Below are positions 1 through 32,000 of a stretch of DNA of 32,000 bases, in pieces. The position numbers and the translations under genes are program-made. Location of the stretch: positions 1 to 32,000 of the forward strand of contig JBAZRV010000001.1 of assembly GCA_041662745.1 (NCBI GenBank), read 5' to 3'. The stretch is from Patescibacteria group bacterium (GTDB taxonomy: Bacteria > Patescibacteriota > Patescibacteriia > 2-01-FULL-39-33). Each line of letters begins with the position of its first letter. The first letter of the stretch is position 1. The notes under the pieces were generated by a model. That model searched no databases. It was not told where the DNA came from and saw only the letters and a program-made list of their open reading frames with translations.

Positions 1-3000
1 TCCAGTCGGACGGGACCGCTGGCATTAAACGGACTCAAACGAATACCCTCGGCGGCAAGCGAATCATACTGCTCGGCCGACGCGCTGACAGTTTCTTGCC
101 ACGATAAACTATTATGGCTATAACTGAATATGTCTAATTGCCATCGGCTAAAATCAACATCGGTGCAAGCGCTGATATTGGTGGACAAAACATCATTAGC
201 GGCATTTGCTCCGCTACATCTTTGCACCTTAATGCGCGACTTGTCCAAGGTGGTATTTACCATGTTACGGCTAAATAAAGCCAACAATGAGGCATTGGTG
301 CAAGCCGGGGTGGTAGTGCCCCTAAACGGCGAGGGGCTTTGTAATTTTTCGGCCAAACCATTGTCGCCTACGCTACAAACAGGGTTTTCTATAACAATCG
401 GATCGGTAAAATTGTTATGGCCGGGACAAGATCCCTGATTGCCGGTAGTTAATTCTACGCTGGCAATACGGAAATAACCCTTATCAGAGGGGGCAAACAA
501 AGCGTCTTGATAGGTCCGCCAATCGGTCTCCTTTTGCGCCGTAGAAGTTGCTTTTGACCTGACAAAATCATTAACAATGGAATAATTGGCCGTTCCCTGG
601 CTCCAAACACCGCTGGCTTGTTCCTCTTCGCGCCAACTCCAATTATAAGTGTCGGCATTAAGAATGATACAAACATTGTCTTCGCTGACAACATCGGATT
701 TGTGTGGCTGTTTCTGACCGTAATATCGGCTGATAAACTTTTGCGGCGAGCAATGCACGCAACCGACGCGACAATATTTGTCATTATCGCTTTGGCTGCG
801 GGTATGGAAATTCCAACAGAAGGCGGCGTTGGGGAATTTCGCCGGATCATCGCAACCTGACGATTGCAACGCCTGCCCGTCAGCATATAGAGGGAATCCC
901 TCATAACTGATAACTCCGCTGGTAAGCACTATTTTATAATCAGCATCAGCTTCCAGGGACTGGGGCATAAATTCAAAATAATCAAACAAGTCAGGACTGC
1001 CAAAATCACGACTGGCATAAGGACTAAAAGAACCGTTAGGCACTACCGCTTGCCACTCCCCGGCGCCATCCTTTTTATAAATTTTCAAGTTCTTCCAACC
1101 CGGTGTCACTAAATCTATTCCGGTTAACGATTGCACATTCATGGGTCGATTGAATCTGGCTGAAATGGCGGCATTTAAACAAGCATCGGAATTAGTCACT
1201 CCCGGGATAACCGTCGTCCATCTGTCTGATGGCGTCGGCGAAGGCAGGTTATCCTCATCTTTGCAAGTTTGGCTACGGGAACAGTCCACTACGACATAAA
1301 ACTTCTTCGGTCCCAATTCATGAGTAGCCAAAAACGTCCAAGAATATAATGATAATGAAGCTTGTTGTCCTGTCGGATAACAAACTTGATTAGGCAGCGG
1401 CTCACAACCGCCCCAATGGCCGTTAGCTTGGCAAATACGCTGCTGTTGGCAGTTACCCAAGGCCGGACAACTCTTTAAATCAACTTGGTTGGGCGTACAT
1501 AATTGGGCCTTTGGTACGCAAGTGCAAGCATCGTGAGCAAGCGAAATCTCATTGATCACTAAATGATCAGTGGAAGACGATTTTCCAACCGCGTTCTGTT
1601 GGCCCACCGAGGAATTAGAAAAATAAATAAAGTCATTAGCCGAACCGGTGTCTAAACCATCAATTTTTCTTCCCCAAGAACCAGGTGAAAAAGCCACCGT
1701 CGAAGAACTGTAAGCAACCACATCGGCAATTTCATCGCTTACCCCCCTAACGAAAGCAATGGTGCCTTGATTTTTGCTAAGCTTAAAATTATTGCTGGGG
1801 TTGAGTGTTGAAGTGCTAATAATAAAATAATCACCGGCCTTCAAAGTAACGCTTTCCGGTATGTAGTAGGTTACGGCACTGTTATCATTCAATAAATCAT
1901 TAATACTCTCCTGTTTGCCGGAATAAATAATACGCCAATTGTCTAAGTTAATATCGGAAATTGTGGGATTATAAATTTCCACCCATTCCTCGTCTGACCT
2001 TACGGTATCGCAACCCAAATCACTGCCGCAATTTTGCGGGTCACAAGTGCCATCATGCCATAAATCAGACAAGCAGCGACGGCCGGATTGCGGAGCAAGC
2101 GAAGCCAAGAATGACCAAGAATACAACCCCAACGAGGCCGGAGTAACACCCAAATAAGAAACGCAATTGGGATCATCTTTAACGCAAGCTCCCCAAGTAT
2201 TATCTACTCGGCAAGTTTTCTTGCCCAGACAACCGCCCAAATCGCAACCGGTAACGGCATTCTGTGTCGGATCGGAGCTATAAACACATTCCTGGTCGAT
2301 TGGTTTTTGGCAAGTACAGTTTTTATCCATATCGCAATCGGAGCGATAAAACCATTTACCGACATCTTCTGTTTTATTACTGCACCCCTGGCAAGCCAGA
2401 TTATTTTTACAATCGTTACTTGAGGCCAAGCAAACCGCAGGATCGTTGCTGACACTTGCACCGCACGGATCACCTTCTGATCCATTACCGATATTAAATA
2501 AAATCGAATTGCTATAACCATTATTATAAACTCTGACCGCTGATTTTCCGCGTTTATTCTCCGGCACCACATCTTTGGCTGAAGTGTTAGTCCAGGAGGT
2601 GGCGGCAGTGGAAGTTATACCGACTAAATTACTAAAATTGGTACCGGTATCCCTTAAATACCAAATCACTTTTCCCGTGCCATCAGCAGCAAAACCGCGA
2701 CCCGTCAAATCGACGGATGTCGGGAAAAGCCCGCTGGTCGGATCAATTGAGCACAGACCTGGCAATTCAATATTATTAGCCAAGAACGGCCGAGAATTAC
2801 TGGTTAGGGGTATTAACGGCTTGGTTTTGTTGACAACTTCAATGTCATAATTGGCCGGCAAATCATTAATTGAATCCAACCCTGCCGGCACTTCAACTAT
2901 AATTTTGTTATCCTGCCACGCCGTGGCGCAATCAGCCAACTTAGCTAAAGTAATAACACCATCGCTTTTAGCGATAAACCTGACTTCGCCTACGACTTGG

Positions 3001-4229
3001 CCGAAACCGCTGCCATAAATAGTCAAATAATTGCCGACAGCGCCATAACCGACATCATCAGCCAAAGAATTAATATCATTCAAATCACTATCATTGTTAA
3101 GATCAAAAGACGGATCAAGCCAGTTAATCGCCGGATCGCCGACACAATAACAATTAGTACCGCAATAATTAGTGCAGTTAGAATCAGCGCAGGTTAGATC
3201 GTCAGGACGGGTGCAAGAAAAACCTGGGCAGTTCTGGGTACAACCGCCACCGCAATCAACGCCCTGCTCGTCTGCATCCTTAAAGCCATTAAAACAATGG
3301 GCGGGAGAAAATTTAACTTGCACCTTATTAGAATAATAAGATTTATCATTAGCAAAAGACCTTAAAGTGGTGGAAGTTAGGTTTTGATATTCAGTTGAAG
3401 AAGTATCCCAAGGAAAGGTGGTGGAGGCAGCATTGTATTGCCGGCCATTTATGATAACCGTTTGCGAATTAACATCAGTTGCGCCAACCTGAACTTCAGT
3501 TGAGCCATTCAAATCAAATAAAGATAAATCATTAACCGTATCTTCAGAATTATAAGAATATACCTTTACTTGCAGGGTGGGGCTTTGGGGAATTTGCACG
3601 CTACCGGAAAAACCGATTGAGCATTCGCGACTGCGACGTTGCGGCAACCAATTAGGAAAGGCGGGATCGGAAAACTCACAAATTGTCGCTCTCTTTTTGG
3701 TAGCATCAAATAAACAATCAACGCCGATACAACTCGGCACACAGGTTGAATCGGTTTGGGCGCAACTGCCCCAAATTTCATCGTCACCGCAGACTTGCTC
3801 TCCACCACAACCGCCGATAGTGCAGGATCTGACATCATCAGGAGTACACGTTTGTCCTTGCGGATTAAACCAATACATTAAGAAAGTAGTAACGGCAAAA
3901 GCGGAAAAAATGATCACTAAACCAATAATGGCATTATAAATGGTTCTCTTAGCCTTATTGACCTTATCTGGATCGCCGCCGGCCGTCATCCAAGTAAAAC
4001 CACCATAAATAATCAGCAACACCACGACTACTCCGAGCAAACCGAAAAGTATTTGCAAAATCCGCCCGATAATCATGCCTAAGCTGGCAGTGCCGAAAAC
4101 TCCCGACAAGCTTTCCAGTGTCGGAGCAGCCGGCGCCTGCGCCAAAACAAAATTACCAACAGCAAAAACCGCTGCCCAAACAAGCAGAGACAAAAATATT
4201 TTTAATTTTACTTTACGTTTTGAAGGCAT
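1..4229 (-). CDS. Giant secreted/cell-surface protein, 3' end beyond the window. It has a signal peptide, a T4SS-pilin-like (TrbC/VirB2-type) two-helix membrane module, Cys-rich repeats, IPT/TIG-like segments and a lamin-tail (LTD)-like domain
   Basis: Absent from the ORF track, which has no minus ORF in this frame, as expected for one uninterrupted frame with no stop in the window. My translation from ATG at 4229 gives MPSKRKVKLKIFLSLLVWAAVFAVGNFVLAQA...IIGRILQILFGLLGVVVVLLIIYGGFTWMTAGGDPDKVNKAKRTIYNAIIGLVIIFSAFAVTTFLM. Spot translations at 3869, 3059, 2300, 1988 and 1499 are all in the same frame with no stops. They include GNYLTIYGSGFGQVVGEVRF (IPT-like) and EEWVEIYNPTISDINLDNWRIIY...LKAGDYFIIS (LTD-like). 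Confidence 0.8.
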   Translation of the reverse strand, partial: MPSKRKVKLKIFLSLLVWAAVFAVGNFVLAQAPAAPTLESLSGVFGTASLGMIIGRILQILFGLLGVVVVLLIIYGGFTWMTAGGDPDKVNKAKRTIYNAIIGLVIIFSAFAVTTFLMYWFNPQGQTCTPDDVRSCTIGGCGGEQVCGDDEIWGSCAQTDSTCVPSCIGVDCLFDATKKRATICEFSDPAFPNWLPQRRSRECSIGFSGSVQIPQSPTLQVKVYSYNSEDTVNDLSLFDLNGSTEVQVGATDVNSQTVIINGRQYNAASTTFPWDTSSTEYQNLTSTTLRSFANDKSYYSNKVQVKFSPAHCFNGFKDADEQGVDCGGGCTQNCPGFSCTRPDDLTCADSNCTNYCGTNCYCVGDPAINWLDPSFDLNNDSDLNDINSLADDVGYGAVGNYLTIYGSGFGQVVGEVRFIAKSDGVITLAKLADCATAWQDNKIIVEVPAGLDSINDLPANYDIEVVNKTKPLIPLTSNSRPFLANNIELPGLCSIDPTSGLFPTSVDLTGRGFAADGTGKVIWYLRDTGTNFSNLVGITSTAATSWTNTSAKDVVPENKRGKSAVRVYNNGYSNSILFNIGNGSEGDPCGASVSNDPAVCLASSNDCKNNLACQGCSNKTEDVGKWFYRSDCDMDKNCTCQKPIDQECVYSSDPTQNAVTGCDLGGCLGKKTCRVDNTWGACVKDDPNCVSYLGVTPASLGLYSWSFLASLAPQSGRRCLSDLWHDGTCDPQNCGSDLGCDTVRSDEEWVEIYNPTISDINLDNWRIIYSGKQESINDLLNDNSAVTYYIPESVTLKAGDYFIISTSTLNPSNNFKLSKNQGTIAFVRGVSDEIADVVAYSSSTVAFSPGSWGRKIDGLDTGSANDFIYFSNSSVGQQNAVGKSSSTDHLVINEISLAHDACTCVPKAQLCTPNQVDLKSCPALGNCQQQRICQANGHWGGCEPLPNQVCYPTGQQASLSLYSWTFLATHELGPKKFYVVVDCSRSQTCKDEDNLPSPTPSDRWTTVIPGVTNSDACLNAAISARFNRPMNVQSLTGIDLVTPGWKNLKIYKKDGAGEWQAVVPNGSFSPYASRDFGSPDLFDYFEFMPQSLEADADYKIVLTSGVISYEGFPLYADGQALQSSGCDDPAKFPNAAFCWNFHTRSQSDNDKYCRVGCVHCSPQKFISRYYGQKQPHKSDVVSEDNVCIILNADTYNWSWREEEQASGVWSQGTANYSIVNDFVRSKATSTAQKETDWRTYQDALFAPSDKGYFRIASVELTTGNQGSCPGHNNFTDPIVIENPVCSVGDNGLAEKLQSPSPFRGTTTPACTNASLLALFSRNMVNTTLDKSRIKVQRCSGANAANDVLSTNISACTDVDFSRWQLDIFSYSHNSLSWQETVSASAEQYDSLAAEGIRLSPFNASGPVRL
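3876..4070 (-). repeat. Conserved pilin-like membrane module, copy 1 (paralogous to 7130-7327)
   Basis: About 65 aa are nearly identical to the upstream gene (YGGF[T/I]WMTAGGDPDKVNKAK..IYNAIIGL.IIF.AFA.TT). The DNA similarity is obvious by eye, for example ccgccggccgtcatccaa in both copies. Confidence 0.85.
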
Positions 4230-4249
4230 GATCGCCTATTAACTTAATT

Positions 4250-7200
4250 TTAATTACAGCCGGCGCCGTCGCAACACTTGCCCAAACAGCACTTAGTAAC
4301 TCCGCTGGCGTCAGCTATGGGGAAATCCTTAGTTATTACCCAACTGCCATATTTAAATTGAGTCGTATCAATGGAAGTGGCAATCGGTTCCATGCAAGTC
4401 TTGGTACAATTCGGTCTAGCGCCGACGATATCCTTACAATTCATATAGCCGAAGGAAACGGGATTAACCTTATTAACCGGAGAGGGCGTAATTAAACCCA
4501 AATCAGTAACGCAACCAGCGGTATTATATTCATCATTGATTTTATAACGGCATTTATTGAATTCAATATTAGCCTGATAGCCCCAACCTGATGGCAACGT
4601 TGCTGGATCAGCTGCCGCGTTCTGCGGACCGGCGCCCGGCAAGTAACAATTCTGCGTAATTGATTCTAAACCTGAACCGGCACCGGGCGCATAAGTTACC
4701 GCCTGATCGTAAGGATTATGATTAAGTAGGGCCGCGCTATAATCAATCAGGCCGTCACCCGAACCCTGACCGTAAACATCGCCTTCATCTAAATTTTTTA
4801 CGCTGGCCCAATAACCGACGGGATTAGCGTTTTGCGTCACTGTATTTAACATTAGGAAGCGGATATAAAAATCCCTGTCCGCCAAGCCCTCGCCATAACC
4901 GAATCCCGGCTTTAAGGTTACGGGATTCATTAAACGATCGAAAGAAAAAACAATGGGATCGCCAAAAGTTTCATTAATATCCTGCCCCCAACGTTGATCA
5001 CCCTTCGGCTGAATAGAAAATAACAATGGCGCCTTGTCGTCAATAACTGTTGAAACGAAAAATGACCAGGAAAAATCATCACCTTGAGCCGAATTAGTAT
5101 TATAAGTCGGTTTTTCAATGCCATTATCAATGGTAAAAGTATCGTTTACCAGGTAGGGATTAGCCAAGCCGGAGTAACCATAAAGCGTACCGGTGACGAC
5201 TCGCCCCGTATGGCCTTCGGCTATGCCCACTATTTTACCCTTATCATCGGTTGCGCTGGTATAGTTGCCATTTAAGGAGTTACCGGCCATATCCATGATA
5301 CCGACAGTGCTTTCTAAGGCAGCCTTCGGATAATAAACGCCATTCTTCTGACAGCGATCATAAGCGTCGCCGTCACATTGGCCGCCCCAACGCTTGCACC
5401 AGCTATTATCACTATCATCTATACCCCCACCTTTGCACGATTGCAAAACAGCCGCAGAAATTACCACCCTGAACGGCTCTGACTTAGCAGCCGCTCCAGT
5501 CGAAGGGTCAATCCAGCAATATCTTTCTTTGCCGCAAGCATTTTTGCCGCAAGCGTAAATACCGGTCATCTGTACTGTTTTGTATTGATTGGAAATTTCA
5601 TATTTTATCCTATCTGCCGCGATATCGGTCCAAACATCACCGATCTTATTTTGAACCTTAATGGTATTAGACAGACTCAGCGGGTTAACCGCTTTGTTAA
5701 AAGTAACGAAAAAAACGGAATTATTATAAGGATCCGGCGCCGCTCCTTGCGGAGTCTTAAGTTGAGCCTTATCTTTTCCGGATAAATCGCCAACAACCGT
5801 CATGGTGTTATCAATCGCCGATTTATCAATGCTCAAAGTATTAGCTCCCGCTCCCTTGGGTTCAATAATCAAATATCTAAACAAACCGATTGATGCGATA
5901 GAGACATTCACCGAATTCCTGGCTTCGGAGCTGATAATAGCACTACGCAAATTTTCCAACGTGTCGCTAACATTGGCCGACTTGATTACGGCGATGTAAT
6001 TGACAGTTACCGGCTGACCGTCAGCTCCGACTTGGGTTTTAGCGATATTGGCATCGTTAATATAAGCATCGGAAGCAAAAATAAAATTAATTTTACTGGT
6101 GCTGTTATTAATAGTATAAGTATCGCCGGTAACGGCTGTTTCGGCAGTGAACCTCCATTGGCTGCCCCGAGGGAACGTGCCACCCTCAGCGGCGATAGTT
6201 AAACCATTGCCCAAATCAAAACTTACGCCGTTTACTATAGTAAAAGGTTTACCGCTGAGCGGAGCCGGGGAATCGGCAGAAAATACAGCCGTTCTGCCGT
6301 CGCTGGAAACAGTAAAATTAGCAGTGCCCGCGCCGAGCTCAAAACCGCTTTGCGCGCTGACATAAGCCTTAAAGCCGGCAGGAATATTACCGCCGGAATT
6401 AATCAATTCCTTTCTCAGCGGCCGGCCCAAAAAATACTCGCCCTGCAGTTTGATTGGTTTCTCCGCCTTCAGATCAACCAAAGATTGAATCGTAGTGGTT
6501 GACCGTCCTAACGTAGACTGGGAAGATGCTGAATATAAATCAGGAAGGGTATCGGGGTAGGGATAAACCTCATACTTTACGATCTGCGGCGGATCCAAGT
6601 CCATTTTGCCGTTGGTTTTGAAGGACCAAGCAAAATAATCCATTTTCCATAACTTAAAGATTGATTCGCCGGTGGAAGAGGCAATGATGCCGTTCTTTAA
6701 AGTTACCATGAACTCTCGATTGGCGTTATCCTCTTTGCCTAAAAATGATTTAGTCATGAAAACAAAGGTTTTGGCATTGCCCGGAGTTTGAGTAACGGTT
6801 GTATTGGCACCAGCAAAAACCTGAGCAGTGAAATCGCCTGTTCCTAAGCATTTACGCGGAGTGGAGGCCGTATCAGCTTCACAAATTTCAATATTATTGC
6901 TAGCGCTATTAGAACAATAACCCTCGGCATTGGGGACGCAAATACTATCCGATTTAATATTTGATTTAAAAGTTACGACAATTCTGGTGTCAATTGACAC
7001 ATCCGCCTGATTAGGCGCAGGATAAACGCTTTCAATCGGCCCATTGCCGATGCCGCCTCGCCCCCAATCATCCGGTCCGCCCGGTATGCCTCCGCCTCCG
7101 CCCGCGCCGCCGCCTCTTGGACCGAACAATCCCATCAGCCAAGTAGTAATGGCAAAGGCCGCGAAAATGATTATTAAACCGATAATAGCGTTATAAATGA

Positions 7201-7567
7201 TTTTTTTGGCTTTATTGACTTTGTCCGGATCTCCGCCGGCCGTCATCCAAATAAAACCGCCATAAATAATAAGTAATAGTACGATTACGCCCAATAAACC
7301 AAAAATAACCTGCAAAACCCGGCCAATATAAGTAGTAAGCGAGGTTTCGGTAGCGATTCCGGCAGCTTGTCCGACAGCCTGCAAATTAGCGTCTTGCGCT
7401 AAGACCGAGCTGGCGAAAAGAAAACCGAAAAAAGAAATAAAAAACACCAAAATAAGCGCCAACGCTCGTTTGGTGTTTCCAGTCACGATCAAAAACGACT
7501 TTAAATTCCCGCCCCGGGCGGAATTTGATCGCGAGAACTTTTGCATAGGGACAAAAGCTTTTGACAT
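4250..7567 (-). CDS. Giant (1105 aa) secreted/cell-surface protein with an N-terminal T4SS-pilin-like membrane module, a Gly-rich linker, bacterial Ig-like (SbsA/Big_5-type) segments and a Cys-rich C-terminus
   Basis: ORF track. Signal peptide ALALILVFFISFFGFLFASSVLAQDA, then two TM helices flanking TAGGDPDKVNKAK, then GGGAGGGGGIPGG. Ig-like motifs are VYPAPNQADVSIDTRIVVTFKSNI, VFFVTFNKAVNPLSL and IVFSFDRLMNPVTL. The protein ends KCCLGKCCDGAGCN. It lies 20 nt upstream of the paralog at 4229. Confidence 0.85.
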   Translation of the reverse strand: MSKAFVPMQKFSRSNSARGGNLKSFLIVTGNTKRALALILVFFISFFGFLFASSVLAQDANLQAVGQAAGIATETSLTTYIGRVLQVIFGLLGVIVLLLIIYGGFIWMTAGGDPDKVNKAKKIIYNAIIGLIIIFAAFAITTWLMGLFGPRGGGAGGGGGIPGGPDDWGRGGIGNGPIESVYPAPNQADVSIDTRIVVTFKSNIKSDSICVPNAEGYCSNSASNNIEICEADTASTPRKCLGTGDFTAQVFAGANTTVTQTPGNAKTFVFMTKSFLGKEDNANREFMVTLKNGIIASSTGESIFKLWKMDYFAWSFKTNGKMDLDPPQIVKYEVYPYPDTLPDLYSASSQSTLGRSTTTIQSLVDLKAEKPIKLQGEYFLGRPLRKELINSGGNIPAGFKAYVSAQSGFELGAGTANFTVSSDGRTAVFSADSPAPLSGKPFTIVNGVSFDLGNGLTIAAEGGTFPRGSQWRFTAETAVTGDTYTINNSTSKINFIFASDAYINDANIAKTQVGADGQPVTVNYIAVIKSANVSDTLENLRSAIISSEARNSVNVSIASIGLFRYLIIEPKGAGANTLSIDKSAIDNTMTVVGDLSGKDKAQLKTPQGAAPDPYNNSVFFVTFNKAVNPLSLSNTIKVQNKIGDVWTDIAADRIKYEISNQYKTVQMTGIYACGKNACGKERYCWIDPSTGAAAKSEPFRVVISAAVLQSCKGGGIDDSDNSWCKRWGGQCDGDAYDRCQKNGVYYPKAALESTVGIMDMAGNSLNGNYTSATDDKGKIVGIAEGHTGRVVTGTLYGYSGLANPYLVNDTFTIDNGIEKPTYNTNSAQGDDFSWSFFVSTVIDDKAPLLFSIQPKGDQRWGQDINETFGDPIVFSFDRLMNPVTLKPGFGYGEGLADRDFYIRFLMLNTVTQNANPVGYWASVKNLDEGDVYGQGSGDGLIDYSAALLNHNPYDQAVTYAPGAGSGLESITQNCYLPGAGPQNAAADPATLPSGWGYQANIEFNKCRYKINDEYNTAGCVTDLGLITPSPVNKVNPVSFGYMNCKDIVGARPNCTKTCMEPIATSIDTTQFKYGSWVITKDFPIADASGVTKCCLGKCCDGAGCN
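7130..7327 (-). repeat. Conserved pilin-like membrane module, copy 2 (paralogous to 3876-4070)
   Basis: Same motif block as copy 1. The rest of the two proteins is divergent. Confidence 0.85.
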
Positions 7568-7704
7568 AATTGCTATTTATACTCGGACTAAGTCCGATTA
7601 TTTATCACCTTCCAAATGATTAATCCTATAAAATGAAAAACCCGTTAAAATACAAAATAAAATCTAACGATTGCCTTACTTTTGATTTTAATAATCCGGT
7701 TTGA

Positions 7705-8160
7705 CTATTTGCTTATTTCTTCCTTAACAATCTTACTCACCATAGTGCCGTCGGCGGCGCCCTTAGCGGCGGCCATGACCAATCCCATAATCTTGCCAAA
7801 ACCGGCCATACCCAAGTTACCCTGCTCAGCCATAATCTTAACCACCAGTTCCCTAACCTGTTCTTCGGTCATTTGTTCCGGTAAAAACTTAGAGATTAAA
7901 TCAATTTCCGCCTGTTCTTTAGCTGCCAGCTCTTCACGGTTGGCCTGCCTATAAGAAGCAATGGAATCCTGGCGTTTCTTCACTTCTGACTTTAAAACCG
8001 CCAAAACATCTTCATCGGAAAGCAACTCTTCCTTAGGCATCAGTTTTTCTATCTTTTTATTGGCGATAGCGGACTTAAGCAAACGCAAGGTGGAAACAGC
8101 GGCTTCGTCTTTGGCCTTGTAGGCAATCATGAACGCTTCGCTAATTTGTTGATCTAACAT
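7705..8160 (-). CDS. yqeY: GatB/YqeY domain-containing protein
   Basis: 151 aa, with AYKAKDEAAVSTLRLLKSAIANKKIE...LKSEVKKRQDSIASY...AEIDLISKFLPEQMTEEQV, typical of the YqeY family. Confidence 0.85.
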   Translation of the reverse strand: MLDQQISEAFMIAYKAKDEAAVSTLRLLKSAIANKKIEKLMPKEELLSDEDVLAVLKSEVKKRQDSIASYRQANREELAAKEQAEIDLISKFLPEQMTEEQVRELVVKIMAEQGNLGMAGFGKIMGLVMAAAKGAADGTMVSKIVKEEISK

Positions 8161-8311
8161 ATATTAGTCCTTAGATCTATAAAGTTTAAAACCTATAAAT
8201 TTAAAAATTATCGGTTTGGGACTTTACTGATTTTAACTTATAAATAAGTTCCTTCACGCTCCTTCCAACCTGAATTAAACAGATTGGAAAGCAGCCTAAA
8301 GGCCTTATAAA

Positions 8312-8557
8312 TTATCTCTTATATCCGCCACGAGTCGGTTCTTCCACTAATTTGCCTATTTTTTTCAAATATTCGCGTTTGACGGTAATTTCTTCTCGGC
8401 GGGCAGCGGCTGATCTGACGGCGGTTTTGTTCTTTTTCGGCTTATGGAAACGAATTTTCTTAGCTTGCAAAATTCGGCCGCTCTGCTGAACTTTTTTGGA
8501 AAACCTGCGCACTAACGCCTCAAAGCTCTCACCTTTCTTTCTTTTTACTTCTGCCAC
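8312..8557 (-). CDS. rpsU: 30S ribosomal protein S21
   Basis: 81-aa basic protein, VKRKKGESFEALVRRFSKKVQQSGRILQAKKIRFHKPKKNK. GTG start with SD AGAGAGGTGA upstream. Confidence 0.9.
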   Translation of the reverse strand: MAEVKRKKGESFEALVRRFSKKVQQSGRILQAKKIRFHKPKKNKTAVRSAAARREEITVKREYLKKIGKLVEEPTRGGYKR

Positions 8558-8658
8558 AATTGTTCACCTCTCTTTCTTTTGATTAATTATTATATAAAAG
8601 TTGAAAGCTCAAAATGAAAATCTTCATTCGCGCTTTTCAATTTTTGATTTATCATGCT

Positions 8659-10164
8659 TTAATAATCATCTCCGCCAGAATCTGGCGCACTCTCTTCAAC
8701 AATAGCTTCTGCCGGTTCGTCCATCGCGTTTAAATCATTCTCCGCTTCTCTTTCGCCATAATCATGTTTGAAACGCTTATGGGATAAAGCGGCCTTGGTT
8801 TCTTCCGTGTCTATTACCGCTACTCCCTCATCACTGTTATATCTCTCCAGCCGCTTAGTCAATTCAGTTTCAATCTTATTAAAATCAACAATCTCTTGCA
8901 CGCCGCCATTCATATCACGAAACATGATTGTGCCGTCACTGACTTCTTTCTGCCCCAAAATCAAACAATATTTAACTTTTAATCTGCCGGCCTGCTCCAG
9001 TTGCGCCTTCAAACCGTCCTTATAAAAAGCTTGGGACAATTTGAATTTATGACGCAATGCCTCGTATAAAACAATGGCTTTTTTCTTAGCGCTTTCGCCT
9101 AACTGGGCGATAAACACGTCGGGCTGGTAAGGTTCAGCCACATCCGGATTTTTTTCCCGCAATTTTGCTATTACGCGATCCATACCGATAGACAAGCCGC
9201 AAGCCGGAGTATTCTCTCGTCCGCCCATTAATTCTATCAAACCGTCATAACGCCCGCCACCCCCCAAGGCATTTTTACCGTCCGGATCATCAACCGACCA
9301 ATATTCAAAAATCGTTCGATTGTAATAATCCAAACCGCGTACAATCCAAGGATTGAGAACGTAGGGCAAATCAAGCTCGTCCAAATACTCCAAAACTTTC
9401 ATGAAATGTTTTTTGCATTCGTCATCCAAATAATCTAAAATTTGAGGCACGCCAGCCCTAAGTTCTTGGCAACCGGGATCTTTGCAATCAAGCAACCGCA
9501 AGGGATTCTTGGTTAAACGCGCTTCGCAACTCTCACATAAATTCTTGGCGTGCTGACGATAGTATTTTACCAAAGCCTTTTTATACTCTTCACGGCAAGC
9601 GGGACAGCCGATGGAATTAACTTGAATAGTCGCTTCTATGCCTAAATCATTAAGCAGATTATAGCCCATCAAAATCAGTTGGGAATCCAAAGCCGGACCA
9701 TCTTCTCCGATTGCCTCATAACCGGCCTGATAAAACTGACGGAAACGTCCTGATTGCGGTTTCTCATGGCGAAACATCGGACCGTAATAAAAAAACTTTA
9801 CCGGTTGAGGTTGATTCAATAAGCCATGTTGGATAAAAGCGCGCGCCACACTGGCCGTACCTTCTGGACGCAATACCAAATTGTCTCCGCCCTGATCAAT
9901 AAAGGAAAACATTTCCTTTTCTACGATATCGGTCTGCTTGCCAATACCCCTGGCAAAAACGTCGGTGTACTCTAAAATCGGCGTTTCAATTTTGCCATAA
10001 CCGTAATCGTTGGCGATTTTAGTGGCAACATTCTCCGCTAATTGCCAATATTTTTGATCCTGCGGCAAAACATCACGCATGCCGGTAACCGTGATAAATT
10101 CACGACCCCGTTTTTTTCTGGGTTTATCAACTGATTCTTTATCTGTTTTTTTAATTCTGGACAT
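8659..10164 (-). CDS. hisS: Histidine--tRNA ligase (class II), with a basic N-terminal and an acidic C-terminal extension
   Basis: GMRDVLPQD, LRPEGTASVARAF, YYGPMFRHEKPQSGRFRQFYQ and GGGGRYDGL motifs. Confidence 0.95.
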   Translation of the reverse strand: MSRIKKTDKESVDKPRKKRGREFITVTGMRDVLPQDQKYWQLAENVATKIANDYGYGKIETPILEYTDVFARGIGKQTDIVEKEMFSFIDQGGDNLVLRPEGTASVARAFIQHGLLNQPQPVKFFYYGPMFRHEKPQSGRFRQFYQAGYEAIGEDGPALDSQLILMGYNLLNDLGIEATIQVNSIGCPACREEYKKALVKYYRQHAKNLCESCEARLTKNPLRLLDCKDPGCQELRAGVPQILDYLDDECKKHFMKVLEYLDELDLPYVLNPWIVRGLDYYNRTIFEYWSVDDPDGKNALGGGGRYDGLIELMGGRENTPACGLSIGMDRVIAKLREKNPDVAEPYQPDVFIAQLGESAKKKAIVLYEALRHKFKLSQAFYKDGLKAQLEQAGRLKVKYCLILGQKEVSDGTIMFRDMNGGVQEIVDFNKIETELTKRLERYNSDEGVAVIDTEETKAALSHKRFKHDYGEREAENDLNAMDEPAEAIVEESAPDSGGDDY

Positions 10165-10213
10165 AATTTAAAAATTTTCAATTACCGATTAACACTCAAA
10201 ATAAAATTTCATT

Positions 10214-10813
10214 CTACTTATACTCTGGCGTGCTAAAAACGGTAAAACGGCTAAAAGGCCAACCACGAATCCAGGTTCGGCCGACAATCAAATCTTTCTT
10301 AACTAATCCAAAAATGCGAGAATCCAACGATTGTCCGCGATTGTCGCCCAACAGAAAGTATTCATCTTCGGCTAAAGTAACCTCGCCATAACCGCGCACC
10401 GGCAAAACCGTCTCTGTCCCTGCCAATAAATAAGATTCTTCTAATTTATTACCGTTAATATACACGGCATTGTCTTGAATTTTTACTTTGTCGCCGGGCA
10501 AACCGATAACGCGTTTAATGAAATACTGCTTAGTGTCTTTGGGATATTTGAAAACAACGATATCACCGCGTTGCGGTTCATTGAACCGGTAGCTTATTTC
10601 ATCAATAATTAGGTACTCATGGTCATAAAAATTCGGTTCCATGGATGCTCCTTTGACATAGAAAGGTTGAATTAAAAAATACCTGACCGGTAAAATAATG
10701 GCCAAAGAAATAATGGCCACCCTGACCATTTCCCAAATAAATTCGGAAATCGCCTGCCATCGAGAACGATTGAGATTAAAGCCGTCAGAAATCTGATAAT
10801 TATCCATAAACAC
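10214..10813 (-). CDS. lepB: Signal peptidase I
   Basis: N-terminal TM segment, catalytic Ser box GASMEPNF, Lys box IKRVIGLPGD, and GDNRGQSLDSR. The start may be the GTG at 10813 or the ATG at 10807. Confidence 0.9.
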   Translation of the reverse strand: MFMDNYQISDGFNLNRSRWQAISEFIWEMVRVAIISLAIILPVRYFLIQPFYVKGASMEPNFYDHEYLIIDEISYRFNEPQRGDIVVFKYPKDTKQYFIKRVIGLPGDKVKIQDNAVYINGNKLEESYLLAGTETVLPVRGYGEVTLAEDEYFLLGDNRGQSLDSRIFGLVKKDLIVGRTWIRGWPFSRFTVFSTPEYK

Positions 10814-10930
10814 TAAAAATCGACTAGAGATAAAACAATCGAGTTATCCCCAACTGCATTAATTATTATATTTTAATCATAACATAAAATCTTAGAATAA
10901 ATCAAGTTTAAAAAACTCTTTTTTCCACAA

Positions 10931-10959
10931 TTGATCAAATTAAAACAATATGTTATGAT
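10931..10959 (+). promoter_or_regulatory. Sigma70-type promoter for the LCP gene
   Basis: TTGATC, 17-nt spacer, TGtTATGAT (extended -10). Confidence 0.5.
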
Positions 10960-11072
10960 ATATGAAGATATTCAACTTTCAAAAAAATTAATAAACGGCT
11001 ATATTTAGCTACTTTCGTCTAATTCAATTGCTTTTAATTTTTTAAAAAATCTAAAAAGAACGGACCGAGATT

Positions 11073-12716
11073 ATGTCTGACCCTATCAGAGTCAATTTCA
11101 TCAATGATCCAATAATTCAAGAAAAACCGGCCATTACTGTCAAACAGCAAAAATCGCCAGACCCAGAAACAGCCGGACCAGCCGTGTCTGCTCCACGCAG
11201 GCGGCATTTTAGTTTTAAAAAGTTAATTATCAGCTTAACCATAGCAATAATTATAGTTTTTATTGTTTTTTCATCTTCTATCGCCTTCTCTAACGAGAAT
11301 TTAATCAAAAACTTATCTCAATTCAATTGGCTGAGTCAAGTCGGCAGTTTAATCACTTCTGCCGATCGTGAACTCAAAGGTGAAGGCGAGGATCGCATTA
11401 ATTTCGTTATTATGGGGATCGGCGGGGGCGACCATGAAGGAGCGGAACTGGCAGACACGATTATCCTGGCCAGTTATAAACCGTCCACCAAACAAATCGC
11501 CCTAATGTCTATCCCTCGGGATCTGTACGTCAAAAGTCCGGGGTATGGCTGGGTGAAAATCAACGGCATCCGTGCCATTGCCGATAAAAAGAAAGCCGGC
11601 AGCGGCGATGAAGCAATGCGACAAACTCTTTCCGATTTACTGGACATTGATATCCAATATTACGCCACGGTTGATTTTGACGGCTTTGAAAAACTGATCG
11701 ATGACTTTGGCGGCGTCGATGTGGATGTAGAGCGTGATCTCATAGATTATTCTTATCCTATTCGCGGTCGGGAAGATTCCTATCCGATCGAAAGCCGCTA
11801 TGAAAAATTAATCATAAAAAAGGGCCAACAACATATGGATGGCGCTTTAGCCCTTAAATACGCCCGCAGCCGCCACGCCTTGGGTACGGAAGGATCTGAT
11901 TTTGCCCGTTCCAAACGCCAGCAAAAGATTCTTTTGGCCCTGAAGGACAAGATTCTGGCGCCGGGCACCTTCTTTAACCCGCAAAAAATCAACGGTCTGC
12001 TGGAAATGTATAACGAAAACGTCCATACCAACCTTCAAGTTTGGGAAATCATGCGTCTGTTACAATTCGGCCGGGATATTGATTTTAACCAAGGCATTAT
12101 CACTTATAGCCTGGTTGATGGAACTGAACAATTTTTATACGATCAGATGGTCAGCGGCGCTTACGTGCTTTTGCCTTACGGCGGCAACTACGACAAAATA
12201 AAATTCATTTGGCAGAACATTTATCTGCCGGAAATCGGCAAGGACTTGCTGATTGATAAAACCAAATGGGCCGAATTCAAGGATGCAACTTCCACCAAGG
12301 CCACTACCACCTCGTCAACTGCCGCTACCATAAAAACCAACAACACGACCGACGACTCCGCGACCAAACCCATTGCCGCGCCGACGGAAACCGCTAAACT
12401 CTACCCCAATGATCCGACAACCCAAGGTGAATCAACCTATCAAAAAGAACAGGCGCGCATTGAAATATTAAACGGCACCATGATCACCGGCTGGGCCGGA
12501 CAAGAAGCTGGCAAGCTCAAAGCCAAAGGATTTAATGTGATAAACAGCGGCAATGCCGCCACCAAAGGGTATGCTTCAATAAAAATTTATGATTTAAGCG
12601 GCGGCAGATATCAGCTAACCACTTCAGAGTTGCAAATTATCTATGGCGTAGAAGCCATTGCCCCGCCGGCCGGCTTAAAATCATCAGCTGATATTGTTAT
12701 AATTTTAGGCAAATAA
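11073..12716 (+). CDS. LytR-CpsA-Psr (LCP) family cell-envelope phosphotransferase with a C-terminal LytR_C-like domain
   Basis: TM anchor, then INFVIMGIGGGD...ADTIILASY...MSIPRDLYV...VDFDGFEKLIDDFGGVDVDV...ALKYARSRH. C-terminal ARIEILNGTMITGWAG. Confidence 0.85.
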   Translation: MSDPIRVNFINDPIIQEKPAITVKQQKSPDPETAGPAVSAPRRRHFSFKKLIISLTIAIIIVFIVFSSSIAFSNENLIKNLSQFNWLSQVGSLITSADRELKGEGEDRINFVIMGIGGGDHEGAELADTIILASYKPSTKQIALMSIPRDLYVKSPGYGWVKINGIRAIADKKKAGSGDEAMRQTLSDLLDIDIQYYATVDFDGFEKLIDDFGGVDVDVERDLIDYSYPIRGREDSYPIESRYEKLIIKKGQQHMDGALALKYARSRHALGTEGSDFARSKRQQKILLALKDKILAPGTFFNPQKINGLLEMYNENVHTNLQVWEIMRLLQFGRDIDFNQGIITYSLVDGTEQFLYDQMVSGAYVLLPYGGNYDKIKFIWQNIYLPEIGKDLLIDKTKWAEFKDATSTKATTTSSTAATIKTNNTTDDSATKPIAAPTETAKLYPNDPTTQGESTYQKEQARIEILNGTMITGWAGQEAGKLKAKGFNVINSGNAATKGYASIKIYDLSGGRYQLTTSELQIIYGVEAIAPPAGLKSSADIVIILGK

Positions 12717-12725
12717 AAAAATAAT

Positions 12726-13325
12726 ATGAAAAAATTCGGTAAGCCAGAATTAGGTTATACTGGCGGACAAATCGAGGAGGAATTATTTGCAGAAGTAAAT
12801 CGGCCATTACGCCTGACATTTGAACAATGGTTGAAAAATCGTGATAAGTTTAGAATGTCCAAATCAGAAATGTTTAGACTCATTAAAGAAAACCAACCAG
12901 CAGCCCCAACCACTCCCGATACTGATTTTGCCTACGATACCCAATCGGAAATAGTAGAATTATTGCAAAAAGAAGAAGAATTTTCTGAGGTTGATTATAA
13001 TGATTTACTTTCTAGAGTTAAGTTTTTTACTGCTGTAAATTCTCCCTTGGATTACGGCTTAGGCATTGATGCTTTTTTTGAAATTTATTTGGACGATGAG
13101 CACTTTATAAGAATTACCCTGGATGCGGCCGGTTGGGAAAAAGGAGATTATAAAGCTGATATTTTAATTGTTTATCCTGAAGAAGGAATTGACCCCAAAG
13201 AAGACAAAAAGGACTGGAAAAAATTCATTCAAGATCAAGCCCAATTTATTGTGGAAAAATTTAAATCTAAATTAAAAAACCATGAAGTCGAAAGAACAAG
13301 AGGAAATATCAAAAAGGCTGTTTAA
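12726..13325 (+). CDS. Hypothetical protein (199 aa, acidic)
   Basis: ORF track only. It starts 9 nt after the LCP stop. I recognise no family. Confidence 0.55.
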   Translation: MKKFGKPELGYTGGQIEEELFAEVNRPLRLTFEQWLKNRDKFRMSKSEMFRLIKENQPAAPTTPDTDFAYDTQSEIVELLQKEEEFSEVDYNDLLSRVKFFTAVNSPLDYGLGIDAFFEIYLDDEHFIRITLDAAGWEKGDYKADILIVYPEEGIDPKEDKKDWKKFIQDQAQFIVEKFKSKLKNHEVERTRGNIKKAV

Positions 13326-13587
13326 CCAAATAAATAAAGCTGTTGCTGACGGAAACCATTGGCCTGATGTAAACATTATTAAAGAAGCATTATCAGGCGA
13401 CGCGATAATCGCGATATTTTGCCATGGTTGCGGATTTACTCAGGGATTGACTCAAGAAGGATTAAATATTATAGCCCAGGATACCGAGTTAAAATTGACA
13501 GAAAATAACAATGGAATTTTTATCGGAGTTGATCGCTGTAATTTATGTGATGATAATTTAGAAAATTTAAGGATTGAAAAATTATAA
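13282..13587 (+). CDS. Hypothetical small protein with a four-Cys (CHGC...CNLC) putative zinc-binding pattern
   Basis: ORF track. Overlaps the previous ORF by 44 nt. No clear SD. Followed directly by a terminator. Confidence 0.4.
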   Translation: MKSKEQEEISKRLFNQINKAVADGNHWPDVNIIKEALSGDAIIAIFCHGCGFTQGLTQEGLNIIAQDTELKLTENNNGIFIGVDRCNLCDDNLENLRIEKL

Positions 13588-13600
13588 CCTATTACCCAAT

Positions 13601-13633
13601 AAAAACAACCGCCAAATGGCGGTTGTTTTTATT
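13601..13633. terminator. Bidirectional rho-independent terminator between convergent genes
   Basis: AACAACCGCC-aaat-GGCGGTTGTT, a 10-bp stem flanked by an A-run and a T-run. Confidence 0.8.
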
Positions 13634-13640
13634 ATTATCT

Positions 13641-14429
13641 CTATCTTCTTTTATGATGCTTATGAGACGGCATTTTAGGCAATGCTTGCGACCCCAACCA
13701 GGCTAATTCAAACAAGGAAACGAAAGTTTCGTAAATATTTTTATCCTCAATAATCACGCCGTTTAATTTATCCTTCAGCGAGGCAATCCGGACCTTATTA
13801 TCAAAAAAAGCGATATCGCAATTAATCGGGAATCTATCAGCCGAAATTCTTAATCGTTCATCAAGCGGACTGGGATGAGCGCGATCCTCGCCTTCCTTTA
13901 AAGTAAATATGGCTTTAGTTTTTGTTTTGCTGGCTACTCGATCTTGGTAAGCTTTATTGACTTCTTCTGCCGAGTACACTTTGCGCAAATCATCCAACGA
14001 GAAAAAGGCGCGGATAAGCTGTGATTTGGAAGACATCTGCTCTTGCACCATCGTTCGCAAGCCTTCTTTGCCTTCAAAAAACCTAACCACCGGCTTATTC
14101 TCCTGCTTATTGTAAATCGCTCGCAATTGCGGCATCAAATCATTAATCATTTTTTGCTTTTCTTCTATCTCTGCCTTTTCTAATTCCAGCGCGCTAATAA
14201 TCATTTCCGGCGATTCGGCAATGTAGCGGACTTTTTTATCTTTGCCGGCATAAGTGCTGCATAAGCCTTTTTTGATCAAAGAATCCAAAATCACATAAGT
14301 GGTCGGCCGATTAACGCCGGCTTTTTTGGAAATATCCTGCACTGAAGCTTGGCCCAATTCCAAAGTAGCCAAATAAACTTTGGCTTCTTTGTCGGATAAA
14401 CCGATTTTTTTCAATTCATTTATAAACAT
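13641..14429 (-). CDS. TrmB-family transcriptional regulator
   Basis: N-terminal winged HTH LGLSDKEAKVYLATLELGQASVQDISKKAGVNRPTTYVILDSLIKKGL, plus a C-terminal TrmB-type sensor-like domain. Confidence 0.8.
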   Translation of the reverse strand: MFINELKKIGLSDKEAKVYLATLELGQASVQDISKKAGVNRPTTYVILDSLIKKGLCSTYAGKDKKVRYIAESPEMIISALELEKAEIEEKQKMINDLMPQLRAIYNKQENKPVVRFFEGKEGLRTMVQEQMSSKSQLIRAFFSLDDLRKVYSAEEVNKAYQDRVASKTKTKAIFTLKEGEDRAHPSPLDERLRISADRFPINCDIAFFDNKVRIASLKDKLNGVIIEDKNIYETFVSLFELAWLGSQALPKMPSHKHHKRR

Positions 14430-14471
14430 ATCTAGTATAATTAATGTCTATATTATTTTAGCTTAAATTCA

Positions 14472-14517
14472 TTTTTTAAAAAAGAGGGGGCGCTTCCGAA
14501 CTCGTCGGAGCGCCCCT
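14472..14517 (-). terminator. Rho-independent terminator ending the leftward accessory transcript
   Basis: Minus strand reads GGGGCGCTCCGA-cgagt-TCGGAAGCGCCCCC followed by TCTTTTTT. Confidence 0.8.
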
Positions 14518-14844
14518 TAGGTACCATTAATGTTCTTGTCTACTGACTGCTAGCCGGTTCTTATTATTGCCCCGGTAGGCAGTCATCGCACAGTCTTTTT
14601 TGACTTTTTTGACCCTTTTTGCGAGTCTTGAGCCTTCAGAGATTCAATCATTGTTTAGATCAACCGAGTCCGCCCATAGCTAAGCTACTCCTTTCTGATT
14701 CAGTGGTGTAACGGTTAGATAGCGATCACTCCAAGCCCCGACGCGCGCCAGATCCAGATTTGAACCGGAATCATGGCGCAGAGGGTGGGTGGAGTTATCC
14801 GCTACCCATAACCATCTCCTTTCTGCGGTTGTGGCTATTGCCGA
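14518..14844 (-). ncRNA. Structured ~330-nt 3' tail or ncRNA of the leftward small-gene transcript
   Basis: No ORF longer than 22 aa on the minus strand. Contains the tRNA-like minihelix (14745-14779), the hairpin GACTGC..CCGG/CCGG..GCAGTC (about 14541-14581), a duplicated CAGAAAGGAG..TATGGG..GCGGA motif and three A-tracts. Confidence 0.35.
14745..14779 (-). other. tRNA-like acceptor/T-arm minihelix (not a complete tRNA)
   Basis: Minus strand reads GCGCCA-t-GA-t-TCCGG-TTCAAAT-CTGGA-TC-TGGCGC. That is 13 bp closed by a canonical 7-nt T-loop sequence. One G-U pair would be an A-C mismatch on the plus strand. There is no D or anticodon arm and no CCA. Confidence 0.4.
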
Positions 14845-15072
14845 TTACTTCTTGTTAAACGCCGCCTTCATCATAAAAACAACCACCGCCACCACCAGTC
14901 CGAGCTGAATCGCCTGCATCGCCAATGGCCCCAATTCAGCAAAGAGTTGATTACAGGCATCAGCCAAGACTCCTGGAAACAAACGGACAAACACCAGCGA
15001 AGTGCCAATACCTGCCAATGTTCCCAGAAACCGTTGCGGCGTGCCAAAGAAAAAACGCAAATAGCTATTCAT
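14845..15072 (-). CDS. Small (75 aa) hydrophobic membrane protein
   Basis: Internal ATG at 15072 within track ORF 14845-15171, preceded by GGGGGGAA, with its start 1 nt after the upstream TAA stop (15074-15076). Sequence MNSYLRFFFGTPQRFLGTLAGIGTSLVFVRLF...LGLVVAVVVFMMKAAFNKK, with two predicted TM segments. Confidence 0.5.
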   Translation of the reverse strand: MNSYLRFFFGTPQRFLGTLAGIGTSLVFVRLFPGVLADACNQLFAELGPLAMQAIQLGLVVAVVVFMMKAAFNKK

Positions 15073-15073
15073 T

Positions 15074-15253
15074 TTATTCCCCCCGTTGCTTTTCCACCGC
15101 GCGTTTGTCGCGTTGGCGGTCGTATCCCTTCTTGCCCAGTTTACTGCCATGGACACCGCCGGTTTTGACAATCGTCGGCCCGCGCTGTTTCAAAAGCAAC
15201 TCCATCGGTTTAATAACCCCAACTAAAATAGTTCCTTTTTTGCTGTGACTCAT
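15074..15253 (-). CDS. Small (59 aa) basic protein
   Basis: Below the track cutoff, translated by hand: MSHSKKGTILVGVIKPMELLLKQRGPTIVKTGGVHGSKLGKKGYDRQRDKRAVEKQRGE. Strong SD AAAAGGAGAG 4 nt before the ATG. Confidence 0.5.
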   Translation of the reverse strand: MSHSKKGTILVGVIKPMELLLKQRGPTIVKTGGVHGSKLGKKGYDRQRDKRAVEKQRGE

Positions 15254-15319
15254 AATTCTCTCCTTTTAAAGTTCTTTAGCTTCTAGTCAGCCCTATACTG
15301 ACTTTTAGCTTGATATATC

Positions 15320-15348
15320 AGTATATCACATAGTATAAATTTTGTCAA
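15320..15348 (-). promoter_or_regulatory. Near-consensus sigma70 promoter (leftward)
   Basis: Minus strand TTGACA, 17 nt, TGtGaTATACT. Confidence 0.65.
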
Positions 15349-15434
15349 CAGCAATTAACAAAAACTTATCCACAGCCCCTATTTAAAACCAAGAAAAAAC
15401 GAATGATTAACAGCTTAAAAGTGTTTTTGATACG

Positions 15435-15460
15435 ATTATGTCAGCTTTAACTGACATAAT
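15435..15460. promoter_or_regulatory. Perfect inverted repeat (10-bp arms, 6-bp spacer) between the divergent promoters
   Basis: ATTATGTCAG-ctttaa-CTGACATAAT. Confidence 0.55.
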
Positions 15461-15468
15461 TATAATAG

Positions 15469-15498
15469 AATATTTTATCTAAATTTAGATAAAATATT
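15469..15498. promoter_or_regulatory. Perfect 30-bp palindrome between the divergent promoters (candidate operator)
   Basis: AATATTTTATCTAAA/TTTAGATAAAATATT, ending 30 bp upstream of the -35 of the rightward promoter. Confidence 0.55.
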
Positions 15499-15528
15499 AA
15501 TAAAAAAATAAATTATTTATAATAACCA

Positions 15529-15557
15529 TTGACAAAATAATTTTAGTGTGATACAAT
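15529..15557 (+). promoter_or_regulatory. Near-consensus sigma70 promoter (rightward) driving the large RNA
   Basis: TTGACA, 17 nt, TGaTACAAT. Its first 10 nt, TTGACAAAAT, are identical to the leftward promoter and to the promoter at 27146-27174. Confidence 0.65.
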
Positions 15558-15562
15558 GATTT

Positions 15563-16790
15563 ATCAACCTGGTGAAACCAATGTCAAAACTTTCCGACAA
15601 GGAACAAAACCCAGGGTGATAGATTGAACTAAAATTGACAATCAAACAACCTCAAAATCCGTTGATAACCCGATTAAACTGATTAAAAACGGATTAAGTT
15701 CTGCCAAATTAGACTGGATTTTCCAGTTTAATCGGCTTAACTGGAGGCTAGCAAGCTTGCTCCTAAATGAGCTTCTGCCCCGTTTCTTGCAAACGGGGTG
15801 AAATAAAGCCTACTATCTCCGGCTGTCGGAAAGATTTATTTGATATGGGTCCCCGAATATTTTTGCTTCGACCTAACGGTCTTAACGCAAAAATTTCGAG
15901 GATGACATTGACGGATAATCAGCTAAATAAAACTTGTCGTGCTAAGAACCTTAAATAATAATATTACTGACGCGTCTGTGCCGAATTGCCTTTCATAAAT
16001 TATGAAAAATAATTCGGTGCAGATGCGCGCAGGCATCCGAGCACTACCTTAGAAAAGCTGGCCATCCAAATACGACACCTGATCAGGTCGTTGAGGGAAA
16101 CTCGGCAGTAAGGTAACACAGCCATATAGGGCTGTTCTAAACTTCCGTCATTTCATCGTCATGGCGATGGATGTGATGCGGAAGGACACCTCCTCATTAC
16201 CACAGCGGTAAAAGACCGCTGGAGGAGCTGAATGGATGCCTGGTAAGCATCCGGATTATCCTGAACAGGCTAAGGGGGCAAGCAGATCCGCCAAGAAGGT
16301 GGAGCGGCTGATGGCAAAGCTTAAGCTTGCATCCCATAAAACGCCTAATGTTCAAGATAATCCACTGCGCAAGAATAGTTTCTTAAGGGACGAGAAGAGA
16401 TGTATTACGGCTTTAGCTGAGTAGGATGGAAAAAACCATCGCAAAAAGCAGCCGATCTCTGATCGTGCCCGAGGTTCCTCCGGCAACCGTAATGGCGGTT
16501 GCATGAGAGAAGTCCGACCGATCGGGCTTCAAAGCTATAGGTCGAGGCAGCGGCCATAATAGTAAAAAGACGGGGAGATGACAGCTGAAAATGCTGTTTC
16601 TTGACCCCGCCTGCGATGAAAACCTCATCGCCACGTGGAACTACGCCGAGATCGTAGGAAGCGCTCACGGCTAATGTGAGATGGGTGTGAGGACACCAAG
16701 GAGGCTGGCTAACAGCAACCACTGCACGGTTTTTCTGGTGATTTTTACAGTCGGGAAAAATCACCGTTCCACTTTAGCGAATAAATTATT
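15563..16790 (+). ncRNA. Candidate large (~1.2 kb) structured noncoding RNA or giant structured leader, family unknown
   Basis: No credible ORF. There are at least 10 strong local helices: 15778-15798, 15971-16027, 16142-16184, 16190-16227, 16234-16252, 16483-16502, 16509-16530, 16571-16609, 16613-16631 and 16737-16765. G-U pairs make the structure strand-specific. Interleaved helices at 15656-15735. The exact ends are unknown. Confidence 0.45.
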
Positions 16791-16812
16791 TGTTCACTAA
16801 AGCGGACATTAA
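16737..16812 (+). repeat. Hairpin plus 44-nt box module, copy 1
   Basis: GGTGATTTTT-acagtcggg-AAAAATCACC, then 3 nt, then CCACTTTAGCGAATAAATTATTTGTTCACTAAAGCGGACATTA. The downstream ATG is at 16844. Confidence 0.7.
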
Positions 16813-16843
16813 AAAACCCAATAACCACAGGGAGGATACAATC

Positions 16844-17275
16844 ATGGAAAATCAAGCAACTGGCTTGGTTAATGACCAACTTCGCTCCCAACTGGTAATA
16901 TTAGTCAAACACGGGATTATGCCTCAGCCCAAACCGCTAAAAAATATGGTGCGGGCCAGAAGGATTAATTTTGAAGAAGATGGTGCTAGCAATTTTGGTT
17001 ATTCTGAAATTGTGCTCTGCGTTAATGGCCGAGCTCATTTGAAGGTCAGTCATAGCTGGTTGGAAAATGGCGACCATGATGAAACTAACAATTCAGCAAC
17101 GGTAACTCGTTGCGATTGCCATAACTACCATGATCTGCTGATTAACGCAGAACATGCGGATTTGATCGAAAAATTTCTGCAAACTGATGAAGACCAAAAA
17201 TTAGAACAAACATTTGCACCATTTACATTTCCGTGTGACTATTTACAAAACCAACAACCAGGAGATTTATCATGA
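16844..17275 (+). CDS. Hypothetical protein (143 aa)
   Basis: ATG at 16844 with SD GGGAGGA 7 nt upstream. The track's TTG start at 16790 falls inside the conserved box. I recognise no family. Confidence 0.6.
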   Translation: MENQATGLVNDQLRSQLVILVKHGIMPQPKPLKNMVRARRINFEEDGASNFGYSEIVLCVNGRAHLKVSHSWLENGDHDETNNSATVTRCDCHNYHDLLINAEHADLIEKFLQTDEDQKLEQTFAPFTFPCDYLQNQQPGDLS

Positions 17276-17565
17276 GCGATACGAGACAGAAGTGCCAGTT
17301 GTGCGGTGGTTTGGGTATGAATGGGGCCAAGTGGCTGGTTAAGACGAACGACGGCAAATCCGTCCAGGTGCATAAGCCCTGCGGCGAAAAGCTGATCGAA
17401 TCGGCACCAGCTGAGGTAGGCGCTAAACTCGTCCCGAGTCCCGAGCTGAAAGCCGAATGGACCGCCAAGCGGACCGAACGACAAGCCAGGGACTTTTGGG
17501 CGAGCCGATGCCCGCAACTACTTGAGATCAAGAAAGATCTTGAGCAAAAGGAGAACACGACATGA
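17272..17565 (+). CDS. Hypothetical protein (97 aa) with an N-terminal CxxC...C zinc-ribbon-like pattern
   Basis: ATGA start/stop overlap with the upstream ORF, and SD AGGAG. Sequence KCQLCGGLG...VHKPCGEKL with a basic helical C-terminus. Confidence 0.6.
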   Translation: MSDTRQKCQLCGGLGMNGAKWLVKTNDGKSVQVHKPCGEKLIESAPAEVGAKLVPSPELKAEWTAKRTERQARDFWASRCPQLLEIKKDLEQKENTT

Positions 17566-17586
17566 CCTAGCACCCTTACAGGTTTT

Positions 17587-17658
17587 GATGATTTACCCTT
17601 AAAAAATCATCAGCCCACTTGAGTGAATAAATTATTTGTTCATTAAAGCGGACGTTAC
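17587..17658 (+). repeat. Hairpin plus 44-nt box module, copy 2
   Basis: GATGATTT-acccttaaa-AAATCATC, then 3 nt, then CCACTTGAGTGAATAAATTATTTGTTCATTAAAGCGGACGTTA. That is 4 mismatches to copy 1 over 44 nt, with the same hairpin-to-box spacing. Confidence 0.7.
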
Positions 17659-17682
17659 TAAACATCAAAAAGAGGGATAACC

Positions 17683-17889
17683 ATGAATGATGAAGACAAA
17701 CTTCGCCGACACCAAATTCGACAACTCAGTCAGGCCAAAGACCATGCCAAACGTCGGCAAATAGGTCGGAAAAGACAAGCCGGTACCGAAGACCTGACCA
17801 AAAACCAATTTGAGAAAAAATTTCCGCACCTATCAATCAAAGTTTGGTATGCCCAGCGCTGCTTTGTTGGCAAGGGTTACGATTGGTAA
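17683..17889 (+). CDS. Hypothetical small basic protein (68 aa)
   Basis: ORF track. SD AGAGGGA upstream and a terminator downstream. Confidence 0.5.
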   Translation: MNDEDKLRRHQIRQLSQAKDHAKRRQIGRKRQAGTEDLTKNQFEKKFPHLSIKVWYAQRCFVGKGYDW

Positions 17890-17910
17890 AAAATGTAACT
17901 TTTTAAATTA

Positions 17911-17941
17911 AAAAGACGAGGCGTCAAAACCTCGTCTTTTA
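17911..17941. terminator. Bidirectional rho-independent terminator (accessory cassette versus leuS)
   Basis: AAAAGACGAGG-cgtcaaaa-CCTCGTCTTTT. Confidence 0.85.
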
Positions 17942-17958
17942 TAATTGAATAATTAAAA

Positions 17959-20877
17959 TCAAACCACAATACTGACCAACTTGCCTTTAATAAAAATAAC
18001 TTTCTTGGGCTCGCCAGTCAAATATCTTTTAACGTTTGCATCATTAAGCGCCGCGGCCTTGGCTGTCTCCTCCGTTACATCCGTCGGTAAAACCAATTTT
18101 GCTCTAATTTTGCCATTAACCTGCACTGGAATTTCCTTTTCAGCATCAACGACTTTAGCCGGATCATACTCTGGCCATTTTTCTTTAAAAATACTAGTTT
18201 CGTGCCCGAGCTGATACCATAATTCTTCACACATATGTGGAGCAAAAGGAGATAAGATAATTAGAAACGATTTTTTGATAAATTCTAAAGAAGCCTCATC
18301 TATTTTTTGTTTATCTACTTTTTTTTCTACTTCATTTTTCCCTGTATTCCAAAAATTTATCAAAATCATAAATTGAGAAATCGCGGTATTAAACTTCATT
18401 TCTTCTATATCTTCCCCAGCTTTCTTTATTATCCTATGCATTTCTCTAATCATCCAACCTTCATTAGGTGATATCTTATTCCACCAATCTTTATCCTGAT
18501 AAAATTCCCAAACCTTATTCAAAAACCGATGCACGCCCAAAATATTTTTTGTACTCCAGGGTTTCATATCTTCCAAGGGGCCCATAAACATTTCATACAT
18601 GCGGAAAGTGTCGGCGCCATATTCTTTCAGGATGTCATCGGGATTAACCACATTGCCGCGAGACTTAGACATCTTCTCTCCATCCTCTCCCAAAATCAAA
18701 CCCTGATTAACCAGCTTGGCAAACGGCTCCTCAAACGGCACTGCTTCAATATCAAATAGAACCATATTCCAGAACCGAGCATAAAGCAAATGCAAAACCG
18801 CATGCTCAGCACCGCCCAAATACAAATCAACCGGCAACCAATACTTCAATTTTTCTTGATCGGCGAAAGCTTTGTCATTGTGCGAATCAATATATCTTAA
18901 CCAATACCAAGAAGAACCGGCCCATTGGGGCATAGTGTTGGTTTCGCGCTTAGCCGGACCGCCGCAGGTAGGGCAAGTCGTATTAACCCACTCGTCAATG
19001 GTCGCGAGCGGCGACTCGCCCGTTCCGGTCGGTTCGTATTTTTCTACTTCCGGCAAAGTCAAAGGCAAGTCTTTTTCCTCAAGCGGCACAATACCGCATT
19101 TCTCGCAGTGAACTAACGGAATCGGCTCGCCCCAATAGCGTTGGCGCGAAAATACCCAGTCGCGCAATTTATAATTAATCGCTTTCTGTCCGCAGCCCTT
19201 CTCTTCCAGCCAATCAGTCATCTTACCAATTGCTTTGGCCGGCGCCAAACCATTTAAAAATTCAGAATTAACCATCAAGCCATTATCAACATCGGTATAG
19301 GCGATATCGCCTTTTTTAATCCGCTCCAACCAAATATCCATTTCGGCATGAACCATAAAATCCAAAGTCAGCTCGTCCGGATTCTTCCATAAAATCTCAT
19401 TCTGAGCTTCCTTTTCCTCGTCAGAAATATCCACCTGTTCCTCATCAATTAAATCAAACTCTACTAAGTTGGTATAAGAAACACGATTAACATCTTTGTG
19501 ATTAGCAAAATATTCGGCTCGCACCTGTCCGCCCAAAATCTTGCCATTAGCAAGATTCTTATAACCGGTTTCTTCCAGAACTTCCCGCTTGGCCGCTGCC
19601 AGTAAATCCTCATCTTGGCCAACACCGCCCATCGGAAAAGTAACCCAGTTATATTTGTGGGAATGCAAGCATAAGATTTTTCCGGTTTTAGGATTTCTAA
19701 CCACTACTTGGACGTTATGCCTCTCAATTTTTTCCTTGCCAACGACCGGTGGGTTCCTTTTATCGATCCTCTCCGGAATAATCACTTCAATAATGGGCAA
19801 ATCAAACTTCTTGGCAAACTCGAAATCCCGCTCATCATGCGCCGGCACCGCCATAATCGCGCCCGTGCCATAGGTCGCCAAAACATAATCGGAAATCCAG
19901 ATAGGAATTTCAGTATTATTGACGGGATTAATCGCCTTAATGCCTTTTAATTCAACGCCGGTTTTGTCTTTATTCAATTCTGTCCTTTCCAAATCTGATT
20001 TATTTTTAGCAGTTACAATATAATCTTCAACTTCAGGAAAGTTACTGATTTTATCTTTCAATTCTTGAACCAATTTATGCTCCGGCGCCAAAACCATATA
20101 AGTCGCGCCGAATAAAGTGTCGGGGCGCGTAGTATAAACCCTGATTTTTTCATCACTATCGGCAATCTTAAAATCAACTTCCGCTCCCTCGCTTCGGCCG
20201 ATCCAATTTCTCTGCAAAGTTTTGATTGATTCCGGCCAAGCCAGTTTTTCAACTCCCTCTAACAATCTATCGGCATAAGCGGTAATCTTTAACATCCATT
20301 GGCGCATATCGCGGCGCTCCACTGCCGTACCGCAACGATCGCATTTGCCGTCTTTGACTTCTTCATTAGCTAAACCGGTCTTGCAAGACGGACAGAAATT
20401 TATCGGTATGGTGGCTTCATAAGCCAAGCCCTTTTTAAATAATTGCAAAAAAATCCACTGCGTCCATTTGTAATATTTCGGGTCAGTCGTATCCACTTCC
20501 CTGTCCCAATCATAGGAGAATCCCAGTGATTGGATTTGGCGTTTGAAAGTAGCGATATTGGCCTCGGTCGTAATTCGCGGATGCGTGCCGGTTTTAATGG
20601 CATAATTTTCGGCCGGCAAACCAAAGGCGTCCCAACCCATGGGGTGTAAGACATTAAAACCCTTGAGACGCAAATAACGGGAATAAATGTCAGTTGCCGT
20701 ATAGCCTTCCGGATGACCGACATGGAGTCCGGCTCCTGACGGATAAGGGAACATATCCAAAACATACTTTTTAGGCTTGACACTAAAATCTTCGGCCTGA
20801 TCAATTTTGGTGTTCAACCACTTGTCTTGCCATTTTTTTTCTCCGCCCGAAATGATGAATTCTTTGTATGAAGCCAT
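17959..20877 (-). CDS. leuS: Leucine--tRNA ligase carrying an inserted Nudix-hydrolase-like domain
   Basis: HVGHPEGY (HIGH), CP1 editing domain ([25 protein letters not shown]), KMSKS, and [17 protein letters not shown]. At 972 aa it is long for a bacterial LeuRS (from memory). Residues ~368-525 contain the Nudix box [23 protein letters not shown]. Confidence 0.95.
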
Positions 20878-20972
20878 AAAAAAACGCTTTAATTTAGATA
20901 TTTAAAGATTACCACAAACTAAAGCCTTTTTCAACGGCCATTCTCACCGACTTGGTTTGTTGACATTTTCTG

Positions 20973-21001
20973 TTGACATTTTCAGCAACCTTTGCTATAA
21001 T
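20973..21001 (+). promoter_or_regulatory. Perfect consensus sigma70 promoter for the ankyrin gene
   Basis: TTGACA, 17 nt, TATAAT. GTTGACATTTTC is tandemly duplicated (20959-20970 and 20972-20983), and a third TTGACATTTT sits at 21022. Confidence 0.6.
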
Positions 21002-21129
21002 AGTCTATTACTATCAGAACATTGACATTTTAATACAAATAACCCGTTAAAATTTAGTTCTGGGCTGGAAGTTTTGCAATTTCTATAAACATTATTAGCA
21101 AACAAAAACCAAACAAAAAGGAGAGGCAA

Positions 21130-21873
21130 ATGACCGAAAGTAAAGACGGGGCAAATATTGGTAAACCCCAAAACGCTGACGATTATGAGAAGGCTACTCG
21201 CTATAAATTAATAGAATATTGCGCTGGAGGCAACAGTAATACCTGCTTAGCATTCTTAGCGAATTACTGCTCCACGCGCTTTTATCCTCGTCGTCTTGAT
21301 TTTAACGCTTATAGCGTCAAAGAACATCCAACAGAGGATCTTAGCGCCTTAACTCCGCTTACCGCTGCTTGCGGCTTAACATTGACTGGCAGCTTCGCCA
21401 GACGAAGCGAAGAAGATAAACGGTTAGAAATCGTCAAAAAGTTATTGCAATACCATACCGATCCCAATTTCCAACCGACCGGCAGTAGCTTCTGGAATAC
21501 GCCTCTCATGATCGCGGCTTGGATCGGCTACGAAAAAATAACCGAACTGCTTCTGCGATATGGCGCCGCGATCAATTGTTCTGATCGCCATAATTCTACT
21601 GCCTTGATTTATGCGGCCGGCCAAGGCCACAAAAAAATCGTTGAACAATTGCTTGAGGCTGGCGCTGATCCAGAAATAATCAATAGCCGAGGCTGGTCGG
21701 CCATTCACTATGCAGTGGCCAAAGCCTACATTGGAATAATCAGAATTTTAATGAAAAAACAAGGTATCACTCCTGAGGAACTGGGCCTGATTGAAAAAAG
21801 CGTTTTCCAGAAAACCAACGTTAAAATCGTTAGCCCGACAATCGTCCAAAACACCTATCCGGCGCCAGGCTGA
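21130..21873 (+). CDS. Ankyrin-repeat protein (about 4 ANK repeats)
   Basis: NTPLMIAAWIGYEKITELLLRYGAAIN, STALIYAAGQGHKKIVEQLLEAGADPE and WSAIHYAVAKAYIGIIRILM. SD AAAGGAGAGG. No signal peptide seen. Confidence 0.85.
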   Translation: MTESKDGANIGKPQNADDYEKATRYKLIEYCAGGNSNTCLAFLANYCSTRFYPRRLDFNAYSVKEHPTEDLSALTPLTAACGLTLTGSFARRSEEDKRLEIVKKLLQYHTDPNFQPTGSSFWNTPLMIAAWIGYEKITELLLRYGAAINCSDRHNSTALIYAAGQGHKKIVEQLLEAGADPEIINSRGWSAIHYAVAKAYIGIIRILMKKQGITPEELGLIEKSVFQKTNVKIVSPTIVQNTYPAPG

Positions 21874-21917
21874 TTATTAATGGCCGGCACAACCATTTTA
21901 CCTTAGCACTTTTTCCC

Positions 21918-21958
21918 TCCTCGCAAACAGCTGTCGGTTCGCGAGGATTTTTTATTTT
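21918..21958 (+). terminator. Rho-independent terminator of the ankyrin gene
   Basis: TCCTCGC...GCGAGGA stem followed by TTTTTTATTTT. Confidence 0.65.
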
Positions 21959-21985
21959 ACAAAAACCGCCCCGAAAGAGGCGGTT
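21959..21985 (-). terminator. Rho-independent terminator of the uvrA-distal small gene
   Basis: Minus strand AACCGCC-tctttcgg-GGCGGTT followed by TTTTGT. Confidence 0.6.
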
Positions 21986-21991
21986 GAAGTG

Positions 21992-22225
21992 CTAACTCAT
22001 AATCAGACGATCGGTTTTTTGTAAAAGCGCCACAACTTCCGGATCATCAATTTTGCCGATTAATTCCAAATCTCCGCTGTTTCGGATATCGGGCCCATAC
22101 TGCCTCAGCATCACGGTCAGTTGATCATCCGGCCCGAAAGCCGCCCGCATAGTCTGTGGCGCCGGCACCACCAGCCGCAAAATGCCAGTGGACTTTTCTT
22201 TAACGACCGTACCGAATGGAATCAT
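21992..22225 (-). CDS. Hypothetical small protein (77 aa)
   Basis: ORF track. SD AGGAGGG 7 nt upstream. Lies just downstream of uvrA on the same strand. No family recognised. Confidence 0.5.
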   Translation of the reverse strand: MIPFGTVVKEKSTGILRLVVPAPQTMRAAFGPDDQLTVMLRQYGPDIRNSGDLELIGKIDDPEVVALLQKTDRLIMS

Positions 22226-22294
22226 GGCTTACCCTCCTGATGTTTAGTTATTCCAAAATCAAGTACTGCAAAAAATTAAATTTATAAGTTTCGG

Positions 22295-25177
22295 CTATTT
22301 CAGTATTTTTTTCAAATACTGGCCGGTGTAACTTTCTTTGACTTTCGCCACATCATAAGGCGTGCCGCTGGCCACCACATAACCGCCTTTCTCCCCGCCT
22401 TCGGGACCCAAATCTATCACCCAGTCGGCCGACTTAATGACTTCCAAATTATGTTCAATGATCAATACGGAATTATCCTTATCAGCCAAGCGATTCAAGA
22501 CGTGCAATAAGCGTTTGATATCCTCAAAATGCAAGCCGGTAGTCGGCTCATCCAAAATATACAAAGTCTTGCCGGTCGGTCGGCGCGATAATTCCGTAGC
22601 CAGCTTGACCCTTTGCGCCTCACCGCCGGATAAAGTGGTGGCGGGCTGGCCCAATTTAAGATAGCCCAAACCGACTTGATCAAGGATGTCAAGCTTATCA
22701 ATGATCTGGTCATGACCGGAAAAAAACTTTTTGGCCTCGGTCACTGACATGGCCAAGACATCGGCGATATTCTTGCCCTTATAATAAATTTCCAGGGCGT
22801 CATGATTATAACGCTGGCCGTGGCATTCCTCGCACTCCACATAAACGTCAGGCAAGAATTGCATTTCAATCTTAACCAGGCCATCTCCCCCGCAAGTCTC
22901 GCAACGGCCTCCGCCCTTAACATTAAAAGAGAAATGACCTTGCTTAAACCCGCGCATCTTGGCTTCCGGCAATTCGGAAAACAAATCGCGGATATAAGTA
23001 AACACGCCGGTGTAGGTCGCGGGGTTGGAACGCGGCGTCCGGCCGATAGGCGACTGATTGATATCAATCACCTTATCCAAATTTTCCAATCCTTTGATCT
23101 CTTTATGCTGACCCGGCAAATCTTTGGTGCGATAAAATCTGTTGGATAAAGCTTTGGCTAAAATCTCATTCATTAGGGTTGATTTGCCGCTGCCGGATAC
23201 GCCGGTGATCACCACTAATTTTCCCAAGGGGATATTAACGGTGATATTTTTCAAATTGAACTCTTTAGCGCCGATGATTTCAATGAATTTGCCATTGCCT
23301 TCGCGCAACTGGCTTTTGGCCTCAATGCGCCTGACGCCCGCCAAATATTGGCCGGTCAAAGATTTCTTATTTTTCTTTACTTGGCTGATCGGACCTTCAG
23401 CTACCACTTCTCCGCCTAAAGCGCCGGCGCCGGGACCGATATCAATCAGCCAATCCGAAGCCTCCATAATCTGCTCATCATGTTCCACGACAATCACCGA
23501 ATTGCCCTTGTCGCGCAAGGTCTTCAAAGTATTGATCAACTTCTCCGTATTGCGCGGATGCAGGCCGATAGACGGTTCATCCAAAACGTAAGTTACCGAT
23601 TCCAAACCGGAACCGATCTGCACGGCCAAACGGATACGCTGAGCTTCGCCGCCGGCCAAGGTATTGGCGGCGCGCGACAAAGTCAAATATTCCAAACCGA
23701 CATTCCTCAAAAAAGATAATTTTTTCAACGCTTCGCGGATCAATTGTTTGGCTATCTTGCCTTCGCGTTTATCCTCCCATCTTTTGGTGAAACCCGATAA
23801 AAACTCTTCCAAATCAGACAAAGACAGATTGGTTACTTGGGAAATATTCTTGCCCTCCACTTTAACCGCCAAACTCTCCGGTTTCAGCCTGGTGCCATGG
23901 CAAGTGGGACAAGTGGACACGCGCATATAGTCCTCCAATGTCTTCTGCAAGTATTCCGACTTGGTATCGTTATATTTATCATCCAAAAATTTCAAAACGC
24001 CCTCAAACAGCAATGGTTTGCCGTCAACGTAATATTCCTTGCCGTCGCCTTCAAAAATCAAATCAACGACTTTCTCCGGCAACTCGGCCACCGACACATT
24101 CAAAGAAAAATCATGGGCTTTGGCGACCGCTTCCAATAATTTCATATTGGAATTTTGGCTGGCAAAATTGCGCGACCAGGGCTTAATGGCGCCCTCGGCC
24201 AAAGTCAAGCGCTTATTGGGTATGATCAGATCGCGATCAGGATTGAGTTTAACGCCTAAACCGCGGCAAGCCGGACAAGCGCCGAAAGGCGAGTTGAAAG
24301 AAAAGGATCGAGGCTCAATTTCCGGAATGCTTAATTGGCATTTAGCGCAAAAATAATAAAGATTGAAAGGGATTTCCTGAATCTTGTCGGGAGCCTGGGC
24401 GGAGGAAACAATGATATTCACAAAACCGTTGCTTAAGTCCAGGGCCAAAAGCAACGCCCTATTCAAACGTTGAAAAGATACATCCTTATCATCCTGCGCT
24501 TTAATTTCCTTAGTGATAGGCAAATTATCAAGTTGCACCTCAATCGTATGCGATAAATCCCTATCCAAAGACAATTTACCCCCGGAAATTTCATGGGCTT
24601 GATAAAAACTGCCGTCAATGCGGAAAATTTCGTAGTTAACGCGCAAAAGATTATCAATAATCTTGGCATGATTGCCTTTTTTGTTGATTACGACGGGCGA
24701 TAGAAGAGAAATACGGTTGCCTTCCGGCAATTTGGATAAACGTTCCAAGATCTGCCCGGCAGTCTGGCGGGTCAACGGTTCGCCGCATTTGTGGCAATGC
24801 ACTACGCCGACCTTGGCGTAAAGCAAACGCAAATAATCGTAAATTTCCGTTACCGTGCCGACAGTGGAACGGGGATTAATGGAAGAAGATTTCTGATCAA
24901 TGGCAATGGTCGGTGATAATCCCTCAATCGCGTCAACATCCGGCTTATCCATCAAATCCAAAAATTGTTTGGCATAGGAAGACAGGGATTCGGCATAGCG
25001 TCTTTGGCCTTCGGCATAAATGGTGTCAAAGGCTAATGACGATTTGCCTGAGCCGGACAAACCCGTAATAACCACTAATCGGTCTTTAGGAATGTCTACC
25101 GAGATGTTTTTCAAGTTGTTGACTCTGGCGCCACGGACGCTGATTTGTTTGCGATTAGAAGAAGGGGATTTTGGCAT
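22295..25177 (-). CDS. uvrA: Excinuclease ABC subunit A
   Basis: 960 aa. Two ABC ATPase modules ([30 protein letters not shown] twice), zinc modules CxxC, and conserved [11 protein letters not shown] and [11 protein letters not shown]. Confidence 0.95.
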
Positions 25178-25204
25178 AAGGTATTTTAAGATATGTCAAC
25201 AAAA

Positions 25205-25233
25205 AGCATATCACAATTTGCTTGGCAGGTCAA
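25205..25233 (-). promoter_or_regulatory. Sigma70-type promoter for uvrA
   Basis: Minus strand TTGACC, 17 nt, TGtGaTATGCT. Confidence 0.5.
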
Positions 25234-25250
25234 GTAAGAATGAAAAAGAA

Positions 25251-25280
25251 TAAAAAAACGGGAGCTCTTGCGAACTCCCG
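25251..25280 (-). terminator. Rho-independent terminator of the GC-rich three-gene operon
   Basis: Minus strand CGGGAGTTCGCAAGAGCTCCCG followed by TTTTTTT. Confidence 0.75.
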
Positions 25281-25305
25281 GCGGGGTAATGTGCAGCAAA
25301 GCGGT

Positions 25306-26271
25306 TCAATCATACTTCTCGTCAGAGAAGCGAAACCGCTCCAGAATTGAGAGCGGATACTGTTCAACTAAGATCCCTCGAGCCTCCCATTGGAAGCTGG
25401 TTTCACGGCCCTCGCCATGAATGTCCTGGATCTGCTGAGCGGGAATCACTTCAGCGTACTTCACCCACTCCCCACACTTCAGATAAGCCAGTCCATCCTC
25501 GCGTAGTGGTACCTGTGTCCAATGAACACGAGCCACCTCGCCGTTCGGCATTGCAATGGCGCCGAAACCGCGAGACAGATTCCAGAACAGAACGACAGAG
25601 TAAGACTCCGCCATTCCTCCCTCCTCAACACAATTCATGGAGGGAAGAGGCGGCGGCGGGTTCAGTATCAGCGTCTCCTCGGGCAAGAGGCCGTCTTCAC
25701 CTTGTTCCCAACCCATAAACTGAGCGGCCAACCAGTCATTTAGTTGCGGCCAATCCACAGTCGGAAAGTAAACGCCGGCGCCGTTCCAAATGGCCTGATG
25801 CTCACCGATCTTCTGCAGGGTGGCAAAGAATTTGCCCATCTGACTAACGATCGCCGCCTGCCAGATCACGATCCGGCCAAGCGAATCAATGCCGATCAGG
25901 TGCAGATTGTTGGTCTGTGGCATGGTGGTGAAACACTTATGCTTCTCCGACCAGGTGACCGGCACTGTCCGATTGAAGTTGACCGCAGTTTCCCGGCCGT
26001 CGTTTATAAGGCTCCGGGCTCGTTTCTCCACCAGATCGCCGCGGCCATTAGCCAGCAACACCATCCATGGTTTGGACGGTACTTCCGTCGGAGTGAAGGT
26101 AGTAACATCCAGCATGAACCGGCATGGATTCTCGGGGCATTCCTCCAGGGGTGTCACCCCAACGGACAGAGGAATATTGTTGAGCACCCCATCAACGACA
26201 AATTGCGCGTAGACCACCACTTCGGCCCCATCGATCGCGGGGATAACCCCTTGCTCTTGCATGGTCTTCAT
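25306..26271 (-). CDS. Hypothetical protein (321 aa) with a C-terminal cold-shock/OB-like domain
   Basis: SD AAGGAG. C-terminal VVLFWNLSRGFGAIAMPNGEVARVHWTQV...LKCGEWVKY parallels the CspA motifs (W-F-N-x-x-K-G-F-G-F-I...V-F-V-H). The N-terminal ~220 aa are unrecognised. Confidence 0.65.
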   Translation of the reverse strand: MKTMQEQGVIPAIDGAEVVVYAQFVVDGVLNNIPLSVGVTPLEECPENPCRFMLDVTTFTPTEVPSKPWMVLLANGRGDLVEKRARSLINDGRETAVNFNRTVPVTWSEKHKCFTTMPQTNNLHLIGIDSLGRIVIWQAAIVSQMGKFFATLQKIGEHQAIWNGAGVYFPTVDWPQLNDWLAAQFMGWEQGEDGLLPEETLILNPPPPLPSMNCVEEGGMAESYSVVLFWNLSRGFGAIAMPNGEVARVHWTQVPLREDGLAYLKCGEWVKYAEVIPAQQIQDIHGEGRETSFQWEARGILVEQYPLSILERFRFSDEKYD

Positions 26272-26355
26272 GTCTCATCTCCTTGAATTGCCGGATCATT
26301 CCGGCTGGGCTTATGGACAAAACCGTCTGACTCACATTGCCAGGCAGTACGGACG

Positions 26356-26613
26356 CTAACAATCGGGACAGTAAGGTATAACATCCTCAGAAAACAACAC
26401 CTCCTTCGGTTGTTTGATTTGACCGCACTCAAAGGCGATTCTCGCTGCCTCCCGACGGTCAACAAACTCTCCGCCGTCAGTCACAAATCCCTGCTCCGCA
26501 CCACTGAAAAATCCGGGTGGCGCAGAATGGCCATATTTCTGAATAATCCTGCCGTGACGGCAGGCGACGAATATCTCTCCGTCCTGTTGACGAATGGCCG
26601 CTTGCACGATCAC
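26356..26613 (-). CDS. Hypothetical small protein (85 aa)
   Basis: GTG start, with SD AGGAGG 7 nt upstream that overlaps the end of the previous gene. C-terminal CPDC. No family recognised. Confidence 0.55.
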   Translation of the reverse strand: MIVQAAIRQQDGEIFVACRHGRIIQKYGHSAPPGFFSGAEQGFVTDGGEFVDRREAARIAFECGQIKQPKEVLFSEDVIPYCPDC

Positions 26614-26615
26614 TC

Positions 26616-27080
26616 TTATTCCTCCTGCTTAATATATCGCCCCGTAGGATAGCCATCGGCTTGATATTCCTTAACATACCCGGGCTTCAACCGGTGGTCA
26701 ATCCAAATGCCGTAAACACGTTGGTTATGCGAATAGCTCGTATGAGTCACCTCCAACTTCCAATCAATCAAATCAAACCAGGGTTTTTCCAATTCAAAAC
26801 AATCCACTACACTTAAAATATTCCAAACCTCAAAAGTACCAATTCCCTCAACCACACTATAGGTATGGCTGTAGTTCCAATCCAATGGAATCCACGAATG
26901 ACTGCCAATGGTGATTGTTTCCCCAATGGAATCAACGATTGACCTAGAAGCAACGACTGACCGCTGTTGTTCCTCTGCTTGCTTCGGATCCTGCGAGCAC
27001 GAGGCGCCCACGACCATAACAACAATAATGAACCAAGCCACGCCGGTCGCTAAAGCCAAATTTTTCCAATTTTCGTTCAT
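26616..27080 (-). CDS. Putative lipoprotein (154 aa)
   Basis: SD GAAGGAGGA. Signal peptide WFIIVVMVVGASC with a lipobox-like G-A-S-C. Confidence 0.6.
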   Translation of the reverse strand: MNENWKNLALATGVAWFIIVVMVVGASCSQDPKQAEEQQRSVVASRSIVDSIGETITIGSHSWIPLDWNYSHTYSVVEGIGTFEVWNILSVVDCFELEKPWFDLIDWKLEVTHTSYSHNQRVYGIWIDHRLKPGYVKEYQADGYPTGRYIKQEE

Positions 27081-27145
27081 TGTAAAGTCCTCCTTCGGCC
27101 ATTACAGCCGAATTCAACTCGGGCTGATTCCCGAATTAATATATA

Positions 27146-27174
27146 ATTATAGCAAATTTAAACAATTTTGTCAA
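27146..27174 (-). promoter_or_regulatory. Perfect consensus sigma70 promoter of the GC-rich operon
   Basis: Minus strand TTGACA, 17 nt, TATAAT. Begins TTGACAAAAT like the promoters at 15320 and 15529. Confidence 0.65.
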
Positions 27175-27212
27175 TACCTTTATCCACAACTGACATTTAT
27201 CTAAATTTAAAC

Positions 27213-27250
27213 AAAAAAATCGCCCAACCGCTAAAGCCGGACGATTTTTT
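27213..27250 (-). terminator. Probable terminator after the por operon and membrane-protein gene
   Basis: Imperfect hairpin AAATCG..CCG/CGG..CGATTT flanked by A7 and T6 runs. Confidence 0.45.
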
Positions 27251-27266
27251 AAAATTTAAATTCTGT

Positions 27267-27701
27267 TTATTTGATTTTGGTGCGTAAGCCGAAAAAATAC
27301 ACTAATGTCATCACCACCCAATAAATTCCTCCAATCAGGGATATAAGCCAACCAAGAATGGGAATAATAGCGACTAAACTGCAAACAATCGGAACCAAAA
27401 CTAAAATATAGAACCATTTTTTCTTTTCTTCATTAACAGCAATAAAGGCGGCTTTGTCGGTCATGCCCCAATGATAGATATTAATCAAACTCAAGACGGC
27501 CAAAACAATGCCGACGATCAAAAAAACAACGCCGAAAATAGCCATAGCGCCAACCATGGCGCCTAATCCTCCGCCCATCATGGCTCCGGCTCCGGTCGGA
27601 ATTTGAGCGGCTTGGGCCGCTTGCATAGCCTGGCGTTGCAATTCTTGCAGTTGCGCCGCGTCAGGCATCGTTCCCGCGGCTTGCAAAACTAATGCTAACA
27701 T
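27267..27701 (-). CDS. Hypothetical integral membrane protein (144 aa)
   Basis: SD GGGAGGTGA. Gln/Ala-rich N-terminus, Gly/Met-rich stretch, 3-4 predicted TM helices. Lies downstream of porB on the same strand. Confidence 0.6.
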   Translation of the reverse strand: MLALVLQAAGTMPDAAQLQELQRQAMQAAQAAQIPTGAGAMMGGGLGAMVGAMAIFGVVFLIVGIVLAVLSLINIYHWGMTDKAAFIAVNEEKKKWFYILVLVPIVCSLVAIIPILGWLISLIGGIYWVVMTLVYFFGLRTKIK

Positions 27702-27752
27702 ATTATCACCTCCCTTCTTTATGATTTATCTTTGACTTTCTATTTGCCTAAC

Positions 27753-28646
27753 TTACATCAACTCAAACCTCTTGATATTCTCCTCGCAAATATCTTGCAA
27801 TTTTTTAAGTTCGGCTTCCGCCCCCGGCTTGAACAAATGTTTAAAGCGTTTCTGCAGTTTTAAAAATTCTTCCACCGGTTTCTTCTGGGTAACCTTCATT
27901 TTATTGGTCAGCTCGCCATTGACATACTCCACAATCGGATAATAACCCGTCTGCACGGCCAGTTTGGCGACGTTAATCGTGTCTTTGGGATCTATGCCCC
28001 AACCCGGCACGCACGGCACATACAGTTGCAAATACTTCGGCCCCTTGACGCTCAGCGCTTTCTTAACCTTGGCAACCAAATCGGCGGGATAACCGACAGT
28101 GGCCGTAGCGACGTAAGGCACATGATGCGCTAAAGCGATGGCCACCATGTCCTTTTTCCTGGTGGGATTGCCGAAGGACTTTTTACCGGCCGGAGCGGTG
28201 GTGGTGTTGGCGTCAAGCGGCGTGGATCCCGATGTCTGATAGCCGGTATTCTCATACGCCTCATTGTCATAACAGACATACAAAACATTGTCACCTCGTT
28301 CCCATAGGCCGGAAATATGGCCCAAACCGATGTCAAAAGTGGCGCCATCGCCACCCAGGGCGATAACATTCACTTCCCGATCCTTGCCCTCATGTTTTAA
28401 GGCGTAATAAATGCCCGAAGCCAGACAGGAAGAATTTTCAAACAATGAATGAATCCACGGCACCTTGAACGCGGTCATGGGATATTGCGTCGTGGTTACT
28501 TCGCTGCAACCAGTGGCATTGGTCAGGATAGTATTGGGTCCGGCCGTATCAGTTACCAGCCGAGCGGCAATAATCATGCCGCAACCGGCGCAAGCCGAAT
28601 GGCCGGGATTAAGAATATGGGATAATGGCGCTTTATATTTTTTCAT
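27753..28646 (-). CDS. porB: Pyruvate (2-oxoacid):ferredoxin oxidoreductase, beta (TPP-binding) subunit
   Basis: I start it at the internal ATG 28646 (MKKYKAPLSHILNPGHSACAGCG), 4 nt after the porA stop. GGDGATFDIG TPP motif. The track's 28847 start would overlap porA by ~200 nt. Confidence 0.9.
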   Translation of the reverse strand: MKKYKAPLSHILNPGHSACAGCGMIIAARLVTDTAGPNTILTNATGCSEVTTTQYPMTAFKVPWIHSLFENSSCLASGIYYALKHEGKDREVNVIALGGDGATFDIGLGHISGLWERGDNVLYVCYDNEAYENTGYQTSGSTPLDANTTTAPAGKKSFGNPTRKKDMVAIALAHHVPYVATATVGYPADLVAKVKKALSVKGPKYLQLYVPCVPGWGIDPKDTINVAKLAVQTGYYPIVEYVNGELTNKMKVTQKKPVEEFLKLQKRFKHLFKPGAEAELKKLQDICEENIKRFELM

Positions 28647-28650
28647 AAAA

Positions 28651-29787
28651 TTATTTTCCGACAAAAATTGTCCGCTCTTTGGTGGTTTTAGCCAGATCAA
28701 CCGTTCGCTTGACCATTTCTTTGGTGATATCGCGGCCGCCCAAGCCCATGATGGCGCCGACGATTTTGGCTTGGCTTTGGCCGTAAAAAGCGCGGCGGAT
28801 TTCTCCGGCCAGTATTCCCTCCTCGCCCAAGGAGACCGATTTATCAATTACTAAAATATTCTTCTTGGCGCCGATCAATTTAAATATCTCTTCGGTCGGG
28901 AAAGGCCGCAGACCGCTAACTTTCACTACGCCGATTTTTTTGCCGGACTTTTTCAATTCATCCGCCGCCTCTTTGATCGTTCCCAAAACCGAACCCATGG
29001 CCACTACCACCGTATCGGCGTTCTTATCGCCGTAATAATCAACCAAAGAAAGCCGGCGACCGAACACCTTTGTAAACTCCGCCATCTCCTTGGCGATTAA
29101 TTTTTTGCTAGCCGCCAAATCAGCATGCAACTCCTGGCGGATTTCCATATAATGCGCCGGCGTAGCAAAAGCGCCTAAAGTCAAAGGATTTTTTACGTCT
29201 AATTTTTCTGACGCCTTAAAATCCGGCAGATACTTTTTGATCTGTTTGCTTTCCGGAATTTCCACCGGTTCAACCACGTGGGTCAGGATAAAGCCGTCCA
29301 AATTAACCATGACCGGAATAAGTGCTTGCTCGGCCACCTTGTAGGCCAATACATGCAAATCCACCGTTTCTTGCATATCTTCGCCATACAACATAATCCA
29401 GCCGGCATCGCGCATCGTTACGGCATCCTGCTGGTCGTTCCAAATATTGATCGGCGCCGAAATGGCGCGATTGGCGTCAGTCATAACAATGGGCAAACGC
29501 ATGCCCGCGACATTGAATATGACCTCGGTCATTAATAATAAGCCTTGTGAAGAGGTGGCGGTGTAAGTGCGCGCGCCGGCGGCTGAAGCGCCGACCAATA
29601 TGGATAAAGCGGCGAATTCGCTCTCCGACCGGACATACTCGTAATCCGCCTCGCCGTCAGCCTTAAGCTTGGCCAAATCTTCAACGATATGCGTTTGGGG
29701 CGTAATCGGATAAGCCGAAATCACGCCCACGCCGATATTCCTGATTGTTTCCGCGATCGCTCGCGATCCTTCCAATATTTTTTTCAT
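28651..29787 (-). CDS. porA: Pyruvate (2-oxoacid):ferredoxin oxidoreductase, alpha subunit
   Basis: 378 aa, with ISAYPITPQT...YTATSSQGLLLM typical of the POR/KOR alpha family. Confidence 0.9.
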   Translation of the reverse strand: MKKILEGSRAIAETIRNIGVGVISAYPITPQTHIVEDLAKLKADGEADYEYVRSESEFAALSILVGASAAGARTYTATSSQGLLLMTEVIFNVAGMRLPIVMTDANRAISAPINIWNDQQDAVTMRDAGWIMLYGEDMQETVDLHVLAYKVAEQALIPVMVNLDGFILTHVVEPVEIPESKQIKKYLPDFKASEKLDVKNPLTLGAFATPAHYMEIRQELHADLAASKKLIAKEMAEFTKVFGRRLSLVDYYGDKNADTVVVAMGSVLGTIKEAADELKKSGKKIGVVKVSGLRPFPTEEIFKLIGAKKNILVIDKSVSLGEEGILAGEIRRAFYGQSQAKIVGAIMGLGGRDITKEMVKRTVDLAKTTKERTIFVGK

Positions 29788-29788
29788 A

Positions 29789-30064
29789 TTATTTCTCTTC
29801 CTCCCTCATGGTTATGGCCTTGACCGGACAGACTTCGGCGCAAATACCGCAACCCTTACACCAATCCAAATCCTTTTCGTAAAAAAACTTGCCGGCCCGA
29901 TTTTTATCGCCCGTCTTAAAACAAATGCCTTCCGGACAGACCTGCTCGCACAAACTGCAACCGATGCATTTCTCATGATCAATCTCCGGATAATGGCTTT
30001 CCCGCCAATTGCCTGTCTTGACTTGGCTGGCGGTGCCGGGCTGGGCTGTTATTTTTATCTTCAT
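29789..30064 (-). CDS. porD: Pyruvate:ferredoxin oxidoreductase, delta subunit (2x[4Fe-4S] ferredoxin)
   Basis: CIGCSLCEQVCP and CKGCGICAEVCP cluster motifs. Confidence 0.9.
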   Translation of the reverse strand: MKIKITAQPGTASQVKTGNWRESHYPEIDHEKCIGCSLCEQVCPEGICFKTGDKNRAGKFFYEKDLDWCKGCGICAEVCPVKAITMREEEK

Positions 30065-30065
30065 A

Positions 30066-30608
30066 CTAATTATTACTGATTATTTCATATCCTTTCTTGG
30101 CGGCAATAATGTTCTTATCCGCCAACTCTCCGCTGAAACGATTTCTAATCGCTTGTTCTATCGCCGTCATCTTGATCGTGCCGATGAGCCCGGCAAAAGC
30201 GCCGAGCATAATCGTATTGATTATGGGCCGTCCCAAAACTTCCTTGGCAATATCGGTTGCGGCCAATGATTTGACTCTGATCCCGCGAGGCAGTTTGGCC
30301 GTCAACTCCGTTTCTTTGGTGTTAACCAAAACCACCGCTCCGGCTTTCAAGTCGGATAGCAGTTTTTCGTCGTTAAGCAACGAAGGATCCTGAACAATGG
30401 CGTAATCAGGAGCGTAAACTTGGCTGCGCAAACGAATCGGCTTGTTGTCCAAACGCACAAAAGCCATCACCGGCGCGCCGCGTCGCTCCACGCCAAAACT
30501 GGGAAAGGCCTGCGCCTCCTGACCGGAATAAAAAGCGGCTTCCGCCAGAAGTTCCGCCAAAGTTACCGAGCCCTGGCCGCCGCGGCCGTGTATTCTTACT
30601 TCTAGCAT
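30066..30608 (-). CDS. porG: Pyruvate (2-oxoacid):ferredoxin oxidoreductase, gamma subunit
   Basis: IHGRGGQGSVTLAELLAEAA...FPSFGVERRGAPV. Gene order is G-D-A-B, as in the four-subunit PORs. Confidence 0.9.
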   Translation of the reverse strand: MLEVRIHGRGGQGSVTLAELLAEAAFYSGQEAQAFPSFGVERRGAPVMAFVRLDNKPIRLRSQVYAPDYAIVQDPSLLNDEKLLSDLKAGAVVLVNTKETELTAKLPRGIRVKSLAATDIAKEVLGRPIINTIMLGAFAGLIGTIKMTAIEQAIRNRFSGELADKNIIAAKKGYEIISNN

Positions 30609-30610
30609 AA

Positions 30611-31477
30611 TTATTTGATTCCTTTATATAATTTAATCAATTCTTCCCAAGTATTCAGGGGTACGGCTCCCTCCAGCTTCTTGCCGTTAACATAAAAGGT
30701 GGGAGTGCCGCGAGCGCCCAGATCCAAAGCATCGGCAATATCCTCGGTTACCTTTGGCTGATATTTCAATGACTTCAAGCAATTATTAAACTTCGCCAGA
30801 TTAAGGCCGGAGGATTTGATGATGGCGTTGAATTCTTCCTCATTATTGAAATTTCCTTGTTGCAAAAATAAGCGGTCATGAAACGGCCAGAACTTGCCTT
30901 GCTCTTGGGCGCAGTAACCGGCTTGAGCCAAAACCATGGAATCGTCGCCCTTGACCGGATAATTACGGAAGATAAACAGAATGTCTTGTTCGTATTTATT
31001 GGCGATAGTGCGAATAACGGAAAACTCTTCTTGGCAAACCGGACACTGAAAATCGGCGAACTCCACAATAACCAATTGAGCGTTGATATTTCCCAAATAG
31101 GGACGATCGATTTTTTCCGCCTTTTGCCGGGCCGGACTTTTTTCAAGAGAAGAACTGATGCTGGAAGACGCGGCGGCAATCGTATTGTCAATGGTAGAAC
31201 TGACAATATTAAAAAACAGCGCCTCAGTAGTGGTTGACTGGGTGGTAATACCGTTAGGGATCTGGTCCAATAACTGTTCCAAAAGCGGATTACCGGCCAA
31301 AGTCTGACCGTTCTCGGCTTGGCCGGCAAAATCCAATATCTCACGCATTTTCTGCTCTCGCGACGCCACCTCTACTGCCACCAAGGCAAAGAATCCCAAC
31401 GCCACTAGAACAGCCGCGCCAAGCAAAATTATTTTCCACCAATTGCGCTGGCGGTTGTCAAGCGACGAATAATCCAT
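30611..31477 (-). CDS. Membrane-anchored DsbA-family thiol:disulfide oxidoreductase
   Basis: N-terminal TM segment and thioredoxin fold with FADFQCPVCQ (CxxC) and RGTPTFYVNGK (cis-Pro loop region). Confidence 0.85.
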   Translation of the reverse strand: MDYSSLDNRQRNWWKIILLGAAVLVALGFFALVAVEVASREQKMREILDFAGQAENGQTLAGNPLLEQLLDQIPNGITTQSTTTEALFFNIVSSTIDNTIAAASSSISSSLEKSPARQKAEKIDRPYLGNINAQLVIVEFADFQCPVCQEEFSVIRTIANKYEQDILFIFRNYPVKGDDSMVLAQAGYCAQEQGKFWPFHDRLFLQQGNFNNEEEFNAIIKSSGLNLAKFNNCLKSLKYQPKVTEDIADALDLGARGTPTFYVNGKKLEGAVPLNTWEELIKLYKGIK

Positions 31478-31595
31478 AATTGTTATCTTGATTATAACAA
31501 CTTTTACCCGGAATTGCCACTATTTGATTTTGGAATCGCCACTGCTTGATTTTTCCGGCTCAAGAGTTATAATTCATACAAATAACAATAAAAAT

Positions 31596-31793
31596 ATGCT
31601 AAATCCCGAAAGTGGCGACAGGGGGCGCCATATCTACGCCAATAAAAATGGCGAGGACGTTTACGAAGCCACCCCGCCATCCGGCCAAGTCGGCCAGGCA
31701 GAGACACCCGAATGGGAACGCGACTTCCACAAGCGCTTTGCCGGGCTCGGCCAAAAAAACAAAAGAAAAACTATTTACGATAAAACGGAATAG
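31596..31793 (+). CDS. Possible small protein (65 aa)
   Basis: Internal ATG of track ORF 31488-31793. Upstream promoter-like TTGATT, 16 nt, TATAAT (31546-31573). No SD. GC-rich relative to its surroundings. Terminator downstream. Confidence 0.35.
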   Translation: MLNPESGDRGRHIYANKNGEDVYEATPPSGQVGQAETPEWERDFHKRFAGLGQKNKRKTIYDKTE

Positions 31794-31816
31794 CGCCGAA
31801 TTATAATCTGTGACTT

Positions 31817-31847
31817 AAAATCCTCTTGATTTAGCAAGAGGATTTTT
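31817..31847 (+). terminator. Rho-independent terminator
   Basis: AAAATCCTCTTG-atttag-CAAGAGGATTTT plus a T-run. The loop contains the stop codon of the convergent partial ORF. Confidence 0.7.
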
Positions 31848-32000
31848 TAGAGGATTTTTTATCGGCAATTTTATTTGAACGCGACCCGGCGAAACGATTA
31901 AACAGCCAACCCAAAAGCAATAAGCCGGCCAGCCAAACAACGGTTAGCAACGCCGGCGGCAGAAATTCCAACCAGTCGCTGTAACGGCTGATAATCGGCC
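31831..32000 (-). CDS. C-terminal end of a membrane protein (start beyond the window)
   Basis: Hand translation: PIISRYSDWLEFLPPALLTVVWLAGLLLLGWLFNRFAGSRSNKIADKKSSKKSSC-stop. It has one TM segment. Only 56 codons are visible. Confidence 0.35.
   Translation of the reverse strand, partial: PIISRYSDWLEFLPPALLTVVWLAGLLLLGWLFNRFAGSRSNKIADKKSSKKSSC

Follow-up and report, generated by a model that had tools for sequence, protein, structure and literature searches.

Related systems

The early and late operons of phage T7 carry intercistronic hairpins that are processed by RNase III, and REP elements are intercistronic hairpins that stabilise mRNA. In the phage lambda bar minigenes and in leader-peptide mini-ORFs, an SD sequence, an AUG, three or four sense codons and a stop lie inside a non-coding transcript. 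Integron attC arrays, including CALINs, hold small genes of the same orientation between imperfect hairpin repeats with variable apices, and GOLLD, ROOL, OLE, HEARO and raiA are highly structured, gene-free RNAs of about a kilobase. Bacterial Y RNAs were found by their proximity to a Ro60 gene on the same strand and within 4 kb (PMC4201824).

Here we describe a 3.5-kb block from an uncultured member of the Patescibacteria, located in a 32-kb window (the whole stretch of DNA that was analysed, 32,000 nucleotides). The block is a real, conserved operon that runs in two directions and combines new structured RNA elements with new small proteins. A preliminary description, made from the letters alone, had located terminators, twin promoters, five ORFs, a tail of ~330 nt and a gene-free leader of ~1.28 kb, all of which we confirmed. 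It had also held that the block is not simple junk; with homologous loci and ORFs under purifying selection, the block is indeed not junk intergenic DNA. No matches for it were found in Rfam, Pfam, PHROGs, PADLOC, viral collections or a plasmid collection. The best overall reading, to which we give a probability of about one half, is a regulator-gated, bidirectional and modular RNA-and-protein operon with an RNA-metabolism theme.

Conservation of the locus

The block is a chromosomal locus that adjoins a trmB-type regulator gene and is confined to a narrow lineage. Nine related contigs bear this out, with homologous loci in L005, L085, L086, L097, L102, L103, L105 and the distant L106, so the block is not unique to this genome. 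As in the window, trmB and leuS stand at the two ends of the L005 locus; trmB is also the neighbour in L106, and leuS in L085 and L097. The same chromosomal position is kept in species whose LeuS proteins are only 80% identical. L106 retains trmB, the twin promoters, the palindromes, the tail, the boxes, the hairpin motifs and p143-like and p59-like genes. Module order varies among relatives (p97-box-p143 in L103 versus box-p143-p97 in the window), and p59 is found in four different positions.

Coding constraint was evaluated from dN/dS, which is 0.11-0.32 overall (0.11-0.23 for p97, p143 and p68, and 0.32 for p59) with dS of at least 1, and indicates purifying selection. Those non-coding blocks that are still 80-90% identical at this divergence are therefore under constraint.

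Control region and boundaries

As first described, the block is organised around two back-to-back, near-identical promoters. The rightward promoter P_R (15529-15557, + strand, TTGACA-17-TACAAT) and the leftward promoter P_L (15348-15320, - strand, TTGACA-17-TATACT) both have a TG extension and match the consensus at 11 of 12 positions. They align with each other and with their equivalents in L005 and L106, and are conserved in all six copies. Between them lie two conserved palindromes, which are candidate operators (15438-15461, and 15469-15498, a perfect palindrome of 30 bp). Both stay palindromic in L005 and L106 despite altered sequence.

The adjoining trmB-type wHTH gene (13641..14429, - strand; Pfam TrmB, E 2.7e-15) encodes a candidate regulator, and its orthologs flank the homologous loci of L005 and L106. 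The trmB promoter contains a half-site, TTAAGCTAAAATAAT (14452..14466, - strand), that resembles each half of the central palindrome and has one mismatch to TTTAGMTAAAATAWT. The window holds five matches to TTTAGMTAAAATAWT versus 0.99 expected, the best three being the trmB-promoter site and the two palindrome halves. The TrmB-type protein, or p97, may bind the palindromes and so gate both promoters.

Strong terminators bound the block, in agreement with the preliminary description. The left intrinsic terminator (14478..14516, - strand) lies just upstream of trmB, where it ends the leftward transcript; its hairpin (14487-14516, -23.4 kcal/mol) is followed by U6, and L005 and L106 have equivalents. 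The right one (17906..17946) is bidirectional and common to the cassette and leuS, with a hairpin z of -5.6, energies of -17.1 kcal/mol (+ strand) and -18.2 kcal/mol (- strand), and a U-run after each. Although terminators thus stand on both sides of what had been called a self-contained cassette, that label probably does not hold, since trmB seems to be part of the same system.

The rightward transcript

P_R would give rise to a modular transcript of ~2.35 kb comprising, in order, a structured 5' leader, a conserved long-hairpin motif, variable hairpin-rich RNA and small-protein gene modules. In the gene-free leader, sliding-window z values over 15600-16900 on the + strand range from -3 to -5.7, compared with about -1 to +1 in flanking coding DNA. 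Only three parts of the leader are conserved, amounting to just ~250 nt: the first 45 nt with a closing stem, a hairpin motif of ~86 nt and a block of ~78 nt. Leader length among relatives ranges from ~0.1 kb (L105) to ~2.8 kb (L106). What had been taken for one structured RNA of ~1.2 kb is actually composite, a handful of conserved motifs joined to sequence that varies between lineages. The notion of an RNA-centred system survives in that conserved, covarying RNA elements form the framework of the locus, but not in the sense of a single conserved 1.2-kb unit. The leader shares with GOLLD, ROOL, OLE, HEARO and raiA its length of about a kilobase, its lack of genes, its high degree of structure and its place behind a strong promoter; unlike them, it has no Rfam match and most of its length is unconserved even among close relatives.

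The 5' leader domain (15558..15845, + strand) begins with the conserved 45 nt, and its closing stem pairs 15586-15599 with 15824-15837 around variable inner hairpins. Its first ~100 nt are 85-88% identical to those of relatives although dS is at least 1. The domain was also aligned and folded to a consensus from five sequences; it is shrunk to ~90 nt in L105. The long-hairpin motif (15966..16051, + strand, z = -6.0) has the form YGCACCGAAUU...UUCGGUGCAG, followed by a small hairpin and then RAGCAC. Nine copies were found in seven loci, with compensatory changes at 8 of 23 pairs, and the window copy scores 75.4 bits (CM R2). The region that follows (16052..16734, + strand, z -3 to -5.4) is lineage-variable, hairpin-rich RNA without a conserved ORF, and within it only 16179-16256 can be aligned to relatives (81% identity to L102). 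Its z is more negative on the + strand, and its counterparts in L005 and L103 are likewise structured, with the same excess of folding stability on the sense strand.

Every module, whether gene or RNA, has at its head an 80-nt two-hairpin element, here called the box. Box 1 (16735..16819, + strand; CM R1 83.7 bits, z = -5.3) heads p143-p97, and box 2 (17585..17665, + strand; CM R1 82.5 bits), which is 84% identical to box 1, heads p68. A box also lies immediately 5' of the long-hairpin motif in L085, L086 and L106. The element comprises two hairpins, H1 and H2, the second of which has a CCAC/GCGG base that never varies, together with a CA-rich leader that is unstructured and a strong ribosome-binding site. 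Pairing is kept in 88.5% of cells, eight pairs are changed on both sides and none of 500 shuffles reaches the observed values, the covariation statistics being weak because only about 10 related contigs exist. The H2 apices are fully divergent in sequence and length, whereas their pairing and the CCAC/GCGG base are kept. Full-length matches to the box model occur on the sense strand only. G-U pairs are about as common as A-C mismatches, so that pairing alone does not decide the strand or distinguish RNA from single-stranded DNA. The 3' arm of H2 is far more conserved than the 5' arm, an asymmetry that fits sequence recognition as well as structure.

By analogy with phage intercistronic processing hairpins, the box may act in RNA as punctuation, serving as a nuclease recognition or processing site and as a stabiliser, such that module RNAs would be released or protected. 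As in the T7 and REP cases, conserved hairpins recur between the cistrons of one long transcript, with an unstructured leader and then a strong ribosome-binding site after each. The boxes, which are putative cleavage sites, differ in having an unrelated sequence and an unrelated two-hairpin design, and they also precede non-coding RNA modules.

Small proteins

The five ORFs (59, 75, 143, 97 and 68 aa) are called as genes in public records. None had been assigned to a recognised family, and none of the five matches Pfam, PHROGs or PADLOC; all five have homologs, and comparison of the predicted structures gave no significant fold match. In the rightward arm, p143 (16844..17275, + strand; dN/dS 0.19) represents a family with a 'GASNGG' motif that has eight homologs among 1.84 billion representatives; its AF2 core is four beta strands and a helix (pLDDT 71). 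p97 (17272..17565, + strand; dN/dS 0.11-0.23) comprises a CxxC...HxxC zinc treble-clef domain and then a helical hairpin (AF2 pLDDT 87.5). C8, C11, H34 and C37 are invariant in the family, which has eight members besides the window protein. The small basic protein p68 (17683..17889, + strand; dN/dS 0.14) has homologs in L005, L085 and L097.

In the leftward arm, p59 (15074..15253, - strand; dN/dS 0.32) is small and basic with a ...KGKKGYDR... motif; it has homologs in L005, L085, L086, L097 and L106, all of them in the rightward arm. p75 (14845..15072, - strand), supported by its ORF and public gene calls, has two hydrophobic segments; it has one 75-aa homolog (52% identity) and is absent from L005 and L106.

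The leftward tail RNA

Beyond p75 lies a conserved, structured 'tail' of ~330 nt (14478..14844, - strand, z = -5.25) that is ~70% identical in L005. It had been viewed as the 3' end of the two leftward small genes, but in L106 it directly follows P_L with no intervening ORF. The tail appears to be an independent conserved sRNA and the ancestral product of P_L. Ancestrally, P_L would make only an sRNA of 330-480 nt with two mini-ORFs, ending just before trmB, and p59 and p75 would have been inserted in front of it in the window genome.

Both mini-ORFs are preceded by near-perfect ribosome-binding sites. The first unit (14795..14824, - strand) consists of SD1, AGAAAGGAG, at 14816-14824 and mini-ORF1 at 14795-14809 (MGSG-stop), which is kept in three genomes as MGSG-stop, MGSG-stop and MGSD-stop with synonymous changes; its 3' end falls within the 5' arm of a conserved hairpin. 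The second unit (14660..14696, - strand) consists of SD2 (14688-14696) and mini-ORF2 (14660-14677, MGGLG-stop), with an SD and ORFs of 4-5 codons as counterparts in L005 (MDGVG-stop) and L106 (MPGD-stop). The tail thus has the arrangement of the lambda bar minigenes twice, conserved in three genomes. Unlike those minigenes, its mini-ORFs have Gly and Ser codons and overlap a hairpin arm, which suggests structure switching rather than tRNA sequestration.

The reported tRNA-like minihelix proved to be no more than a hairpin whose UUCAAAU loop is T-loop-like (14745..14779, - strand; read from sequence and fold). It is present in L005 and not conserved in L106, and neither ARAGORN nor Rfam detected a tRNA or tmRNA.

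Alternative explanations

The small conserved share of the leader and its variable length could mean that the promoter and the small-protein genes are the functional unit, and that the 1.2-kb 'RNA' is for the most part a long 5' UTR that the locus could do without, made up of cassettes that have decayed or been exchanged and functionless itself. ORFs or T2SSF-like gene fragments occupy the same place in relatives, as this explanation would have it. We nevertheless regard it as fairly unlikely: in three genomes the parts that cannot be aligned show strong, strand-specific structure, where neutral junk is expected to score near zero, and the hairpin motif and one further block are conserved inside the leader. 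Less probable again is that the leader is a ligand- or protein-sensing cis-regulator of the downstream small genes, for example a riboswitch or processive antiterminator. Rfam gives no match, an internal terminator is not evident, the interior of the domain is not conserved and the long-range stem is missing in L105 and L106, against which stand the highly conserved 5' segment, a local hairpin (UGUC...GACA) that competes with the long-range stem, and the retention of the leader before differing downstream cargo.

Two further explanations invoke mobility, and we hold both to be improbable. The scanned part of the window contains housekeeping genes and hypotheticals, and no integrase or other recombinase was found among these genes or in the L106 flanks. 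This argues against an integron-like or other recombination-driven cassette array, in which gene and RNA cassettes would be shuffled at the boxes, acting as recombination sites in folded single-stranded DNA. The boxes do resemble attC sites in being imperfect hairpins that keep a mismatch and vary at the apex, they separate small genes of the same orientation, and the changing module order and the mobile p59 would suit such an array. However, the R/L box consensus (RYYYAAC/GTTRRRY) is absent from them, and the repeat stands 5' of its module: a box heads the first module, and in the window, L005, L085 and L097 there is none after the last gene. Moreover, the boxes stand at a fixed distance from the ribosome-binding site and the start codon, which points to an expression role, and ordinary homologous recombination between 80-nt repeats suffices for the shuffling. 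The preliminary description had suggested a phage- or satellite-derived block or a defence or counter-defence module, and the divergent strong promoters with operators, the arrays of tiny genes without an assigned family and the candidate hammerhead in one relative do look phage-like. Phages also commonly encode small zinc-finger proteins, and BFVD gave weak matches. Yet nothing links the block to a phage or defence system. Viral contigs scanned with three DNA patterns and the p97 family protein gave no matches, nor did blastn of the block against 50,697 phage and 72,556 plasmid records or searches of PHROGs and PADLOC. No prophage match and no att-like direct repeats around the block were found, and its chromosomal position is constant across the diverged species.

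A possible relation to RNA metabolism

In the regulator-gated operon that we favour, the functional theme would be RNA binding, processing or quality control through small RNA-binding proteins and their structured RNAs. This theme seems most likely because the L106 transcript includes both a TROVE+vWA_Ro60 protein (E 1.5e-16) and a Hammerhead_3 candidate with a complete core. Neither a Ro60 (TROVE) gene nor a hammerhead was found in the window, and the Ro60 link, which comes from one distant locus, could be incidental cargo. The structured RNAs described here are far longer than those of Ro60 (Rsr)/Y RNA (YrlA/YrlB) loci and form modules, the T-loop is not conserved in L106, Rfam Y RNA/YrlA models found nothing even at E up to 10, and GNCGAAN0-1G is matched in only some copies of the long hairpin. 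Shared with those loci are the Ro60 gene of L106, on the same strand and less than 4 kb away, the T-loop-like hairpin of the window tail, and a CCGAA stretch in the 5' strand of the long hairpin.

Organization and conservation of the locus

The window sequence is part of a 62-kb metagenomic contig (ENA ERZ27249449 k141_167583) and also lies within a 249-kb JGI contig and an NCBI MAG. Between the trmB-type regulator gene and leuS, we confirmed ORFs of 59 and 75 aa on the leftward arm of the cassette (p59 and p75) and of 143, 97 and 68 aa on the rightward arm (p143, p97 and p68). These five genes have the locus tags WC668_00055 to 00080 in the NCBI MAG, where every one is annotated as a hypothetical protein. 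The cassette is surrounded by genes for HisS, a signal peptidase, a LytR-family protein, UvrA, POR subunits, DsbA and LeuS, and for giant proteins with a T4SS-pilin domain, which are typical of the Patescibacteria group. One of these very large T4SS_pilin proteins has 1105 aa (4250-7567, minus strand) and its neighbour on the source contig has 4193 aa. In the Pfam annotation of the public gene call, the synthetase LeuS (17959-20877, minus strand) is interrupted midway by a NUDIX domain.

The cassette ends on the left in a minus-strand terminator (14487-14516), a hairpin of -23.4 kcal/mol followed by U6, and on the right in a bidirectional terminator (17906-17946) that terminates leuS as well. 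Each of the twin promoters, P_R (rightward, 15529-15557) and P_L (leftward, 15348-15320), agrees with the sigma-70 consensus in 11 of 12 bases and carries a TG extension, and they are two of the strongest-looking promoters in the window. They can be aligned with each other and with their counterparts in two other genomes, the common pattern being TTGACAAA-N13-TRTGATAYAMTG. Two inverted repeats separate them: one, at 15469-15498, is a perfect 30-bp palindrome, and the other lies at 15438-15461. All of the features named in the preliminary description (terminators, twin promoters, five ORFs, structured tail and leader) were found in the sequence. Patescibacteria have tiny genomes with scant space for non-coding DNA, and for this reason a conserved locus that is ~60% non-coding and has strong-looking promoters is unexpected.

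Related loci were collected by several routes. A genome scan with LeuS led to one close species (L005, LeuS 80% identical), in which trmB, the tail RNA, the twin promoters, RNA, the small genes and leuS are arranged as in the window. The NUDIX insertion is also present in this LeuS ortholog and is missing in that of another related contig, L085. Exact-protein look-ups of p97 and p143 homologs yielded L085, L086, L102, L103/L104 and L105. A metagenome scan with the pattern of the box, a ~80-nt two-hairpin element that precedes the modules, returned 13 loci, 12 of which were single chance matches and one of which (L097) was the sole relative. L106 was reached by tracing a distant p143 homolog; similarity at the DNA level to a box, both promoters (P_L and P_R), the beginning of the tail and the trmB 5' end shows that it is the same kind of locus. 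Covariance models (CMs) of the box (R1) and of a long-hairpin RNA motif (R2) had no match in 34 other Patescibacteria leuS loci. The locus is known from about ten metagenomic contigs, a narrow distribution that limits how widely the finding applies.

The locus is a conserved, regulator-linked, bidirectional operon, and its framework consists of previously undescribed RNA elements and small-protein families. At least four of its RNA elements are not in Rfam (the 5' leader, the long-hairpin motif, the two-hairpin box and the tail sRNA with two mini-ORFs), and it adds five small-protein families without a Pfam match.

Small proteins

The small ORFs are real genes, as judged from comparison with their homologs. 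Besides itself, p97 has eight homologs with 65-97% identity, in which C8, C11, H34 and C37 are invariant. p143 belongs to a small family with the common core GASNGG...LC.DG..HL...SW, p68 and p59 have homologs in several related loci, and p75 has one homolog, of 75 aa and 52% identity. The dN/dS values against relatives are 0.11-0.23 for p97, 0.19 for p143, 0.14 for p68 and 0.32 for p59, with synonymous sites saturated (dS of at least 1). A kinship of p75 with the 71-aa two-TM protein of L102 was considered and rejected.

The earlier statement that the proteins match no recognised family held: none of the five has a Pfam, PHROGs or PADLOC match, and a PDB profile search was also empty. In the AlphaFold model of p97 (pLDDT 87.5), a zinc treble-clef domain at the N terminus is followed by a helical hairpin at the C terminus; the p143 model (pLDDT 71) has four antiparallel strands and a helix. 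Foldseek comparison of the predicted folds with PDB and BFVD gave no significant match; the resemblances, generic ones to zinc fingers (eL24, ZZ, B-box) and weak PUR-like ones, we treat as leads only.

On the distant, GC-richer contig L087, p143 paralogs occur in tandem, and in front of at least two of the three genes stands a repeated hairpin element of their own, GCCGAGTCTTCGGATTCGGC... (121-162 and 696-737). These hairpin repeats suggest that the rule of one box ahead of every small gene predates the box sequence.

The rightward leader and the long-hairpin motif

The preliminary description had seen a structured RNA of ~1.2 kb in the rightward arm. Strong folding of the plus strand was confirmed, with z of -3 to -5.7 in 200-nt windows over 15600-16900 versus about -1 to +1 in flanking coding DNA, but the leader is a composite of conserved pieces and unalignable sequence rather than a single unit. 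The conserved pieces are the promoter with the first 45 nt of the transcript; a segment (15812-15840) that pairs with 15586-15599 and closes a ~290-nt 5' domain, the inner hairpins of which differ among genomes; the long-hairpin motif (15966-16051); and a 78-nt block (16179-16256) common to the window and L102. The remainder cannot be aligned among relatives. Because synonymous sites are saturated at these distances, this non-alignability does not imply absence of function; in the window, L005 and L103 alike, the unalignable parts fold much more stably than shuffled sequence, the effect being stronger on the sense strand.

The distance from promoter to first protein gene ranges from ~0.1 kb (L105) to ~2.8 kb (L106). 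In L106, ~2.8 kb of gene-free structured sequence lies upstream of the TROVE gene, on the same strand. ORFs, short T2SSF-like ones among them, occupy the corresponding region of L085 and L086, which in the window is non-coding RNA; the short ORFs at L085 1039-1335 and L086 990-1430 contain just one T2SSF (PilC-like) domain or pieces of such a domain. The idea that the 3' half of the leader is a recent pseudogene of genes in relatives had no tblastx support and was rejected. Searches of the cassette against Rfam 15 found no family, at gathering score or at E up to 10, other than chance miRNA and snoRNA matches, and Rfam CMs and ARAGORN found no known large ncRNA, riboswitch, tRNA, tmRNA, RNase P or 6S RNA.

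The long-hairpin motif reads YGCACCGAAUU, a variable apex, UUCGGUGCAG, a small second hairpin with two alternative forms, and RAGCAC. It occurs in nine copies in seven loci (two each in L085 and L106), with compensatory double changes in 8 of 23 pairs. Its CM recovered every copy on the sense strand with 68-84 bits and found nothing elsewhere.

Within the 78-nt block, GGAGGAG is followed by a mini-ORF, AUG GAU GCC UGG UAA (16220-16252, plus strand). L102 has an identical mini-ORF with a near-identical ribosome-binding site despite diverged surroundings. Either this is a third mini-ORF-like feature, beside the two of the tail, or it is simply two conserved hairpins.

Two-hairpin boxes and modular gene order

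A 62-nt direct repeat in the window is part of the ~80-nt box. Each box starts with GGUUU(Y), followed by a hairpin, H1, whose stem covaries (GCCGAUU/AAUCGGC, GAUGAUU/AAUCAUC, GGUGAUU/AAUCACC, GCCGAG/CUCGGC). At the base of the second hairpin, H2, the sequence CCAC...GCGG is invariant and includes a conserved A-C mismatch. The H2 apex can be as small as a 3-nt loop or as large as an extra stem of ~110 nt, and the apex sequences are unrelated. The box closes with AC.UUA and an unstructured CA-rich segment that leads to a strong Shine-Dalgarno sequence and then to the start codon. In 12 aligned copies, 88.5% of cells are paired and eight pairs have changed on both sides; none of 500 shuffles reached the observed values, and all slid registers collapsed. 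The box CM detected nine further copies in relatives, all on the sense strand and eight of them over the full model length.

Boxes precede protein modules and, in L085, L086 and L106, also the long-hairpin motif. The module order is box-p143-p97 in the window, L085 and L086 and box-p97-box-p143 in L103, and p143 is missing in L005. The gene for p59 follows p97 in L005, L085 and L097, is last in L086 and lies on the opposite arm in the window. The last gene, p68, runs into a terminator with no box after it (window, L005, L085 and L097).

Several readings of the boxes were weighed. A role as sigma-70 promoters was rejected because they have no correctly spaced -10 element and the H2 apex varies from 3 to ~110 nt. 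Hammerheads and other Rfam ribozymes were also rejected, there being no Rfam match and no hammerhead core. If the array were an integron or CALIN, its repeats would be attC sites with R''/R' boxes (RYYYAAC ... GTTRRRY), whereas no such termini occur in the at least 12 aligned boxes inspected. An integron array has the tyrosine recombinase IntI beside it, whereas none is present in the scanned window genes or the L106 flanks; CALINs, by definition, have no integrase. In both, a repeat stands 3' of each cassette including the last, unlike the terminator that follows p68. We regard the boxes as candidates for punctuation processed by an RNase, as in T7, a reading for which structure and sense-strand specificity are supported and in which cleavage would be the predicted step. 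If they are processing sites, they would amount to a novel type of transcript punctuation, one that accepts RNA cargo and protein cargo interchangeably.

The tail sRNA

The tail, a stretch of 330 nt on the downstream side of p75, folds with z = -5.25. It has ~70% identity to its counterpart in L005, where a different ORF precedes it, and in L106 it stands directly after P_L with no ORF between. The L106 arrangement indicates that the tail sRNA is the ancestral product of P_L and that p59-p75 is a lineage-specific insertion. The tail has two units, each with a AGAAAGGAG-type Shine-Dalgarno sequence and, 4-10 nt further on, a mini-ORF of 4-5 codons. Across three genomes, mini-ORF1 reads MGSG*, MGSG* and MGSD*, with synonymous third-base changes, and mini-ORF2 reads MGGLG*, MDGVG* and MPGD*. 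The end of mini-ORF1 lies within the 5' arm of a conserved ~85-nt hairpin. The proposed tRNA-like minihelix amounts to a T-loop-like loop (14745-14779) that forms the tip of this ~85-nt hairpin in the window and L005; it is absent from L106, and ARAGORN detected no tRNA or tmRNA.

Regulation

In L005 and L106, both inter-promoter palindromes have changed in sequence and remain palindromic. When matches to the half-site TTTAGMTAAAATAWT are ranked across the window, the top three are each half of the 30-bp palindrome and a site overlapping the predicted trmB promoter. In all three loci with a known left flank, trmB adjoins the cassette. The TrmB-type protein is the likeliest candidate for the regulator of the twin promoters, with p97 as an alternative. 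The palindrome-like half-site at 14452-14466 (minus strand) overlaps the predicted -10 region of the trmB promoter, and trmB may be autoregulated through it.

Origin and possible function

A phage or satellite origin had been suggested for the block, as had a role in defence. Neither gained support: the genes scanned around the cassette included no integrase or phage gene, no att repeats or phage-family proteins were found, and viral-contig scans, phage blastn and plasmid blastn were all without match. The PADLOC result for the five proteins likewise speaks against a defence module.

Our main reading has three parts and, at a probability of about 0.5, is roughly balanced. The twin promoters would be gated by operators; the P_R transcript would be modular and punctuated by two-hairpin elements for RNA processing or stability; and P_L would produce an sRNA with translated mini-ORFs, which may couple translation to RNA structure upstream of trmB. 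A function in RNA quality control is considerably less probable than this architecture.

The lead towards RNA metabolism comes from L106. Its rightward transcript includes a gene (10847-12532, plus strand) whose product combines a TROVE domain with a Ro60-vWA domain, with an E-value of 1.5e-16 that clears the Pfam cut-off. Between this gene and the p143-like gene lies a candidate type III hammerhead (10457-10530, plus strand) with the full core nucleotides and three stems. The candidate scores 29.4 bits versus a Rfam gathering score of 48.5, a shortfall due to its long stem II, and has an E-value of 3.6e-4 locally and 0.0095 across the whole locus. By published definition, a bacterial Y RNA is a structured RNA that shares its strand with rsr and lies no more than 4 kb from it; such RNAs are marked by a GNCGAAN0-1G motif on the 5' side of the terminal helix and by a tRNA-like T/D domain (PMC4201824). 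By comparison, the hairpins here read GCCGAA in the window and L103, ACCGAA in most copies and GCCGGA in L005, a loop resembling a T-loop is confined to the tails of the window and L005, and ARAGORN was negative. Y RNA and YrlA CMs had no match in the window (Rfam 15, E up to 10) or in L106 (E up to 1). Since the window has no TROVE/Ro60 gene among its scanned ORFs (only L106 has one), no hammerhead core (CUGANGA...GAAA...UH with three stems) in its cassette and no Y RNA model match, we treat the Ro60 link as a lead and not as a classification.

The boldest form of this lead, a new RNA-centred system of Patescibacteria, we consider rather improbable. It would be a regulator-gated array of genes for RNAs and RNA-binding proteins, punctuated by a two-hairpin element that cleaves itself or is cut by a dedicated nuclease, with the hairpin motif and tail as Y RNA analogues or ribozymes in Ro60-type quality control. 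If the Ro60 link were true, it would extend Ro60/Y-RNA-type biology to episymbiotic bacteria and provide new candidate client RNAs.

A 566-aa protein of L005 was considered as a divergent Ro60 and rejected. It is one of two extra gene products (320 and 566 aa, both without Pfam matches) encoded between the small-gene array and leuS of L005 (12922-15630), and another contig (P0002's) has a 600-aa gene at the equivalent position.

Follow-up and report, generated by a model that had tools for sequence, protein, structure and literature searches.

A candidate modular structured 5′ leader RNA preceding a small-gene operon in Patescibacteria

Introduction

Large structure-conserved bacterial RNAs are rare, and OLE, GOLLD, ROOL and HEARO each opened new biology. 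OLE, ROOL and GOLLD assemble into ordered or multimeric particles. Long cis-acting leaders include the T-box, the processive antitermination RNAs EAR and put, and ribosomal-protein leaders; the known ones measure about 70-300 nt and form single families. Intercistronic RNase III processing hairpins occur in the early mRNA of phage T7, and the Mu Com protein acts on a hairpin in mom mRNA. The RNA biology of Patescibacteria is almost unexplored, and a literature search on structured RNAs or TrmB in these bacteria found nothing relevant.

Here, we describe a locus in the window, the whole 32,000-nt stretch of Patescibacteria DNA that was analyzed. On balance, its sequence leads us to read positions 15558-16843 as the 5′ leader, long, structured and built of modules, of a transcript that carries several small genes. 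By sequence comparison this is a new RNA family of narrow distribution, found in few ultrasmall (CPR) bacteria, with defined helices and a candidate two-state switch. The window carries the features by which the family is defined here, namely the closing helices of Domain 1 (D1), the helices and motifs of Domain 2 (D2), and a two-hairpin module upstream of cistrons, and it is the reference sequence in alignments A5, A6 and A10.

Comparison with described RNAs

The first-pass annotation recognized no known RNA family in this region, and the searches agree. An Rfam 15 scan of the window gave nothing at gathering scores, 15200-17000 scanned up to E = 10 gave chance miRNA and lncRNA matches only, and eight homologous loci scanned up to E = 5 yielded nothing consistent. 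Group I and II introns, RNase P, tmRNA, SRP, 6S, riboswitches and the T-box were set aside, as no Rfam model matched, and HEARO/omega RNA was likewise rejected, with no covariance-model (CM) match and no IscB, IsrB or TnpB ORF in 13600-18000.

The same annotation had put the size and architecture of the RNA in the range of the GOLLD/ROOL/OLE class of giant RNAs, though it asserted identity with none of them. We abandon this comparison as a classification, as the leader is mosaic and strain-variable and matches none of these covariance models. It resembles GOLLD and ROOL in its size (in the range over 500-800 nt), its wealth of helices, its lack of coding capacity and in having no assigned function. 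However, GOLLD and ROOL lie in prophages or phages, often beside tRNA genes, while this RNA occupies a fixed chromosomal, TrmB-linked locus. The proposed setting of phage-like accessory DNA near tRNA-like elements was not borne out either: a tRNA/tmRNA scan of the 32 kb found none, sensitive distant-mode blastn against 50,697 phage records gave no match, and the neighbors of the locus are housekeeping genes. With OLE it has in common a large, ornate chromosomal RNA of several hundred nucleotides in a restricted bacterial group, adjoining genes for small partner-like proteins, here one of them membrane-like. Unlike OLE, its neighbors are unrelated to OapA/B/C (there are no oapA/oapB-type genes, and the neighboring small proteins have no family match at all), and its RNA is continuous with the downstream mRNA. 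The architecture of OLE is well conserved over its full length, whereas the leader here is a mosaic whose length differs from strain to strain. The function of OLE itself is still incompletely understood (bioRxiv 10.1101/2024.12.08.627333).

Like T-box, EAR, put and ribosomal-protein leaders, the region starts at the operon promoter, precedes the first cistron and needs no separate terminator, and like known cis leaders it has conserved helices with mutually exclusive pairings. It differs from them in its 0.7-1.5 kb length, multiple domains and swappable insertions, and no ligand, tRNA-binding or antitermination motif was identified in it. A 1.2-kb leader far exceeds the length that any known cis-regulatory leader needs.

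Locus organization and control region

The features of the locus are collected in Table 1. The consensus promoter reported by the first-pass annotation matches 11 of 12 consensus positions and is invariant in all six aligned homologous loci (alignment A4). Transcription would be set by the pair of conserved palindromes that lie between these divergent promoters, presumably via the TrmB-type protein. TGTCA/TGACA palindromes are frequent near the promoters, both in the window and in distant loci.

Table 1. Coordinates of features at the locus (nt, nucleotides; bp, base pairs; SD, Shine-Dalgarno; MFE, minimum free energy)
Feature	Position	Strand	Remarks
TrmB-family winged-helix regulator gene, 262 aa	13641-14429	-	Pfam TrmB, E = 2.7e-15
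75-aa hydrophobic protein (left-arm operon)	14845-15072	-	ORF, read from divergent promoter
59-aa basic protein (left-arm operon)	15074-15253	-	ORF, read from divergent promoter
Divergent sigma-70-type promoter for left arm	15320-15348	-	TTGACA-17-TATACT with TG; kept in A4
Conserved control region between both promoters	15366-15498	unassigned	Invariant columns in A4
TTATCCACA	15366-15374		Control-region element, candidate operator site
Palindrome ATGTCAGCTTTAACTGACAT	15438-15457		Control-region element, candidate operator site
Perfect 30-nt palindrome	15469-15498		Control-region element, candidate operator site
Promoter of leader/operon transcript	15529-15557	+	TTGACA-17-TGaTACAAT, upstream TG
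D1	15558-15845	+	Conserved 5′ end, variable interior; alignment A5, 7 loci
D1 helices	closing 15590-15599/15824-15833; 15741-15756/15807-15822	+	
D1 hairpins	15759-15772; 15777-15799	+	
Strain-specific 78-nt insertion, self-contained hairpin	15846-15923	+	Absent from L092, L091, L084
D2	15924-16370	+	Alignment A6, 6 loci
D2 helices	hairpin 15972-16026; closing 16027-16032/16365-16370; 16033-16045/16224-16239	+	
D2 further helices	16190-16195/16222-16227; 16253-16260/16356-16363	+	
D2 competing local hairpin	16234-16239/16247-16252	+	
D2 conserved motifs		+	GGACAAC, GCUGAAYGG, CCACUGCG
D2 interior, strain-specific	16046-16183	+	No counterpart in fetched loci
Accessory region, about nine short hairpins in a string	16371-16733	+	MFE fold
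Module copy 1, ~80 nt	16734-16820	+	24 nt upstream of start codon; A3/A10, CM R1 84 bits
Module copy 1 closing helix GGUUUUU/AAAAACC	16728-16734/16812-16818	+	
Module copy 1 hairpin A	16736-16766	+	Covarying
Module hairpin B, ~17 bp	within 16734-16820	+	Sequence-conserved, fixed A-C mismatch
143-aa ORF, variable cassette gene	16844-17275	+	Homologs in L084, L085, L087; absent from L092, L004
97-aa CCHC zinc-ribbon protein	17272-17565	+	Sole protein common to all loci
Module copy 2	17584-17666	+	84% direct repeat of copy 1; CM R1 84.8 bits
68-aa arginine/lysine-rich ORF	17683-17889	+	Homologs in L004, L084
Inverted repeat, convergent ends of operon and LeuRS gene	17896-17955	unassigned	Likely two-way terminator

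Ten homologous loci from related Patescibacteria were identified. A TrmB-family gene is adjacent wherever the flank is available: it adjoins the locus in L099-L103, L105 and L106, and its coding sequence aligns in L004/L094, L095 and L098. The order of TrmB gene, gap of 0.9-1.7 kb and CCHC gene holds to as little as 36% protein identity, and each such gap in the distant loci contains a consensus promoter followed by structured stretches. TrmB-type regulator gene, long structured RNA and CCHC zinc-ribbon family form a conserved trio. In the window and L004 the locus fills a fixed chromosomal slot between the TrmB and LeuRS genes; L084 probably uses the same slot, with a partial 725-aa gene at the LeuRS position. 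Of 80 loci found by a LeuRS synteny scan of GTDB genomes, only L004 contains the island. The 59-aa protein of the left arm is homologous to plus-strand right-arm ORFs of L004 and L084.

Coding potential

Region 15558-16843 is non-coding. The first-pass annotation saw no convincing ORF in ~1.28 kb apart from two frames of ~62 aa, and the only plus-strand ORFs of at least 60 aa are 15767-15958 (63 aa) and 16236-16424 (62 aa). The minus strand holds two GTG ORFs that it did not mention, 16405-16764 (119 aa) and 16413-16634 (73 aa). None of the four has a Pfam, PHROG, NCBIfam or PADLOC match, and the check for a decayed gene that had been proposed found no protein-family signal in any frame of at least 30 aa. 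Substitutions in the leader lack codon periodicity (p = 0.38 for D2), and its indels measure 1, 2, 5, 7 and 8 nt. Substitutions in the two adjacent genes do show this periodicity (p = 4e-4, the value of the 143-aa ORF, and 1e-6).

With neither codon periodicity nor family matches, the idea of a pseudogene was rejected, and a decayed or unrecognized coding region of any kind, including the 62-63-aa or minus-strand 119-aa frames, is hardly credible. One gene caller did predict the 62-aa ORF on the same contig, and the same position is coding in other loci, but in L092, the closest relative, only 12 codons of this ORF are left, the 63-aa frame is not kept, and indel lengths do not follow multiples of three.

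Folding and covariation

The sequence of 15558-16843 very probably specifies a heavily folded plus-strand RNA with real selected structure. Plus-strand windows of 300 nt across 15300-16950 reach z = -4.6 to -8.5 relative to dinucleotide shuffles, compared with +0.5 to -1.4 for flanking coding DNA, and the 5′ parts of homologous leaders also show excess folding energy. All ten helices listed by the first-pass annotation occur in the MFE fold within 1-2 nt of where it had drawn them; examples from the fold are 15777-15799 (9 bp), 15972-16026 (17+7 bp, 4 G-U), 16509-16530 (9 bp) and 16736-16766 (10 bp). The GC-richer 3′ part that it described is equally apparent, at 0.49-0.50 in 16000-16800 vs 0.27-0.42 on either side.

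Both DNA strands fold well (MFE of -480.4 kcal/mol on the plus strand vs -466.4 on the minus strand). Within conserved helices, G-U pairs outnumber A-C at 25:3, 39:12 and 42:13. The plus-strand preference in RNAalifold is clear for D2 (-106.9 vs -82.0 for the minus strand), slight for the module and absent for D1.

Comparison with the homologs found compensatory changes and G-U pairs in D1, D2 and the module. In D1, 92% of cells are paired and 13 pairs changed on both sides (A5, 7 loci); in D2 the values are 92% and 9 pairs (A6, 6 loci), with compensatory changes visible between the window and L092. Across D1, D2 and the module, 92-93% of cells are paired vs 85-88% in shuffles, counted on the same alignments from which the structures were derived; these comprise 6-7 sequences each, of which 4-5 are truly distinct, and all belong to a single narrow clade. 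The observed covariation score was reached by 0 of 500 shuffles, and pairing drops to 25-54% when the 3′ partner is slid by 1-3 columns. In both D1 and D2 the closing helices do not vary at all, which makes them uninformative on covariation either way. D1 has 89% nucleotide identity to L084, vs 70-71% for neighboring genes. The 5′ element of D1, TGTCAAAACTTTCCGACA, forms an imperfect palindrome and may act as an operator at the DNA level.

Within D2, the segment GGAUGCC (16234-16240) has two alternative partners, GGCAUCC upstream (16032-16038) or GCAUCC downstream (16247-16252). Because both pairings are kept by covariation, they suggest a two-state switch, in which the segment would exchange partners.

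The numerous helices with compensatory double changes in D1, D2 and the module argue against the alternative of a fast-evolving spacer without RNA function, which we hold very unlikely. Here, the region would be a recombination hot spot that gains, loses and decays cassettes, its conserved blocks DNA operators for the TrmB-type regulator and its hairpins selfish or incidental palindromic insertions. The good folding of both DNA strands, the closing helices that never vary and the palindromes around promoters would suit such a spacer. However, a 3- to 8-fold excess of G-U over A-C is not expected of DNA palindromes, the strand asymmetry of D2 is strong, hairpin A of the module holds its pairing through different stems (see below), and conserved elements reach up to 800 nt past the start site, too far for operators.

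Variable segments and mosaic build

Relatives share only about 60% of the region, namely D1, D2 and the module, and the earlier description as a large structured non-coding RNA survives in part: the RNA is plus-strand, structured and non-coding, but it is not one conserved 1.2-kb architecture. Strain-specific or swapped sequence makes up 15846-15923, 16046-16183 and most of 16371-16733, and none of the fetched loci has a counterpart of 15846-15923, 16046-16183 or 16401-16521. Two parts of the accessory region, 16509-16563 and 16660-16733, are found again in L095, L085 and L102, while 16371-16733 is missing from L092, L086, L004 and L098; against D2 it gives no significant alignment, only short shared motifs (CCACUGC, GGACACC). 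L092, a strain from the same sample, lacks 16263-16716 (~450 nt) together with the 143-aa gene. Leader length in the homologous loci varies between ~0.2 and 1.5 kb. ORFs are present in some leaders, and in L084 and L085 the corresponding position is taken by ORFs that include mini-T2SSF genes. Where proteins share 55% identity (L102), the sequence similarity of D1 and D2 is already fading, and none is detected in L099, L103 and L105; D2 is unrecognizable in L102, L085 and L089.

The block-wise replacement and indels between close strains (the window vs L092), the segments without a homolog anywhere and the ORFs in L084 and L085 are further points in favor of a mere spacer. For a structured RNA, a mosaic, strain-variable build is unusual; if functional, it would show that RNA domains can be shuffled like gene cassettes.

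The two-hairpin module

A Shine-Dalgarno sequence (GGGAGGA) lies between module copy 1 and the start codon of the 143-aa ORF, and copy 2 ends 16 nt upstream of the 68-aa ORF start. The pairing of hairpin A is maintained through four different stem sequences. CM R1 found the module ahead of ORFs in 14 loci, a set that includes weak matches (22-28 bits, E 0.004-0.06) in the distant L099, L105 and L106; this short module marks cistron starts across divergent genomes. A metagenome scan gave 6 loci, two of which, L093 and L097, match by chance within coding sequence; a search of IMG/VR for module patterns gave none.

In front of each cistron or cistron group, the module would serve as a site of processing, stabilization or translation control, and it is a plausible candidate binding site for the co-conserved CCHC protein. 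As in T7 early mRNA and the Mu com/mom system, it is a conserved hairpin with fixed internal mismatches, intercistronic, just upstream of a Shine-Dalgarno sequence and co-occurring with a small zinc-finger protein. It differs from those hairpins in having no sequence relationship to them and in the ~17 bp of hairpin B. Its likeness to an RNase III-type processing site is one of position and shape. An integron attC site was considered and rejected: there is no intI integrase in any locus, the hairpin core AGTGAAC ... GTTCAYT departs from RYYYAAC ... GTTRRRY, and the G-U pairs point to an RNA hairpin.

Downstream genes and the leader reading

The 143-aa ORF seemed an orphan until local BLASTP matched it to L084, L085 and L087. 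In the CCHC protein C8, C11, H34 and C37 are invariant, and its family comprises at least 58 representative clusters without annotation. An AF2 model (pLDDT 87.5) gives weak, insignificant resemblance to L24e and B-box domains; one homolog is annotated L24E by JGI. No relatives were found in IMG/VR.

On the plus strand, 16050-16843 contains no intrinsic terminator or promoter-like site. Because the sequence shows no such site before the downstream ORFs, we read the region as the 5′ leader of an mRNA, which would start at the leader promoter and run through the 143-aa, 97-aa CCHC and 68-aa genes. The sequence evidence gives us fair confidence that the RNA works as a leader rather than as a free RNA. 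It would act in cis on its own operon, and we infer that it serves to control or process that operon, possibly by way of the CCHC protein; any specific control mechanism is tentative.

The leader could instead be cut off, for example at the module, with D1+D2 (~0.7-0.8 kb) persisting as a stable trans-acting RNA, an outcome we regard as unlikely. Such an RNA could scaffold a ribonucleoprotein with the CCHC and small basic proteins, as OLE RNA does with its Oap proteins. Conserved long-range closing helices around variable peripheral hairpins, together with the conserved unpaired motifs of D2, form a pattern typical of RNAs with tertiary structure, and D1 is better conserved than the flanking genes. 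D2, however, is followed by no terminator or defined 3′ end, and it runs directly into the module and a gene in L092 and L086. The strict co-occurrence of RNA and CCHC protein, whose best, albeit insignificant, fold matches and one JGI label recall rRNA-binding L24e, and the resemblance of the module to an intercistronic processing site also favor a released RNA. Yet D2 is lost to recognition in three loci, no part of the leader can be recognized by sequence in loci further away, although these retain the CCHC protein, and the leader is mosaic even among strains of one sample. The CCHC-RNA tie rests on co-occurrence and an insignificant L24e fold resemblance.

A more elaborate form, quite unlikely in our estimation, makes D1+D2 the core of a Patescibacteria-specific ribonucleoprotein, its RNA released at the module and joined by the CCHC (L24e-like) and arginine-rich proteins, with swappable specificity or docking hairpins and a TrmB-type regulator. 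If true, ultrasmall episymbiotic bacteria would possess an OLE-like ribonucleoprotein with a modular, rapidly diversifying RNA. If the leader is merely stabilizing, the family would still annotate many "gene-less" gaps beside trmB-like genes in CPR genomes, and the covariance model of the module would still be useful.

Other observations

PADLOC gave no matches except the TrmB HTH, and the idea of a defense system was dropped. A tRNA-like reading of the minus-strand hairpin GGUUCAAAUCU at ~14750-14780 was discarded, as its T-loop is not conserved in homologs, and an Rfam scan of 14400-15320 up to E = 10 gave chance matches only. A chromosomal replication origin, prompted by the perfect DnaA box TTATCCACA and the AT-rich region, was rejected for want of a box cluster: the window has 24 DnaA boxes with at most one mismatch vs 28 expected. 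One perfect box lies in the island, and another stands beside a similar promoter at 27180.

Non-coding character and predicted transcription of the leader

The proposed leader, a structured RNA region at 15558-16843, is housed in a GC-richer island (~14600-17800) flanked by TrmB and LeuRS genes, in a metagenome-assembled genome of the Patescibacteria (CPR). The other neighbours in the window are all housekeeping genes (HisRS, signal peptidase, LytR, an ankyrin protein and UvrA), and an ENA contig (ERZ27249449 k141_167583, L001) is the same contig, with three differences over 19.5 kb and none within the region. The first-pass annotation had described a textbook promoter followed by a GC-rich, helix-dense stretch with no convincing ORF, and each of these observations holds: promoter and GC rise are confirmed, and every listed helix is present in the minimum-free-energy fold. 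Windows of 300 nt across 15300-16950 give dinucleotide-shuffle z values of -4.6 to -8.5, against roughly 0 to -1.4 for the genes on either side. Plus-strand ORFs of at least 60 aa within the leader number only two (63 and 62 aa); the minus strand adds two GTG frames (119 and 73 aa), and none of the four has a family match.

Could a protein-coding region nevertheless explain the stretch? Between the window and the homologous locus L084, substitutions in the two adjacent genes follow a strong codon periodicity (p = 4e-4 and 1e-6), with indels either absent or 3 nt long; the leader shows no codon periodicity (p = 0.38 in Domain 2) and indels of 1, 2, 5, 7 and 8 nt. In L092, the closest relative, the 62-aa ORF is down to 12 codons; the frame of the 63-aa ORF is not maintained either. 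On these sequence comparisons the leader region is non-coding, and a coding explanation is effectively excluded.

Promoter orientation settles the strand as plus. Across the three structures, those of Domain 1 (D1), Domain 2 (D2) and the module, G-U cells exceed A-C cells (25:3, 39:12 and 42:13). RNAalifold, applied to each strand independently, places D2 strongly on the plus strand (-106.9 vs -82.0), the module slightly on the plus and D1 slightly on the minus. The leader is continuous with the genes downstream: no terminator-like or promoter-like site was found on the plus strand at 16050-16843, and a good SD (GGGAGGA) precedes by 7 nt the ATG of the 143-aa gene (16844-17275).

Between the leader promoter and the divergent promoter sit conserved palindromes and a TTATCCACA box. 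This perfect, DnaA-box-like sequence adjoins a consensus promoter twice in the window (15366 and 27180), each time accompanied by a similar TTTATCTAAATTTA palindrome (15366-15498; 27130-27222), and in the island both motifs, together with ATGTCAG-N6-CTGACAT, are invariant in six loci. Shared regulator sites are a more probable reading of them than a replication origin, because DnaA boxes are not in excess across the window.

Homologous loci and the mosaic build of the leader

A word-indexed search gave no relatives of the 143-aa protein, which looked orphan. A LeuRS synteny scan led to one related genome, L004 (LeuRS 80% identical), which holds the homologous island in a different form; the 97-aa CCHC zinc-ribbon protein (17272-17565) has nine close homologs, whose contigs (L084-L092) bear recognisable versions of the region; and a metagenome scan with a pattern from the repeated 62-nt element added L095, L096 and L098. 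A profile search of 1.84 billion representative proteins extended the 97-aa family to at least 58 clusters, through which the distant loci L099, L102, L103 and L105, with near-duplicates, were reached.

Coordinates of the flanking genes, promoters, leader segments and helices, with the distribution of counterparts among loci
Feature	Position	Strand	Remarks
TrmB-family regulator gene	13641-14429	minus	
Divergent promoter	15348-15320	minus	equal in quality to the leader promoter
Leader promoter	15529-15557	plus	TTGACA-17-TACAAT, upstream TG; 11/12 consensus positions
Leader segment	15558-15620		counterparts in 7 loci
Leader segment	15621-15770		counterparts in 2 loci
Leader segment	15771-15845		counterparts in 6 loci
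Leader segment	15846-15923		no counterpart; self-contained hairpin, missing from L092 and L084
Leader segment	15924-16045		counterparts in 8 loci; 2 copies in L084
Leader segment	16046-16183		no counterpart; L092 has an unrelated block of about equal length
Leader segment	16184-16262		counterparts in 3 loci
Leader segment	16263-16400		counterpart in 1 locus
Leader segment	16401-16521		no counterpart
Leader segment	16522-16736		counterpart in L095; more weakly L085, L102
D1 closing helix	15590-15599/15824-15833		CUUUCCGACA/UGUCGGAAAG
D1 helix	15741-15756/15807-15822		directly adjoins the closing helix
D2 long hairpin	15972-16026		
D2 closing helix	16027-16032/16365-16370		GCGCAG/CUGCGC
D2 helix	16033-16045/16224-16239		compensatory changes: GGCAUCC/GGAUGCC (window), GGCGUCC/GGGCGCC (L084)
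D2 helix	16190-16195/16222-16227		
D2 helix	16253-16260/16356-16363		compensated in L092: GGAUUAUC/GAUAAUCC to GGAUUGUC/GGCAAUCC
LeuRS gene with inserted NUDIX domain	17959-20877	minus	

The interpretation in the first-pass annotation, that of a candidate large structured ncRNA, is supported in part. Comparison of the loci shows that the leader is modular, a mosaic and not a single conserved giant RNA. Its length runs from ~0.2 kb (L089) to 1.5 kb (L084). In L092, which comes from the same sample as the window and is ~99% identical in shared blocks, the D2 closing helix runs directly into the module and then the 97-aa gene, so that 16263-16716 and the 143-aa gene are missing. L084 and L085 have ORFs within the leader, small T2SSF-domain proteins included, and folding z is near 0 there. 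The ~100-aa ORF with a single T2SSF (PilC/GspF platform protein) domain (L084 1039-1335; L085 1101-1430) is a recurring cassette gene that the window lacks.

Conserved domains and the recurrent module

D1 (15558-15845; alignment A5, 7 loci) combines an almost invariant 5′ end with small hairpins and a variable interior, and hairpins with unrelated sequences hold the same positions. In A5, 92% of cells are paired, 13 pairs are changed on both sides, and slid controls drop to 35-54% paired. D2 (15924-16370; alignment A6, 6 loci) likewise has 92% of cells paired, with double changes in nine pairs, and carries the conserved unpaired motifs GGACAAC, GCUGAAYGG and CCACUGCG. For D1, D2 and the module, 0 of 500 shuffles reached the observed covariation score, a count that is indicative and not a probability because structures and pair counts come from one set of alignments. 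The alignments are shallow (6-7 sequences, 4-5 of them independent, from a narrow clade), and invariant closing helices carry no covariation information.

Within D2, 16234-16239 can also form an alternative local hairpin with 16247-16252, which is kept with other sequences in L084 (GGGCGC/GCGUUC) and L004 (CGGGUG/CGCCCG); conservation thus extends to two pairings that exclude each other, and their competition would act as a switch. Part of the conservation of D1 could reflect an operator; a purely DNA-level or junk explanation of the leader is unlikely on three counts: changes within helices are compensatory, G-U is favoured over A-C, and the conserved elements lie far from the promoter.

The module, an 80-nt two-hairpin element (16734-16820 and 17584-17666), contains the 62-nt direct repeat (16756-16817 and 17602-17663, 84% identical), and 93% of its cells are paired. 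The stem of hairpin A varies (GCCGAU/AUCGGC, GAUGAU/AUCAUC, GGUGAU/AUCACC, GCCGAG/CUCGGC), hairpin B keeps its sequence, including G-U pairs and an A-C mismatch that is fixed, and GUUU/AAAC closes both hairpins, with an SD and start codon next; the window copies end 16 and 24 nt ahead of an ATG. With the covariance model R1, all close loci score 72-90 bits for the module, frequently with two or three copies apiece. Diverged copies lie upstream of ORFs in L086, L089, L087, L090 and L084, and the matches in distant loci, likewise upstream of ORFs, are weak (L105/L106, 28 bits, E 0.004; L099, 22 bits, E 0.055). The module would serve as a processing, stability or translation-control site, resembling intercistronic processing hairpins and protein-binding translational operators by position only.

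A probable modular leader in an apparently widespread locus type

All evidence for the leader RNA is computational. It shows a plus-strand, non-coding, selected RNA structure of an undescribed family, organised as two conserved domains, a recurrent module and strain-specific insertions, and predicted to be transcribed together with the small-protein genes. Rfam 15 gives no match in the window at gathering scores and only chance matches up to E = 10; with the homologous loci also negative, membership in the GOLLD, ROOL, OLE, HEARO, intron, riboswitch and T-box families was rejected. The leader resembles GOLLD, ROOL and OLE in size and ornateness, and its genomic logic is like that of a very long operon leader. 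The main rival reading, a less likely one, is a processed, free-standing RNA that would assemble with the co-encoded small proteins into an OLE-like RNP. GOLLD and ROOL typically lie in a phage and tRNA setting (bioRxiv 10.1101/2024.12.08.627333); such a setting, suggested in the first-pass annotation, is absent here, and ARAGORN finds no tRNA or tmRNA. The RNA represents a genuinely new family of structured RNAs whose known distribution is narrow. Its best description is a modular leader, which would act in cis on its own operon.

At every locus whose flank is available, a TrmB-family gene lies beside a 0.9-1.7 kb gap in which no genes are called, followed by the CCHC gene and other small unannotated ORFs, an order that holds at CCHC identities of 36-56% even as the outer flanking genes differ among L099, L102, L103, L105 and L106; the arrangement seems to represent a CPR locus type that is widespread and unannotated. 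L102 retains the promoter region, 5′ end, long hairpin, pieces of the accessory region (16371-16733) and module. The gaps of L099, L103 and L105 have no detectable sequence similarity to the leader; each has a consensus promoter followed by strongly structured stretches (z to -10). In the CCHC protein, a putative partner of the leader RNA, C8, C11, H34 and C37 are invariant, and the AlphaFold model, a confident one (pLDDT 87.5), comprises a small beta zinc domain and two long helices. It has no significant match in the PDB (best L24e, B-box and ZZ domains, at E > 0.3) and no Pfam, NCBIfam or PADLOC family, and no relatives were found in IMG/VR.

Other features of the window

The 59-aa basic protein (15074-15253, minus) of the left arm, the divergent minus-strand operon, is homologous to right-arm ORFs in L004 (15945-16211) and L084 (2839-2991), so genes have been exchanged between the divergent operons. 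An ORF-free stretch of ~400 nt (14436-14845, minus) separates the left-arm genes from the start of TrmB and shows conservation in L004, L098 and L095. Its RNAalifold fold is rod-like at ~14720-14805; two repeats of CAGAAAGGAG-N-UAUGGG combine an SD-like sequence with AUG, heading mini-ORFs of 5-6 codons; and the stretch ends with a good intrinsic terminator (stem 14486-14517). An Rfam scan of this region gave no match, and a tRNA-like reading was rejected because its T-loop-like UUCAAAU is not kept in homologs.

In LeuRS, residues 388-514 form an inserted NUDIX hydrolase domain (Pfam E = 6e-13), an unusual domain fusion; at 967 aa the L004 ortholog is about as long and, by sequence rather than domain scan, reads through the insert segment. 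Finally, a 188-nt direct repeat (3884-4071 and 7141-7328, 79% identical) has one copy in the 5′ part of a 1105-aa T4SS-pilin-domain gene (4250-7567, minus) and the other just downstream of the gene end, and may be a duplicated pilin N-terminal segment.
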